Source of the DNA: an uncultured Nitrososphaeraceae archaeon
GTDB taxonomy: Archaea; Thermoproteota; Nitrososphaeria; Nitrososphaerales; Nitrososphaeraceae
Direction of reading: 5' to 3'
Length of the DNA: 64,000 nt
Assembly (NCBI GenBank): GCA_963765895.1
Contig: CAVXZB010000038.1
Coordinates: 1 to 64,000 of the forward strand
The notes beneath the pieces were generated by a model. The model worked only from the letters and a program-made list of their open reading frames with translations, searched no databases and was not told the origin of the DNA. Below, piece after piece: positions 1 to 64,000 of this stretch. The position numbers were made by a program, and so were the translations under genes. Positions within the stretch are counted from its first letter, which is position 1. Each line of letters begins with the position of its first letter.

Positions 1-16
1 ATCCCACCGAACCCGC
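1..16 (+). tRNA. 3' end of a tRNA gene (T-arm 3' strand plus acceptor 3' strand), truncated by the window edge; probable attL core
   Basis: ATCCCAC-CGAACCC-G reads as T-loop end, 5-nt T-stem strand, 7-nt acceptor strand and discriminator G. An integrase remnant follows directly and the sequence recurs at 2194 and 11101. Isotype cannot be determined. Confidence 0.6.
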
Positions 17-62
17 GTCAAAGTTGTCTCTTTATTACCACCCGCTTTACTATAATATGTGA

Positions 63-384
63 TTGAGCGCTCCGTCTGTCGCATATCAAGCCAAAGAAAT
101 AACAAATGAAGATCCACTATACGCCTTTATGTATGCCCTAAAATCCTCTGAAGCAAGAAGACAATATCCAAAAAAGGTTGAGAATGCTGTTTGACCATCT
201 TAAAATATCAGGCTTGTTAGCCGAACAGGCTAAAGAGCTTCTGAACAAGACGAGGGAGATGGGTATTCATTGGGCTCAATGTAGTATTATTAGATTTCTT
301 GACTTTCATAAGGAGAGGGTCAGATGTAAAGAACTGGCCGCTGGTACGCTTAAAAATTACTATAGAACATGGACGGTTCTATAA
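63..384 (+). pseudogene. Tyrosine integrase N-terminal remnant (frameshifted, truncated)
   Basis: EDPLYAFMYALKSSEARRQYPK, then a +1 shift in an A6 run into RLRMLFDHL...AGTLKNYYR. Homologous to the N-terminus of the integrase at 11147; no catalytic domain present. Confidence 0.75.
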
Positions 385-444
385 GTATGGGTTTGCCTTG
401 CATTTCTAACGACATGAATAGAGCGATGAACATGGAAATGATAC

Positions 445-648
445 TTATGAGGATACCAGCAGCCGCGTAAGAACTACCAACATAATGATTGCAGTTGTAT
501 AGCTAATCCAAGTCACCAGGGTAAGCAGGACGGTATTGTATCCTGAAGATGCCACGATTTGAAAGTTTATAATAAATTCGATGATCACACAGTAGCAGAG
601 AAATGAAACAATTCCGAATATATAATATATAAAAGATATATGATACAA
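445..648 (-). pseudogene. Fragment of a polytopic membrane protein of the same family as 42847..44244
   Basis: FQIVASSGYNTVLLTLVTWISYTTAIIMLVVL aligns by eye with LQIFFQGIYKTVFLRAEVYISHICGLVFLSLL. Confidence 0.45.
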
Positions 649-656
649 AATATATC

Positions 657-1097
657 ATGTCCAAAGGTAAGACAGATGAAATATCGCGGACATTAGTTCC
701 AGACTTTCATTATAGTTTCAAATACACAGAATCAGACAGTCAGACGAACAGTTACTTGCTCATTTCATATGATTCAAAAACAAGACTTCTAAAATCATCA
801 ACAGATGTTAGCGGTACCAATGTAAGTGAGAAAGCCATTAATGATGCTGACGATAACGAATTGTCTAACTCAGTAATAAGTAATAGAGATGACTTCTTTA
901 AATCAATACCTGACTACTCTACTAAAAATGAATCTAAGGGAGAAAATCAAAATACTGTACTATACAGTCTAACAGTTACGGTTAATGATGATGTACACAC
1001 AACAAAATGGGCAAATGCCTATAAAGATTTACCAGATAGCATTATCAAGATTGTGGATGGAATTAAGAACTTATCTATTGAGAAGAAAATAATCTAA
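657..1097 (+). CDS. Hypothetical protein, weak resemblance to emfourin-like (M4 protease inhibitor) fold
   Basis: 146-aa ORF; C-terminal YSLTVTVNDDVHTTKW...LPDSIIKIV pattern. Confidence 0.5.
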   Translation: MSKGKTDEISRTLVPDFHYSFKYTESDSQTNSYLLISYDSKTRLLKSSTDVSGTNVSEKAINDADDNELSNSVISNRDDFFKSIPDYSTKNESKGENQNTVLYSLTVTVNDDVHTTKWANAYKDLPDSIIKIVDGIKNLSIEKKII

Positions 1098-2172
1098 TCT
1101 AATTCTGATTATAACCAGATCTGATTTTATTTCGATAGGGAATCATTAGAGAACTAGAGTAATCTTTACCAATGATTTCATAATACCGGCTGCCATACTT
1201 CCTGTAAATGGAATGGATAGAATGGTTAAATCAGGTATCCAGTAGGGAATGATGGTAAACTTGTTTTCTGGATGCAATAGAATATTCGTAGTAGAATTGG
1301 CAATAGAACTAGTTATCATTTGCTATTGGTCTGTTTCCTCTCTGTTCTGCTCCAGAATCTGTTACCACTAATTGATTTCGAGAAAATATTTAGCTGTCAA
1401 GCCACTTTGGGAAAATGTACTTGGATGAATGAAAATCACTGGTGGGTGCACCGATAGGTTGACCACCTAGTATAGTGATGAGTCTATCAGCAAATCGTTT
1501 TCGGTTTTTAATGCAGCCTTAATAGCAAATAGTGCCTATTAGATAGATACGACCTTCACGTTGAATATCAGCGACTATGTCGAATCCAGAAATCATAGAT
1601 TGGTTGGTTGATCGTCTAAGATCCGTCTGGATTTCATATGGTCGTATGGGACGTAAGTGAATTATGGATATTTAGCCTCTCTAATCACTCTACTATGTAA
1701 TTTGTTTTGACATACTTCAATCAGCATTTAGACCAATTTGTAGAGATCTAGTTAGTATAACTTTCTAAAAATATAACAAGGAAGTATTGTTATTGCTGGC
1801 AACACTGATCACTGAGTAATTGAATTCTCAAAACCCTGTATGAGGATCTATAGGGCCTATAGGCCTGCCGCTTGTTTGCCACTGTTGCTACGTATCCAAA
1901 CGAAGGGCAGCGAAGAAAGTGGTCGTAGCGAAAAGGAGAGGAAGGTAACTTTGTTACTCAATTTTTATTAATATTAATTCCCACAGAATATTGCTCGACT
2001 CAATTCATTCGTATGGCCATAAGGAATCCCGTCTATTGGTCGTAGGTTGGTAAGCAGTATCCCCTACGAGGACTCGGATTCTGGTGGTCATTTTTTGGGT
2101 TTTTTAGTTAGTATATTAGCCCGGACGCACTTGTGATACCTGCTTTTAATTTAGCCCAGAGTCGAGTGGCAA

Positions 2173-2210
2173 AATTGAGTCAAATTTGATGCACATTCCA
2201 CCGAACCCGC
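2173..2210 (+). repeat. att-like site 2 (arm motif, 5-nt spacer, tRNA 3' core)
   Basis: AATTGAGTCAAATTTG-N5-CATTCCACCGAACCCGC; same layout at 11080-11117; core matches positions 1-16 with one mismatch. Confidence 0.85.
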
Positions 2211-2456
2211 TGAGTATATGCCCACAATATTGAGGACCATGAAGCTAAATACTTTTTGTGTAGTTTACTAGTGACTGGTAAATGCACCTATCTCTGTAAG
2301 AATTATGAGACTTGTAGCGGATTCGTATTATATCGCAATAACTCGACGGAGGAATTTTAATTAAATGGAATTATGCCATGTTCAATTCCGAAAATCTCGA
2401 CTCGAAAAGGAACAAGAGCAAACAGCTAAGGCTAAGATAAATCCAAAACCAAAATA

Positions 2457-2579
2457 ATGGCAGAAGCCGATGCAAAAGCTACGCGCGATAATGCTCCTAT
2501 TCAGTACTGTAAGTTTTGCAATCTCGAAGTATTATTCGAGAAAAATACTGATGGCAAACTAATCTTAGCAGGCGTGTGA
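2457..2579 (+). pseudogene. Small MGE-type zinc-finger remnant
   Basis: MAEADAKATRDNAPIQYCKFCNLEVLFEKNTDGKLILAGV; a detached GQAHLC segment near 2615-2632 would complete a CxxC..HxC finger. Confidence 0.4.
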
Positions 2580-2731
2580 TATTTCTTTACTCCGGTTTAT
2601 GAAGGCTAGAAATGGGTCAGGCACATCTGTGTGCATTAGACAATTATCATCAGACAATTATCACCAGAGAATTAATTAAGATATTTGAAGCTCGAGGAAT
2701 TTTGTCGGCAATGAGATAGCGAGCTACCTCA

Positions 2732-2970
2732 ATGAGCAAGGACAATAACAACAACTTGAAGCTAAGAACTAATCCTAATTATCATGTCTTAACTCGTCCT
2801 TATACCTCAAGTGAGTACAAGGATTGGTCAAGAGCAGCCTATAATCATAGATAAAAAGGGCCAGATTCTGGACGGACATCATAGATTAAAGATCGGTGAA
2901 GATCTCGGAAATTAAGCCTTGGATAAAAATAAATAATTATGAGAGTGAAGACCAAAAGATTACAGTGATA
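2732..2970 (+). pseudogene. ParB/Srx N-terminal domain remnant
   Basis: LRTNPNYHVLTRPYTSSEY ... GQEQPIIIDKKGQILDGHHRLKI contains the ParB DGHHR signature; frameshifted. Confidence 0.7.
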
Positions 2971-2971
2971 A

Positions 2972-3037
2972 CCATGATTCACATTCTGTTACATACTAGG
3001 TACAAACTTTTTCCCCTAGCGGATACCTTGTTAAGTC
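2972..3037 (+). repeat. Degenerate ~65-bp direct repeat, copy 1 (copy 2 at 10277-10341)
   Basis: ccatgattcacattctgttacatactaggtacaaactttttcccctagcggataccttgttaagtc versus ccatgattcacatcttcttacacaccagatacaaacctttccccagcggctaccttgtctaagtc. Confidence 0.75.
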
Positions 3038-3173
3038 ATCAAGTGATACCCGTGAAATGCTGTATTATGACGTAAATCGTGGTATCTATGTAAACAATGG
3101 CGATATAGTATTAGACTATAGTGCTTGCTATCTTTCTTGCTACATAGATTGCTAGGCTGACAGAATATAATCC

Positions 3174-4988
3174 TTAGGGCCTAAGGAGATCAACTTGATC
3201 TTTTCCTAGCTTGGATTCTATAGTGTTTACTTCATCGACGAAGTCATAAAGATGTTCCATAACCTCCTCATAAGAATAATTATTCTGGTTGTTTCCAAGT
3301 GCTATGGAGGCTTGTACCAAATGACTGTGCAGGCTGTCCTTCATCTCCTTTGGAAGCTTGTCCAAATTTTGTACGGTGTATGATAATGAATGAATAAGCT
3401 TATCAAGTGCATCATATTTTCCAAATGCCATCAATTGCCTTATAGTATGGGCTGAAAAGTCTGCCATGGCAAGACCGACTGCATATGTGTCGTCTTTGCG
3501 TTCAATTCGCATCACTCTATCTATATTGACCTTGTCGTCTAGCAATAATTGCCGATATGTTTTCTTGTTGCTTGTATGAATTGTGCTCTTGGTAAATTCA
3601 GTATCTAAAATATTCTTTATTCTGTCCTGCGTATGTTGATCTTCTGTGCTCTTTATAAGTTTCTCTACCAAATCCCTATAGTCTGTTATCATCTTTGTAA
3701 CACTTTCTTCATATTCTGTTTTATCCATTAGGAGCAGGTTACCCTTTCTTGATGTGACAAAATCGTTGTCTGATGGGACTGGATAATCTGAAATTTTAGC
3801 TGGCCAAACATCGGCAATGTATATATTTAGTGCAGGAATCCTTTCTGCTTCTTTCTCCTCACGTTTTGTTTTCCAATATTCCTTGTGCTTACTTATCAGC
3901 TCTCTTAACGGTGTATTGCTGGACATACCCCCATCCCAAAATGTTCTCTTTTTCTCATCTTTGTCGTGTGCTGAACTTTCATCTTCTAAAGCAGCATATC
4001 TATAAAGATCAGGCATTGAAAAAGTTGTACTTAGTTGCTCCCATTCAATACCATTAGGATACGTTATGAGGTGCTTATACTTATTGTCGGCATATTCTTC
4101 ATATTCGGTAAACCATGTATTATTCCCTGACTTGTCGCGTTTTGGATAGCTATCAAATGATACTGTATCTCCTGATTTGGCATCGACAGTTACAAATAAC
4201 AGTCGTGGTTCTTGCTCTTTGGTATCGGTTTTGATTGAATCAAGGATATAGCCGTGGCAGGCTTCTCTCAAGGAATAATTATTAGGTAGATACCTCCAAT
4301 AGAACGGGACCTGTCCTTGCTCGCCACGGAATCTAAACCCGCGAGAATCCAAGAATTTTAAGTCATACCGAGGAATTGCTGCAGCAACATTTGGTGAAGC
4401 AAAAGTCATAGTACTCCAATGCCTTCTAGCTGCTTCTGTTGAAGCTGGGGTATCCAATGCCTCTGTATAAAAACGTAGAAAATCAAACCATTCTTTTACA
4501 AATGGGTTATTGCTACTACTGTTATCCTTCCAGAAATTGAGCATAGACTCTTCTGCTCTGTCAAGTACCTTATTCCAGCCTCCCTTCATACCTTTGGTTG
4601 TAATATGAAAGTATTCCCATGGCCAGAAACTTGAATCATACCAGTCCATAAGGAAATTATTTTTTATTGGTAAACTGTTCCAAAAGTTTTCTAAGACTTC
4701 TGCAGAACCATACCAATATTCAGGCAAATTGCTCGGTTCGTTATCACCTTGTTTTCTCCTTTTTTCTGCCTCTCTCTTATTTTTCAGGACATAACTTACA
4801 ACAATAGCGCCATTAATTGCGCCTATAGAAGTGCCTGCTATTACATCAAAGAAATTTTCATTTTTCTTGCCAGCAGTAATACTTTTGTAAATCCAATCAT
4901 GTAAGACCCTATAAACACCCGCCTCATATGCTCCAAGTGCTCCACCTCCTTGGAAAATTAATGCACGCTGTTTCGGAACTAGGGCCAT
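3174..4988 (-). CDS. Patatin-like phospholipase
   Basis: GGGALG oxyanion loop, GTSIG nucleophile elbow and DGG catalytic motif; 604 aa. Confidence 0.92.
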   Translation of the reverse strand: MALVPKQRALIFQGGGALGAYEAGVYRVLHDWIYKSITAGKKNENFFDVIAGTSIGAINGAIVVSYVLKNKREAEKRRKQGDNEPSNLPEYWYGSAEVLENFWNSLPIKNNFLMDWYDSSFWPWEYFHITTKGMKGGWNKVLDRAEESMLNFWKDNSSSNNPFVKEWFDFLRFYTEALDTPASTEAARRHWSTMTFASPNVAAAIPRYDLKFLDSRGFRFRGEQGQVPFYWRYLPNNYSLREACHGYILDSIKTDTKEQEPRLLFVTVDAKSGDTVSFDSYPKRDKSGNNTWFTEYEEYADNKYKHLITYPNGIEWEQLSTTFSMPDLYRYAALEDESSAHDKDEKKRTFWDGGMSSNTPLRELISKHKEYWKTKREEKEAERIPALNIYIADVWPAKISDYPVPSDNDFVTSRKGNLLLMDKTEYEESVTKMITDYRDLVEKLIKSTEDQHTQDRIKNILDTEFTKSTIHTSNKKTYRQLLLDDKVNIDRVMRIERKDDTYAVGLAMADFSAHTIRQLMAFGKYDALDKLIHSLSYTVQNLDKLPKEMKDSLHSHLVQASIALGNNQNNYSYEEVMEHLYDFVDEVNTIESKLGKDQVDLLRP

Positions 4989-5357
4989 CTACCTTTATCA
5001 CGCTCTGCAGTCTTTTGTGCTCTTTCTTGAGACATGGTAGAGCTAATTTCACCCTATTTAGATAAGCATTTCCCCCAGTTCTAAAATATTAGAAATGTGA
5101 ATGCAGATACTAAATTAATTAAGTAGGCAATCGCAATACGATTATCGATCAATATCGATAATTCCACAGTATGCCGAGATATCAAATTCCTAACTGCACA
5201 ATCGCAAAAATACCTTAACGACCTGGCACGCTCTACGTTCCCCTTTAAGTACCAAACTTCAATCGAGGGTATTAGGTCCATACTTAAAGAATGCTGGAAT
5301 GTGTATCAATCAGACGACAAATCTATCAACTGGCTTCAACGGATATCAGCCTTGAAA

Positions 5358-5700
5358 CTAGCGAGAGTGCAACGAGGCTATATTTAACCTGGTAGATGAG
5401 GGACCTTCAGTTATGTATCTTAAACAACTACAATAGATCTCACATGTCTTTATAGGGAAATCCCTAATTTTGTCGCGTATTTCTTGAAATGAAATATTCC
5501 CATCTTTTACTACCGTAATAAAATGTGTAAGGAAATCAATCCTTTCATAATAATTATTAATCATCTTCAAAAATCGTAACCATTGTTCTCTGGTAATGAT
5601 GAACAATTTTATCATAGACTTGTGTTTGCATGCAGTGATGTGACAAGTTTTCTTCAGGCCCAGGTCTATAGGGGGTCGGTCTCATGCGCCACTGTAATAT
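5358..5700 (-). pseudogene. Possible HNH endonuclease remnant
   Basis: Joining frames gives GPEENL / ITACKHKSMIK...TREQW, resembling the HNH 'NLVTACxxCNxxK' motif. Confidence 0.25.
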
Positions 5701-5842
5701 CCTAGTAATCTTAGGTAAGTTCAGTAAGGGCATATTAATAGCATGAAAACCGGTATTAAACAATTCGTAAAGCTACAAGACATTGTCGATACAATAAATA
5801 ACAATGAAAAGTCTTATCTAGTGGGATGAGTTTTACACCTTA

Positions 5843-6520
5843 TTGGACTCGTTCTCTCTGTATGGGAAGATCATCTCAAAAGATAATGTTCCCTTGGGTG
5901 GAATGAATATTCAGGCCTTTGACCAAGATTCTATAGACCCGGATGATCTTCTAGGACAATCAACAACCGACTCTAACGGCATTTTCAAAATCGACTTTGA
6001 CAAATCAAAATTTAGCAAAGCATGGGAGTTGTTGGAAGGTACACCAGATGTATATTTGGTAATAAATGATTCTCACAGAAACCAATTACTAAAGACAAAA
6101 GTTATGCAAACTCAGAAAGAGATCGATTACCATGTTAAGAATAATGGAGAGCATGATACACCAGATCCTAATGCTAAAGACACCTATGCTGGCAATGCTC
6201 GCCGACTTATTACCATGTTGCGTGATGTGGGTAATATATTGAGTAAAGAAAACCAAATAAATTTGAATATGCTTCAAAATGCTAATCTATCAGAAGATAT
6301 AAAAAAAGATATCCAGAATTTTGTTAACGATAATGAAGATAGATCAAATAACTTTAAACAGATTATAGCGGTACTGGCAAGCCTCTCGGATACCGTTCTT
6401 GAAGAGCTACATATAGATGATATAGGATATGATGGCCCACAGGTGCCAAGATATCCAAGACGAGAACAATACAATAAAGTGATAATATGGCCAAGGAACG
6501 AGGTGTTCAAATGGGCATAA
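5843..6520 (+). CDS. Transthyretin/carboxypeptidase-regulatory-like domain protein, first gene of an operon
   Basis: IQAFDQD..DDLLGQSTTDSNGIFKIDF...PDVYLVI pattern; its stop overlaps the GMC gene start. Confidence 0.7.
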   Translation: MDSFSLYGKIISKDNVPLGGMNIQAFDQDSIDPDDLLGQSTTDSNGIFKIDFDKSKFSKAWELLEGTPDVYLVINDSHRNQLLKTKVMQTQKEIDYHVKNNGEHDTPDPNAKDTYAGNARRLITMLRDVGNILSKENQINLNMLQNANLSEDIKKDIQNFVNDNEDRSNNFKQIIAVLASLSDTVLEELHIDDIGYDGPQVPRYPRREQYNKVIIWPRNEVFKWA

Positions 6521-9158
6521 TTTATGGGATTGAGGATCTACCTCAGAGAAATGAGAACTATAAAGTTATTATTACAGATATTGTCGAAGAGACTGATATA
6601 TGCATTGTGGGATCAGGTGCTGCCGGAGCAGTCCTTGCCAAGGAGCTTGTAGAATCAGGAAAAAGGGTTGTATTGTTAGAGAAGGGCGGTTATTATGAAG
6701 GCAAGGATATGAATCAACGGGAGGCAGACATGATGCCTCTTCTGTGGAAAAATGCAGGCTTTAATTTTAACGATAGCCTCAGAATTGCTATAGCACAAGG
6801 TTGCTGTTTGGGCGGATCAACCATAATTAACGATGCAGTTTGCTTTGATACGCCACCCAGTGTTCGTGAAGAATGGAGCAATAAATATGGCGTTGACTTT
6901 AGTAATGATGAGTGGACTAATCATTTAAAAAGAGTAAATGAAACCTTGCACGTTACTGAAGTAGAAGATAATGAATTAAATAGAAATAATATGATGCTAA
7001 GAGAAGGCGCAAGGAAGTTGGGATTAAGGGATCACAGAAAGAATAGCAGAAATTGTGTTAACTGCATGCAATGTGGATTCTGTCATATCGGTTGTCACTA
7101 TGAAACCAAGCAAAATGTGCTTGTCACATATATACATCAAGCGCTAAAAAATCCAGATTCACAGATACATATATACTGTAATTGTAATGTGAGTAAAATC
7201 GTCTACAGAAATGGCAGGGTCGAGGGAGTAGATGGCGATTTCATAGATATAGATGGAAACAAAAAATATAGGATAAGAGTTAATGCTAAAGTATTTATTA
7301 TAAGTGCAGGAGCCATAGCGTCATCAAAGCTGCCTCCTCGCAAATGGTATCGCAGAAGATACAGCCGGAAGGGGATTATGTTTGCATCCTGGGATTCAGG
7401 GTACTGGGCGATTTTGATTATGAAATAAAGGGTAACGAGGGCATTCCAATGGCATATACTGTACATGATTTTGGGGTTGATCGGAAAACAGATGAAACAA
7501 GAAAAGAGTATAACTTTGATTCAGGAGGTGAGTTTCTCATCGAAAGTATATTTATTCCGTTATTTCAATTTTCCATAGCTCTTTCTGCAAGTAGTATTAT
7601 AGAACATAGGAAGTTGATTGAGAGATTTAATAATTACGCAATGGCTGGAATAGTCGTCCGTGATGGCAATATAGGTAAAGTTTCTCTCACAGCGACTGGC
7701 AGAGCAAGCGTAACTTATGAGGCAGGTGAAAATGAGCTCAAAGTACTGGCAAAAGGAGTTGAGGTGTTAGGCAAGATGTGGTTTAGACTGGGAGCAAGAA
7801 GAATAATCATTCCTCACCGCAATCTAAGTATAATAGATAGAGAGGACGATATTCCTAAATTAGTCGATAAGATCCTTCACGATCCAAAAAATCTACTTTT
7901 GGGATCTGCACATCCACAATCCGGAAATAGGATTGGTGCCGACGCCACCGATTCCGTTGTAGATTCAAACTGCCGGGTACATGGACTAGAAAACCTCTTT
8001 GTGTGTGATGCAAGTGTGTTCCCAACCGCAGTAGGAGTTAATCCCCAAATTTCTGTAATGACAATAGCATCAATAATTGCGTCTAGAATACAACGAGATT
8101 GGGACGCACAATACGGGCCTCTGAATCTTGGAAAGCAATTAGACAAGGTTTGCGAAATATCACAACCCATGTATTGTCTTAGAGATAATTTGTCACAAAT
8201 GTTTGATTCGGTTGATACGCAATACGGGGCACAGACGCTAATTAATAGCGTCAATGATAAGGCCGACGAGTCAAACTGGAAATTTGATGCAGAAACTCTC
8301 ATGATTACCAATAACTCTCACTGGAAAGGCATTTTTCCAAGGGATACTGATCTGCGAAACACCTTGACATTATACTTTGGAGGATTCTGGAAAAGATTTT
8401 CTGATAGTGAAAAACCTACTATATCCTCCACCTCTGTATCTTCTTTATCTTCAGATATAACCGGAATTACTCATCCCTTTGAAGTACCCGTATTTGCGGT
8501 AAACACAGCTCTGGATACCAAATTAGATGGATTTGGCAGAGTAGTTTTACTAAAGTATAGAGATCCGCCCTATAACATGTTCTACGATGTCTTAAAAATA
8601 GTGGACGAAAATACCGTTTTAGGCAAGGCATTTTTCACCGATCCGCAATCAGGTAGGGAAATACTGACATTTTCAATGTCCAGAAGGTATCCACTTGAAT
8701 ACATGACTGAAGAAGATCATGAAATGCTGTATAGCAAGATGAAAAAGCCGTCTATGGAAGCTATGATAGGGGTTTGGGAAGGTCAACTAGTATCAGATTC
8801 TACATGGACTGATCCTGCGTTCAGATTCAGATATTATTTTGAAAATAATACTACAGGAAGGATTTTGAAAAATGACTATTTGTTTAACAATACTTTAGCA
8901 GGCACTGCCACAGTCGAGGAAAAAGAAGATCATTTGGAGATGCACGATGAGACGAAAATATTTCATGACGAGTTAAGACAGATTGATGACAATATGGTGA
9001 TAGGCAAATATTATTCAGAGACCAAATTTGCGCTTGGCTGGTTACCATCAGAAGGCTTGAGTTTCTTACATTTTGATACACAAAGATCAACTATTTATCT
9101 GCCTTACATACTCAAAAAAATCGGAAATGAATCAATCTTTAGAAATAGATTCGGTTAG
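6511..9158 (+). CDS. GMC-family FAD oxidoreductase (long-chain alcohol oxidase-like) with extra C-terminal GXWXG/DUF4334-like domains; two frameshifts near 7332 and 7398
   Basis: GSGAAG dinucleotide motif, LGGSTIIN, CMQCGFCHIGC, SAHPQSG and DASVFPTAVGVNPQISV. The bridging frame reads LLANGIAEDTAGRGLCLHPG. C-terminus has GVWEG and two FxDxLxxxDxNxVxGK repeats. Confidence 0.88.
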
Positions 9159-9281
9159 CGTTTCTCATTACCAAAATGAGATGTAATATAATTGGTTAAG
9201 GGATACTGCTGCTAATGGTATTTGACTCACCGAACACCAAATCTTCTATTTCTTAATATACAGAATCACCTAATCTAGCAT

Positions 9282-10115
9282 ATGCCAAAAATTATAGTGA
9301 CCTCAGATCAACACCTTGGTTATGTAAATTCCAATGTAGATGATTTTAAAAAATTTCTAGAATACATTTCTTCCATTAAAAATGAAGTAGAGTCATTTGT
9401 GATTCTGGGAGACTTTGTCGATATGTGGAGAAGGGATGCCAGCGGTCTATTTTTGGAAAACTCAGATATTGTCTCGAAGCTCTTAGCATTAAGGTCGGCT
9501 GGAATTAAGATCTATTTTATAGCGGGAAACCATGATTACCATGTTTTGAGATTGCTCCATCACAGTTATCCATTTGAGTTTCGCCAGGATCTGCTATTGC
9601 CTACGAAAAGCGGCAAATTAAATTATAAGTTCAGACACGGTTGGGAATATGATTTAGCACAACAACCTCCTATCATGGAAATGCTGTGTCATAACATGTC
9701 TGACGATACGGGAGGTGCACTTTCGAATTTGTACAATATTCTTCTGCATTTAAAGGATCATTTTTCTAACATAAGTGATCTGATTGATTATCATGGCGGA
9801 AAAGAGGGTTACATTAAACACCTTATGACAAAGCCTGAAGACCGCTTGCAGCCATTTCTATCTGATGTAGAACGAAAGGCGTACCGTGATGTCAAAGATG
9901 GAGAACGGTTGTTATTTGGTCATACTCATAGACCATTTGTTAGCCGTGATTTGAAGCTTATTAATACCGGCTCTTGGGTGAAAGATCAACAGACAATCAA
10001 TGCTAATTTCAATACATTTGCTGAATTAGACGGCGATCAAATTAAACTCATGTCCTTCAAGGATGTCGGTGAAGTCATTGATATAACAAATAATTTCGCT
10101 AAAGATATCTCCTAG
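9282..10115 (+). CDS. Calcineurin-like metallophosphoesterase (LpxH-like)
   Basis: SDQHLG, GDFVD, GNHD, HG, GHTH and NTGSW motifs. Confidence 0.9.
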   Translation: MPKIIVTSDQHLGYVNSNVDDFKKFLEYISSIKNEVESFVILGDFVDMWRRDASGLFLENSDIVSKLLALRSAGIKIYFIAGNHDYHVLRLLHHSYPFEFRQDLLLPTKSGKLNYKFRHGWEYDLAQQPPIMEMLCHNMSDDTGGALSNLYNILLHLKDHFSNISDLIDYHGGKEGYIKHLMTKPEDRLQPFLSDVERKAYRDVKDGERLLFGHTHRPFVSRDLKLINTGSWVKDQQTINANFNTFAELDGDQIKLMSFKDVGEVIDITNNFAKDIS

Positions 10116-10276
10116 TAGTAGGTTGTCTGGCGGCCTGTCCATTTAAATGGGGTAGCGCAGAGTTATCATTACCATTATTATCATTATTATTCAGTGACAT
10201 ACACATATGACGCTGTCAATTCTTTTGGTTGCTCACCGTCTGCGACAACTGTAGACATGACTATTTCAGGAGTATT

Positions 10277-10341
10277 CCATGATTCACATCTTCTTACACA
10301 CCAGATACAAACCTTTCCCCAGCGGCTACCTTGTCTAAGTC
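10277..10341 (+). repeat. Degenerate ~65-bp direct repeat, copy 2
   Basis: Matches 2972-3037. Confidence 0.75.
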
Positions 10342-11079
10342 TTTGATATCACAGTCCCAGCTGATGCCCCAGATCCCGCCACCACACATATTATTAGTGG
10401 TTCTCCATCGCCGCCTGATGGCATACAGGTAGGAACATACAAAATTGTAGCCATTATAAATGCACAACCCATATCAGCAACATTTCAAGTTACAAATTTG
10501 CTCTTGGACATAGTCTACCAGCCTTCACCGTTAGACCATAACTGGCTAGTTTGGCGAACAGCCTTATCTTTCAAGGATCCGCTACTGTAGCGGATGTATA
10601 AACGAGAGGCTGATTATAATACTGTCGGCTTTACCTTTTCTAGTGGTAGATTTGTTGAACGGCAAAGATCAGAGTAGCTTTAGGTTACTCTCATGAAACT
10701 TCACTGGAGGTTTAGTATAAATTTAGTATAAATGTCTGCATCAATATAATCAGGTATTGAGCGATGAAGAAAATATTAAAAGGATAAGAGATCAGGGAAT
10801 ATTTTCAAACGATCTGCAGACTGTAACGGTAGCAATTGATGCCCTTGAGCCTTATGGAAAGAGGGTAGTAGAGGATTGCTTTGCGTTCTATGGCCAGATA
10901 AAACCAACTGAGAGTTAGTCAGTTTTTTATATATGATCATTGGACTTTAATTACAAAAGTTACTATTTTCTTTTGCTAATGCATGTTTTTGACAGATTAT
11001 GTACACAACTCTGTTGAGAATAAGATAGCAAGAAGTGGTAGATTTCATTTGTTTATCAGTTGTTTGTTTTGGGTGGACT

Positions 11080-11117
11080 AATTGAGTCAAATTTGTCTTG
11101 CATTCCACCGAACCCGC
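11080..11117 (+). repeat. att-like site 3
   Basis: AATTGAGTCAAATTTG-tcttg-CATTCCACCGAACCCGC, immediately followed by an integrase pseudogene. Confidence 0.85.
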
Positions 11118-11146
11118 AACGATATAGTTCTCTTATAGGATTCGTC

Positions 11147-12428
11147 GTGGAGAAAAAGAAGGCGAAACCAAATAACAAGTATAATAGAATCCAATGGACA
11201 AACAGAGATTTATCCAGAATTAACTAGTGATTATTCTCTTTTTGTTTATGCTATAAGGTCTCCAGTAACAAGGGAGTATTATCTACGTCGTCTCAGAAGT
11301 TTCTTTGACTTCCTTGAACTAGAGGTAGGACGTTCACTCGAAGAGAGATGTAATTACTTTGCCAAACTCGGAGAGAATGAACCTAACTGGGCTTTTTCAA
11401 ATGTCCTTCGATATGTACAATCAGAAAAAAATAGGGTAGAACAAAAACAGATCACCGGTGCCCTTATTCTATCAAGACCATTAAGATGTTCTGTGAAATA
11501 AGCGACTTATCAGTTCCTTGGAAGAAGATTAGTCGTGGGTTACCTAGAGGAAAGAGATACGCAGACGACAGAGCCCAACAATTGAAGAGATAAAAACGAT
11601 TTTAAAATATCCAGATAGGATAATCAAGCCTATTGTACTTACTGTTTCCTCCTGTGGATTCAGATTAGGCACTTGGGATTATTTGAAATGGAGAAATGTT
11701 CATCCGGTTATGAGAGGCAATCAAGTTGTTGCAGCTAAATTAGTGATTTACGGAGGAGACGATGATGAGTGCTTTTCTTTTGTTACTCCAAAAGCGTATC
11801 AGTCTATAAGAGACTGGATGAATTATAGACGCGAATGTGGTGAATTAATTAATGGGGATAACTGGGTAATCCGAAACCTTTGGAACTCGACTAACCCAAA
11901 AGACAAGGGCAGCATTAACCTTCCAAAAAATTTGAAGTCCACGGGGGTCAAACAACTTATGCAGAGCCCTTTTTTGCTCAAGGAGTCCGAGAAAAGCTAG
12001 AAAACGGCAAAAAGCGTCACGAATTTCAGGCAAATCACGCATTCAGAAAGTGGTTCAAAACACGATGCGAAATGGCAGGAATGAAACCCATTAATGTCGA
12101 AGTTGTTATGGGCCACTCGACCGGAATATCAGACTCTTATTATCGGGCAACAGAAAACGATCTTGTGGAAGATTATCTTAAAGCAGTAGATTTTCTCACT
12201 ATTGATGATAGACATGCCACTGCTAAACAATTTTCTGGTCTCGAACAGAAGAAAAATTTTAACCTATCTCAAGCCAATCTAGAGCTACAGGAAAAATCCT
12301 GAGAAATCGATGCATTACATAAAACTGAGTATACTAAGGACGATGCCATTGCAGCCCTGTCAGATAAGTTACAAAATCTCAAGGAAGTCGAGAACCTAAA
12401 GAACCGACTTAGTAGAGCAAGCAACTAA
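11147..12428 (+). pseudogene. Tyrosine recombinase/integrase, multiply frameshifted
   Basis: DYSLFVYAIRSPVTREYYLRRL N-terminus; SSCGFRLG (R), HAFRKWF (HxxR) and MGHSTGISDSYYR (H/Y) lie in different frames. Confidence 0.9.
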
Positions 12429-12558
12429 GAATAATAACACAGTAGCGGAATATATCGGGGACAGGTACCAGATTAAATTTAATATGAAGCTGAGATCTTT
12501 CTTACGGCAGAATGTGATAAGGACAAATATTAAATCTATAGTATTATGCTATAAGTTA

Positions 12559-12601
12559 CAATAATGATTTAACTCGGTTCAATAATTGATTTAACTCAGT
12601 T
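12559..12601. repeat. Tandem 21-22 bp repeat; candidate integrase arm-type sites
   Basis: caataatgatttaactcggtt / caataattgatttaactcagtt; reverse complement AACTGAGTTAAAT resembles the att arm AATTGAGTCAAAT. Confidence 0.55.
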
Positions 12602-12628
12602 ATTAGTATCTAGCATGATATTCGATAA

Positions 12629-12763
12629 ATGGGCGAGATTTACGGGAGTAATGAGGACAAAATCGAGGAATACTTGGCTGATAATCTAGAGTCGAATAGG
12701 GATATAGACATGTCTAGAATAATCAAGCGTGGACGTGGTCGACCGAAGAAAGAAGGGAAATAA
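12629..12763 (+). CDS. 44-aa AT-hook microprotein
   Basis: MGEIYGSNEDKIEEYLADNLESNRDIDMSRIIKRGRGRPKKEGK; canonical KRGRGRPKK AT-hook. Confidence 0.55.
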   Translation: MGEIYGSNEDKIEEYLADNLESNRDIDMSRIIKRGRGRPKKEGK

Positions 12764-12959
12764 CAAGGGAGTCTTCAAAATTTGAATAGTTCATTAATAA
12801 TATAATCTGGAGCTTAATACCTGTCTTAACCATTTGTTAGCAGAAGAATAAATCGATCGCACCGACACTATAGCCAGCTTCGACCAGCTTACAGACAGTG
12901 CAACAACAGTAGGACAGAAGAATATCGCAACTACTACCGGAGAGCTAACCTTGTTGACT

Positions 12960-13100
12960 ATGCTGGCGGTAAAATTGCAATGCGATCGCTGCGATGCGAT
13001 ATGGGACCATAATCGGCCATTGAAGAGGAAAAAGTACGTTTCGTGTTCACGGTGTCATGCAACGCTAAAAGTGATAAAATTAAACAGGGTGCGAAACTAG
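12960..13100 (+). CDS. 46-aa Zn-ribbon microprotein
   Basis: MLAVKLQCDRCDAIWDHNRPLKRKKYVSCSRCHATLKVIKLNRVRN; two CxxC motifs, basic. Confidence 0.6.
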   Translation: MLAVKLQCDRCDAIWDHNRPLKRKKYVSCSRCHATLKVIKLNRVRN

Positions 13101-13167
13101 GTGTACATAGAACATTATAGCTCCGGAATCAAACCAGCATAGTTGTTGAGTAGTAATCCATCTTCAT

Positions 13168-13422
13168 TTAAGACAGAAGATCCAACGTCATCTTCAGATC
13201 TGCTATTTCTTTTTCTATGATTTGTCTATCGTTCTCCTCAGAGGTGTACTTTAACAGCCTTTCACATGCGATTAATTCAGACTCTATAATGTCTTTCTTG
13301 TCTAGACAAAGGCTATGGTAAGAGTCGATAAGTGCGTATGTAATTTTACGTCTATTTATTTGAGCACATCCACATGTTTTTGCAACCATTGTAAGAGGAG
13401 ACTCTGACTCTATGATATTCAT
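13168..13422 (-). CDS. Conserved thaumarchaeal-type hypothetical protein (CGC motif, C-terminal helix)
   Basis: 84-aa intact ORF; decayed paralog at 20803-21059. Confidence 0.75.
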   Translation of the reverse strand: MNIIESESPLTMVAKTCGCAQINRRKITYALIDSYHSLCLDKKDIIESELIACERLLKYTSEENDRQIIEKEIADLKMTLDLLS

Positions 13423-13472
13423 TTAGTTGTGTTTCTCACCTCCCTATTATCCTTATTTTGCGTAATTCCATC

Positions 13473-13770
13473 CTATGAATCAAAAAGAATTCGACTAATA
13501 TCCTGGCTTACGATCACATCAAATCTTTGAATTTCGCCATCGGCGATGGGTATTCTTTCTATTTTACAATTATCACAGGAAGAACATCTAAGGGGTGTAT
13601 CCAACCTGATACAAGAGGCACACCAGTGACAAGAGTCGCATACTAAGAAATAGATTGCTTGTTTGCAGGAATTCTCATAAGTGCTATCATTGTTGTTATG
13701 GTTATACCTATTTCTATCTTGGTCAATTTCTATGCGAGTTTGAAGGATACTTACAATATCGACTGCATCC
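13473..13770 (-). pseudogene. Zn-finger small protein (CDSCxWCASC..CxxC), no canonical start; paralog of 21177..21395
   Basis: Reads IVSILQ...IYFLVCDSCHWCASCIRLDTPLRCSSCDNCKIERIPI; not in the ORF track. Confidence 0.65.
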
Positions 13771-13888
13771 TCCTCAAGAGTGATTGCTCTTTGATAAAGG
13801 ATGCTCTCTCATTTAATTGAGGAAAAAAGATACAACAGGAACACGAACACAGTGTCTTAGCGTCTATCATCTCATACTATAGAATATT

Positions 13889-13963
13889 GTACTATATAAC
13901 TTCTCGAAATTCATTCTACAAGTATGATAATGCATGTTAATAACATGGAATCTAAAAATTTAA
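13889..13963 (-). promoter_or_regulatory. Conserved promoter (TTATATAG TATA-like box) with palindrome CATGTTA-A-TAACATG (13933-13947)
   Basis: Homologous to 21521-21596, upstream of the paralogous module. Confidence 0.55.
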
Positions 13964-15244
13964 TTGTTTATAGCGTAAGTTTAACTTCCTCATCTATTGA
14001 GACGTTGGATCGTTGTGTCACTTTCAGGCATCCTAATCCAAGCCACCCCAGAGATAGATATATTATGACTGAAAATGGTTGATTTATTGATATACAAATC
14101 ATTATTTTATCAATGGCCTTAACCGTACTAGCGTTACTCGCATGACTTCTCATTTGTTGAACTTGATATTATATCGCGAAATAACCAAGAAACGAGAGTA
14201 AGGATAGTAGCACTAGCATCAAATGAAACCTGAAATGATGTCAATGGATTGGATATCAGTTTCTTTGGAGAGAACCTAGCAGATTTGCAATGCTTTGTTG
14301 TAATCAAATGAAAGCTTACCACCTAACTATAATATTGAAGCTAGATTTTGGACATGGTAAATATACAAAATTTTTTGCACATCCCTTTTGACGAAAAGAT
14401 TTCCCTCGATGAGCTTCATATTTTCAAAGATAAATAGGGTACTAAAGCCAAAGGGTTTTGAACTTCTTGTCTGTCAGAAATCATAATAATGACGCAGCAT
14501 ACTACAAGGATGTAGAAGTAGATAAAGTAATCTATGATGCAATTGGCTTTCAAATCAGATTCTTTACCGAAATGGAGATCCGCGGACTGGCAACAGAAGA
14601 GCGCTTCAAGATATTGCAGATAAAATAAGAATCCAAGAACCAGTCACACTTCATATTGTTTCGCTAGAAAACGTGAATAAAACCAATCGACCGACCGACC
14701 GAACATCCGACTCGAGCAGTTATCAATGATACGTAAACCATTTTACAAATTGCAGTAGTGAACATTTGCTGTGATAGATCTTAATTTACAATTAATGCAA
14801 AAGCTATTACTATGGCCTTCCGTCTAATAAAAGCGATAAAAAGTACTCATCGAAGTCCTGCTAATAGGATCTTACACTTAAAGGACTATCTATCTATATA
14901 AGCGGAATCACGCTAACTCTGGAGCATGTTCTAGGTCGAATACTAATCCCATTGCCGGAGTAATTTTCTGGACCATAGCAAATGCTTGTTTCTACTTGGC
15001 CATAGAAAAGATGGAAACATAAGAGCTATGACTATTATAGTATTTTCAAACATTTAAGATCAAAGAAATGCATGTTATAGAGTGAATAATGGACAATACC
15101 ACGGGGCTGAAACGTTAACAATGCTCGATCTTTTGTCTGGGCTGCCAAAGATGTTTATTGATCATGTTATTAAATATAACAACAAGAATGATCCAACTGG
15201 ACTCTAGGATATTTAAGCCGTATCTATACCTGCGCCAAAGTATG

Positions 15245-15294
15245 TATAGTACGGCATAGTACATTATACTACATTATAGTACAGTATAGCAGAA
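15245..15294. repeat. Five degenerate 10-bp tandem units (TATAGTACA-like)
   Basis: tatagtacgg catagtacat tatactacat tatagtacag tatagcagaa. Confidence 0.6.
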
Positions 15295-15366
15295 TATAAT
15301 TTATCTTATCTCTTGTCTTTTTGAATCACAGCATCTATTAAGAACATTGCTATCTCTTTGTGCTGA

Positions 15367-15972
15367 TTGATAGACCGTCAGATAAGATTAGAGCATGTCA
15401 CTTCATTTGCTGATGCCATTTTTGCATTTTCTATAACTTTTATGGCTATCACAATAAATATACCAAACTTAGCACAAAACCTTACCCAGGCACAAGTCAT
15501 TGACAAGTTATCAGAATCATTACCTGAATTTGAGATCTATGTGATTAGCTTCTTTATGATAGGTATTTACTGGATCGCATATCATCAAATCTTTAATCAC
15601 ATTGTAGGTTCTCATCAAATCACAACATGGTTAACTTTAGTATTCTTATTTTTCATAACACTTATCCCACTTGCTACCAACATGCAAATAGGTTATGGCT
15701 CCTATCAGATTGTATTTGTATTATATGCACTAGTTCTAACTATTGCCGGAGCATTGTTAACAATAATCTGGCTGCATGCTACAAAGAACAAATTGATAAA
15801 TCAGAATATGACCCAAATAGAGATACATTGTGTTTTATTAGAGTCTACTCTTTCTCCTGCTGTATTTTTATTATCAATTTTAGTGTCCTTTATTGATTTA
15901 CAAATTGCCTATTATTTTTGGTTGGTAATAATACCTGCGAAGATAGTATTACGCAATAAAAATGAATCTTAA
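15367..15972 (+). CDS. TMEM175-family (DUF1211) K+ channel
   Basis: RLEHVTSFADAIFAFSIT and YVISFFMIGIYWIAYH motifs; about 6 TM helices. Confidence 0.88.
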   Translation: MIDRQIRLEHVTSFADAIFAFSITFMAITINIPNLAQNLTQAQVIDKLSESLPEFEIYVISFFMIGIYWIAYHQIFNHIVGSHQITTWLTLVFLFFITLIPLATNMQIGYGSYQIVFVLYALVLTIAGALLTIIWLHATKNKLINQNMTQIEIHCVLLESTLSPAVFLLSILVSFIDLQIAYYFWLVIIPAKIVLRNKNES

Positions 15973-16668
15973 TTATCCGTTGTATTTGAGTTTAATATTT
16001 GAGCGTATAGAATACGATACTCGATTGCGCTGCGTATTATGTAGTTTGATTATATTACAAAATTATAGTAGTATGAGAAAAACAATACGATATAGTGCAA
16101 TGTGAGCATTATTTTAATATAGAGAGTCTTTTCTTATGGCAATATATGCAGCTGACGATAATAAACCTCATTTCCAGTATTCTTAAGGGTAAAAAAATAC
16201 CAGTCATCGTTTGGTAATAAAAACGATGATAACGTTCTTCTAAATGATAAAGTATAAGCAAGCCAATATTGATAAAGCATCTGCGAGCCATTGACGATTA
16301 ATTTCTTCTGTGTCTCTACAAAAGGATAGTATGTTATTCCTAGGTCTCTATCAGCCATTGGTTTTACTTGATAATGATTTTACATATCATGACTATTATA
16401 GCTTCGTCATTTACTTTTTACGTAAATACTGTGGGAGAGTGTTATTTCATTAATAGACAGTATTACTATAAGCAATTTCGTGCTATTTTTGTGCAATATG
16501 CTGAGCAACAGTTTGTATACTGACAAATTTGCTCTAATAATTATAACCTGATATCCTAAGCGGACCATATGTGTCAATCTTAAGGGATTCCCACTAATAC
16601 CGTTATATACCATTAAATACCTAATGACACTAGTCATTATATAACATGTAGTCGATAGTACAGAGTAC

Positions 16669-17217
16669 ATGTCAAATTCAAAAAAACAAGATCGAAAAGA
16701 TGATAACAATGTTAATACTAATATAACTGAAACTTATTCGCAATTGCAACGCGAGCAGGAACAAGCAATAACCAAAGCATTAGATGAATCTAAGGAGAAC
16801 ATAAAGAAAACAACAAATGAAGCAAGAAGAGAAATCCCACGTTATACCGATGTTGTTTCTGACTATCAAGAAAATACAATTCAAGCGATTAGAGAAGTTG
16901 CTGATGCATTTATAGAATCTCAAAAGGATATAATCGTAAATTCATTTCAACGCTGGTCAAATTGGATGATGTCTCCGCGACAAATAGCAGAAGACTACTC
17001 AAATGGAGTTAGTAATCTAGCGGACAATGCAATATCTGCAACAAGATTAGCAAACAATGCAATCTCTGCGAATCTGCAAACATTTAATACATCTGTTCAG
17101 ACTGCAAAAGAGAGCGCAAAAGAATTTTCCAAGATGAGTGGCAATACCGTAAAAGCATTCCAACAAGTATCAAAATATCCTGATAGGGTATTTGTTCGCA
17201 GTTGGGTCGAAGAATAG
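16669..17217 (+). CDS. Amphipathic all-helical hypothetical protein (Nitrososphaeraceae-type; phasin-like character)
   Basis: 182 aa, Q/N/A/S-rich heptads; ALDESKENIKKTTNEARREIPRYT motif. Confidence 0.7.
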   Translation: MSNSKKQDRKDDNNVNTNITETYSQLQREQEQAITKALDESKENIKKTTNEARREIPRYTDVVSDYQENTIQAIREVADAFIESQKDIIVNSFQRWSNWMMSPRQIAEDYSNGVSNLADNAISATRLANNAISANLQTFNTSVQTAKESAKEFSKMSGNTVKAFQQVSKYPDRVFVRSWVEE

Positions 17218-18173
17218 ATATGCATCAAATCATAGACAACAAACTATATCCGCCTATTTACAAAAGAAGTAGGCAGATCATAATCATAAGGGGAAATATT
17301 TACAACCTTTTTCTTTCTGCGATAATTTTAAAAAGCAAGAAGCATAGCCGATGCATATTAACGTTCTCTTGTTTAGTAAAGATGAGATGAATAATGCGCC
17401 AGGATTGAGCTATTAGAAGTCAACTTGTTGAAATGATATGCGAGAATTCAGGCCATGCTAGGCCAGAATTGTATTTATGTAGACTTTGGACTAGGTCATA
17501 CCTGTTACAACAAACCATTATGTTAATGACTCGGAAGTCATTCCAGAAGTCTTATTTTGTATCTGTAAGTGGAGTTTCAAATTAATTTAATTACAGATAT
17601 GAGCACACTACACCTCACCCACCAGATACCTCTCTATTTAAGTAACGGTATTAAATCAGACTTTGAAGAGAAAATACTAGTAGATAAACAAGACAACACA
17701 AACACAGTTATCAATAATAATTCTAAAGATAGGGCCATATTTTTTTCTTCGATTCACTAGATTAGGTAAGAATTTGAATTAGACAAGTATTGCTATTTTG
17801 GAATCTTATTTATCCTAACTCAACTCAAAAAATCGATAAAAGGTCCATACTCTTCAGTCTATAATGATTAAACAGATTACCTCAATTTTCATTGACAAAC
17901 CTTGATTCTATGAAAATGAATCTGTAAGGAAGGATTGCTATGAAAAACATTCGTGGAGAGTCGTCATAGTAATTTACTGTCAGAGACACTTTCGATAACA
18001 ATATAATATTTTACCTGAATCTTACAAATTTGTTTGCTTGTTTGTTAGTTTGCTGTTTGTATACTCATTACCCTATAATAGCAAGGGATCAGGATTAGGT
18101 AAATGTGTTAGAATGGAAGTTGTACATACTTTAACTATTCCTACAACAATAATGAAGGACTCCTTCTTACCCT

Positions 18174-18800
18174 TCAAAGTACACTTTTTGGCCCACCAAA
18201 AATTTTTGATATAGTCAATATTTTAGCCCATTCTTCTAGTGCCTCTACAATAGCACGTGCATGATGGATACTGTTTCCGACAGCAACAACTCCGTGATTT
18301 TTAATAATAACTGCCTTTAATTTCCCACCACTCTGTCCAAATGTTTCAGAAACCACCTTTGCCAAATCTGTTGATCCAGATGGTTTATTTGCAATTATAA
18401 CAGGATCGCCTACAACTATCTTGGCTTCTATTATGTGTTGGAACTAATCTCTTCCAGATATGGCAATACCAAGCGTATATGGACTATGAGTGTGTACAAT
18501 TGCGTTTACCTCTCTTACCTTTTTGTAGATAGATAAATGCATGTACCATTCTATACTCGGTTTTAGTCTGCCAACTATCCTTCCGGTTTCTAAATGTACT
18601 TTGACCAAATCATCGCCTCGCATACTATATCGGGGGACTCCGGATGGAGTTATCCAGATCCATTTTGTGTTTTCTATTCTAATACTATGGTTGCCTGAGA
18701 TAGGTGATGTAAAACCCCATTTCGTACAAACTTTTAACACAATTTACAAGGTTCATTTTGTCGTTGACAGTTTTATCGACAGAAACCAAGATGACGAAGG
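18174..18800 (-). pseudogene. Class II aldolase/adducin family, frameshifted (near 18713 and 18447)
   Basis: SGNHSIR, ITPSG, KPSIEWYMHLSIY, HTHSPY and NHGVVAVG, split across ORFs. Confidence 0.85.
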
Positions 18801-19422
18801 AACATAACGGGCAAAGATCCTATTAATGATATGGCAGTATTATCAATTGTAATGGTAGGAGGATTTCCAACAAGATCGGTTAGTCCTAGATAACTCAATA
18901 TGATATAATGAATTCACGTCAAATCTCAGCTTCTCTCTCCTTTACCCTTCGGGCTCCTTTCAGCCTTGTTTACGCGATGATCCAAACCCCTTCGCCGTCA
19001 TAATTATGGCACCACAAATTAGGACAAATCCAATATCTGAATTACAAGATCCATTCTCGCATGCGTTGAATCTTCGGCTATATCACGTACATGACTTACG
19101 TCGCCGACAGAGGATTTTTATCGATAATGTATATTTCGTAGTGGGTAACACTATGAGTACAAAAATACCGGTAACACCAACTAAAATTTTAAGCAAAAAT
19201 AGTGCATTTGATATAGAAAAAACGAACAAAAATTGAAGAAAAGGATCGTTACTTCTGGGACGGAGCTTATCTGAGTAATACTCATTAAGGGAGGTTTTGT
19301 AAGCACATAGGGATTACTGACATAAAGTAAGAAATGCAGAAGTACCACATCTTGAAATTTATACTGTTAACCTATATCCATCTACGGCGAAATCTCTTTC
19401 TGGCGTCATCGCTGATTTTGAT

Positions 19423-19809
19423 GTGATACAGGATAGAGAAATTGATATCAAGTTTCATGACAGAACTGACTATGATATCCAGACAGCCAATACTACAACA
19501 GATTACATAGATTTATCAAAGGCAACTATAGACCTTGCGTTCAGATATACAAATGACAATAGCGCATTTGAGTCTGATCTTAAAAGCCTACTAAGTTTAG
19601 AAACCAGAAGTAAAGGACGTAACAGAATATATAGAAAATATGGCGATCTTCCGGCTGGACGCTTTCGCATAATTAAGGTGGGTTACATAGAGCGTGTTGA
19701 TGATGGTAATACAATTTTTGGTAAGGCATTTGAATTTTCTTATCGCACAGTAAACGACCTCAGAGATAGTGGTTATAGGGATGCATCAGAAAGAATTAGG
19801 TACGAATAG
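19423..19809 (+). CDS. Hypothetical protein (possibly 5'-truncated)
   Basis: 128-aa ORF with protein-like composition; no recognised motif. Confidence 0.45.
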   Translation: MIQDREIDIKFHDRTDYDIQTANTTTDYIDLSKATIDLAFRYTNDNSAFESDLKSLLSLETRSKGRNRIYRKYGDLPAGRFRIIKVGYIERVDDGNTIFGKAFEFSYRTVNDLRDSGYRDASERIRYE

Positions 19810-20277
19810 GTATTTACAACGTTAAATAATGAAGCATCAACAGAATTTCGATAAATTCTCAAGTTAGTTGCCATACTGGATTTTTCTTCATGAAAATAAA
19901 GAGTCTCAGTAGGTTAATTGTCAAAAAATGATAATAAGCCTAGTCATATGCTTTGTTTTGAAAAGCTACGTCATTCGACTAAAGACAGTTTTTGTCTGTT
20001 TTTGACTTTCTTAAAGTCAGTTGCTAAATCCAGATAGGACCCTTGTATACCCTCTGTAAAAGTAGCGGAATTCGAAAAATTTGACAACCCATAGTACTAT
20101 CTATAATCTAGATACAATCGACTTCTTATGCTAAATCCGTTGTTTTGTCATCTTGCGACCTCTACCACATCGAGAAATCAGTTGTTACCTTGGCCATCTA
20201 ACTATAAAAATCGCTACAGGCAAGGGGATTATTAACGGATTGAGGTTCTTCTTCATGGCGTAATTGGCATTTTCAAC

Positions 20278-20415
20278 CTATTTTTCTTCAAATTTCCTAC
20301 AATCACATAACTTATTGTCATCGTCATCACTCTCATCATAACTATACCAACATCTTTCACTAGAATAGACCTTTATGTGATGACTACGTTCATGTCCACA
20401 ATTAGCACAAACCAT
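20278..20415 (-). CDS. 45-aa Cys/His Zn-binding microprotein (paralog of 62469..62591)
   Basis: MVCANCGHERSHHIKVYSSERCWYSYDESDDDDNKLCDCRKFEEK. Confidence 0.75.
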   Translation of the reverse strand: MVCANCGHERSHHIKVYSSERCWYSYDESDDDDNKLCDCRKFEEK

Positions 20416-20802
20416 CTCACTTATCACTTTATAATATATTTAAAGGCGTGTTAAATGCTGTGTGATTATTCAAAAATATGGCCGCATCTCGCTACGTTCA
20501 TACCTCAAATCATCAGTATCATTATTTCTGTCTACATAGTGGCACTGTCATTTCGTACTATCTCACTTTCTCTTTACGCTGTCGGAAGAAATTCACTGCG
20601 GCACGATCCACTCCTATGAATAAAAGAGCGAAATTATTTTAATATCGTTCACCTATCGTACTTACTCCTAATTCACTTTGAGAGTTGCCAAATCTATTAG
20701 GTCATCGCGTAGCTTGAAGGATACTATCAATATTCACTTATCTCTTTCCTCGTTAAATGAGTTATTAGTTTGATTAGGTCGATGATAAGATTGGTCTTAA
20801 CT

Positions 20803-21059
20803 CTACCTCGCATCTTCCAAGATAAGATCCAATGTCATATTTGGTTCTGTTATTTCTTTTTGTATGACAGCCTTCAGTTTTTTTGCAGAATATTTAGAAA
20901 CCCTCGCACGCCAATAAGTCAGACCTAATAATGTTATTCCTCTGTAGGAATCCTTGGTAAAGAAGCTATGACTATTATGTTATTTTGTTTACTTCTTTCA
21001 GGCTATTTAGCTTTATTTGCAACCAATGTAAGAAGCACTTCCGATTCAACGATGTTCAT
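20803..21059 (-). pseudogene. Decayed paralog of 13168..13422
   Basis: MNIVESEVLLTLVA...NIIRSDLLACEG...IQKEITEPNMTLDLI, with stops and frameshifts. Confidence 0.75.
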
Positions 21060-21176
21060 TGAGGTCAGTTTGTTATTTTCATTGTTACTATTCTAGATAT
21101 GCAATACTGTCCAGTGAATTATAGAAGAATTCAGTAGTGATCCGTGTGCTAACATCACCTAACTTCGAATTTTGGC

Positions 21177-21395
21177 TTAGCTGATTGGCATACTTTCTAC
21201 TATACAGTTACAAGAAGGACATTTGACAGTGGAGGCATCTCTCTTAATACAAGAAGCACACCAGAAACATGAGTCACATATTAAAAAATGTAACAGTCGT
21301 TTATCTGATGTCTCATTGCCGATAAAATAGTAATTTTTGTCGTTTTTGTTTTCATTCTCTATTTTCTTAATTTGAAGGATACTTACAAAATTCAC
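21177..21395 (-). CDS. Zn-finger small protein (CDSCFWCASC...CPSC), possibly 3'-truncated
   Basis: Cys pattern; paralog at 13473-13770. Confidence 0.7.
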   Translation of the reverse strand: MNFVSILQIKKIENENKNDKNYYFIGNETSDKRLLHFLICDSCFWCASCIKRDASTVKCPSCNCIVESMPIS

Positions 21396-21520
21396 AGTAT
21401 CTCCCTCCAGTCTGACCCTTGTTTAATATAGGAACCGTTGTCATATGAATGTGATAAAAGGAAACCACAGCAATGTAGATACACTGTTTTATAGTTAGCC
21501 ATTTTATTCTATTGAATCCC

Positions 21521-21596
21521 GTACTATATAACTCGTCTAATTTCATTTTATAATATGATAATACATGTTATTAACATTAAATTTAACAATTTAATA
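21521..21596 (-). promoter_or_regulatory. Conserved promoter with palindrome ATGTTA-T-TAACAT (21565-21577)
   Basis: Homologous to 13889-13963. Confidence 0.55.
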
Positions 21597-22622
21597 CCCT
21601 TCTGAAGTGCCTGTCTCGCTAATATCTGCCATAAGAAGAAAGATACTAATATTCTTGTTTCACCTTCCTGATGATCTCTTCACTATATCCCCATTTTATC
21701 TAAGGGCACTAAAAATTTCTTTGGATTTGTTAGATTTTGGGAACTTTTCATTCTATTGTGCCTATAAGTTAGCTGTTTGTATCTTTAAAATACGTGAACA
21801 AACGGCTCTTGACAATTGGATTAGAACCTATTATAAACATCAACATCATTGTTTCCTTCTCTGTAGCCTGTCTCATTCAACCTCATTGCGTTGTCATAAA
21901 AACTATAACGTCGAGTCAGGTCCTAAAAGTATTTTCCTAATCGATAGTAACTTTACTTTTGTCAGTGCTGTATTCTTGTAACTTATTCTGTAGGATAAAC
22001 AAATGCCCTTCATCCGCCGATACTACATTGATTCCTGTTCATCTTAATTACTATATCTGGTTATAATCTGCGAACCGTTTCAATACTAATCTATTCAATC
22101 AGCTGATTTGCCCAAACATCTAGAAACTGTTACCGTAATTTGGTTATCTAGTTCCATGTTCTAGCCTGCTATAACATATAGAATTTGCATACATTTCCAA
22201 ATTCAAACTATATGACACACCAGCACTCTCACTCACATTGGTCTGATGGCTTTAATGTCGTCCATGGGGTTGCATTATTTATTGCTATGTTAAATGATCG
22301 ATTAGGAATTCTAGTCTATTTATGCCTTGCAACGTTATTCAATGAACATGAATTGACTGCAACCCCTTAATCATGTTGGATAATTTTTTAGTTGTTCGGA
22401 TAGAGGCGATTTATTTAATAAATGAGTGGGCATCCGATCGCAAACTATTTCTTGGCCAACATTTGGTTCGGAGATAAGTCTCTTTATAGCGAATGAATCC
22501 AAGCACGTCAGAAAATGCATTCAATTCTTTAATCGTTGCGATATATAGTGAGGAAAACGACTCCCTTTTTTCAAAAGACACGTAGCAGAGGTTTTGTGGT
22601 AGAAACGTCATAGTATTCGTAG

Positions 22623-22955
22623 TTATACTCTGCAGAGAATTATATCAGATGCGTCGACGATCCTGTGGGTATATTTTCCGCCATTGCAGTCAGCTAGTAT
22701 CTTGAACTTGCCTCTTCCTATATGCACAATCTTTGCCTCTACCTTAACGTCATCTATAAATAGAATACATAAACAAGAATATATCTCTTCATGCTTATCT
22801 CTGAAAGTGATGCCAAAATTATTGTGAAATATGCTAGAACTATAATAATTGTAAATTCCAGTTATTCGAGCATAGATCTTGGTTGCCAGATGATCTCCTT
22901 CCATTCTTCTCAGTCCGGGCATGCCCCTAAGAAAATAGAACGATTGTTTTATCAA
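22623..22955 (-). CDS. Small hypothetical protein (true start probably downstream)
   Basis: C-terminal VKVEAKIVHIGRGKFKILAD...IVDASDI looks like a compact beta-barrel. Confidence 0.45.
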   Translation of the reverse strand: MIKQSFYFLRGMPGLRRMEGDHLATKIYARITGIYNYYSSSIFHNNFGITFRDKHEEIYSCLCILFIDDVKVEAKIVHIGRGKFKILADCNGGKYTHRIVDASDIILCRV

Positions 22956-23612
22956 TAAGATCTGGTAGACATTTGATATACTTAAAGTTTATTTTCAAAC
23001 AACTAACCAAATGGAAAGCATATGGTAGAATAAAAATAACATCTGTAAACGAGGTTAGGATCGATAACATGAATTCTTTTCGAATGTGAAAGGTAACATT
23101 GTCCCTGAAGATTGAATAGCCAACTTAATGAAGCTTTCTAAGCTTGCCAGACAGGCTTTTTCTATATAGTGATAGTTACGGCGCACCCATATCAGACGGT
23201 TATTGGTAAAGGGATAAAATGAAGGTGAACGCAATCTACCAACGCGAAATACAATGATATCTGAATTCTGAACAATAGAAATTTCTTTAGAAACAAAATT
23301 TTTCATCTCCCCGATTTGTACAGCGTTATTGAATGAGGTTAGACAATTCCAGTAGATAAGGAAACACAAGGAATATGGTTCTATTCCAAGAATAAATCCC
23401 AGACTTATATCAATAACACATAATAAATCACTAACGATTCTTTATATTTCTAAACTTTGTTATTTTGACATCTTTATGCGTGAAACTCTTATATAACCTA
23501 TTTATTAGAAAAAGGTTCCTGTTAGATGGTTGAGATACATGATCCTTAAATTTGAGAATAATTAATTCTATTAAAAGTGCAAAGGCTACAAGGTTTATGA
23601 TCGAGGTTTATC

Positions 23613-24851
23613 TTGTTATTCGTTTTAATTTTCAATTTTATGTTATCGTACAATTATCCGACGAGCGAGGCTTCCGCTCAATCATCTCCTTCTATGCGGC
23701 AAGTGATGGAGGATCCGGTTGGCGATATTAAGAGTCCTTTTTTAAAAAACACAACGGGAAAGCCAGTTACCTATATTAGTCCTACCTCGTCATGTCTAAA
23801 AAATAATTCTGCGTCTCTAGATATAGAATCTGCTAGCTTTCGCAGTGATGGAAATACTCTGAGGAGCACAATGTGACTGAAGAGTCCTTTAATTGAATCT
23901 CCAAAACTGGAAATTGCCAAAAGCTGGAAGCATGTTGAATACACAATGTATTTGTCCATAAACTCAATTTATCACATAGGACTGGATTAACTGGTTCGAC
24001 TTTTTTGGAATAATACTGCGAATTCTTTGACATATCAGGTTGTAGAAATATCTCGGTTCCATGAGAAAATATTATCTTCAATTAGTAGTCCAAAAGGAGT
24101 TTACAGTAACGGAACAAATTACTCAATTTAGATTTTGACTTGGGATTAGCAGACCATCCTGGCCAATACCAATTATTCTTTGTGTCTGGCGCCACCTATT
24201 TTATGTATCTAGCAGAGCCAACAGGTGGTAAAAAGCCATCTATATCACTTGAGTGTGGCTTATTAGATGTTACTAATCTAGTCGCCGCTCCAACACCCAA
24301 ATTTAGCATTTCTTTTTCGCCCAGCGCATTAGAGCTCAGACCTAGTTCCTGGCTGGATAATAACGATAGAAGTGTCCAATTGAAAATACAATCTAGAACA
24401 AATCTTGATTCTAATGCATTATTTGTACTGCCCAGTAACAAGACCATCGGCATACAAACAAGCCTGACTTCACGCGAATTATCGTTACTTCCAGAAGATA
24501 CTTCGTCTACAACCTTAAAGGTTAAAGCACCATCTTTCAGCCACGGCAATCATATCCAGTGTCTTAGTGTATTCATATAGTAACGAACATAACTTTCCAC
24601 AAAATTTTACTGCCGATATCGGCCAGAAGTATACTTTTGACAGCAACAAGATCGCAATTATAACTAAGAATTTAACATTAAGTGTGACGGTGCTGCCACC
24701 ACTGGGAATCTTTGATTATCTCCAGATGACTGCTATCTGGCTTTCTCCTATAAACTCAATATGGACATTCATAACTGCGGCAGGAGTTATTATAGTACCA
24801 TTTATCATAAGAGCGTATTCAAAGAAAAAGTCTAAAATTCAACGAACCTAA
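23613..24851 (+). pseudogene. Secreted/surface protein with C-terminal TM anchor, fragmented
   Basis: Signal-peptide-like N-terminus, beta-rich middle fragments and C-terminal TM plus KKK tail, across three ORFs with stops. Confidence 0.65.
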
Positions 24852-25056
24852 AGCTATGGATTGCACACATTGGATCTTGGAAGGTGTTCTAGAACAAAAA
24901 TACAATATTATTTCAGATCTACCGGAACCAGGTAATATAGTAAGATCATTCGCAAAATCAATCTAGACCACTCATTATTATGTTCACCCACGTAGGATAC
25001 TGCCGGTAATAAAGAACAACAAAATATAATATAATAAAAAATATGGAAAGTGTGAA

Positions 25057-26046
25057 TCAGCTTTTAGTTGGCAATATTGCAGCTTCCTTTAAGACTGACG
25101 CTAATACCATTTTAGCAACGGAGACAACGTAACCCATATTTACAAAGGATATATCATCAGTAACACTATGGTAATGTGTATTCTCAACTGTTGCCCCTCC
25201 ATCATAGCATCCTATAGTAACGTATCCAAGCGCTTCAAAAGGCATGTAATCGCTATCGTATATAGGTCCCAATACCACGTCGAGGCCGGTGTAATCTAGA
25301 GCCATTTGTTCCATCATGTCTGCAAAAGCTTGTGAATCTTTATCATTGGTTGTAACTTCGTTGCCAATGTCTCGTTCTACAGTTACTGTGGTTTTCCCGT
25401 TTCTCTGCGGATAACCGACCATATCCAAATTAATTAATCTATAAAGATTCACATTGTCATGTTTTAGCTGTTTGGCATAATGAGTTGATCCCCAAAGACC
25501 TTGCTCCTCGCCTGAAAAAAATACTAGATGAATACTTTTTCCCAAGTTTAAGGTGGAGATTAGCCTGGCTACTTCTAACAGCACGGCAACTCCACTAGCA
25601 TTGTCATCGGCACCTGGCGCTCGAGAGTTCATATCTTCAAGATCTTCCATTCTTGAATCATAATGTGCGCAAACAAGTATTACTTGATCTGATAATGATC
25701 CCGCCTTCTCACAAATAACATTTTTCAGATTGTAACCTCCCTCCTCATAATGATGAAAATTAATATTGATCTGGCTAATATGCTCAAGTTTTGACTTTAA
25801 CCAACTGGCTATTTCATCGATATATTTTGACTTGGTATGCCGCGTCTGAAATGACGCTAATTCAGTAATCCACTTTTCTATATTATTTCTGGAAACGGAA
25901 GAGACGACAGAATTTATCGATTCATCGGCTATCGATAATGTTCTTTTCCTTTGACCTTTTACATTTTCTATTCGGATGGGCGCGATATACTGCCCATTCC
26001 TTTTATCTGGTGGAGAGTTCCAGTTATTGGCTGCGTGTTCAGACAT
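25057..26046 (-). CDS. M28-family metallopeptidase (N-terminus probably disrupted)
   Basis: AHYDS, PGADDNASG, GEEQGLWGS, NLDMVG, SDYMPF and YH motifs. Confidence 0.9.
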   Translation of the reverse strand: MSEHAANNWNSPPDKRNGQYIAPIRIENVKGQRKRTLSIADESINSVVSSVSRNNIEKWITELASFQTRHTKSKYIDEIASWLKSKLEHISQININFHHYEEGGYNLKNVICEKAGSLSDQVILVCAHYDSRMEDLEDMNSRAPGADDNASGVAVLLEVARLISTLNLGKSIHLVFFSGEEQGLWGSTHYAKQLKHDNVNLYRLINLDMVGYPQRNGKTTVTVERDIGNEVTTNDKDSQAFADMMEQMALDYTGLDVVLGPIYDSDYMPFEALGYVTIGCYDGGATVENTHYHSVTDDISFVNMGYVVSVAKMVLASVLKEAAILPTKS

Positions 26047-26649
26047 TCAAGTTTCTCCGACCGGCGCGCTTTAACATAACTTTTTTGTCAATCTTCTGCA
26101 TTAATGCATATTCACGGCCTTCACAATCATTATACAAGTTGGTTGAACGGTAAGCCTACCATCTTGTTCTTTCTGTTTTGATTAGGTAACATTCCACAGC
26201 GTACAAAGACATCTCGTATCAAATCTTTTTTACGACCCTCGTTCAAATTTTGGTCGGCAGTAATTAGACCATTCATCATAGTTCTTTCTGCAAAGACTAA
26301 TTAAAACTACAATATTAGTATCATAACGCCATTTAAAGAACAATACGAACTGGAAAGTATAGGCCAAACAGGTCGAAGGTTATCTTTCAGAGATGCGAAT
26401 GCAAAAATAAAATGCAGTATAGTAATATCTTATTCTATATTACTAAAGCAAAGACCTATCTAAAGTTCATTACGTGATAGAACCATTTTTGACTCGCCTA
26501 CATTTGAATTCACTCCGAGTTTAATGCAGGAAATTCTTTAGACGCTGAAGGCATATTATAAATATACCGGCACTCGTAAGTGACCTTCAATTACCGTGAC
26601 CAGGACTGTTGACCAATCGATTAAGCGTTTATGTTCCCCTTATTAAGAG

Positions 26650-27182
26650 CCTAGCTGAGTCAGATCCTTAATTTACATATCATATGTCTCCATATAACCC
26701 CGTAACCGTGATAGGAATTAGATATACGTTTATTCTTTATCTGATTGTGCACAAGAAAACGGATATCCTGGATGTAAACTGCTTTCTATTATCGTGCGTG
26801 GCCTAGTCTGCTTCGGGTTAAGATAGTAAACCACGATCTTAGTCAGCCATTACCAGATCTGGGATATTTTGATACAGTAGTTTCAAGTTTAGCAATTCAT
26901 CATTTAGATCACAAGCGTAAACGTTCGCTATATAAAGAAATTTATGATATGCTTAATCCGACAGGAATCTTCTTTAATCTTGAGCACGTCGGATCACTGT
27001 CCTTGGAGCTTCATATTCGATTTCTTACTGTCACAGGATATTCTCCAAAGTCTAAAAGTAAATAAGATAAGTTATTACCAATCTAGACTCAGCTTGGTTG
27101 GCTTTAGGAGGTAGGATTTGTAGACGTCGACTACTATCGGAAATGACTTGAAATGGTGCTATTGGTAGGATATAAAGTTTGA
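26650..27182 (+). pseudogene. Class I SAM-dependent methyltransferase (CmoA-like)
   Basis: FDTVVSSLAIHHLDHKRKRSLYKEIYDMLNPTGIFFNLEHV...QLGWL*EVGFVDVD; four in-frame stops. Confidence 0.8.
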
Positions 27183-27385
27183 TCATAATACACATTCAAA
27201 TCTGGGTAGTCTCGCAACGTGTTTGATAAAGTTTTTATACAAGAATCTAATATCGCAGTATAACGGCTCGTAAAGATATCTTACCTTTTAATCGAAATAT
27301 TGGCCAAAAACCTTATAGCCCCAATTAAAGGGAAAATATACCATTAAAATACCTCTAATGGTAATAGGTTAAGTAAGATCGAGAC

Positions 27386-29113
27386 TTGACTGGACATTCG
27401 AATGAAACGATTACTGAGAGGACAGAGATATGGCACGGAAAACAAAAAATATTGTCAAGAGCTCTCGCAGAGTTATCAAAGGTAAAGGTAAAATTTGATT
27501 CGATTTTGGACGGTAATGGCCCGTCAATTATAATAAATAATGAATTTGTTACCAAGGCCTATGCCGAAATTAAGACAAGGGGAGGTAGATTAAGACTTAT
27601 AACAGAAATTACCGAGGCAAATCTTTCGTATTGCAAACAGCTAATCAAATACGTAGAGCTGCGTCATCTTGATGGGGTTAAAGGCAATATGGGGATCGTG
27701 GATGGGATAAGCTATGGTGCTGCTCCCAAGTCTGAGGAAAAACAGGTTCCCACAGAATATATCTATAGTACAGTAAAGTCATTTGTCGAACAGCAACAGT
27801 ATTTCTTTAATATGCTATGGAAGAAATCGATACCGGCTGAACAAAAAATCAAGGAACTAGAGGAGGGCGTTGAACCTGAAGTGATAGAAACCATCAGAGA
27901 CCCAACTGAGATACAAAAACTTGGTAATTACCTTATAGAATTGGCAAATAAAGAAATATTGATACTATTTTCAAGTGCCAGAGCATTCTATCGTCAGGAC
28001 AGAGTTGGTAGGATTGATGCCCTGATAAGAGCAGTCCTAAGAAATCCTAACCTTAAGATTAAGATTCTGACACCTATGATTGGGAATATAAATAAACATG
28101 CTTTACAGAAATTATCTGCTGTAAGAGAACGAAATCAAACTAGATATCACATTGATGTTCGACAAATCGAACCGTCAATCCAGACCAGGGTCACAGTCCT
28201 GATAATTGACAGGAAATATTCGCTTATAGTAGAATTAAAGGATGATGAGAAGAATGAATCTTCAAAAGCAGTTGGATTGGCTACCTATTCCAACAGCGGT
28301 CCGACAGTATTATCCTATGCATCTATCTTCGAAAGCCTTTGGATGCAGACTGACTTGTACCAGCGGATTAAGGAAGCCAATACTCAGCTGGAAGTACATC
28401 AGCGACTACAGCAAGAATTCATTAATATCGCGGCTCATGAGCTACGGAATCCGATTCAGCCAATTCTTTCATTGAGTGAGATCGTTAGGGGTTCGGAAGC
28501 AGATGAAGGAAAAAAGGATCTACTTGATGTTGTTGTCAGAAATGCAAGGAGGTTAAGACAGCTAACTGAAGATGTTTTAGATGTTACTAGAATAGAAAGT
28601 AACTCACTTCAACTCAATAAAGAAGAGTTCAACTTGGAGGACCTAGTGCTCCATGTGATTCACGATTGCGAAATATCAACCCAAGGCAGAATAAAAATAG
28701 TGTTTGATCAGGATAGTAGCGGTGAAAAGGGATCCGGTATGAATAGTGCAAAAATAGGACCAATAACTGCAGATAAGCACAGGATACAACAGGTGTTATC
28801 AAATCTCATTAATAATGCAGTAAAGTACACTGAGGAGGGTGGAAGTGTATTGATAAAAATAAGCACAAACGATTCCAAGGTTCGGAGTAATGGGTCTGTC
28901 ACGGTCAGTGTGAGAGATACCGGATCAGGCATAGATCCGGCCATCATGCCTAGACTATTTTCAAAATTTGCTACTTCGAATAAAGGGATTGGAATGGGAT
29001 TAGGATTGTATATCTCAAAAAGTATAGTTGAGGCTCATGGTGGAGAAATCTGGGCTGAAAACAACAAAAGCGAAGGAGGAGCAACTTTTTACTTTAGATT
29101 ACCGCTAAGATGA
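27386..29113 (+). CDS. Cytoplasmic sensor histidine kinase
   Basis: H-box AAHELRNP, N-box NLINNAVKY, G1 DTGSGI and G2 GMGLGL. Confidence 0.95.
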   Translation: MTGHSNETITERTEIWHGKQKILSRALAELSKVKVKFDSILDGNGPSIIINNEFVTKAYAEIKTRGGRLRLITEITEANLSYCKQLIKYVELRHLDGVKGNMGIVDGISYGAAPKSEEKQVPTEYIYSTVKSFVEQQQYFFNMLWKKSIPAEQKIKELEEGVEPEVIETIRDPTEIQKLGNYLIELANKEILILFSSARAFYRQDRVGRIDALIRAVLRNPNLKIKILTPMIGNINKHALQKLSAVRERNQTRYHIDVRQIEPSIQTRVTVLIIDRKYSLIVELKDDEKNESSKAVGLATYSNSGPTVLSYASIFESLWMQTDLYQRIKEANTQLEVHQRLQQEFINIAAHELRNPIQPILSLSEIVRGSEADEGKKDLLDVVVRNARRLRQLTEDVLDVTRIESNSLQLNKEEFNLEDLVLHVIHDCEISTQGRIKIVFDQDSSGEKGSGMNSAKIGPITADKHRIQQVLSNLINNAVKYTEEGGSVLIKISTNDSKVRSNGSVTVSVRDTGSGIDPAIMPRLFSKFATSNKGIGMGLGLYISKSIVEAHGGEIWAENNKSEGGATFYFRLPLR

Positions 29114-29663
29114 TGGATATAGGAACGAGCTGCCAAAGTTAGGCCTTTCGATTAAGAAATCTATTGGTTATTGATTGCGTCATGGCCTATAATCTCAACT
29201 ATATTTATTGGGGGCAAGCTATGATTAATTTGGTTCTGAATGGTGGTCACAAGAGCATTAATCGTGACCATTTTACATCATGCATTTAGAATAGTATAGT
29301 CTAGTTTAGTTTAGTCTAGGAAAATCAACGTCAAGTCTTGTTATACTTAGCACTGAAAGAAAAGAGACTGGTAGCAATAGCCGATATTTTCCATGGTCAC
29401 AATTTTGTCAGAATCATACAATACTAGATTATAGAACTATATTAATAGCTGAGCTTAGCTATCATTTTTCCAAAGAGATTATATTTATGAATGCTGATTA
29501 CATAGATAGAGGACCTAGGTTGGGTGGCAGTGGCTATCCATATGAACTTCATCAACGCAAGGAATCACAGTACAGTGGTGTGTATTCTCCAATATAGGGG
29601 CTATTTCATTTATTCTTTATGCATTTCACGCCATCATGTTGATAGCGAGGTGACAGGCTAAAA

Positions 29664-29861
29664 ATGGGACAGTTAGTTAACGCGAAACCAAATCCGGGCC
29701 ATGAATTTCTAAGAGACTCCCTGAATTTTAGATATATGCAATGTATATATTGTAAGACCAGGAGTCAATTCACATGCTTGAAGTGTGGTTCTTGTTATAG
29801 TTGTCATCGAAGAAATGAATCAACTGTAAACACTCCGAAGTATATTATCCTGGGTGATTAG
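29664..29861 (+). CDS. Small Cys-rich zinc-finger protein
   Basis: CIYC..CLKCGSCYSCH. Confidence 0.6.
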   Translation: MGQLVNAKPNPGHEFLRDSLNFRYMQCIYCKTRSQFTCLKCGSCYSCHRRNESTVNTPKYIILGD

Positions 29862-30825
29862 ATATTTGAGTAGACGGGACCGGGGAAAGACTCGAACCGT
29901 TGAACCAAGTTTTCACGATAAGCTGGTGCACTCTAACGATGCGAGTCCTTCAAGTCAATCTTCCCTTGAATTGCATTTAGGTTGTTCAGGTTGGAGCCAC
30001 GAGGCATGGAAAAGTAGGTTTTACCCGTCGTGCCTTGAAACATCTAACTGGCTGAATTATTATTCCCAAATCTTTGAGTTCGTGGAAATAGATTCTTCAT
30101 TCTACGTAATACCGGATACATTTATGGTAAAGAACTGGTACGGAAAGACACCAAGTCGCTTCAAGTTTACCGCAAAATTTCCAAAGGTTATAACGCATGA
30201 TAAGAAGCTTGCTAATGTTAGGAATGAACTAGATTGTTTTCTTACCTCTATGCGCGAACTAGGCGACAAACTTTTCTGCCTTGTTATACAGCTACCCCCA
30301 TCTACCAAGATTTCTGAAGGCCTGGAACTTTTAGATAGGACTTTACCTAACCTTGATCCCGCATTTAGATACGCAGTCGAGGTTAGGGACAACTCATGGC
30401 TTCAGGACCTGGCCTATGATTTTTTTGCCAAGAATAATATTTGTATGGTGTGGAGTCAGTTACAAGATATACAAACTCCGCCGGTAGTGACAACAGATTT
30501 TGTATATCTAAGGTTAATTGGCAATACAACTATAGATAATTATGGTAATGTTAGAGACAATGGGATAACTGACCTGCAATACTGGACTAACAAAATCAAG
30601 CAGATAAGGATGTATGAAGAGGCCGCAAATAAGGTGAAGCACGTGTTAGTATCAGCAAATAATTCCTATAACGGGTTTGGTCCTGATACTGTCAACTCCT
30701 TTAGGAAAATGATCGGCTTACAGGAATTACAATGGGATGGTAAGAGAGGGATTCAAAAGAAAATCCCAGAATACGAAACTCTATCAAAGCAGAAGAAGAT
30801 ACACGACTTCTTGCAAGGTCAATAG
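29854..30825 (+). CDS. DUF72 (YecE-like) protein
   Basis: GCSGWS, VEIDSSFY, KFPKVITH, QLPPS, EVRDNSW and YLRLIG motifs. Confidence 0.9.
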   Translation: MIRYLSRRDRGKTRTVEPSFHDKLVHSNDASPSSQSSLELHLGCSGWSHEAWKSRFYPSCLETSNWLNYYSQIFEFVEIDSSFYVIPDTFMVKNWYGKTPSRFKFTAKFPKVITHDKKLANVRNELDCFLTSMRELGDKLFCLVIQLPPSTKISEGLELLDRTLPNLDPAFRYAVEVRDNSWLQDLAYDFFAKNNICMVWSQLQDIQTPPVVTTDFVYLRLIGNTTIDNYGNVRDNGITDLQYWTNKIKQIRMYEEAANKVKHVLVSANNSYNGFGPDTVNSFRKMIGLQELQWDGKRGIQKKIPEYETLSKQKKIHDFLQGQ

Positions 30826-31265
30826 TTTTCATGTGGCCTCAAACTGACCTATTTGGCATATGTCATCTCAGAAATTGAATAGAGCATAAAAAGCTAAGAC
30901 AATCTAGGAGCAACTCATATGGCTGATTTCGGACGATTGCGTTTCGGTAGGTATAATGGAGATGGCTCAGCTGACTCATTTTTCTTTTGGCTGGATTTTC
31001 AAGCAAGTAATCCTGTGCGATTGCTTCACTAGCTATAATAATTTACCATGACCACATACTCAATATGATAGTTATGGGGGTAAGGGGTTTTAAGGACAAA
31101 TTGCTAGAATTATGCTAACTCATCATCAACATTGGGCTTATTCTCAATAAGTGTGGAGGAGTAGACGTAAAGTTGTTCTAGGCTAACTAATTAGCTAATT
31201 ATGACCTGCAATGGTCGTAGGTCAAGCAGGTAATCTTAATATGCATACATCAATTAGTAGTAACA

Positions 31266-31483
31266 TGGCAAATTATGAGGCATTAAAAGCTAGTGTGGCT
31301 AAAAACGGGGAGGTTATGGTCCGATTAGATACCGGCGAAAAGATTGAACTTCACATACACAATGTCAGGTTCGAAGACTCTACCAAAGAAATAGTCGTCG
31401 ATGCTGCTACTGAAACATATTGGATAGGTGCTGACAGGGTATGTTATTATTGGATCCATAGGGAAGGTATTGCAAAGGAATAG
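31266..31483 (+). CDS. Small hypothetical protein (Sm-like beta pattern)
   Basis: MANYEALK...GEVMVRLDTGEKIELH...YYWIH. Confidence 0.65.
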
Positions 31484-32020
31484 TCCTGATATCTAAAAGT
31501 GCACAGACTTCTGAATGGCAGAAGCAGCACTAACAAACTCGAGCTGATCATTGAGAGACTAACGTTGGTTTTTTAATTGCTTAGAGAGGACTAAATGCAT
31601 CCCGGATTCTATGAAATTGATCTGGTCATCAACATTTCGCTAGGGACCCATGTAGGGGCTCACGGACCTCATGAGCTCCAATTTCGAATAAGTTTCGGGA
31701 AATGAGTATCAAGTAATTTATTTTTGACTCTAGGCGAGTCGGCATCTCATTTCTTTCACTGCCCCAATTTCAAATCTATTACGTCGCTAGCAATTATTTT
31801 TCCTAAACTTCAAACAGCTACAAAAATAAGCGAAACAAGCACTCCCTTCAACTTTATAACAATATATTGCTAGACTAAAATCATTGGCAAACATGATGAT
31901 TTATTCTTGTATAATTGACACCTATGAGCAGACGCATCATATTTCTATTATTTACATCCTTAAACTAAATATGATATGTAGCACAAAATAATCACAAAGG
32001 GGCTGGATGGAACCTTCGAT

Positions 32021-33253
32021 ATGAAAATCTTATTTCTAACCGCGCATTTACCATTTCCTCCTGCCAGTGGAGGGCGCAGGCGAGAATTCGAATTATTGTC
32101 CAGGTTAGGAAAAAAATTTGAGGTTCATTTGTGCTCATTGACTACAGATCTGCAAATTGATAGCGAGAATGCAAAAGAGTTACAGGGCTTTAGTCAAAGT
32201 GTCAGTCTATTCAAAGCCTACAAAATTCCTCAAAACAAACACGCCTGTAAATATCCTTGGCTTATGAGAAGATATTATTCAGATCAGGCGATAATCCAGA
32301 TTTCCAGGATGTTGGCAGAAAAAAAATTCGATATCGTCCATGTTGAAGGATACTATCTAATGCAGTTGGTGCATTGTAAATCTAGAGTCAATGTTCTGCT
32401 CGTTGAACACAACATGGAATACAATCTGAATTTGCAGCAAATGTTATTGTCGACGTCTTTAGAAGAAGCATATTTCTATTGGCAAGAATACTACTATACG
32501 CTCTATTGGGAGCGATATTACTGGAGAAGAGCAACCAAGATAATCGCAATTACTACTGACGATGAAGCCAGTATAAGACGCCTTGAACCAGACGTTAATG
32601 TGATGTTTATCCCAAATGGCACTGATCACGGCTTTGCAGTTGATCAGAGTAATAAGCTGAAGATGTCTAATGATTGCAGTCTCCTTGATAGCTCTGTAGC
32701 TCAAGTCGTTAAACAGGATATCCCATCAATTCTGTTTGTCGGTAATTTTCTATATTATCCCAATATTGATGCAGCACTGTATTTCTGCAAAGATATATTC
32801 CCCCTGATTCTTGAAGAGGTTCCAAATGCTATATTGTTTATTGTAGGTAACTCCCCTCCAACTGAGATACTGGCATTGGAAGCCCAACACAATAATGTGG
32901 TAATTACAGGTTATGTTTCTTCCCTTTATCCTTTCTATAAAACCGCAAAAGTAGTCGTATGTCCACTACGGATTGGAGGGGGCATAAAAGTAAAGATCCT
33001 CGAAGCAGTGAGAGCCGGCAAGGCAATCGTCAGTACTTCTGTAGGAGCACAGGGATTAAATATTGACAACCAATTATTACGCATAGCTGATAAAGTATCA
33101 GACTTTGCAAATTATGTGATTCGGTTCTTATCAATTGCAGAGGAACGCCATCATCAGGAGGAAAATGCATTGCAGTTCGCAAAGACAATGCCGACATGGA
33201 ATCAAGTTAACGAAGATTATATACGCTGCTATACCGAAATATCTGAACTGTGA
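32021..33253 (+). CDS. Glycosyltransferase family 4
   Basis: FPPASGG, IPNG, LFVGNFLYYPN and GGGIKVKILEA motifs. Confidence 0.92.
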   Translation: MKILFLTAHLPFPPASGGRRREFELLSRLGKKFEVHLCSLTTDLQIDSENAKELQGFSQSVSLFKAYKIPQNKHACKYPWLMRRYYSDQAIIQISRMLAEKKFDIVHVEGYYLMQLVHCKSRVNVLLVEHNMEYNLNLQQMLLSTSLEEAYFYWQEYYYTLYWERYYWRRATKIIAITTDDEASIRRLEPDVNVMFIPNGTDHGFAVDQSNKLKMSNDCSLLDSSVAQVVKQDIPSILFVGNFLYYPNIDAALYFCKDIFPLILEEVPNAILFIVGNSPPTEILALEAQHNNVVITGYVSSLYPFYKTAKVVVCPLRIGGGIKVKILEAVRAGKAIVSTSVGAQGLNIDNQLLRIADKVSDFANYVIRFLSIAEERHHQEENALQFAKTMPTWNQVNEDYIRCYTEISEL

Positions 33254-33689
33254 TTCCTAAAAGCAGGTAAATCATAGGCCTAGAAGAAAACAGTTAGTAT
33301 TCTCAAGTGATTTTATTATATGGTCCTCCAGCCTCATCGAATGAGAAAGTGATTTAAAGGCGATCTCATGGTTCTCGCAAAACCAGTTAAAGCATTCTTG
33401 ACACGTTTTATCAGCTAGTTCATACAGTTATTCCTGACTTAAATAGTCTAATCGGTAAGTGACATGATATGAATTACTCTGCGTGGCCATTATTCTGGTT
33501 GCTAGACTATCATCACAAACCATAAAATATAATGTATAATTGGAATGTAAAATTATATCCATAAGAGTCGGGTAGGACCGAAGAGCATAGTGACCAAAAA
33601 AGAAAATTAGTATTCAATTGGTCTATTTAGATAAAACAGCAGGAAGCGTTTTCGAGAGCTAGCTGCAATCTGCTTGAGTTGAAGATGAG

Positions 33690-33974
33690 CTACGAGTACT
33701 GCTTATGAACATAGCACCACCGCCATGACTTGTTTGGAAGTGCGGCCATAACCTTATGGTCAGTATTTTGATAGTGTTTTGTAGCATGAAGACCTACGGA
33801 CGAGTCACAGCAGCCAACATGGCCACAAATTAGACACATACGTAGAGCAACCCAGTCTGTATTCTCCTTTTCACATTCTTCGCAACCTGCGGTTCTGGGA
33901 ATTATGTTATTTTCATTTAGACCAATAAAGTGTTCGCAATTTTTGTTTTTATTCATGCTAAAGCAGAGGTCCAA
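33690..33974 (-). CDS. UBP-type zinc-finger protein
   Basis: CEEC..WVALRMCLICGHVGCCDSS..HATKH..WRWCYVH. Confidence 0.9.
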   Translation of the reverse strand: MDLCFSMNKNKNCEHFIGLNENNIIPRTAGCEECEKENTDWVALRMCLICGHVGCCDSSVGLHATKHYQNTDHKVMAALPNKSWRWCYVHKQYS

Positions 33975-34510
33975 AATATGATTAATATCTTGTATTGTTT
34001 TTTGCGGGGATTCTGGGCAAAGTCAATCATAGTTTCGAGTAATCCTGTATGTTCATCTATTTAAATCCCTGCGATGATCATGAATATTATCAAACCATGA
34101 CTAAATCAATAATGGATCATGCCGAATGAATTATTAGAAATTGCAACTAATGATTTCGAGGTTTTTCATGCTATCGTATCTTTTGGTAATAAATTATGTT
34201 TTCGAAAATACCGTAGCCAAATGGGTTTTTCTGGTAACCAAAGAGTGTGAAAATTATAAATCGCCTAGCTACTTAGCATATTGGTCCCATTATGTGACTC
34301 ATGACGGTCTGCGTTAGTACCCACCATGGAGCTTTATTCTATTTCTTTGATTCGTATGTGTAAATCCATATCTCGATGTCGCTTATAGGTTCGAAGAGAC
34401 GAGATGATTCGAGTTATCTTCTGTAAAAGGTAAATAATTAGTATCATGGCAACTATTCGTACGAGGTAGAGAAACTTAGAATATGGGCAAATTTATATTA
34501 TTTTATTTAA

Positions 34511-34900
34511 ATGACTTATAACAAACTCAGGGAGGACGAAAGAAGAGTTATAGAAGAGAAGGCAACTGAACCGGCTTTTGTCGGTAAGTATGACAACTTT
34601 TATGAACCAGGTACCTATATTTGTCGTAAATGTAATGCCCCTCTTTTCACATCCAAGAGCAAATTCGATGCGGGTTGTGGTTGGCCAGCTTTTGACGATA
34701 GCTTTCCTAGTGCGTTGAAGCGAGTGCCGGATCCGGATGGAATGCGAACTGAAATAGAATGTGCTATGTGTGGCGGTCACCTTGGTCATGAGTTTGTGGG
34801 GGAATTTTTAACACGAAAGAATACAAGAGAGTGTGTCAACTCACTGTCTATCCAATTTATCCCTGAGGGAAAGGATCTCCCTAAGCAGATCGAGGAATAA
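34511..34900 (+). CDS. msrB: Methionine-R-sulfoxide reductase
   Basis: KFDAGCGWPAF, RTEIEC, HLGHEF and RECVNS motifs. Confidence 0.93.
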   Translation: MTYNKLREDERRVIEEKATEPAFVGKYDNFYEPGTYICRKCNAPLFTSKSKFDAGCGWPAFDDSFPSALKRVPDPDGMRTEIECAMCGGHLGHEFVGEFLTRKNTRECVNSLSIQFIPEGKDLPKQIEE

Positions 34901-35566
34901 TTATACCTGACGTTAGGTACTTATCTGTCTATTATAAGACATTGTGGTTGAAGATGCTTCGACTACGAAACTTGGCTATTGACGCACTCCACCATCCTTT
35001 GGCTATACATTTCAATTCGAACCGCACTAAAGTATACGCCTTATAATAAGAAGCAAACCTGAAACAAACTATCAAACCAAAATCCAGACTGGTGAATCAG
35101 CAAAACTGTTGATAATGATGCTTTAGTACGGATAAATGCCAAATAAGTAATTTAATTTAATTAAATACCTTTATAATAAAAAACGGCATTTTTATTCCTT
35201 ATATTAATTATATACCCAAGCGTATACAATCATATGAAACTCCGATTTCATTTCGAAATTAGCATGAGATCTCATATCACTTTTCTGATAGCATGCTGAT
35301 GGCTTTCAAAATTAAACTATATGATCCAGAGAACAGAAGTGAAGCTGAATTGAAATTATTTTGAAATAGATAAAACATTCAATAGAATTAACGTCGAACT
35401 AATAGCCATTCAACTTACACTTTAAGGGAATGTTCTGGCCGACATTGTATTGAAAGGGAGCACCGATATGACCGAGTTATAACTTGTGAATAAAACCCTT
35501 ATAGATAGCATCATTAATCTGCGTGGCAAAGGTTATTTCTCTGGTATGCTTGACAACTCAGAGTAT

Positions 35567-36982
35567 ATGTCAAATACTCGTGTGGAATCAGACTCTATGG
35601 GCGCGATTGAAGTGCCTTCAGTCCATTATTGGGGCGCTCAAACCCAGCGATCCCTTATGCATTTTTCGATTGGAGATAACCGTATGCCCAAGGCTATCGA
35701 TCACGCCTATGGGTATATAAAAAAAGCCTCTGCTATAGTAAATTTGGCTGAAGGCCTACTATCGAAAGATAAAGCTGATCTTATAATCAAAGTCTCTGAC
35801 GAAATTATTAGCGGAAAGCTGGATGAGGAGTTCCCACTTTATGTTTGGCAAACAGGTTCGGGAACCCAGACAAATATGAATGTAAACGAAGTAATTTCTA
35901 ACCGAGCTATTCAGTTAGCAGGAGGGGCTATGGGATCCAAAAACCCAATCCACCCTAACGATCATGTCAATCTGTCGCAATCCTCAAACGATACGTTTCC
36001 AGCTGCAATGCACATAGCCACGGTAATGGAGTTTGCTAATCATCTTATTCCTAACGTCGATTTGTTGATCAGGTCGATAAAGGACAAAGCTATCGAATGG
36101 GCACATATAACAAAAATCGGCCGTACACATTTACAAGACGCAGTGCCACTTACCGTGGGACAAGAATGGTCTGGTTATGCCATACAATTAGCGGATGCTG
36201 TTGAAGTAATTAAACTGTCAATGAAGGGGTTATACAAACTCGCTATTGGCGGGACTGCGGTAGGTACTGGACTAAACGCTCCCAAAGATTTTGGACAGAA
36301 GGTGGCCTTGGAAATATCAAGATCGACTGGTTATCCTTTTGTAACCGCTCCAAACAAATATGCTGCGCAAGCGTCACTTGACGCCATGGTTAACTCTAGC
36401 TCATCTTTGCGTATGTTAGCGGTCGTGCTTATGAAGATAGCAAATGATATACGTTGGCTTGGGTCAGGTCCCAGAGCAGGGATCCACGAGCTGGTTCTAC
36501 CAGAAAACGAACCAGGGTCTTCTATCATGCCTGGTAAGGTCAACCCTACCCAAGAAGAGGCCATGGTTATGGTATGCATACAAGTGATGGGAAATGACAA
36601 TGCAGTAGGGATTGCTGGCTCACAGGGTAATTTTGAGCTCAATGCTATGCGTCCTATTGTTATTAAAAATGTCTTGGAATCTTCACAAATCCTAGGAGAT
36701 GCCTGTGACAAACTTCGCAGATACAGTATAGATGGGATAAAGCTTGACAAGGAGAGAATAGACAAGTATGTTAATGACTCTTTGATGCTTGTCACCGCCC
36801 TAACCCCTGTGATAGGATATGACAAGGCAACATCAATAGCACATAAAGCATTCAAGGAGAATCTGACTTTAAAGGATGCGGCCATTTCTACTGGCTATAT
36901 TAGTTCGGAAGATTACGACAAGATTATCGATCCGTCCAAAATGGTAGGAGATCCTGATAATGATTTGAAGACTATTGACTAA
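35567..36982 (+). CDS. fumC: Class II fumarate hydratase
   Basis: QTGSGTQTNMN, SSNDTFP, GRTHLQDA and GSSIMPGKVNP; likely start MSNTRVESD. Confidence 0.95.
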   Translation: MSNTRVESDSMGAIEVPSVHYWGAQTQRSLMHFSIGDNRMPKAIDHAYGYIKKASAIVNLAEGLLSKDKADLIIKVSDEIISGKLDEEFPLYVWQTGSGTQTNMNVNEVISNRAIQLAGGAMGSKNPIHPNDHVNLSQSSNDTFPAAMHIATVMEFANHLIPNVDLLIRSIKDKAIEWAHITKIGRTHLQDAVPLTVGQEWSGYAIQLADAVEVIKLSMKGLYKLAIGGTAVGTGLNAPKDFGQKVALEISRSTGYPFVTAPNKYAAQASLDAMVNSSSSLRMLAVVLMKIANDIRWLGSGPRAGIHELVLPENEPGSSIMPGKVNPTQEEAMVMVCIQVMGNDNAVGIAGSQGNFELNAMRPIVIKNVLESSQILGDACDKLRRYSIDGIKLDKERIDKYVNDSLMLVTALTPVIGYDKATSIAHKAFKENLTLKDAAISTGYISSEDYDKIIDPSKMVGDPDNDLKTID

Positions 36983-37333
36983 CAAGTTAATTAGTTAATC
37001 GTGCTTGAATTTTCTTACCCATACTATTATACCAGGAATCAGTAGGACAACGGGATTATAGTGCCCACATTTTTGGATCAATCAATATTTACTATTATTA
37101 CCCTGACTGGAGAAATTTCTATTAATATCTCACCTTAATCCTACTCTAGTACAATGGAGGATACTACCCAAATTACTAAATTTACTTATGTATTCATTAA
37201 TCATAATTTTAGGCAAATTCTTAGAAAGACTTCTCATGATATATGGTGATATGATTTATTTTATAGTACACTCTAATAAGACGGATTTTTTAGTATCTCG
37301 ACATAATTTTTAACCATTACATTGGCTTTCAAA

Positions 37334-37782
37334 TTATTCACCCATTATTTGTACTACGATATTCCGTCGCCTAGGTTGGGTATCCATTTCTATTACGACT
37401 ATTTGTTGCCATGTGCCTAGAAGTAAAACATTGTTCACAAACGGAATCGTTAGGCTTGGACCAACCAAGGAAGCACGAACATGCGAGCGGCCGTTACCGT
37501 CATGCCAAGTATTATCATGCTCGTATTCAATATTACTTGGGGCTATTCTGGACAGCATTGCTGGAAAATCTGTTTGAGTCCTGGTTCATATTCGATAGTA
37601 GTTACGGCAGCCGTTGAACCTGAAACAAAAACGGTAACGATTCCGTTAACTATTTTGCACTCTTCCACCATCCTTGATGTCTGTTCTGTTAAGTTAATTA
37701 GGTCACCTTCACCTGCAGACTTAACTTGGATAGTCTTAGTGAGAACTATCATAGTATTGAGATTTTTCACGTCGGTCCGCAC
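37334..37782 (-). pseudogene. YjbQ/UPF0047 family, frameshifted near 37560
   Basis: GSTAAVTTIEYEPGL and NGRSHVRASLVG...LGTWQQI in two frames. Confidence 0.85.
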
Positions 37783-38532
37783 ATTAGTTTATGGGTATAG
37801 TCATTAGTTGTTAATTTGCTTGAAATTATGCAAACTCTTATCACTTAAAGGGCTGAGGATACTTGACAGAATTATTTGAGTTCGAAGGAAAAATTATTCA
37901 ACTAACGGCGAGCGACATATAGTAACCAGTCTTTTATATCTCACATCTGTTCCAACAATCCAAATTGCAATATCAAAAACAATATTGCACCCTCAAACCA
38001 CGGATTGGATCTAATCTATAATATTAAGTAACTAGTCATCTGTTCTAGCATTTTGTGTGGCATCATTGCGTTTAAAAAGATCGGCTGTACTGCTCAAGAA
38101 TTGCAGTAATAATATAGAATCTGGTTACCATCAATTTTTTCAGCCTCTGGCATCTGTTGTAAATCCAAGCGATCCAAAGAACAATAAAATAGGCTAGCGA
38201 TATATTTAATTGAAGCCGACAGACGAGATAGCGCACTTGACCCGGCGCTGGGCCGAATATACCAGTTCGACGGTGTTAAATTAATCTTGAAACTTACTAG
38301 ACTCATGTACGACAACAAAAGAAATTGAAACCTATGAACGTAGATGCAATCCTGGGGGAACTATTAGGCAATTAATGATCTGGATCAATATCGTTATTGC
38401 CTCCTGTCACTATCTCTTTATTTCGAGTGTGATTTGGTGATTCTGCCGGGTAGTGTGTAATCTTGTAAGAATCTGGAATAATGACGGAATCCTTTCGCAT
38501 GGAATTGACGAGGGGCTCAAAAGTTAGTTTAA

Positions 38533-38880
38533 ATATCATTTGACGATCACTTATCTTTTTACTATCTCTTTCCAAATTTCTCTGATGCTACTCTAGAGGA
38601 AAAACCTCTTCACTTAAGGAATGATGAGGCGCACAAGGTTCAATCCAACCTTTTCAGTCTAACTCTACCTAAGGATAATGTCTGGGGAGAACCTGAAGGA
38701 CCAGATAACGCGATTACGCAAGGTTGGTGGAAAATGCTTAGGCCTCTTCCACCAGGAGAACACACTTTGCCTTATACGACAGGATATAGAGATTCGAGAA
38801 GTGATCCTAGTATTACCCATGGACAAGGCAATCTCGCTCCATATATACAAGCTGTGACATATCATCTTAAAGTAAAGTGA
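38533..38880 (+). pseudogene. C-terminal remnant of the uncharacterised 'W..W..GxW' family (paralog 1)
   Basis: HKVQSNLFSLTLPKDNVWGEPEGPDNAITQGWWKMLRPLPPGEHTL...VTYHLKVK; matches the C-half of 39648..40253; no start codon. Confidence 0.8.
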
Positions 38881-38907
38881 GCCCCAGTGACGTTGTTAGA
38901 GTTGTGT

Positions 38908-38966
38908 GCTTCGAAAATGAAGGTTAAAGTTAAAACTAGCAAAATGTATGTTTCAAATATGAAGCA
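38908..38966. promoter_or_regulatory. Pair of TTCAAAwwTGAA-type palindromes (38910-38921, 38952-38963)
   Basis: atgtttcaaatatgaagca differs at one position from atgtttcaaatttgaagca upstream of ycaO. Confidence 0.55.
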
Positions 38967-39647
38967 ATGCAAATGAATTTCAGTTGGAGCTTGACTCATT
39001 AAGAAAGTTATTCAGGAGAACATCTAACTGATGGTCTTACCCTGCTCTTTTATACTGGTAAATTGTAAATCGTATACAGTGCGCGTCAGACGAGACAGAA
39101 CATTCTGATATTGATACCATTTAAGGGATCATGCTATGACAAAATATTTATTACTTCTAGGAGATCAAACCTTTTTAATTTATAACTGGAATCAAGACTA
39201 TCCTTAACATCGTCTCCATCTTGGCCTAGACTTATATCCTTACATGCTTTAGTCGGTACTCCTAACTCTAGATCTGGGTCTCCTTCTGCTACACTTGTAA
39301 TATACCGTATAACAGTCGAATTATTAGTCCTTTCCAGTACATTTGCTAATGCTACACAGGCAGTATTTGTAACATATAGTGAATTTATCATGAAGCAAAT
39401 CATATATTCGCTAAATTATCTAGGAATTTTGCTCTTTAGATCTAGCAATGTATCCGAGAACAGATGTCTGCAGTACGCCCTAATCGCGATGCCTTTTACA
39501 GTCCTGTCATTTGAATATCGAAGCTTTCTGCCTCTAGTCTACTGGTATCGTTAGTTGAATCAATGGCAATGATTTTTAGTCCTAGTAAAGCTCCTCTTGC
39601 GACTAGGTTGCGGTATGAAGTGGTATTCGCAAAAACCTTCAAACGTC

Positions 39648-40253
39648 CTATTCGATTGTGATATCGTAGTTCGCTGCTATCCTCACCTTACCGGATAGAC
39701 ATGCACCCATGGTACGGATGATGTACGTTCTTCTAGGAAGTGATTCAAGGAATAGCCAGTAACCATCAGATATTCCTCGAGTCGGTCCTGGAATTCCCCC
39801 AAATAAGTTATGCTCTGGAAGTATAATATTGAAAAGCGGTGATTGAACCCTGTACTTCTGTAGTTCGTTCAGTTCTATTCCATCAAACGTAACTGATAAA
39901 TCCGAAACTATGTCCATTTCACGCTTTGCAAGTACCTGTAGCTGTTCTTCCGTTTTGATCGTTGGTTCATCCGCAAATGTAGCTCCAAAATTCAGGATAG
40001 GAAAAAGAACCGACTTTTCCGTAGGTACTGTGCATATCCTTTTACCTTCTCCACCGGTTGTCCCAGCCAAGAACCAAACTGGCCCACTTTGATTTATCTT
40101 AGAATTCTTACCTGTTTTATCATTCACTGGACTAGTTTCTATTGGTATTGAAAGTAACCATTGCCACCATCTGGCTGTCCATTCTGCATAACTAACGTTA
40201 TACGGACTTGAATTCGGTGAAACAATGATAAGTTTATCTTTTTCTATTGACAA
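39648..40253 (-). CDS. Uncharacterised 'W..W..GxW' family protein (paralog 2; no signal peptide)
   Basis: PYNVSYAEWTARWWQWLLSIP, GPVWFLAGT, RICTVP and SDGYWLFL. Confidence 0.85.
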   Translation of the reverse strand: MSIEKDKLIIVSPNSSPYNVSYAEWTARWWQWLLSIPIETSPVNDKTGKNSKINQSGPVWFLAGTTGGEGKRICTVPTEKSVLFPILNFGATFADEPTIKTEEQLQVLAKREMDIVSDLSVTFDGIELNELQKYRVQSPLFNIILPEHNLFGGIPGPTRGISDGYWLFLESLPRRTYIIRTMGACLSGKVRIAANYDITIE

Positions 40254-40902
40254 TAGATTCGAAGACTCCTATGATTATCTAGAATCCGAGTGGCACGTAT
40301 TTAGCATTATGCCTCGCAAAGGTGAAGTCCGTCTACATAATCACCATGTGAACTCCGCCTACTCATTAAACTCAGTTACTAGACAATTTTCCTGTCTTAT
40401 GGACAACAATCGATCATAGAATTCTACACGAGCCCAGCAGTCAGAAATTACATTAAAATTATTGCGTGTTGTATCATAGGTCTTTAATTACCTGTAAATC
40501 CCAAGTGCTACAATTTATTAATCACCGATTACCTAGAAAGCATGTGCGTAGAAAGCTAGCAATTCTTAGAGCTTTGATTACTGGAGATGCGTCGATAGAC
40601 TACGTTGAGAAAACCTCAGTAAAGGGAACTCCAGGTGACACGACGTTAGGTGGCCATCAGTAGGTTCCCTTATTAAATCACTGTAAGAGGAAAAGGTTAA
40701 AAGACTGCTCAATTGGCATTGAACATTTTGCTGTTTGATTCATATTCGTACAGCAGCTCTGTATTTACTTTATTCGGAGTTTTACGGCTGTGGCTTTGAT
40801 CATCCTTCTAGTATGGACTGAGCTCAAGTCGTAAAATAAATCAATACCTGGTTTTGAATAGGGGTGTCATTTTTATCCAAAATAGAAATCATGAGATTTG
40901 AT

Positions 40903-42309
40903 CTAATCTCTGTGCATTTTCTTGAAATGTTCTTTTGCTCTACGCCCCATCACTGACTTTGTAACTTCAAATGTTTCAAGTCCTGGAACTATAGCCCTCA
41001 CAACTGGAATGTTAATTTCTGGATTAGTTAGATCAACAATTATGACTCTTTTTATGCCGGCATTCTTCAACCTTGAGATAATCAATTTGATATCGTTCAA
41101 TATATCATCGTTCGTAAATGTTTGAATTTCAGAGAACTTGATGATATTGTTATTTTTATCACATGTGCTGTTGCCGTGCTTCTTGGATGTGGATGCTGTA
41201 CGCATGAATTGCCACTTCCTTTTATATATCTCATCGTTTTCCTTATAGGATATTTTTTTTAAATCATCTCTCGCTCCATGAATATTCACGGCCCTGGTTT
41301 GAGAAGCTTCTGTTATTGCACGTATCAAGGCTATCCTACTATCAGGATGTGCACCGAACCCTTTGGCAAAATATCCGTAATCGTGACTTATCCATTCTAC
41401 CGACGCTGCAACGAAAGTAGGGATGCCAATTTCTTTTTGAGTTATGTTCTTTATTAACAATGAAATCCCTGCACTAGTAAATCTTCTAACCAATCGTTTT
41501 ATGGCCTCAAACTCTTTCGCAATTTCAGAAATATCAATCTCAGCAAAAATACTAGAATCATCAATAAATCTATCCTCACAGGCAACTCTTGCCTCAGGAT
41601 GTCCATACTTCAACGACTCCCAAATTTTATCCAGAATATTATATGGAATACAAGAGGCACACAAATCAGCTATACTAACTGCATCTCTTTCGATAACCTC
41701 ACATAAAGCATGACAAACTGCCTCTTCTAAAACATTCCCTGAAGCGAGGCCATTTGTATGCGTTAGTGAAAAGACCGAAATAGCAGGATCTCTTGGAAAA
41801 TATCTGTACAATGCTATTTCAGCAGGAACTAATACTTCTTCGTTATTCAGAAGATCAAATCCCACCAAGAAATCCAATATTGATTCTTTATCACTAAACC
41901 TGTCATTAACAGGTTCAACTACTTCAGCGGGATGTAATACCTTATTGTAAATTTTTGATAAATGCAAATAAGTTCCCTGAACAAAGTTTCTGTCAGAGGT
42001 GTTACCAAAAGAGGAATATCTTTCTATCGCTTCCATCAACGCACCCGCCTTTGCGTGTAATTTCGTAGTGCCCTTACCACTATACACCCAGAACAGGTCA
42101 TCTGTTCCAGGCAAAACCGCAGAATAATTCGGAATATACAACCTATCCATATATGTTATATCTGATATTCTAGTTATCCCGATTTTGTTAGTTACGGGAA
42201 TTATTTCAGCCAAGGTGTCACTGATAGGTTTCACTCTTGTAAATGCACTATCAGACGTAACATATTTCTTAGTACTCTTAAGAGACAACTCTTGAGATAG
42301 ATGTATCAA
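40903..42309 (-). CDS. ycaO: YcaO-family ATP-dependent peptide backbone-modifying enzyme
   Basis: YSGKG, MEAIERYS, TNGLASGN, EVIERDA, GFGAHPD, RAITEASQTR and VRAIVPGLE; no C-terminal PxPxP. Confidence 0.93.
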   Translation of the reverse strand: MIHLSQELSLKSTKKYVTSDSAFTRVKPISDTLAEIIPVTNKIGITRISDITYMDRLYIPNYSAVLPGTDDLFWVYSGKGTTKLHAKAGALMEAIERYSSFGNTSDRNFVQGTYLHLSKIYNKVLHPAEVVEPVNDRFSDKESILDFLVGFDLLNNEEVLVPAEIALYRYFPRDPAISVFSLTHTNGLASGNVLEEAVCHALCEVIERDAVSIADLCASCIPYNILDKIWESLKYGHPEARVACEDRFIDDSSIFAEIDISEIAKEFEAIKRLVRRFTSAGISLLIKNITQKEIGIPTFVAASVEWISHDYGYFAKGFGAHPDSRIALIRAITEASQTRAVNIHGARDDLKKISYKENDEIYKRKWQFMRTASTSKKHGNSTCDKNNNIIKFSEIQTFTNDDILNDIKLIISRLKNAGIKRVIIVDLTNPEINIPVVRAIVPGLETFEVTKSVMGRRAKEHFKKMHRD

Positions 42310-42362
42310 CTCTGTAACAATACGCGCATAAATATATATTCTTTATACTGCCTTCTTAATTT

Positions 42363-42410
42363 AAAAAATTTGAAGCTAATTGTAGGTTAGATGTTTCAAA
42401 TTTGAAGCAT
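42363..42410. promoter_or_regulatory. Operator-like palindrome ATGTTTCAAATTTGAAGCAT (42391-42410) plus half-site at 42363-42374, upstream of ycaO
   Basis: Perfect 12-bp core TTCAAATTTGAA, near an AT-rich TATA-like segment at about 42330-42346. Confidence 0.6.
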
Positions 42411-42846
42411 TCTTTATGACAATGTATTTTCCATCTCGAATTGAATAGACTAGATATACGGTCACTCGTATCGGATTTCATTGTTCAAATGGAGTGTTGT
42501 TGTTGCTCTTTCTGAAGAGCCTTTATACAAGCAGAATAGAATAAACCGCCCCTCAGCGCATGTCTATGCATAACCGTAGCTATTCTTCTTTAGGATTAGG
42601 ACCAGATATTGTATACATATATAATAAAAAGTCGTGGAATCTCTAGAAAATAGTTCGGTGAATATGTAAGAAGATCCATTTTGAAGATTATCAGATATAC
42701 AATACCAAGTATCGCCTCAAATGTTCTACACCCCCTTCGAGGCCCAATAGACTGATTATCTTCACTGAATTGGGGTTTAACTCACCTAGTTGTCTTTAGT
42801 AGTCTTTCTGAGGCGGGTTAAATACTATTTTCTATCATCCACTCCA

Positions 42847-44244
42847 TCAGGTACCGTCTTGCTCTTTTATTCCCTTTGAATAATAGAGTTCGTTCAAAAC
42901 CTCATGCAAAATTTCCTTCACATTTTCGTCATCCATGGGCACTTGTTCTTGTTCGATGTCTATTGAACGACTGTGTGGAGCGTCCAGTCGCTTTTGAAGT
43001 TCCTTTTCCATCTCCGACACACCAATAGCCCTCAAAAGTCCTAGTTGGTTTGATGCATTCCTGTAAAATTCTTTTCTCAACTGTGAATCTCTTGATATTC
43101 TTTTAGCTGAAGAATGAATACCGACAAATAAGAGATACGATCCTAAGGGTATCAAAGTTTGTGTCGTGAAGCCAAAGGGCGGATAGACATGATATTGTAA
43201 TGGTGATATTTCGAAGGTCGCAAAGAGGATAGCCATTCCTACCGAGGAGATAAGAAGTGTTTTACGAGTTGTTGCATCATAAACAAGATCGGAGGCGGTC
43301 AAAAAGACCAGACTGAACAATAAAGCACCAACTTGTTTTGTAGCACTAAATATTAGGATATAGGTGATAGTATATGAGATCGATGAGTTCTGTAATAAGG
43401 ACAGGAAAACATCTTCAAAATACCCTTGCAAAGGAAAAATGTAGTATATTAACGGTATGCCCATAAATAAAAGGAACTTAATCCTACCAAACTTGCGTCG
43501 ATACTGACGTAATAATATTACCGTGGCGGACCACATAAGCAAAAATGAAGTCAAGGAAAGAGCATCAAAAACCGAAGATAACGATTCTGTAATTGGTAAA
43601 CCTGGAAGATTCGTTACATATGACGTAATTGGGTGCAATGTTATATCTGATACAGATGAAATTGATAGGTAAGAGTCTACGTAAATTAGTGATATAATCA
43701 AATTCACAGAAGCAATTGTGAATGACAGTGTATACAAGATTATTCCCAAATTTTTATTTGAAGTCAACCAACTCATGAATAGAAAAGACAGTAACGAGAG
43801 AAATACTAGTCCGCAAATATGGCTAATGTAGACCTCGGCTCTGAGAAAGACGGTTTTATATATGCCTTGGAAAAAAATCTGGAGAATAATCAGCATCATT
43901 ATTGCGATGCTCGAGAACTGTACTGCAACAATTAAGTTATGATACAACTTAGTTGGAATTGTTGACTTATACTCATAACTTGAAATAACATGTTTAGCTG
44001 CGTTTAGGAGTATAATGCTACTGACAACAAGTACTATAAAAAAAATCACAAAAATAATAACATTCCACGATGTTCCCAGTTCGAATCCGCTATACGAAGT
44101 AAATTTCACGATTGTTGTATCAATTACCACAAGAGTTGTGAAAATTAATATAAAAATAATTGATGACTTTTTGCTAATCTCAAAATTTACATTCCTTACA
44201 ATCTTGTCTCTCAAGCTACTAAGCAAAGGAAAGAAAGTACGCAA
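42847..44244 (-). CDS. Polytopic membrane protein (about 11 TM) with cytoplasmic C-terminal helical tail
   Basis: Hydrophobic helices; YPPFG motif; tail LRKEFY...IGVSEMEKEL...VKEILHEVLNEL. Confidence 0.85.
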   Translation of the reverse strand: MRTFFPLLSSLRDKIVRNVNFEISKKSSIIFILIFTTLVVIDTTIVKFTSYSGFELGTSWNVIIFVIFFIVLVVSSIILLNAAKHVISSYEYKSTIPTKLYHNLIVAVQFSSIAIMMLIILQIFFQGIYKTVFLRAEVYISHICGLVFLSLLSFLFMSWLTSNKNLGIILYTLSFTIASVNLIISLIYVDSYLSISSVSDITLHPITSYVTNLPGLPITESLSSVFDALSLTSFLLMWSATVILLRQYRRKFGRIKFLLFMGIPLIYYIFPLQGYFEDVFLSLLQNSSISYTITYILIFSATKQVGALLFSLVFLTASDLVYDATTRKTLLISSVGMAILFATFEISPLQYHVYPPFGFTTQTLIPLGSYLLFVGIHSSAKRISRDSQLRKEFYRNASNQLGLLRAIGVSEMEKELQKRLDAPHSRSIDIEQEQVPMDDENVKEILHEVLNELYYSKGIKEQDGT

Positions 44245-44320
44245 AGATAAGATACGGAAAGCTATTCCTCTAGTTTAGCTTATCGAAATTCATAATAATA
44301 GCTCAGGGCTAGTTATCTTT

Positions 44321-45154
44321 ATGGACGCAAGCATAGTCTGTTGCCAGATCCGAGCTCCTAATGCATATTCGTGTTTATTAATCGTGCTTTCTTTTGTTAT
44401 GATACTTTGTATTGCTTCCTTTGTACCTAAGAGTGTATATGGTGTCACCTTCTTTTCGAAAAGTGAAAAACCCTTTGGAGTATCATATGATGATTGGGTT
44501 TCTAAATTCTTTAATTGGGACTTTTCCTTAAATGATAGGGAATTCAAGCCGCATAGCGGCGGATGCTTGCATAATAATGCGGGTTCAATGGTCATGCTAA
44601 TGAGTACTGTCGAAGATAGCGCACCTCTTCAGCAGTGCAAGATTTCATCTCAACAGGGGATAATGATACCGCTTTGGATTGCATGGTGCGACAATAAAAA
44701 TGATTTGTCGAAGCTTAGGGATCCTAGTGCCTTAGGAGTGAGTCTCGACCATCAACTGACTGACTGTTCAAGGTTATACAACTTAGGAAACATTAAATCC
44801 AATGTGATAGTCGATGGTGTTCCTGTCGCCAGGCTGGATGTTACACAGTCACTAGTTCCAGGATCCGGTGGTAAGGTATATTACAAAATAAACTCTATGA
44901 AGAATGTTACTGAACTTTACTCGAAAGGATTTGATGCTACTTTACCGCCTGATACCCATCAATCAAGTAACAATCCGGGCAATGTACGTGCTGGAAGTCA
45001 AGGATGGTGGGTCTTTTTGAAACCGCTTGCAGTTGGAAGCCATTCTGTCGTATACAATATTCTGGTCACTCCAACGGGTGCAATGACCTCGCCCGGGACT
45101 AGTATTCATGGAGCGACGATTCCCTACACTCTTTCTGTGGGCAATCCTTCATGA
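44321..45154 (+). CDS. Secreted 'W..W..GxW' family protein (paralog 3)
   Basis: Hydrophobic signal-like N-terminus; KPFGVSYDDWVSKFFNW, QGIMIPLW and GSQGWWVFLKPL. Confidence 0.85.
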   Translation: MDASIVCCQIRAPNAYSCLLIVLSFVMILCIASFVPKSVYGVTFFSKSEKPFGVSYDDWVSKFFNWDFSLNDREFKPHSGGCLHNNAGSMVMLMSTVEDSAPLQQCKISSQQGIMIPLWIAWCDNKNDLSKLRDPSALGVSLDHQLTDCSRLYNLGNIKSNVIVDGVPVARLDVTQSLVPGSGGKVYYKINSMKNVTELYSKGFDATLPPDTHQSSNNPGNVRAGSQGWWVFLKPLAVGSHSVVYNILVTPTGAMTSPGTSIHGATIPYTLSVGNPS

Positions 45155-45599
45155 GTCTATAAGCATAATTCCTTCTATCCGGAACCCTTCTGTAGAAGTA
45201 TACTCATTAATTCAATTGCAGATATATGAGCATAAGAATGCCCTAATCTTGTATAGAATATGTGAAGATAAATTCGTATCCTTCGTCTTCATTACTAACG
45301 ATTCTCGATCTTTAATTTCAAAGTACATTTGGTTTTAGTATGCATTCCTGCTCAGTTGATTGAATAAATTAAATCGAGATGTCTTTGTTCAAGTTATCGC
45401 CATAGGGTTTGTCGGAGCTATCTGACTCCTTCTGAACTATTGAATCCTTTCGAATAAATCCCGTTACTTGTGCACAAGTCCTTGTTCTGATGTACCTATA
45501 CTTTAAGGAGCGCAACTTTAATATGATCAATTACAAAAGGCAGAGACAAAATTGTGACTTTCAATTCTAATTAGACAAGATACGTAAGAAATATTCTCA

Positions 45600-46308
45600 T
45601 TAAGGTATGCTTCTATTCTTGATGATTTCAATTACCTCTTCATCAGAAACGGTTTGAAAATTATGATAATACTGTTCCACCGAGTAACACATAGATGGAG
45701 CCCTAATAATGGCCTCAACTTCAGCCCCACATTCCTTTTCCAGTAAAACGATTGTACTATTTGGAGCAACGGGAACAGCAACTATAAGACGCTTCGGTTC
45801 GATCTCATCCATTCTTAACCATCGTGCAGCAGCAATGATAGTTGCTCCAGTAGCTGCTCCGTCATCTACCAAAATTACTGTTCTCTCATTAAGAAGATGG
45901 TGAAGTCCTTTTCGTGGCTTCTTAAAATAAAGCTCATTTCTTCGCTTAATCTCTTGTATTTGTTCTGTTGTTTCTTTCTCTAAATAGTCTAATGATATCT
46001 GGAGACAGTCAACTAACTTCTGATTAATATATTTAATACCATCTTCTGTAACTGCACCTAACGCAAGCTCATGATTATTTGGGTGCGTAATTCGTCTTGA
46101 TATAAGAGTATCGAATGACGATGTGGACAATTTATTAGCAATAATGTTGGCAGTTATTGTTCCTCCTCTAGGTATCCCTAATACTATAGCGGTTTTTTGT
46201 TCAGTTCTGTTCAGTCTATCCTTTAACGAATCGCCTATTACAGAAGCAGGCAGCAGCTCTGTCTCTAAATTTCAATCGAAGTTTTCTTTTAAGCAAACCA
46301 ATTATCAT
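45600..46308 (-). pseudogene. Phosphoribosyltransferase family (PRT), frameshifted near the N-terminus
   Basis: FRDRAAA, LGIPRGG, ELALGAV, ILVDDGAATGAT and AVPVAP. Confidence 0.85.
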
Positions 46309-46814
46309 CTCTAACAGACAACTAATGCTATGATGATCAATGACTGAAATAAATGTATTAGAGAAGTCAACTAGCAAGTTGATTAGTTTAGCGACCATCT
46401 ATGATATGCTGAGAGTAGAAATGATTTGCTCGACTGCGAAGATAAGCAAAAATTCGAAAGGAGGAAGTAATGACATTCGAGAAATGATTTTGTATGTCAA
46501 TAATGGGCTTGCAAACAATTGGACTTACTAGATACCAAAGGTTAGCATTTATTGATTGTCGTAAGCTGATTTATTTCCTAAATAGATCTTTAATCTTATC
46601 TACCTCTTGATTATTTGACTCGAGTTCTCATTGACAACGACGCTACGATATATATTATTCCTAAATTCGAGAGGTTATATTGCCATAGAGTGGGTTGTCG
46701 GGATAATGCGAGGTACAGCTTGTTACGCTTTATCTCTCATTCGGCATCAAAATAAAACCGGAAATGATATTAACCTGATTAAATATTATAATAAAGTGTC
46801 CATGGTATAAGAAT

Positions 46815-47711
46815 ATGAGTGAGAATATGAATAGTGAAATGAAAGATTTTATGAGCGAAGAGGATATTGAGAGTTATTTTGTTAAGGACTCGTCACTGGC
46901 TAAATCATTGGGTGAAGACAGGTCTCAAAATAGGTTTTATAAGTGGATAAAAAAGGTGATCCATCTGAGTTAACATATGATCATATGTCGCCAATATCTG
47001 ATGTGATGGATCAAAATAACAATGCGATCTTCGACTGTGATACTATAACTGATGAATGGTTTAAGTGGTTCTATACAATTCCAGGGTCTATGAGTCCTGG
47101 TGAACATCCTGGTACGTTATACGGTGACACTAATAGATATGGAGCCTTTTTATTCACCAATAGAAACGTAAAGGTGTACTTTGCTGCGGTAACCCCTTTT
47201 CAGAAACCGGACATCCGAACAATTACGATAACGAATAAAGCTCCTCTTTTGGTTCCGGTTTATAACGTTTCTGCATCTCGAGAGAGCTATCCTGATAAAA
47301 GTGACGAGGATTTGTTAAAGCTTGTCAAACATGATCTCTCTGGTGTACGACCTGCATCCTTTTGGGCATCATTCGACGATTATGACAAAGATTCCAACAA
47401 GTTATACGGTTGCTGTGTTATAAGAAAAACTCCACTTATGATTACAGTACCCGAACATCCGGGATAATATATTCGGAATTCCGGAAGAGAGGCTCCTAAG
47501 AAGTGAAGGGGTTACTCATACTTTTCATGGTGGCTATTGGTTATTAATTAAAGAATCTGCACTCACCCCCGGAGAACATCTGTTGCAATTCAATGCAGAA
47601 TCGAGGAATTATGAGATTCAAGCCAAGATTCTTGTCCGGGTCTTGTACCGATCCGACTTAACCATACCTGGATTTTCAGGTGTCACGAACTTCTGCTACA
47701 CGAAATTTTGA
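46815..47711 (+). pseudogene. Divergent 'W..W..GxW' family protein (paralog 4), frameshifted near 46950 and 47460
   Basis: DEWFKWFYTIP, APLLVPVYN, then DNIFGIP...HGGYWLLIKE..LTPGEHLL in the next frame. Confidence 0.75.
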
Positions 47712-48481
47712 CAGCTTAAATTCCTAACCTAGGGTATGATGCGGGTATCGAGCGATCGAGCTCAGCACTTCCTATATAAGCCCACCTATGCAAATATTAA
47801 CACAATACGCCAAAATAGCCTTGAATATCAAATCTTTATTTCATGAATATGAAGAATCAAGTCACGGACTCATGATTTCGAGTACGAAAAGCATATAATC
47901 ATCATTCGTACATAGGAGTACTACCACAGGCACTAGTATGGAATCAGAATACAAGAGAAGTTATATGGAGTTTTCGGGTGTTGTCTATTATATAAAGGAA
48001 TTTTCAGATTGATCGCAGGGCATTCTTTCAGCATGTATATACTTCTTACTATACATAAATTTATCAAATGAAGTCACGGTCAGAGAAATAAATTTTACCT
48101 CGTACCAATTTCTGCACAATTTTCAATTAATCTACAAGACTGTCATCTACATGCTTTCAAATAAATGCATGAAAGGTAGTCAGTTTGCTAATCGTGGTAC
48201 TCAGTATTTTGTTAGTGAATAACTCGCCATAGAAACACAGGATCTAATTCAAATTTGATAGACGAAACCCCTTTTTTTTCCGGCATTCAGTGCTACCAAT
48301 TTAATACATCGTGATCAGTACTCCATAGCCTTATTATGAAAGCAGAGACAACCTAAACTACTAAGGCAAAATATTACAGACTAAAGTCAAGTATATTTTC
48401 AGACTATCGAATTAAAAAGGGATTTGTTGGCTCTCGTCACACATCTGATTATTATTATGGGAGTTTATTCGTAAGACATCT

Positions 48482-49341
48482 ATGGATAAAAAAAATTTGA
48501 TTATAATAAGTTTTATTATTCTAATTGGAGTATCGCTACTAATTTATTTTTACTATTTCCAAAAAAATCAGATTTCCCCAACCATATTCAGACATATTTT
48601 CAAGGTAAAAGAAATTTATCCTACAAAACATGGTGGGAGGGAATGGTTCCTCGACAGAAATAATCCAACAAGTGATGGTATATTTGATCCGGGTTCACCG
48701 ATAAGACAACGAGCCGATGCATCTTGGGAAATAAACGGAAACCTTAGGCCCGGTAACAAATATGAGGATCAAGTTAGAATGACTGTCGGAACACCAAACA
48801 GTCAGGAGCAGTGGAAGAATGTGGAGATAACAGGATATGCCAGAGTATTATCAGCTGACTCTAACTCAGATGATTTAGATTGGTATGCAAGAGGTGGAAC
48901 TCATAGCAGCGATGTTCCTTGTGAGGGTACCGCATTAAAAGGAAGTATTTCTGTTGACGGAGAGGTATCCTGGCTAAAGGAGATATGGCATACCGGAGGT
49001 TATACTAGGCCTAAAGATACCCATAAGGTCACAGATTCCATACTTAATAGGTGGGTCGGTTGGAAGGTAGTGATGTATAACATTCATGATAACAAGGCAG
49101 TAAAAATGGAGTCATATCTTGATAATAATGATGATAACCATTGGAAAAAGGTATCTGAATTGGTCGATGATGGGGGTTGTATGCGAGAAGTTCAAATGAA
49201 GAGTTTTACAGTGCAAATTGCAACAGAGCAAAAGACTATATAATTACGAATTCCGGACCGTTTGTAACATTCCGATCAGATAATATGGACTGGGACTTCG
49301 CAGACCTCAGCGTAAGAGAAATCGAGCCACCATCGCAATAG
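48482..49341 (+). CDS. Membrane-anchored beta-rich (carbohydrate-binding-like) protein, frameshift near 49178
   Basis: N-terminal TM; EIYPTKHGGREW, WKNVEITGY and WYARGG; continues WYARSSNEEF...FRSDN...SVREIEPP. Confidence 0.75.
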
Positions 49342-49743
49342 CACTTCAACATACCTTTTCCTTACATTCCAACATGGAAATATCTTTTGATTTGTAGAAA
49401 TAAAATTCTATAAATCAACAAACATAATCTTGCATCAATACCAAGTATTTGGCAGAGACGTCAAAGAAGTACTGGTTCTAACCCGTAGTCGATCTTAGCA
49501 TCGAACTGTGAATTGCCTAATTCTAATATCGAGAAATTATATTATTATAAGTCAAAGCAGTATAAATTTGATAGTGTCCATTATGCTATCTAGCGTACAA
49601 ATCATCAAGATTTAATTTGCCCAAATTAGGTAATGCATCTCAAAAGACAGTCGAGCAATCCCGAAAATCTGTATTATGATAATTATATCAAGTGGGTGTT
49701 ACCCCATGAATAACTGCTATGGTTTATACTTTATTTGTTTAGA

Positions 49744-50106
49744 CTAGACTGTCAACTTACTTTGGGAATGTGTATGATTTTCATTCCAGTGTTTCAGAAA
49801 TGCGTCGATATTTCTGTCCAGTGCTTCTTTTGAGTGAAGAAGAAATGATCCACCAAATTCCCAACCCAATTTGTCACATTCCAGACACTCCTTTTGATAT
49901 GTAGGACTATTACCATGTGCTTCGCCGACAACACATTTTGAAGGATGATCAAGTTCGTAATACCATTTAAACCATGTGAAAGTTAATGGAAATGGTAGTT
50001 TGTTACCTGGTTCCAATCTATTAGCCCATTTTGGCGCAAGTTCCTTCAGAGTCAATGGTCTAACTGGGTTTTGTACTTCCAAACCAAAATCAGTAGTGAG
50101 TGACAT
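49744..50106 (-). CDS. Hypothetical protein, probable metal-binding (CVVGEAH, CxxC, HWNENH)
   Basis: Intact 120-aa ORF. Confidence 0.75.
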   Translation of the reverse strand: MSLTTDFGLEVQNPVRPLTLKELAPKWANRLEPGNKLPFPLTFTWFKWYYELDHPSKCVVGEAHGNSPTYQKECLECDKLGWEFGGSFLLHSKEALDRNIDAFLKHWNENHTHSQSKLTV

Positions 50107-50424
50107 CTAACATATATCTATACAATGTTTGAATATTAAATGTATCTGGCCAAAAACCAGATGTAAAGATCACAGTCTAACGTCGGTAAGACATTGAAAT
50201 CGCGCTTAGAGCCCTGGTGGTCTGGTTTGAGGGTCATACACATACGATGGTCTAGTTATAAGGTAGCCAATAATGACAAAAATGTTGAAGGTTGAAAGAA
50301 TCACCTATTGTATGAGCCTTATATCCAAACCATATGTTGATAATCTTCTTATCAAACCTGATAATCTTTGAATTCTAAATCTAGCGGGGATAGGTTTAAT
50401 TCGCAATTATGATAATTTAAAGGC

Positions 50425-50709
50425 ATGACCTTTAGTCTGAGAAAGGCAATATCGAGTACTCACAGAAACCGCCTCAACAGGACTTTGCATATTATAGGTC
50501 TACCGATCTACATTGTGGGATGGACCCTAATGATCGGATTTTTTGCAGGATTAAATACTAATCCTATTATGGGAGTCGCGATATGGTCATTAGCAATTTG
50601 TTTTTTCCTGACTGGTCATAAGATAGAAGGTAACTTGAGAGCAATGACACTGATCATATTATTCAAGTACCTGAAGTCAAAGATCTCGATACCATTACTA
50701 GCGCGATAA
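50425..50709 (+). CDS. Mpo1/DUF962-like membrane protein
   Basis: HRNRLNRTLHIIGLP and GHKIEGN. Confidence 0.8.
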   Translation: MTFSLRKAISSTHRNRLNRTLHIIGLPIYIVGWTLMIGFFAGLNTNPIMGVAIWSLAICFFLTGHKIEGNLRAMTLIILFKYLKSKISIPLLAR

Positions 50710-51000
50710 TAGTGCTATGCGTCAGTTGGCCAAGACTAAATCCTTCAAGTCATAATTGATATCGTGTTAGAGTACAAACAACTATACTATCTCTCGCTTA
50801 CTTCACAGGTGTTGTCTCCTTGCACGATTATCGAAGTTTATAGATCTAGCGTTCGTTTTCCCTACGAAGTAAAAGATCAATACATCAGACTATGATTAGG
50901 CATGTCAGGAGCCTAGATATCGGATGTCAATAAAAAAAGGGTTGATAATTATAAAAATTGTATACTGGGTAAACTATACCCAGAGGCAAGGTAAATAGCC

Positions 51001-51439
51001 CTATTTATTATTCTTCTTCTTTTTGCCAGAAGACGCTCTCTTGACTGTTTCAATTGTTTGTGGAGCCGCTTCTTTTACTTGCTGAGCCGTCCCCTTGACT
51101 GTTTCGGCAATCTCATGTGCAGCAGTCGTTGTCTCGTCTATAGTACCTAGCAGTATCTCTAATTACACCGCGATCCCTAAGATCTTTTGCAGTTTCATTT
51201 ATTTCTCTTGTAGTGTCACGCGCAGCAATCATTGCTTCCGAGATTGCAGCGGTAAGTTCATTTATAGCACCACTTTGTCTCAGAACCCGCACAGTATCTC
51301 GAGTCTTATTTGAGGCCTCACGAATATTACTAGCGATATTTTTAATAGAGTCTATAGTTTTTTGCGTTTTCTCATCAAGAGTGACAGTTGATTTATCAGT
51401 CTCCTCCTCTCTTTCATGTATTGATGATGATGATGACAT
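51001..51439 (-). CDS. LEA-like amphipathic helical protein, frameshift near 51150
   Basis: Repeating A/T/E/R helices; continues ETVKGTAQQVKEAAPQTIETVKR to a stop at 51001. Confidence 0.6.
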
Positions 51440-51563
51440 TACAAGTGTATTCTTATATCTAATACTATTTTAATGTGCGTCGCATGGCAACATAGAATAA
51501 TCAAATTTTTAGCCATTCTAACCGCAAATCAAGTTTGAAATTTTATAATTCATTAGCCGGCAG

Positions 51564-52230
51564 GGCTCTGTTCACTTAAGCGGTTTTAGCTCCTTGTTAT
51601 GATAATCAATAAATAAATTCATCCAATTTTTTACATGTTCTAGTTTGCAATTCCTCAGTCTACAAGGAAAATAGTCATCAAAACATTCTGTTCTATCCTT
51701 TACATACTGTATTGTCCTTTCAATCAGACTTTTCTCTCATGAGGAATGAATATGGTGTCTTAGCTTTAGGTATCTACAGGCTTGTGGATACCATGTACCT
51801 CCATCTGTGGAAACTGGATGTTTTCCATGAACCTTCGCTAGATTTGAAATAAACCTCTCTGCAATGAGCATGTTTCTTTCCTTTGATATAGATAGTGTTA
51901 GAATATTCCTGTTTTCTGGCTCAATAGCAACCCAGAGCCAGACATATTCTGAACCAACTTTAAGCAATGTTTCATCAACTATGTATTCTGATATCCTTTT
52001 GCTTTTTGATGATATCTTTATGGGATGATACTTTTGTATCCAATTCCATATTGTTACATGGTTTCGTTTGATGTAATAAGACAATCGTTGAGCCGTTCTT
52101 CTAAGCGATAAGCCTGAAAAATACAAATACATACCACAACATACGTATTCTGGAGGCGTTTTATTTCTAGTAAGCACAAACGGAATAAGGCGTCTTCAAG
52201 CTATAGATTTATCGTTAAGTGAACAGAGCC
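51564..52230 (-). mobile_element. IS6-family insertion sequence (667 bp)
   Basis: Perfect 16-bp IRs GGCTCTGTTCACTTAA (51564-51579, 52215-52230); 8-bp TSD gccggcag/gctggcag with one mismatch. Confidence 0.93.
51572..52177 (-). pseudogene. IS6 DDE transposase with in-frame TGA at 51737-51739
   Basis: VDET, WLWVAIE, STDGGTWY, then *EKSLIERTIQYVKDRTECFDDYFPC. Confidence 0.9.
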
Positions 52231-52277
52231 GCTGGCAGTAAGGACATACTTAAATCAAAGCCTAGGAATTTTCTCTC

Positions 52278-53522
52278 ATGGCTGAAAGTGAGTTCCTGGT
52301 AACATTCATGCTTAGTTTTAGCCTGTTATTAGTTGTCATATCTGCAGTACAGCGTTACACTAGAAACTTTATCATACCCGGGGTAACAATCCTGATGTTT
52401 CTTGGGGCAATCCTGACCTCAGTTCCTAATGTTGGTTTCAAAATTGAGGAATTTTACAAATTTATTGAACAGATTCCTGATATCATATTACTAGTTATTA
52501 TTCCGATTTTAATTTTTGAATCTGGACGCAAATTAAAGATAGGACAGATAAAAAAAGAAGCTGTCCCAGTTGGTTTTTTTGCAATCATTGGAGTAATAAT
52601 AACTATCATAATTATAGGATTAGGAGTTACTAGTGTATTTCACGTTCCATTTATAGATGCCTTGCTATTTGGGACTATTCTGGCAGCCACTGATCCTGTA
52701 GCTGTAGGTATCATATTCAAAAAATTTCCGATTCCATACAAACTCAATACAATCATTGAGGGAGAGTCATTATTTAATGATGCGACTGGAGTTATCTCTT
52801 TTAATGTTATTAAAGGAATAATCTTCTCAGGTGTTGCCTATTCCTTACTGGATGTGTCTCTCTCTTTTATCTGGTCAATGGTAGGTGCAATTGCTCTTGG
52901 TACCGGAATCGGTTGGATTGGGGGAAAAATACTTAACAAATGGAAGGCTGATGGATACGTCGATTTCACATTTTCCTTAGGTCTGGCAATAGGTGGATAT
53001 ATTATCGCTGACCACTATCTACACGTTTCTGGGGTAGTTACCACTTTGTTTACTGCAATGCTTATCATTACCAAACATAAAGAGATTTCAACTGGAGTCA
53101 GAAAACAGTTTCACAAATACTGGGACTACCTAGGTTTTATCACAAACAGCGTCTTGTTCTTCCTTGTTGGCATTCCTTTGCTTACGGTGGAAAAAGCTGA
53201 AAGTGTCGGCGTTACACTATTCCTTATTGTAGTTGCTCCTTTTGCAGTTATGATGATATCGAGAGCTATGGTAGTTTACGGTGGAAGTATATTCTTAAGA
53301 ATCTTTAGAGTTAGAATCCCTCTTCAATGGCAAAATATCCTTACGCTTGGAGGGTTAAGAGGAGGCATGGCAGTAGCATTAGTTCTCTCACTTGCTGCAA
53401 ATTATCAATTCAAGGAACTATTTATCAGTTTGATTATACCCCTAATTGCGATTAACCTGGTAGTTAACCCTATTTTATTAAATCAGTACCTGAAAAAATC
53501 AAGCATTACAAAGAATACATGA
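52278..53522 (+). CDS. CPA1 (NhaP-type) Na+/H+ antiporter
   Basis: ATDPVAV, EGESLFNDA and GGLRG motifs. Confidence 0.93.
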   Translation: MAESEFLVTFMLSFSLLLVVISAVQRYTRNFIIPGVTILMFLGAILTSVPNVGFKIEEFYKFIEQIPDIILLVIIPILIFESGRKLKIGQIKKEAVPVGFFAIIGVIITIIIIGLGVTSVFHVPFIDALLFGTILAATDPVAVGIIFKKFPIPYKLNTIIEGESLFNDATGVISFNVIKGIIFSGVAYSLLDVSLSFIWSMVGAIALGTGIGWIGGKILNKWKADGYVDFTFSLGLAIGGYIIADHYLHVSGVVTTLFTAMLIITKHKEISTGVRKQFHKYWDYLGFITNSVLFFLVGIPLLTVEKAESVGVTLFLIVVAPFAVMMISRAMVVYGGSIFLRIFRVRIPLQWQNILTLGGLRGGMAVALVLSLAANYQFKELFISLIIPLIAINLVVNPILLNQYLKKSSITKNT

Positions 53523-53926
53523 AAAGTGAACTTTATGGATCCAATGCAAATAAAAAAAGACTTATTATTCAAGGAAGTATCTAATTCGACAGCTCTCGGT
53601 TTAGCATTTATTTTTATCAAAAATTTAATCTAGTGTATGACTATATGAATATAAAAAAAGAGAGATAATTCACAAACCAAAAAACTGGTTATGAGATATC
53701 ATAAATGCTGCTTACTAAACTAGAATAACATCTCAAGTAAACCTATAGTTGATGATTGAGAATTTGATATATCCGATAATCGGGTTCGTAGGAACTTTAT
53801 TGGGACTTGAGGCAGCATGGCACTTTACAGCTTGCAGGATACCTGACAGATCAATAAAACCCTGTGTCTACAGACAGGTAAAGTTAGCTCTTGCCAGGGC
53901 AGCATAGTTGAGAGTGAGAATAGATA

Positions 53927-54355
53927 TTGGCTACTAGACTGTCGGGGAGGCTCCTTATAGTCGATGACGAACCAGATGTTAACATAGCTTTAGCCAAGGT
54001 ATTAGAACGATATGGGTTCACGGTCGATTCGTATCGGAATCCGCTCAGTGCTTTAGATAACTTTAAGCGTCATTATTATGACCTAGCAATTCTGGATATT
54101 AAAATGCCTGGAATGAATGGTTTTTCACTTTATAGGGAAATTAAGAGGCTGGACAAGGGTCTGAAGATCTGTTTTCTTACAGCGGGAGAAATGTATTACG
54201 GAGTTTATTCTGATATACTTTCCTCATTACCAGCCAATCATTTCATACGAAAGCCGATTGAAAATCAAGAGCTTTTGTATCGTATTAACGAAATCCTAGG
54301 AGGTACTGTAGATCTTGCTAAAGGTAATTCATACTGGATTGAGACCATAATTTAA
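53927..54355 (+). CDS. Stand-alone response regulator receiver
   Basis: IVDDE, LDIKMPGMNG, FLTA and RKP. Confidence 0.92.
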   Translation: MATRLSGRLLIVDDEPDVNIALAKVLERYGFTVDSYRNPLSALDNFKRHYYDLAILDIKMPGMNGFSLYREIKRLDKGLKICFLTAGEMYYGVYSDILSSLPANHFIRKPIENQELLYRINEILGGTVDLAKGNSYWIETII

Positions 54356-54688
54356 GCTTAAAACTAACACAGTTCAGATGTTTTATTTATCAATCTATTG
54401 AAATTTTATTTTTATAGAGTATAAAGCATTACTACCAAACTGAACTAGATTTCATTATATTAATGCGGAAGTGGTTATTGAGCTGCCATTGCAACTGAAC
54501 CCTATTCCACTGATTAGTCATTCTTTACAAGTAAATTATTGATATCTGTCAAGATTATAAATAATACATACAGAATACAACTTTCATAGATTAATTGTAG
54601 GCACCCGACTTCACTATAAGCCATGAACTCGTCCTAGACTAATTCCTATTGTGCTTAAATCTGAAATTATTTAACTGGTCTAGATTAC

Positions 54689-54729
54689 TAATAATAATGA
54701 TGATAATAATAATAATAATAATAATAATA
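54689..54729. repeat. (AAT)n microsatellite upstream of and in frame with the kinase
   Basis: About 13 AAT/GAT triplets. Confidence 0.8.
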
Positions 54730-54818
54730 TTGATACTAATGCTAATAATGTTAATAAATCTAAGAAACAATCCAATGCCCTTAAATTTGCGACTATATTA
54801 ATTATAATAGAACACCAC

Positions 54819-57066
54819 TTGACAGTTTCACGCGAGAATTTGAATGATATCGAAAGGATTATGGTTTTGCGTGATCCAGACGATATAATAAAGACGTATT
54901 TATCTATACTCAATAATATAAAGGGCAAATGGAGTCATTTTGCAGATATTAATTCAGTTTCACAATTGCCCTTTATGTTTGATAAAATAAGGGAGATAAT
55001 GTTATGCGCTAAAGGAAGTCGCGAAATAAGGCTTAGGTTTATTACTGAAATTACTAAAGATAATCTAGAATTCTGCAAACAGGTTGCCGATACTGTGGAG
55101 GTCAGGCATTTAGAAGGAGTCAAAGGTAACTTTGCAATTAACGATTATGAATACATTTCTGTATCGACAACTGAAAGCCAGTCAGAATTAGAATCACCGG
55201 TAGCAACAAAAACAAGAACAACAACAATTCCATGTGCAGTCTATAGCAACGTGAAAGAAGACATACAACAGCATCAACGGATATTTGAAATTCTATGGAA
55301 CAGGGCAATCCCGGCCAAGCAAATGATTAAGGAGATGGAAGAAGGGAGCATCCAGCTATCAAACCAGGATAATTGATGATAGTCAGGAAATATCTAAGGC
55401 ACTTTATCGTTTATTTGCTAACTCTAATGAATTAGATATTTGTTTAACACCCGGAGGATTGCAATATACTTACGACCATTTCTTTGAAGTGATCAAAAAG
55501 CTTTGGCAGAAGGATCAGCAGGAAGATGGAAAACATAGTGGTATAAGATATGTTACTAGCATCGGTAAAGACGAAGTGGGTTTAGCTAAAAAATTTATGG
55601 ATGCAGGTATACGCATAAGACATGTAAAAAGCCTGCCACCTATGAGCTTTGTAGTGTCAGATAGCGAAATAGCAGCGACCATAGAAAAGATGGAAAGTTT
55701 CAAGATGGTTCAAAGCTTGCTGCTCAGTAGCGAACCAGCTTATGCCAACCATTTTAAAACAATATTTAAAGAGATATGGAAAAACGGAATTGATCTAGAC
55801 GAAAGGATTAACGACATTAAAGCCGGAGCAGACTTATCAGATATTGAAGTTATTCATAGGTCGCCTAGAGCACGAGTTATTTACTTCGACCTGGTAAAGT
55901 CTGCCGAAAAACAAGTACTTCTGCTATTTCCTACAACAGGGGCCTTTATCCGTCAACAGAGGATGGGAGTCATACGATTATGTGAGGAAAGAGCTAAGCA
56001 GGGTAATGTACATGTTAGGATATTATTGCCTGCAGACAAATTAACAGAACAAACTATACAAACTTTGAGACAAGATTATCCTGATCATATCAGTATTAGA
56101 TACATAGAAAAAGCTATAGGTACAAAGGCCACAATTTTAGTTGTTGATAATATGTTTTCCTTGGTGATGGAGCTTAAGGATGACTCAAAACAAACCTTCG
56201 ATGAGGCAATAGGACTATCAACTTATTCTAATAGCAAAGCAGGAGTCTTGTCCTACGCAGCAATATTTGAGAAATTATGGCATCAATCCGAGCTATACGA
56301 TAAAGTCAAGGAAACAAACAGGCTACTTGAATCTGCAAACGCTCGCCTAGAGCTGCATCAAAAGATGCAGCAAGAATTCGTTAATGTGGCGGCACACGAA
56401 CTACGTACTCCGATTCAGCCTATTCTTGGCATGATAGATGTTATTCGCTCAAGAAAAGAACTGACGAATAATGGAGAGCTGAATTCCTATCTCGCTTTAA
56501 TTGACCGGAATGCTCAAAGATTGAAGCGGCTAGCAGAAAACCTTTTAGACGTTGCACGAATAGAGGGCCAGTCACTTGTACTACATAAAGAGCATATAAA
56601 TCTAAACAGGGCAGTCTCCGATACTATTCAAAATGATATTAGGGATCACATCAACTCTAGCAACCGGGTGCCAGTAATTTTTCAGCCCTTTGAAAATGGT
56701 GAAATTATTTATGTGGAAGCAGAAAAGGAGAGAGTTATTCAAGTTATTGCAAATTTGATAAGTAACTCTATCAAGTTTACCAAGGATGGAACTATAGTAG
56801 TTAGTTTGTACAAGAGTACAGATGGTAAGCAAGCGATAGTTAGCATTAAGGACAGTGGTACTGGTATAGATCAAGAAATCTTTCCAAGGCTATTTGGTAA
56901 ATTTGCTACAAATTCATTCCAAGGTACAGGCTTGGGACTGTTTATCTCCAAAAACATTATCGAAGGGCACGGAGGCAAAATTTGGGCTCAAAACAATAGT
57001 GATGGTATAGGAGCTACATTTGCCTTTAGTTTACCGTTAGCTAATAAGATTACGACTATCAGATAA
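54819..57066 (+). CDS. Sensor histidine kinase with tandem input domains, +1 frameshift near 55345
   Basis: The N-part resembles the 27386 kinase input domain. The bridge ASSYQTRIIDDSQEI is in frame with 55459. AAHELRTP, NSIKF, DSGTGI and GTGLGL motifs. Confidence 0.9.
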
Positions 57067-57784
57067 ACTAGTAATAGAATCGTGCCCATCGTTATCAGAA
57101 ATCATCATATTCATATGTTGTTTTATATAATTTCATCCTGAATCGATAACGTACGTCTCAGGTACACAACTGGTAAAGATCTTAGCAACTTGAGTGAGTT
57201 TATTTTCTCGCTGCTTCCTAAAACTTAATATCTTTTGGTTGTACCCACGTCGTAGTTATTATAATAAATGTATTCAATTTACAGTATTGCTTTCACTCCT
57301 AAGCAGGTGGGGTTTTAGCTATTTTTACGTGTACCTGAAATAGTATCCCTATTATAGTAATAGCATAGATAAATAAATTGTTTTATACATCTACGTCGTT
57401 ATGATGTTCTATATAGATACCGTGCATTTATTCGTCTATACTTAGAACTAAATGAAGGACTATAACCAAGTTACTACTAAGATAATTGACAGCTCGCCGT
57501 CTAACCTGCTGACGGTTATAGTCGGACAGATAAGCAGAGTACGTTACTGAGATCAAACATTTGCTAGTTAGGTTAGATGTTGTTAGATCTGTCATATCAA
57601 ATTTCACTATCCACTCAAATAGCCTAAAGTCTGTGGAGTATAAACTTGCAATCATAATTCTTGCCGGGAAAATTAGTCAGAATTATACTGAAAACTCCTG
57701 AGTTCACACACTGGCAGTAAATGTTTGTACAGATCCATTCCTTATTGAGAAGTCTTAATTGGGATATTGTATATTTTATTCACT

Positions 57785-58915
57785 ATGAAATATTATCTTC
57801 TTGGTAAGAGCGGGCTACGGGTTTCTGAAATCTGTCTTGGGACGATGACCTTTGGAGAAGAATGGGGATGGGGCTCGCCCAAAGAAGAAAGTCGAGAAGT
57901 ATTCAAAAAATATGCTGATTCTGGTGGAAATTTTATCGATACTGCTAGTAATTACACGGCCGGGACTAGCGAAAAGTACCTAGGCGAGTTTATTGCTGAA
58001 GATAGAGACAGATTCGTGATAGCGACTAAATACACATCAAATATCAGAGCAGGCGATCCTAATGCTGGTGGAAATCAACGTAAGAATCTGATGCAATCGT
58101 TGGAAAGGAGCCTAAAGAGTCTAAATACCGACTATATTGACCTTTATTGGATTCATGCCTGGGACAAGATGACCCCAATAGAAGAGACGATGCGTGCTCT
58201 TGATGATATGGTCAAATTAGGTAAAGTATTGTATATCGGGGTTTCGGACGCACCAGCTTGGATCGTATCTCAAGCCAATACCCTTGCACATCTCCGAGGC
58301 TGGACAGAATTTATCGGCATCCAGATTGAATATAGCTTAATCGAACGAACCTCCGAACGCGAGCTTCTTCCTATGGCAAGGGCGCTAGACATCGGAGTAA
58401 CTGCTTGGTCTCCATTAGGAGGAGGGGTACTAACTGGTAAATATAATAATACAAGTGGAGCACAAGTGACCAAAGGAAAGGAAGATGCTGGCTCTAGTAA
58501 CACTGACAGCATCAATAGTAAAAGCAGGCTAGATATAGCACGGAGGTCAGGAATGGCAGAGTTGGCAGATATGATGCTGACTGAGCGAAATCTTCTAATC
58601 GCAGAGGAAGTTCTCAAGATTTCTAAAGAGATTGGACACTCTCCTGCTCAAGTAGCTCTAAATTGGGTTAGACAGCAAAATACATTCCAGAAACTTCCAA
58701 ACAAAATAATACCAATAATAGGTGCCCGAAATACAAAACATTTGGATGACAATTTGGCATGTGTGGATTTTGAACTGTCTGATAAGCAAATGCAAAGATT
58801 AAATGAAATTAGCAGAATTGAACTAGGATTTCCACACGATTTCCTCGCCTCAGAGTTTATTCAGAATGTACTTTATGGTGGGACTTACAATTCAACTCAT
58901 AGCCATAGAAAATAA
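57785..58915 (+). CDS. Aldo/keto reductase
   Basis: LGKSGLRVSEICLGTM, DTASNY, ATKY, DLYWIH and WSPLGGG. Confidence 0.93.
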   Translation: MKYYLLGKSGLRVSEICLGTMTFGEEWGWGSPKEESREVFKKYADSGGNFIDTASNYTAGTSEKYLGEFIAEDRDRFVIATKYTSNIRAGDPNAGGNQRKNLMQSLERSLKSLNTDYIDLYWIHAWDKMTPIEETMRALDDMVKLGKVLYIGVSDAPAWIVSQANTLAHLRGWTEFIGIQIEYSLIERTSERELLPMARALDIGVTAWSPLGGGVLTGKYNNTSGAQVTKGKEDAGSSNTDSINSKSRLDIARRSGMAELADMMLTERNLLIAEEVLKISKEIGHSPAQVALNWVRQQNTFQKLPNKIIPIIGARNTKHLDDNLACVDFELSDKQMQRLNEISRIELGFPHDFLASEFIQNVLYGGTYNSTHSHRK

Positions 58916-59412
58916 TCTTGTCGTAAAAGACCTCGGCACAAACGAAAGTGCAAATGAATAAATTCATTTCATTTACAGTATTCTTATTTTTGTCATGCCT
59001 AGCGAACGCTACTCCTTACGTATGACTCTCAAGTTAACAATAATAACTCAATCGATTCAGTGTCAGCTAAAATACCTGCATTAGAATTAATTAAAAAAAT
59101 TAGGTAGCCTAGACAAATAGTGGTTAGTCAGGTTAGATAGTATTCGCTGCACGGCCCAGTATTTACCTCAATTCCCCTAGATGGTCGGCAAATGGATTTG
59201 ACCAGGTTTGCTATAATGGAGGTCACCGTTAGAATACAATTCATTTGGAATTATACACGATTCGCTGGATGGTTATAACCTAGATTCGTAGTCTCTGCTT
59301 TATTCTATGTATGAGGAAGAACATCAACATCAAGAATATTCACGTAACCTCGAACAGTAAGTAGAGGGGATTTAAATTTCTGTAGCTAGTCAGCCAGTCG
59401 TTAAAGCTCATT

Positions 59413-60288
59413 TCAGCTGGTTTTCTTATTCAAAAATGATAACATCATCTTTAGCCTATCTTCATGTGCAAAACATAATGACCAGCCATATTTTTCTAAC
59501 TCGAGACCGGAACTAATATCCAGATCTGACGCTTTATTAATTAACATCTTACTTATTGTCACCGCGTTCAGGCTATTCTTCGAAATCATCCTTGCTAATT
59601 CGATGCATTCATCTATCAATTTCTTTTTCAGTAGTTTAGCGGCTGCCAGCCTGTTATCTGCAACAGAATACTTTTCGTCTGTATTGTTGATATTATCCTG
59701 TGGTTCAGCTCCCTGTTCTGATTCCGTCACTATATTCACTAGCTTATTGACCAGTCCAGTTTGAAGGGCTTCATCAGCCCCAATCATCCTACCTGTATAA
59801 ATCAACTCTTTTGCTTTGGAAACTCTTAGTAACCTCAGCATCCTTTGTGTCCCTCCCCATCCAGGAGGTATTCCTACCTTCACTTCAGTCTGGCCTATTT
59901 TTGCATTACTAGATGCGATTCTGATATCACAAGCCAGAGCTATCTCGCATCCGCCTCCAAGAGCATAGCCATTGATTGCAGCAATAACAGGCCTTGGCAA
60001 ATTTTCTATTTTATTTAGAAGATTATGAATTGTAGTTGCATATCGTTCAGCCTCAATCGGACTTAGATTTACTACATAGTTCAGGTCTGCACCAGCGCAA
60101 AATGACCTTTCTCCTGCTCCAGTAATAATCACCGCCCTAATGTTATCATCCAAACCAACTGCATCAATGGTGTTTGAAAGTTCTGCAATTACATCTATAT
60201 TAATGGCGTTTAATACTTCAGGCCTATTAATTTTTATGATGACGATACCATTATTATCGTCCAATCGCTCAGTTTCAATAAGGGTCAT
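59413..60288 (-). CDS. Enoyl-CoA hydratase (crotonase); probable 3-hydroxypropionyl-CoA dehydratase/crotonyl-CoA hydratase type
   Basis: FCAGADL, NGYALGGGCE and GQTEVKVGIPPGWGGTQR. Confidence 0.88.
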   Translation of the reverse strand: MTLIETERLDDNNGIVIIKINRPEVLNAINIDVIAELSNTIDAVGLDDNIRAVIITGAGERSFCAGADLNYVVNLSPIEAERYATTIHNLLNKIENLPRPVIAAINGYALGGGCEIALACDIRIASSNAKIGQTEVKVGIPPGWGGTQRMLRLLRVSKAKELIYTGRMIGADEALQTGLVNKLVNIVTESEQGAEPQDNINNTDEKYSVADNRLAAAKLLKKKLIDECIELARMISKNSLNAVTISKMLINKASDLDISSGLELEKYGWSLCFAHEDRLKMMLSFLNKKTS

Positions 60289-60593
60289 CGTTAATCAATA
60301 ACGAGAACGAGACCTAAATTAAGGTGGTGTTTGAATATACAACATCAGTCTAGCATCTAAGAATTTTAAATTAAATTAAAAATAGACTAAATTAAATTAA
60401 ACTAATAATAACCGAATAGGGCTTCAAACTGTCTATCTATTTATCAGATTCTGAACTAGTTCCTACTCAAACAAGAAACAAAAAAAGGGGTAAAATATTG
60501 GGCGAAATAAGCAATTGACAAAGATCTAACGCAATTATTAATACAACTTCCTAGTAATGACCATTAGCTATACCGGAAGTCGTACATAACACA

Positions 60594-60893
60594 TTACTCT
60601 TCTGTAGTACTACTTGAAGTAGCAGGTGCTTCTACTATTACCGGTTCTGCAGTGGCAAACCGATCTCCTACTGAATTTATCTTGACTTTTACTGTATCTT
60701 GTCCTACTTTTCCATTCTTAACAAAGACTACAAATCCCTGTATCCTAGCGATACCATCGCCTCTACTACCTGTTTCAGTAATCTTTACATCGTACTCTTT
60801 ACCTGTCTGTACAGGTTTTTCGAAGCCACCACCGCGATAGCTATTATTATTATAGCCGCCGCCATAGCCTCTTCCGCTTCTTCCGTAACTCAT
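60594..60893 (-). CDS. Single TRAM-domain RNA-binding protein with G/Y/R-rich N-terminus
   Basis: KPVQTGKEYDVKI..GDGIARIQGFVVFV. Confidence 0.9.
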   Translation of the reverse strand: MSYGRSGRGYGGGYNNNSYRGGGFEKPVQTGKEYDVKITETGSRGDGIARIQGFVVFVKNGKVGQDTVKVKINSVGDRFATAEPVIVEAPATSSSTTEE

Positions 60894-61695
60894 TAATTAT
60901 TCAAAGCTAAGTATCAACCAAGCTAATAAGAATCAATGCCTATAGAATTGCCAGTATAATGGCGTCGTTATGATAATATTGGTTAATTTAGCGCTGTTCT
61001 CCTTATCTATAAGAATAATCATGATGGGCCGCAAACCATTGTTCGTTGTAGCTCATGCATTAGATTAGTCTATTGGCACAAAATGTAAACATGAACGCCA
61101 GCTCATTTACTCAAAAGAGGTGTATCTGTGCTCAAAGGAAACTGGATCTATTAGATTGTGTGAAGTATAGGAAACATTTTCCCTACTAATACAAAAAGAT
61201 GACATCACATCCGTAAAGGTTGGGAACAGAAACGCAAATCTCTGACATTATTAGCTTTTCAAACGCCGTGTTACGTTATACATATGAAGAGCTTATCCAA
61301 GTGCTGGAGGCCTACTTGCATACTTTACTTACTTACTTACTTACTTTTGGCTTTGGTATCACTCCATATTTCGTAGTGATACCCACCTAGTAGCGATGAG
61401 TAATAGATAGATACTGATTCTTTGTCAAAGGTAGTAATCGTGTCATCGAAGAGTGTGTTGTGGCCCATAATATATGCCAAAGTAAGGTTGGATTTTAACG
61501 GGTTTTAAAGTGCTCGGCGGATAATATGAGAGATGGAATACAGATTTACTTACATTTACTTAATATGAAATGATAAATTATCTTCATGGTTACACAATAG
61601 AAAATCTGAACGTACCAGACAAATAATTTTCCATTATATTTCTAGTACTGAGTGAATTCTATAGGAAAAAAGGATAGGATCAAAAATTGTGGCTG

Positions 61696-62142
61696 TCATC
61701 TCATGGTCGTTGTCGGTAACGTTGTGGTCTTGCCAAAGAATGACTTAACGTAGGGTCTATAGATATAATAGAGTATGATTGCGTTGATAACGACGTTGAA
61801 TATGGCTCCTACATTCCCTGTCACAATTGAAACAAGTCCTAACGCTATTCCAATATAAGCTAGTAAGACAGTGATAGTCCATGCCCATCCTCTTCCTTTT
61901 AATAAGCCGTAAGCCATAACAAAATATGCTAGACCCAAAGCCAATAGGGCAACACCTGCCCCCACCGACCAGCCAACTAATATTGTGTGAGATATTCCTG
62001 AGGATCCTGTATTAGTAACTGTTAAAAACGGAGCGATAGTTGCTGCCGTAATTCCATTTGCAAGAAATGCTATACCACCAATTATGGTAAGTACTGCTAA
62101 TATAGTAACACCGAACGGTCTGTGTTTATTTTCCTGTTGCAT
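61696..62142 (-). CDS. Four-TM membrane protein
   Basis: RPFGVTILAVL...YGLLKGRGWAW...IILYYIYRPYVKSFF. Confidence 0.8.
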   Translation of the reverse strand: MQQENKHRPFGVTILAVLTIIGGIAFLANGITAATIAPFLTVTNTGSSGISHTILVGWSVGAGVALLALGLAYFVMAYGLLKGRGWAWTITVLLAYIGIALGLVSIVTGNVGAIFNVVINAIILYYIYRPYVKSFFGKTTTLPTTTMR

Positions 62143-62468
62143 AATAGTACACTTGCGACATTCATATATTTAATGAGTGGGAGTTCTTTGCAACTAAGTC
62201 CACATAATAATTACATTGCAATTGGCATATAATCTTTTAACAAAAATATGAGGACATTTAAGATGCAAATAAAAGGTCATTGAAACTAATGCAAACCAAT
62301 AATTGAGAGAAATTCGTGACACGTGAGACGGGCGGAATATGTCCTATTAATCCATTGATGAAACTCGTGCGTTTTTTGGCTGTGATGGAGTTATGAACTT
62401 CCTACCATATATCATGGATTTATGACACCCTGTAAGCTTTTATTGAATCCGCGAAAAATCGTGGCTAT

Positions 62469-62591
62469 TCATTTCTGTTCTTCGAATTTTTTACAATTAC
62501 ATGCCCAATCTCCGCTACCATAGCACTTCATATCCGTGGTTCCGATTCCTTCATGATCAACTTCTTCGTGTCCACAATTAGAACAGACCAT
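62469..62591 (-). CDS. 40-aa Cys/His Zn-binding microprotein (paralog of 20278..20415)
   Basis: MVCSNCGHEEVDHEGIGTTDMKCYGSGDWACNCKKFEEQK. Confidence 0.75.
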   Translation of the reverse strand: MVCSNCGHEEVDHEGIGTTDMKCYGSGDWACNCKKFEEQK

Positions 62592-62956
62592 TTGTATTAT
62601 TCCTCCTCCCGATATACTTCCTGCGGAGTTAAATGCTCTTGGTTAGATACCTAATTTAGTTTAAATCAAATGTGGAAAAAGCTTGCTCGATAATGCTGTG
62701 CATTATAGCATGACTAAATCTAGCACAGTTATCCTGATAATACTAATCTGCAATTGTAATGCGAGCATTGCATACTCTGCACTATTCTCTTACTATCTAC
62801 CTTCCTTATCATTAACAAAACAAAAAAGCTTGCTATCGCATCTAATTCAGGCCCAACTGCCAACAAGATTCTTCATACAAATCCCAGCTTTAGATGGCTT
62901 AACGATAGTGGTAAGATCGTAATAATGGCTAACAAATAGTCAATATATTATCATTA

Positions 62957-63313
62957 TTATTGTAAGGCATCGTCTCCAAACTCTTTTGACCCGATATCAT
63001 AAGCTTCAGAAATATCTTTAACAAAGATTTTACCATCTGAGGCTGAGCCTGTACTTAAATTTTTAACAAGATCCTGAACAACCTGTTTTGCCAGCGGATC
63101 TGATACTAATACATCGATCTTAGTTCTACTCCCGAATTCTGGAGCGTATTTCTTTCCGTAATTGTACACGTCTGTGACAACCGTAGCTTCTCTTTTCACA
63201 CGACCTCTGCCTTTTATATCATAAAACATCATTCCACCAACCTTATGTTTATACAGAATGGCATTCACATCAGCGAGTCTTTCATGTGCAACAACGACCT
63301 CAATTTGCTTCAT
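62957..63313 (-). CDS. glnB: PII-family nitrogen regulatory protein
   Basis: MKQIEVVV, GGM..IKGRGR T-loop, KIDV and STGSASDGKIFV. Confidence 0.88.
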   Translation of the reverse strand: MKQIEVVVAHERLADVNAILYKHKVGGMMFYDIKGRGRVKREATVVTDVYNYGKKYAPEFGSRTKIDVLVSDPLAKQVVQDLVKNLSTGSASDGKIFVKDISEAYDIGSKEFGDDALQ

Positions 63314-64000
63314 ATTATCAATTCTAAATCCCAAGTAGATAACTAAGTCTAAGCAGCTCTGTCTACAAATCATAACTGCATTTTGATGCGGCAGCATGAT
63401 AAACAAGGAAAAGATCAATAATGCAATAATCCTTACAATACCAATGCAACTTTTAATTGATACCTTATTTTTTTAGCCTTGCCTCAAATCCTGAATCAGT
63501 GTTGCGAGGCAATTCAACTAACCTGAAGAATAATGTGCACTAGACTACCAATAACCTGGTGTTCATGTAAGAGAGAATAGAAGGAGAAAATTAGTTAGTG
63601 TTCATTGTTTTATCCTATCTCACACAGCCAGTAAAGTATGGAGATTTGAAAATCAGTTGGCAATTAAATCAAGAACTGGGAAACTGAAACAGTATCAAAA
63701 ATCGTATCAGTGAGATAAGCCATGCATTTGATATATGTTAGCCAAACAAAATATTTTCTGACACGAAGTTGGGCTGCAGAAATAGCAAAGTCATGGCACG
63801 ACTGATCCAGGAGACACTGATTACGTATAAAAAGAAAGTAGGAATTTACCTTGAATCAGTATATCAGTATTTCTACATACCTGTATGTAGGACGATAATT
63901 TGGGATATTCTCTAATTAGAACCGACCCCATTAAAATTCTTACGCAATTTTTTCTGTATCGACAACAAAATCCAATGTGTTATCATTTACATCAAACTCC

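Follow-up and report, generated by a model that had tools for sequence, protein, structure and literature searches.

We analysed a window of 64,000 nucleotides from an uncultured member of the Nitrososphaeraceae, a soil ammonia-oxidising archaeon. A first-pass annotation had proposed that a YcaO, several paralogues of one family (W) and a membrane gene (MEMB) cluster within 9 kb of it, and all the genes that it named are present. We use YcaO2 for the Nitrososphaeraceae-specific, TfuA-less YcaO clade that includes the window's enzyme. The locus contains the following features.

38533-38877, plus strand: W-family remnant, a stop-to-stop frame with the C-terminal third only.
39648-40253, minus strand: W-family gene pA, 201 aa, cytoplasmic type, without a hydrophobic N-terminus.
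40544-40663, plus strand: small peptide gene, 39 codons and a stop, GTG start; candidate YcaO2 precursor.
40903-42309, minus strand: YcaO2 gene, 468 aa (Pfam YcaO, E 6.3e-71).
42847-44244, minus strand: MEMB, 465 aa, about 10 TM helices and a helical cytoplasmic tail.
44321-45154, plus strand: W-family gene pB, 277 aa, signal- or anchor-bearing, divergent partner of MEMB.
45600-46286, minus strand: PRTase-like gene (Pfam Pribosyltran, E 5e-8), disrupted in this genome.
46815-47711, plus strand: W-family gene pC, of a divergent subfamily without signal peptide, broken by two frameshifts.

MEMB stands head-to-head with pB, across a gap of 76 nt, and precedes ycaO in the same orientation, and the gene positions agree with what had been described of this arrangement. 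The four W members counted earlier correspond to three genes and a remnant, with pC, annotated at 46943-47467 (+), split over three frames. The 39-codon gene at 40544-40663 (+) and an in-frame TGA in the PRTase-like gene are absent from the first-pass annotation.

Three of the listed features are broken in the window: the PRTase-like gene, pC and the remnant. In the first, the TGA (46272-46274) precedes the GIPRGG loop, and the next ATG, GTG or TTG comes only after that loop; intact homologues of 236-244 aa adjoin YcaO2 or the peptide gene at loci L027, L082 and L076, and the match at L030 is partial. The orthologue of pC at locus L013 is an intact protein of 279 aa (81% identical), which recovers pC by tblastn in frames 3, 2 and 3 (46815-46955, 46949-47452 and 47427-47648); the W profile matches 46943-47464 at its positions 25-145 and 47442-47708 at positions 146-195. 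The remnant covers positions 120-190 of the 200 in this profile (E 4.2e-20), and the A1 profile also hits it, with E 2.3e-10 over 38611-38781.

The C-terminal sequence of YcaO2 has no PxPxP motif, as had been noticed before, and the azoline-type equivalog model gives it 155 bits, below the cut-off of 219. Its best NCBIfam match, TIGR03266, gives 266 bits, again under the equivalog cut-off (365). The closest solved structure in a PDB comparison is MJ1094 (6pe3, E 1.4e-39), which we take to be a thioamide-forming YcaO independent of TfuA; the glutamate- and arginine-containing motifs of YcaO2, invariant in an alignment of 25 sequences, align to it. YcaO2 is monophyletic both in a quick IQ-TREE analysis (8/8 sequences, SH-aLRT 100) and in a FastTree phylogeny rooted on two out-of-family sequences (17/17, support 1.0, stem length 0.33), and branches from among the family's own TfuA-linked YcaOs. 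In each of 27 housekeeping loci, TfuA comes after the YcaO gene, and the window's genome also has such a canonical pair (C24:68813-70801), whereas no TfuA was found near YcaO2 in 18 loci. On these sequence comparisons, we class YcaO2 as TfuA-less and as a paralogue of the archaeal YcaO of the thioamide type.

The spacer between pA and YcaO2 contains a conserved block, the peptide gene, whose product has 39-40 aa in its different copies. It is convergent with YcaO2, at 54-452 nt from the YcaO2 stop, in 16/16 evaluable loci, meaning those with available DNA downstream of YcaO2 (two further YcaO2 loci stop at a contig edge). A first-round search returned eight YcaO2 loci with a convergent peptide gene; YcaO2 was also present at 2/3 loci found by searching for the peptide only, and the peptide at 6/6 found by searching for YcaO2 only. 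Among 41 relatives, there was one strong peptide match beside each YcaO2 with downstream DNA and none elsewhere, and the gene was not found near the 27 YcaO-TfuA pairs examined. The gene is clearly coding and under strong purifying selection on the protein: the summed entropy of codon positions 1, 2 and 3 is 32.8, 23.0 and 59.7, so that the third is about twice the first and more than twice the second; the frame is the sole one open in all 17 copies; the stop has a fixed position though TAG, TGA and TAA all occur; and invariant residues are encoded by two to four synonymous codons. The peptide is helix-like and conserved in its N-terminal part and invariant at its C-terminal end, which reads TPG..T...GH[NQ], more fully TPG-[DEN]-[VT]-T-x3-4-(G)H-[NQ]. 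It matches no Pfam or NCBIfam family (E up to 10), and about 37 of 39 database relatives retrieved have 34-80 aa and the same motif, mostly as their final residues. One genome (G215, 97% complete) has the gene, with THG for TPG, beside a W gene, and YcaO2 was not found in it; in another (G020) the peptide gene is intact despite a broken YcaO2.

The motifs that had been proposed for the W family correspond to invariant columns in an alignment of 44 sequences (W25, W29, W32, F141, P146, G164 and W166). The AlphaFold2 model of pA (pLDDT 93.3) shows a beta-sandwich of Ig type that carries a Trp-rich helix at the N-terminus, and its best PDB matches are generic Ig domains (Z 6.2). This protein has no signal peptide, since the open frame of 206 aa leaves no room for one, and among the matches listed (120 of 362 homologues) all are unnamed or "hypothetical protein" and none has a Pfam domain. 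The profile also matches pB (E 6e-47), which has a hydrophobic segment at the N-terminus (Kyte-Doolittle mean of 3.03 over 17 residues), and a W domain is fused to dCache_1 in a signal-anchored protein (53.8 bits, cut-off 45). One might speculate that W proteins bind ligands. As for MEMB, the cytoplasmic tail seen earlier is there, some 80 helical residues, and the model (AlphaFold2, pLDDT 72.5) has about 10 membrane helices in place of the 11 or so first counted. MEMB has no Pfam (E up to 0.1) or NCBIfam match. Alignments of its residues 128-420, approximately, with 7TM receptors and rhodopsins reach Z 11.8, short of significance for helical bundles, and the nearest named Atlas cluster, HisKA_7TM (0.82), is a lead only. 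Homologous domains precede HisKA and HATPase_c in 4/4 long ORFs examined, and all six MEMB orthologues (47-81% identity) have a pB orthologue head-to-head. By homology, MEMB is kin to an input domain of histidine kinases and stands alone.

The neighbourhood recurs. The first-pass annotation had counted against a system any failure of these families to accompany ycaO in other genomes, or clustering expected by chance; neither was found: the clustering recurs, and is more than chance would give. Of 18 YcaO2 loci, 17 have a W gene no more than 3 kb away and 11 have the membrane family in the fetched flanks, counts that overstate independence since the loci are related by descent. The window's 4.9 Mb genome has 17 W matches, which puts about 2% of positions within 3 kb of one. 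The locus in genome G417 has the window's gene content, and also its order except for pC. Across 19 loci, there is no constant gene for export, for a protease or for an RRE, and Peptidase_C1, Dyp peroxidase, PRTase and DLH-like genes each occur in just 3-4.

We think it probable that the locus is a RiPP-like enzyme-precursor cassette lodged inside a membrane/W module. The cassette would consist of YcaO2 and the peptide encoded convergently just downstream, which is probably its substrate; the earlier RiPP-like idea thereby acquires a candidate substrate that is a peptide. The N-terminal part of the latter would act as "leader" and its C-terminal end as "core", in which YcaO2 would phosphorylate a backbone amide using ATP. 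A thioamide would be the most parsimonious product, because YcaO2 descends from a thioamide-forming clade, and an oxazoline at the invariant Thr would be the alternative. Given their convergent orientation, YcaO2 and peptide do not form one operon. The host module is Nitrososphaeraceae-specific, much duplicated, and made of three parts: the 7TM-like membrane protein, kin of the histidine-kinase input domain; a W protein that is secreted or anchored and whose gene faces that of the membrane protein head-to-head; and one or more cytoplasmic W proteins. The fusions of MEMB-like domains to histidine kinases and of W to dCache_1 support a sensory role for this module, and fit the transducer role suggested earlier for the membrane protein. 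Cassette and module may be functionally coupled.

However, the W genes adjoining YcaO2 form no clade of their own and are scattered over the W tree, so that the coupling is possibly mere shared residence in a variable region. Cassette and module would then be unrelated neighbours in a fast-evolving, paralogue-rich region, and W and MEMB would be uninvolved in making or sensing the peptide, a reading that we regard as rather unlikely. The module is far commoner than YcaO2, and most genomes with it lack YcaO2: among 24 Nitrososphaeraceae genomes, 23 have the membrane family and 19 the W family, against five with the peptide, and MEMB, W_sec and W_cyt all occur in one complete genome (G007) with YcaO-TfuA only. 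The genes around YcaO2 differ in order and orientation between loci, and pseudogenes are common, including pC, the PRTase-like gene and the remnant in the window, and YcaO2 in G020. Yet, the W genes near YcaO2 and near the orphan peptide far exceed the share expected, W genes lie within 3 kb of 0/27 housekeeping YcaO-TfuA loci, YcaO2 at several loci (L030, L079-L083) is immediately preceded, at 116-226 nt, by a W gene in the same orientation, and the association outlasts YcaO2 divergence to about 55-60% identity.

The substrate might instead be a protein, one of the two options first proposed, and here a W paralogue or the MEMB tail, with the 39-aa product a regulator or accessory subunit. The ancestral archaeal YcaO-TfuA modifies a large protein, McrA, according to Nayak 2017 (PMC5589413), tandem W paralogues beside YcaO2 (L024, L025) resemble multi-copy substrates, and peptide and enzyme are not co-transcribed. 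We nevertheless find this improbable: W proteins are folded Ig-like domains in a confident model and mostly occur without YcaO2, while of all partners the peptide alone goes with YcaO2 one-to-one, and has its invariants at the extreme C-terminus, as in core peptides, and in no fold-like pattern. Least probable, and very much so, is a decaying relic, in which a duplicated YcaO that lost partner and function sits beside a chance-conserved small ORF: window neighbours are broken, YcaO2 is in pieces in G020 and truncated in G023, and the cassette is patchy (5/401 sampled genomes of the class), but the window and most loci have a full-length YcaO2 whose motifs are invariant, selection on the peptide is strong, and the pair is kept in at least 17 divergent loci.

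The RiPP-like cassette that we favour resembles known systems in part. We know of no MCR in these archaea. YcaO2 is most similar to the archaeal YcaO-TfuA thioamidation pair (McrA thioglycine; TIGR03266 "methan_mark_1"; MJ1094, 6pe3/6peu), but has an insertion of 10-15 residues after the WQF motif, clade-specific changes such as AEGHG to AKG[FY]G, and a 39-aa candidate substrate where the pair has a large enzyme subunit. The methanogen clade already included YcaOs from ammonia-oxidising archaea in Nayak 2017, and eight TfuA-related clusters are counted in Thaumarchaeota by Malit 2021 (PMC8120280). Partner-independent YcaO RiPPs (bottromycin, and the streptamidine type obtained via RiPPER) also have a stand-alone YcaO. 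As outlined in Russell 2021 (PMC8442711), streptamidine-type systems share with YcaO2 a single short precursor family mapping to one YcaO clade, precursors that escape standard family models, and accessory genes that vary by locus. Relative to that outline, YcaO2 differs by lineage (Nitrososphaeraceae), YcaO clade, unrelated peptide sequence, a peptide gene convergent with the enzyme gene, and the lack of a hydrolase, dehydrogenase or E1-like partner common to all loci.

Histidine-kinase membrane inputs (e.g., HisKA_7TM, PF16927) provide the parallel for the module, MEMB homologues being the N-terminal domain of histidine kinases in the long forms examined. Those with accessory extracytoplasmic binding proteins compare with the secreted partner encoded head-to-head with MEMB. 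Unlike sensor histidine kinases, MEMB has no kinase or known output domain beyond its tail, its partner family also has cytoplasmic members, and we matched the arrangement to no described system. The YcaO2-peptide pair is a testable lead to what would be the first modified peptide from this archaeal group.

The YcaO of this locus belongs to a TfuA-less clade, hereafter YcaO2, and its pairing with a convergent gene of 39-40 codons, encoding a candidate substrate peptide, is well supported by our results. The first-pass annotation had proposed a system at 38533-47711 composed of this YcaO, paralogs of an aromatic-motif family (the W family) and a polytopic membrane protein (MEMB), a gene set borne out by the ORF listing and by family scans. 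The features of the locus are:

38533-38877 (+), W-family remnant, spanning just the C-terminal third of the W domain
39648-40253 (-), pA, W family, without signal peptide
40544-40663 (+), peptide gene, ORF of 39-40 codons with GTG start, on the opposite strand to YcaO2
40903-42309 (-), YcaO2, 468 aa; Pfam YcaO at E 6.3e-71, best NCBIfam model TIGR03266
42847-44244 (-), MEMB, 465 aa, head-to-head with pB, on the same strand as ycaO and upstream of it
44321-45154 (+), pB, W family, hydrophobic N-terminus
45600-46286 (-), PRTase-like gene, interrupted in this assembly by an in-frame TGA (46272-46274) before the GIPRGG loop
46943-47467 (+), pC, W family, broken in this assembly

We gathered 18 distinct YcaO2 loci (the window, L023-L030, L074, L075 and L078-L084; L077, L085 and L086 duplicate earlier loci and were not counted). 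Contig edges cut off L030 and L084, so that 16 loci retain DNA downstream of YcaO2, and in all 16 the peptide gene lies convergent with it, 54-452 nt from its stop codon. Two of the three new genomes reached by searching with the peptide have a convergent YcaO2 beside it, and a search by YcaO2 alone brought seven new loci, with the peptide in six of the six that have downstream DNA. Among 41 close relatives, a strong match to the peptide occurs once beside each YcaO2 with downstream DNA and nowhere else. The class-wide search with the peptide profile found it in 5 of 401 genomes, all from one family (the window's own genome and 4 of the 78 others), and in none of the 322 genomes outside that family. 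The pair is incomplete in two relatives. In G020 YcaO2 is in pieces and the peptide gene is intact. The 97% complete genome G215 has an orphan peptide gene, with THG for TPG, next to a W gene and a PRTase-like gene; YcaO2 was not found anywhere in this genome, which holds only the housekeeping, TfuA-linked YcaO and a distant YcaO-like ORF.

The peptide gene lies between pA and YcaO2, in a spacer of 650 nt that holds a block conserved in the closest orthologous locus and, according to translated searches, downstream of every other YcaO2. This block is not a known RNA, since Rfam gave no match above threshold between positions 36000 and 50000 of the window (the sole match, snoRNA-like, scored 22 against 88 bits). 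Across 17 copies of the peptide gene, column entropies sum to 32.8, 23.0 and 59.7 at codon positions 1, 2 and 3, respectively, invariant residues are encoded by two to four synonymous codons, and the stop is fixed in position with TAG, TGA and TAA all in use; none of the alternative frames is open in all 17. The ORF carries a textbook coding signature in these alignments. Its consensus is M-R-K-x-x-A-x-L-K-A-L-I-x-G-x-A-S-I-D-Y-I-x-K-T-x-I-x-R-T-P-G-D-V-T-x-x-x-G-H-N. The peptide conserves an N-terminal ALxxxxxS..K pattern and a C-terminal TPG..T...GH[NQ], and it is in the latter, at the extreme C-terminus, that the invariant residues cluster; the sequence may be divided into a putative leader and a putative core. 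No Pfam or NCBIfam model matches the peptide at E up to 10. Its profile gave 57 matches at E up to 1e-3 among 1.84 billion representative proteins, and 37 of the 39 retrieved are peptides of 34-80 aa that carry the motif, in most cases as the final residues. The other two are unrelated repeat proteins.

The enzyme itself looks active, because its nucleotide-site motifs are invariant and align with those of a solved homologue. YcaO2 matches PF02624, the ATP/Mg-binding YcaO domain, over profile positions 1-325 of 325 with 239.8 bits (cut-off 25.7). In 25 sequences, five of them YcaO2, residues E93, E96, R97, E195, E196, E204, E207, R208, D209, R330 and E334 do not vary, and these acidic and arginine nucleotide-site motifs align with the solved Methanocaldococcus jannaschii MJ1094. 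The described subfamilies fit less well. YcaO2 falls under the equivalog cut-off of TIGR03266, the McrA-thioamidation type (266.1 vs 365 bits); no MCR is known from ammonia-oxidising archaea. It also falls under the cut-off of TIGR03604, the SagD-type azoline model (154.9 vs 219.25 bits). Azoline-forming TOMM cyclodehydratases usually carry a C-terminal PxPxP motif, and its absence from the YcaO2 C-terminus, already pointed out in the first-pass annotation, was confirmed.

YcaO2 is distinct from the housekeeping type. The housekeeping YcaO is followed by TfuA in 27 of 27 loci from 27 Nitrososphaerales genomes, whereas no TfuA was found in the fetched flanks of any of the 18 YcaO2 loci. The window's own genome (4.9 Mb, 88 contigs, 88% complete) has one TfuA, on contig C24, directly after the genome's second YcaO (C24:68813-70120; the pair spans C24:68813-70801, or L020 8814-10801). 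W, MEMB, PRTase-like and small-peptide genes are found in none of the 27 fetched flanks of housekeeping loci. YcaO2 proteins share a specific insertion of 10-15 residues following the WQF motif and have AKG[FY]G in place of AEGHG. They are monophyletic in a quick IQ-TREE of 35 rows (8/8, SH-aLRT 100) and in a 44-row FastTree that takes two sequences from outside the family as root (17/17, support 1.0, stem 0.33). The clade is nested within the TfuA-linked YcaOs of the same taxonomic family, which makes it a lineage-specific duplicate.

These observations lead us to regard the cassette as a YcaO-dependent RiPP-like pair. The peptide would be the substrate of YcaO2, which would activate a backbone amide within the TPG..T...GH[NQ] segment. 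A thioamide would be the most parsimonious product given the ancestry of YcaO2 in a thioamide lineage, and an oxazoline at the invariant Thr the main alternative. The M. jannaschii YcaO enzyme works without TfuA. The W proteins may present the peptide, bind its product, or be unrelated to both; a complex prediction for YcaO2 with pA scored 0.00 against a mark of 0.32 and was returned by the tool as 'no answer'. Looking for E1-like, Ocin-ThiF-like or RRE partners, we clustered the ORFs of at least 90 aa from 19 loci and scanned part of the neighbours against Pfam; no further family occurs in more than four loci. A PRTase as constant partner was set aside, as it is present in just 4 of the 18 YcaO2 loci. 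Peptidase_C1, Dyp-type peroxidase and DLH-like hydrolase genes each occur in 3 of 19 loci. The papain-family Peptidase_C1 at L083 2523-3695 (+) (E 2.5e-15; also in L074 and L080) is divergent from the peptide gene at about 160 nt and is a candidate leader peptidase; it contains a sub-threshold segment resembling an intein-splicing domain. The peroxidase is seen at L029 282-1634 (+) (Dyp_perox_C, E 4.6e-23) and in L080 and L081, and L028 has a class-I methyltransferase with a winged-HTH domain between one W gene and the peptide.

Previous work provides some context. Two papers note YcaO-TfuA pairs in ammonia-oxidising archaea (PMC5589413; PMC8120280), and a survey counts archaeal YcaO-type clusters (PMC12144867). 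Novel short precursors are described for the stand-alone YcaOs of Actinobacteria (PMC8442711), which YcaO2 resembles in being tied to a short peptide. Our full-text search found no TfuA-less Nitrososphaeraceae YcaO clade, nor the peptide, W or MEMB families, and supplementary tables of genome-mining papers may list such clusters generically.

The second component of the locus is a module made of MEMB, a secreted W protein and one or more cytoplasmic ones. The aromatic motifs described in the first-pass annotation correspond to invariant columns (W25, W29, W32, F141, P146, G164 and W166) in a 44-sequence alignment of pA homologues. Both families are confined to one taxonomic family within the order: MEMB is found in 23 and W in 19 of the 24 other genomes of the family, with up to 30 and 35 matches per genome, respectively, and neither is found in the 16 genomes of the order's other families. 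An orthologue of pB lies head-to-head with MEMB in six of six close orthologues of the window's copy (47-81% identity). Among 38 mapped MEMB genes of at least 600 nt, a biased sample in that several loci were fetched as both families matched the same contig, 23 are head-to-head with a W gene (24 counting one overlapping pair), and 32 have some W gene within 3 kb. Hydrophobic N-termini are present in 21 of the head-to-head W partners, and W genes of about 200 aa without signal peptide adjoin many MEMB-W pairs, including in the complete genome G007, which lacks YcaO2.

Structural models give these proteins a shape rather than a name. The AlphaFold2 model of pA is confident (pLDDT 93.3) and places a Trp-rich helix against an Ig-like beta-sandwich; fold searches returned generic Ig-like matches only (Foldseek E no better than 1.4e-3; Z at most 6.2 with VIA). 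These matches, which include chagasin/ICP-type inhibitors, are too unspecific to name the family. An Atlas search with pA gave unnamed Nitrososphaerota clusters only. The MEMB model is of moderate quality (pLDDT 72.5), with about ten membrane helices and no Foldseek match at E up to 1e-3. Its core resembles 7TM receptors and rhodopsins with VIA Z up to 11.8, below the value of about 13 required for helical bundles, and no transporter ranked over them; the modelled likeness would be one of arrangement, not of membership. No Pfam family matches MEMB at E up to 0.1, HisKA_7TM (PF16927) thus included, and no NCBIfam model does; its 0.82 feature score in the Atlas, to a cluster with 39% PF16927 members, is a lead only.

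Domain fusions hint at a function. A MEMB-homologous domain lies N-terminal to HisKA and HATPase_c in four of four long ORFs examined (L021, L087, L088 and L089), histidine kinases of about 860-1030 aa that include the whole MEMB domain. Having no kinase domain, the window's MEMB is not itself a kinase but a stand-alone relative. A fusion of the W domain to dCache_1 (53.8 bits, cut-off 45) occurs in a signal-anchored protein of about 570 aa. Read as homology, these fusions point to a sensing role for MEMB and W, and we consider the module a lineage-specific system with sensory hallmarks. The own genome carries the W-dCache_1 protein at C11:22446-24158 (L037 6447-8162) and C17:4365-6092, and at least nine further genomes have frames of similar length. 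In the own genome, the near-identity of the C11 and C17 copies, and likewise of the C67 and C68 loci, suggests assembly redundancy or a strain mixture.

The window also holds broken genes and other neighbours of the module. Relative to an intact orthologue of 279 aa, pC is spread over three frames. Other genomes have intact homologues of the PRTase-like gene (236-244 aa) beside the cassette, in many cases accompanied by a DLH-like hydrolase. Some 38 kb from the locus, a 67-aa ORF at 445-648 (-) matches MEMB profile positions 80-141 (E 1e-10) and is probably another fragment of that family. Further downstream, 48482-49243 (+) encodes a 253-aa membrane-anchored protein with about eight paralogous loci in the genome, and 49744-50106 (-) a 120-aa protein with three; neither has a Pfam or NCBIfam match, and the former shows synteny with pC and pB in G006 (L013). 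The closest orthologous locus, also in G006, has an additional gene between the W remnant and pA (L026 1764-3344, -), which encodes 526 aa and weakly matches GNAT; nothing in the window corresponds to it, 38900-39600 being occupied by short ORFs only.

Are the cassette and the module functionally coupled? We put this at roughly even odds. The clustering of W genes with YcaO noted in the first-pass annotation does recur, a W gene lying within 3 kb in 17 of the 18 YcaO2 loci (the lone exception is a 3.2-kb contig), whereas the density of W genes in the own genome would place one that close to about 2% of positions. MEMB is present in the fetched flanks of 11 of the 18 loci. G417 has the gene content of the window and, except for pC, its order (cytoplasmic-type W, peptide, YcaO2, MEMB, secreted W), and several loci have a W gene on the YcaO2 strand, 116-226 nt upstream of the enzyme gene. 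The presence of a W gene beside the orphan peptide of G215 also supports a tie. On the other hand, the W genes adjoining YcaO2 do not form a clade of their own, the module is mostly found without the cassette, the arrangement and orientation of genes differ between loci, and these loci have a common descent. That the YcaO is a chance neighbour was suggested by the lack of a YcaO downstream of the orthologous MEMB-pB pairs of other genomes with informative flanks, and was overturned by the linkage between the YcaO2 clade and W genes.

A more ambitious reading takes the whole locus, in soil ammonia-oxidising archaea, as a self-contained peptide-signalling system, in which the peptide modified by YcaO2 would be the cognate ligand of W proteins inside and outside the cell, MEMB would relay the signal, and the modules lacking YcaO2 would be diversified receptors for related signals. 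We think it improbable. If true, archaea would have their own analogue of RiPP-based quorum or kin sensing, made up of families without described members.

The YcaO2-peptide pair and the module have implications of their own. We know of no modified peptide (RiPP) characterised from ammonia-oxidising archaea, and the pair offers a small, two-gene case for asking whether a thioamide-derived YcaO without TfuA keeps making thioamides or changes its chemistry. The W/MEMB module, with up to 30-35 matches per genome, is among the larger lineage-specific expansions in Nitrososphaeraceae, and it combines a 7TM-like membrane protein with a single fold family that is represented on either side of the membrane. 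The link of MEMB to the input domains of histidine kinases suggests that these organisms, which drive soil nitrification, have a sensory repertoire still to be explored.
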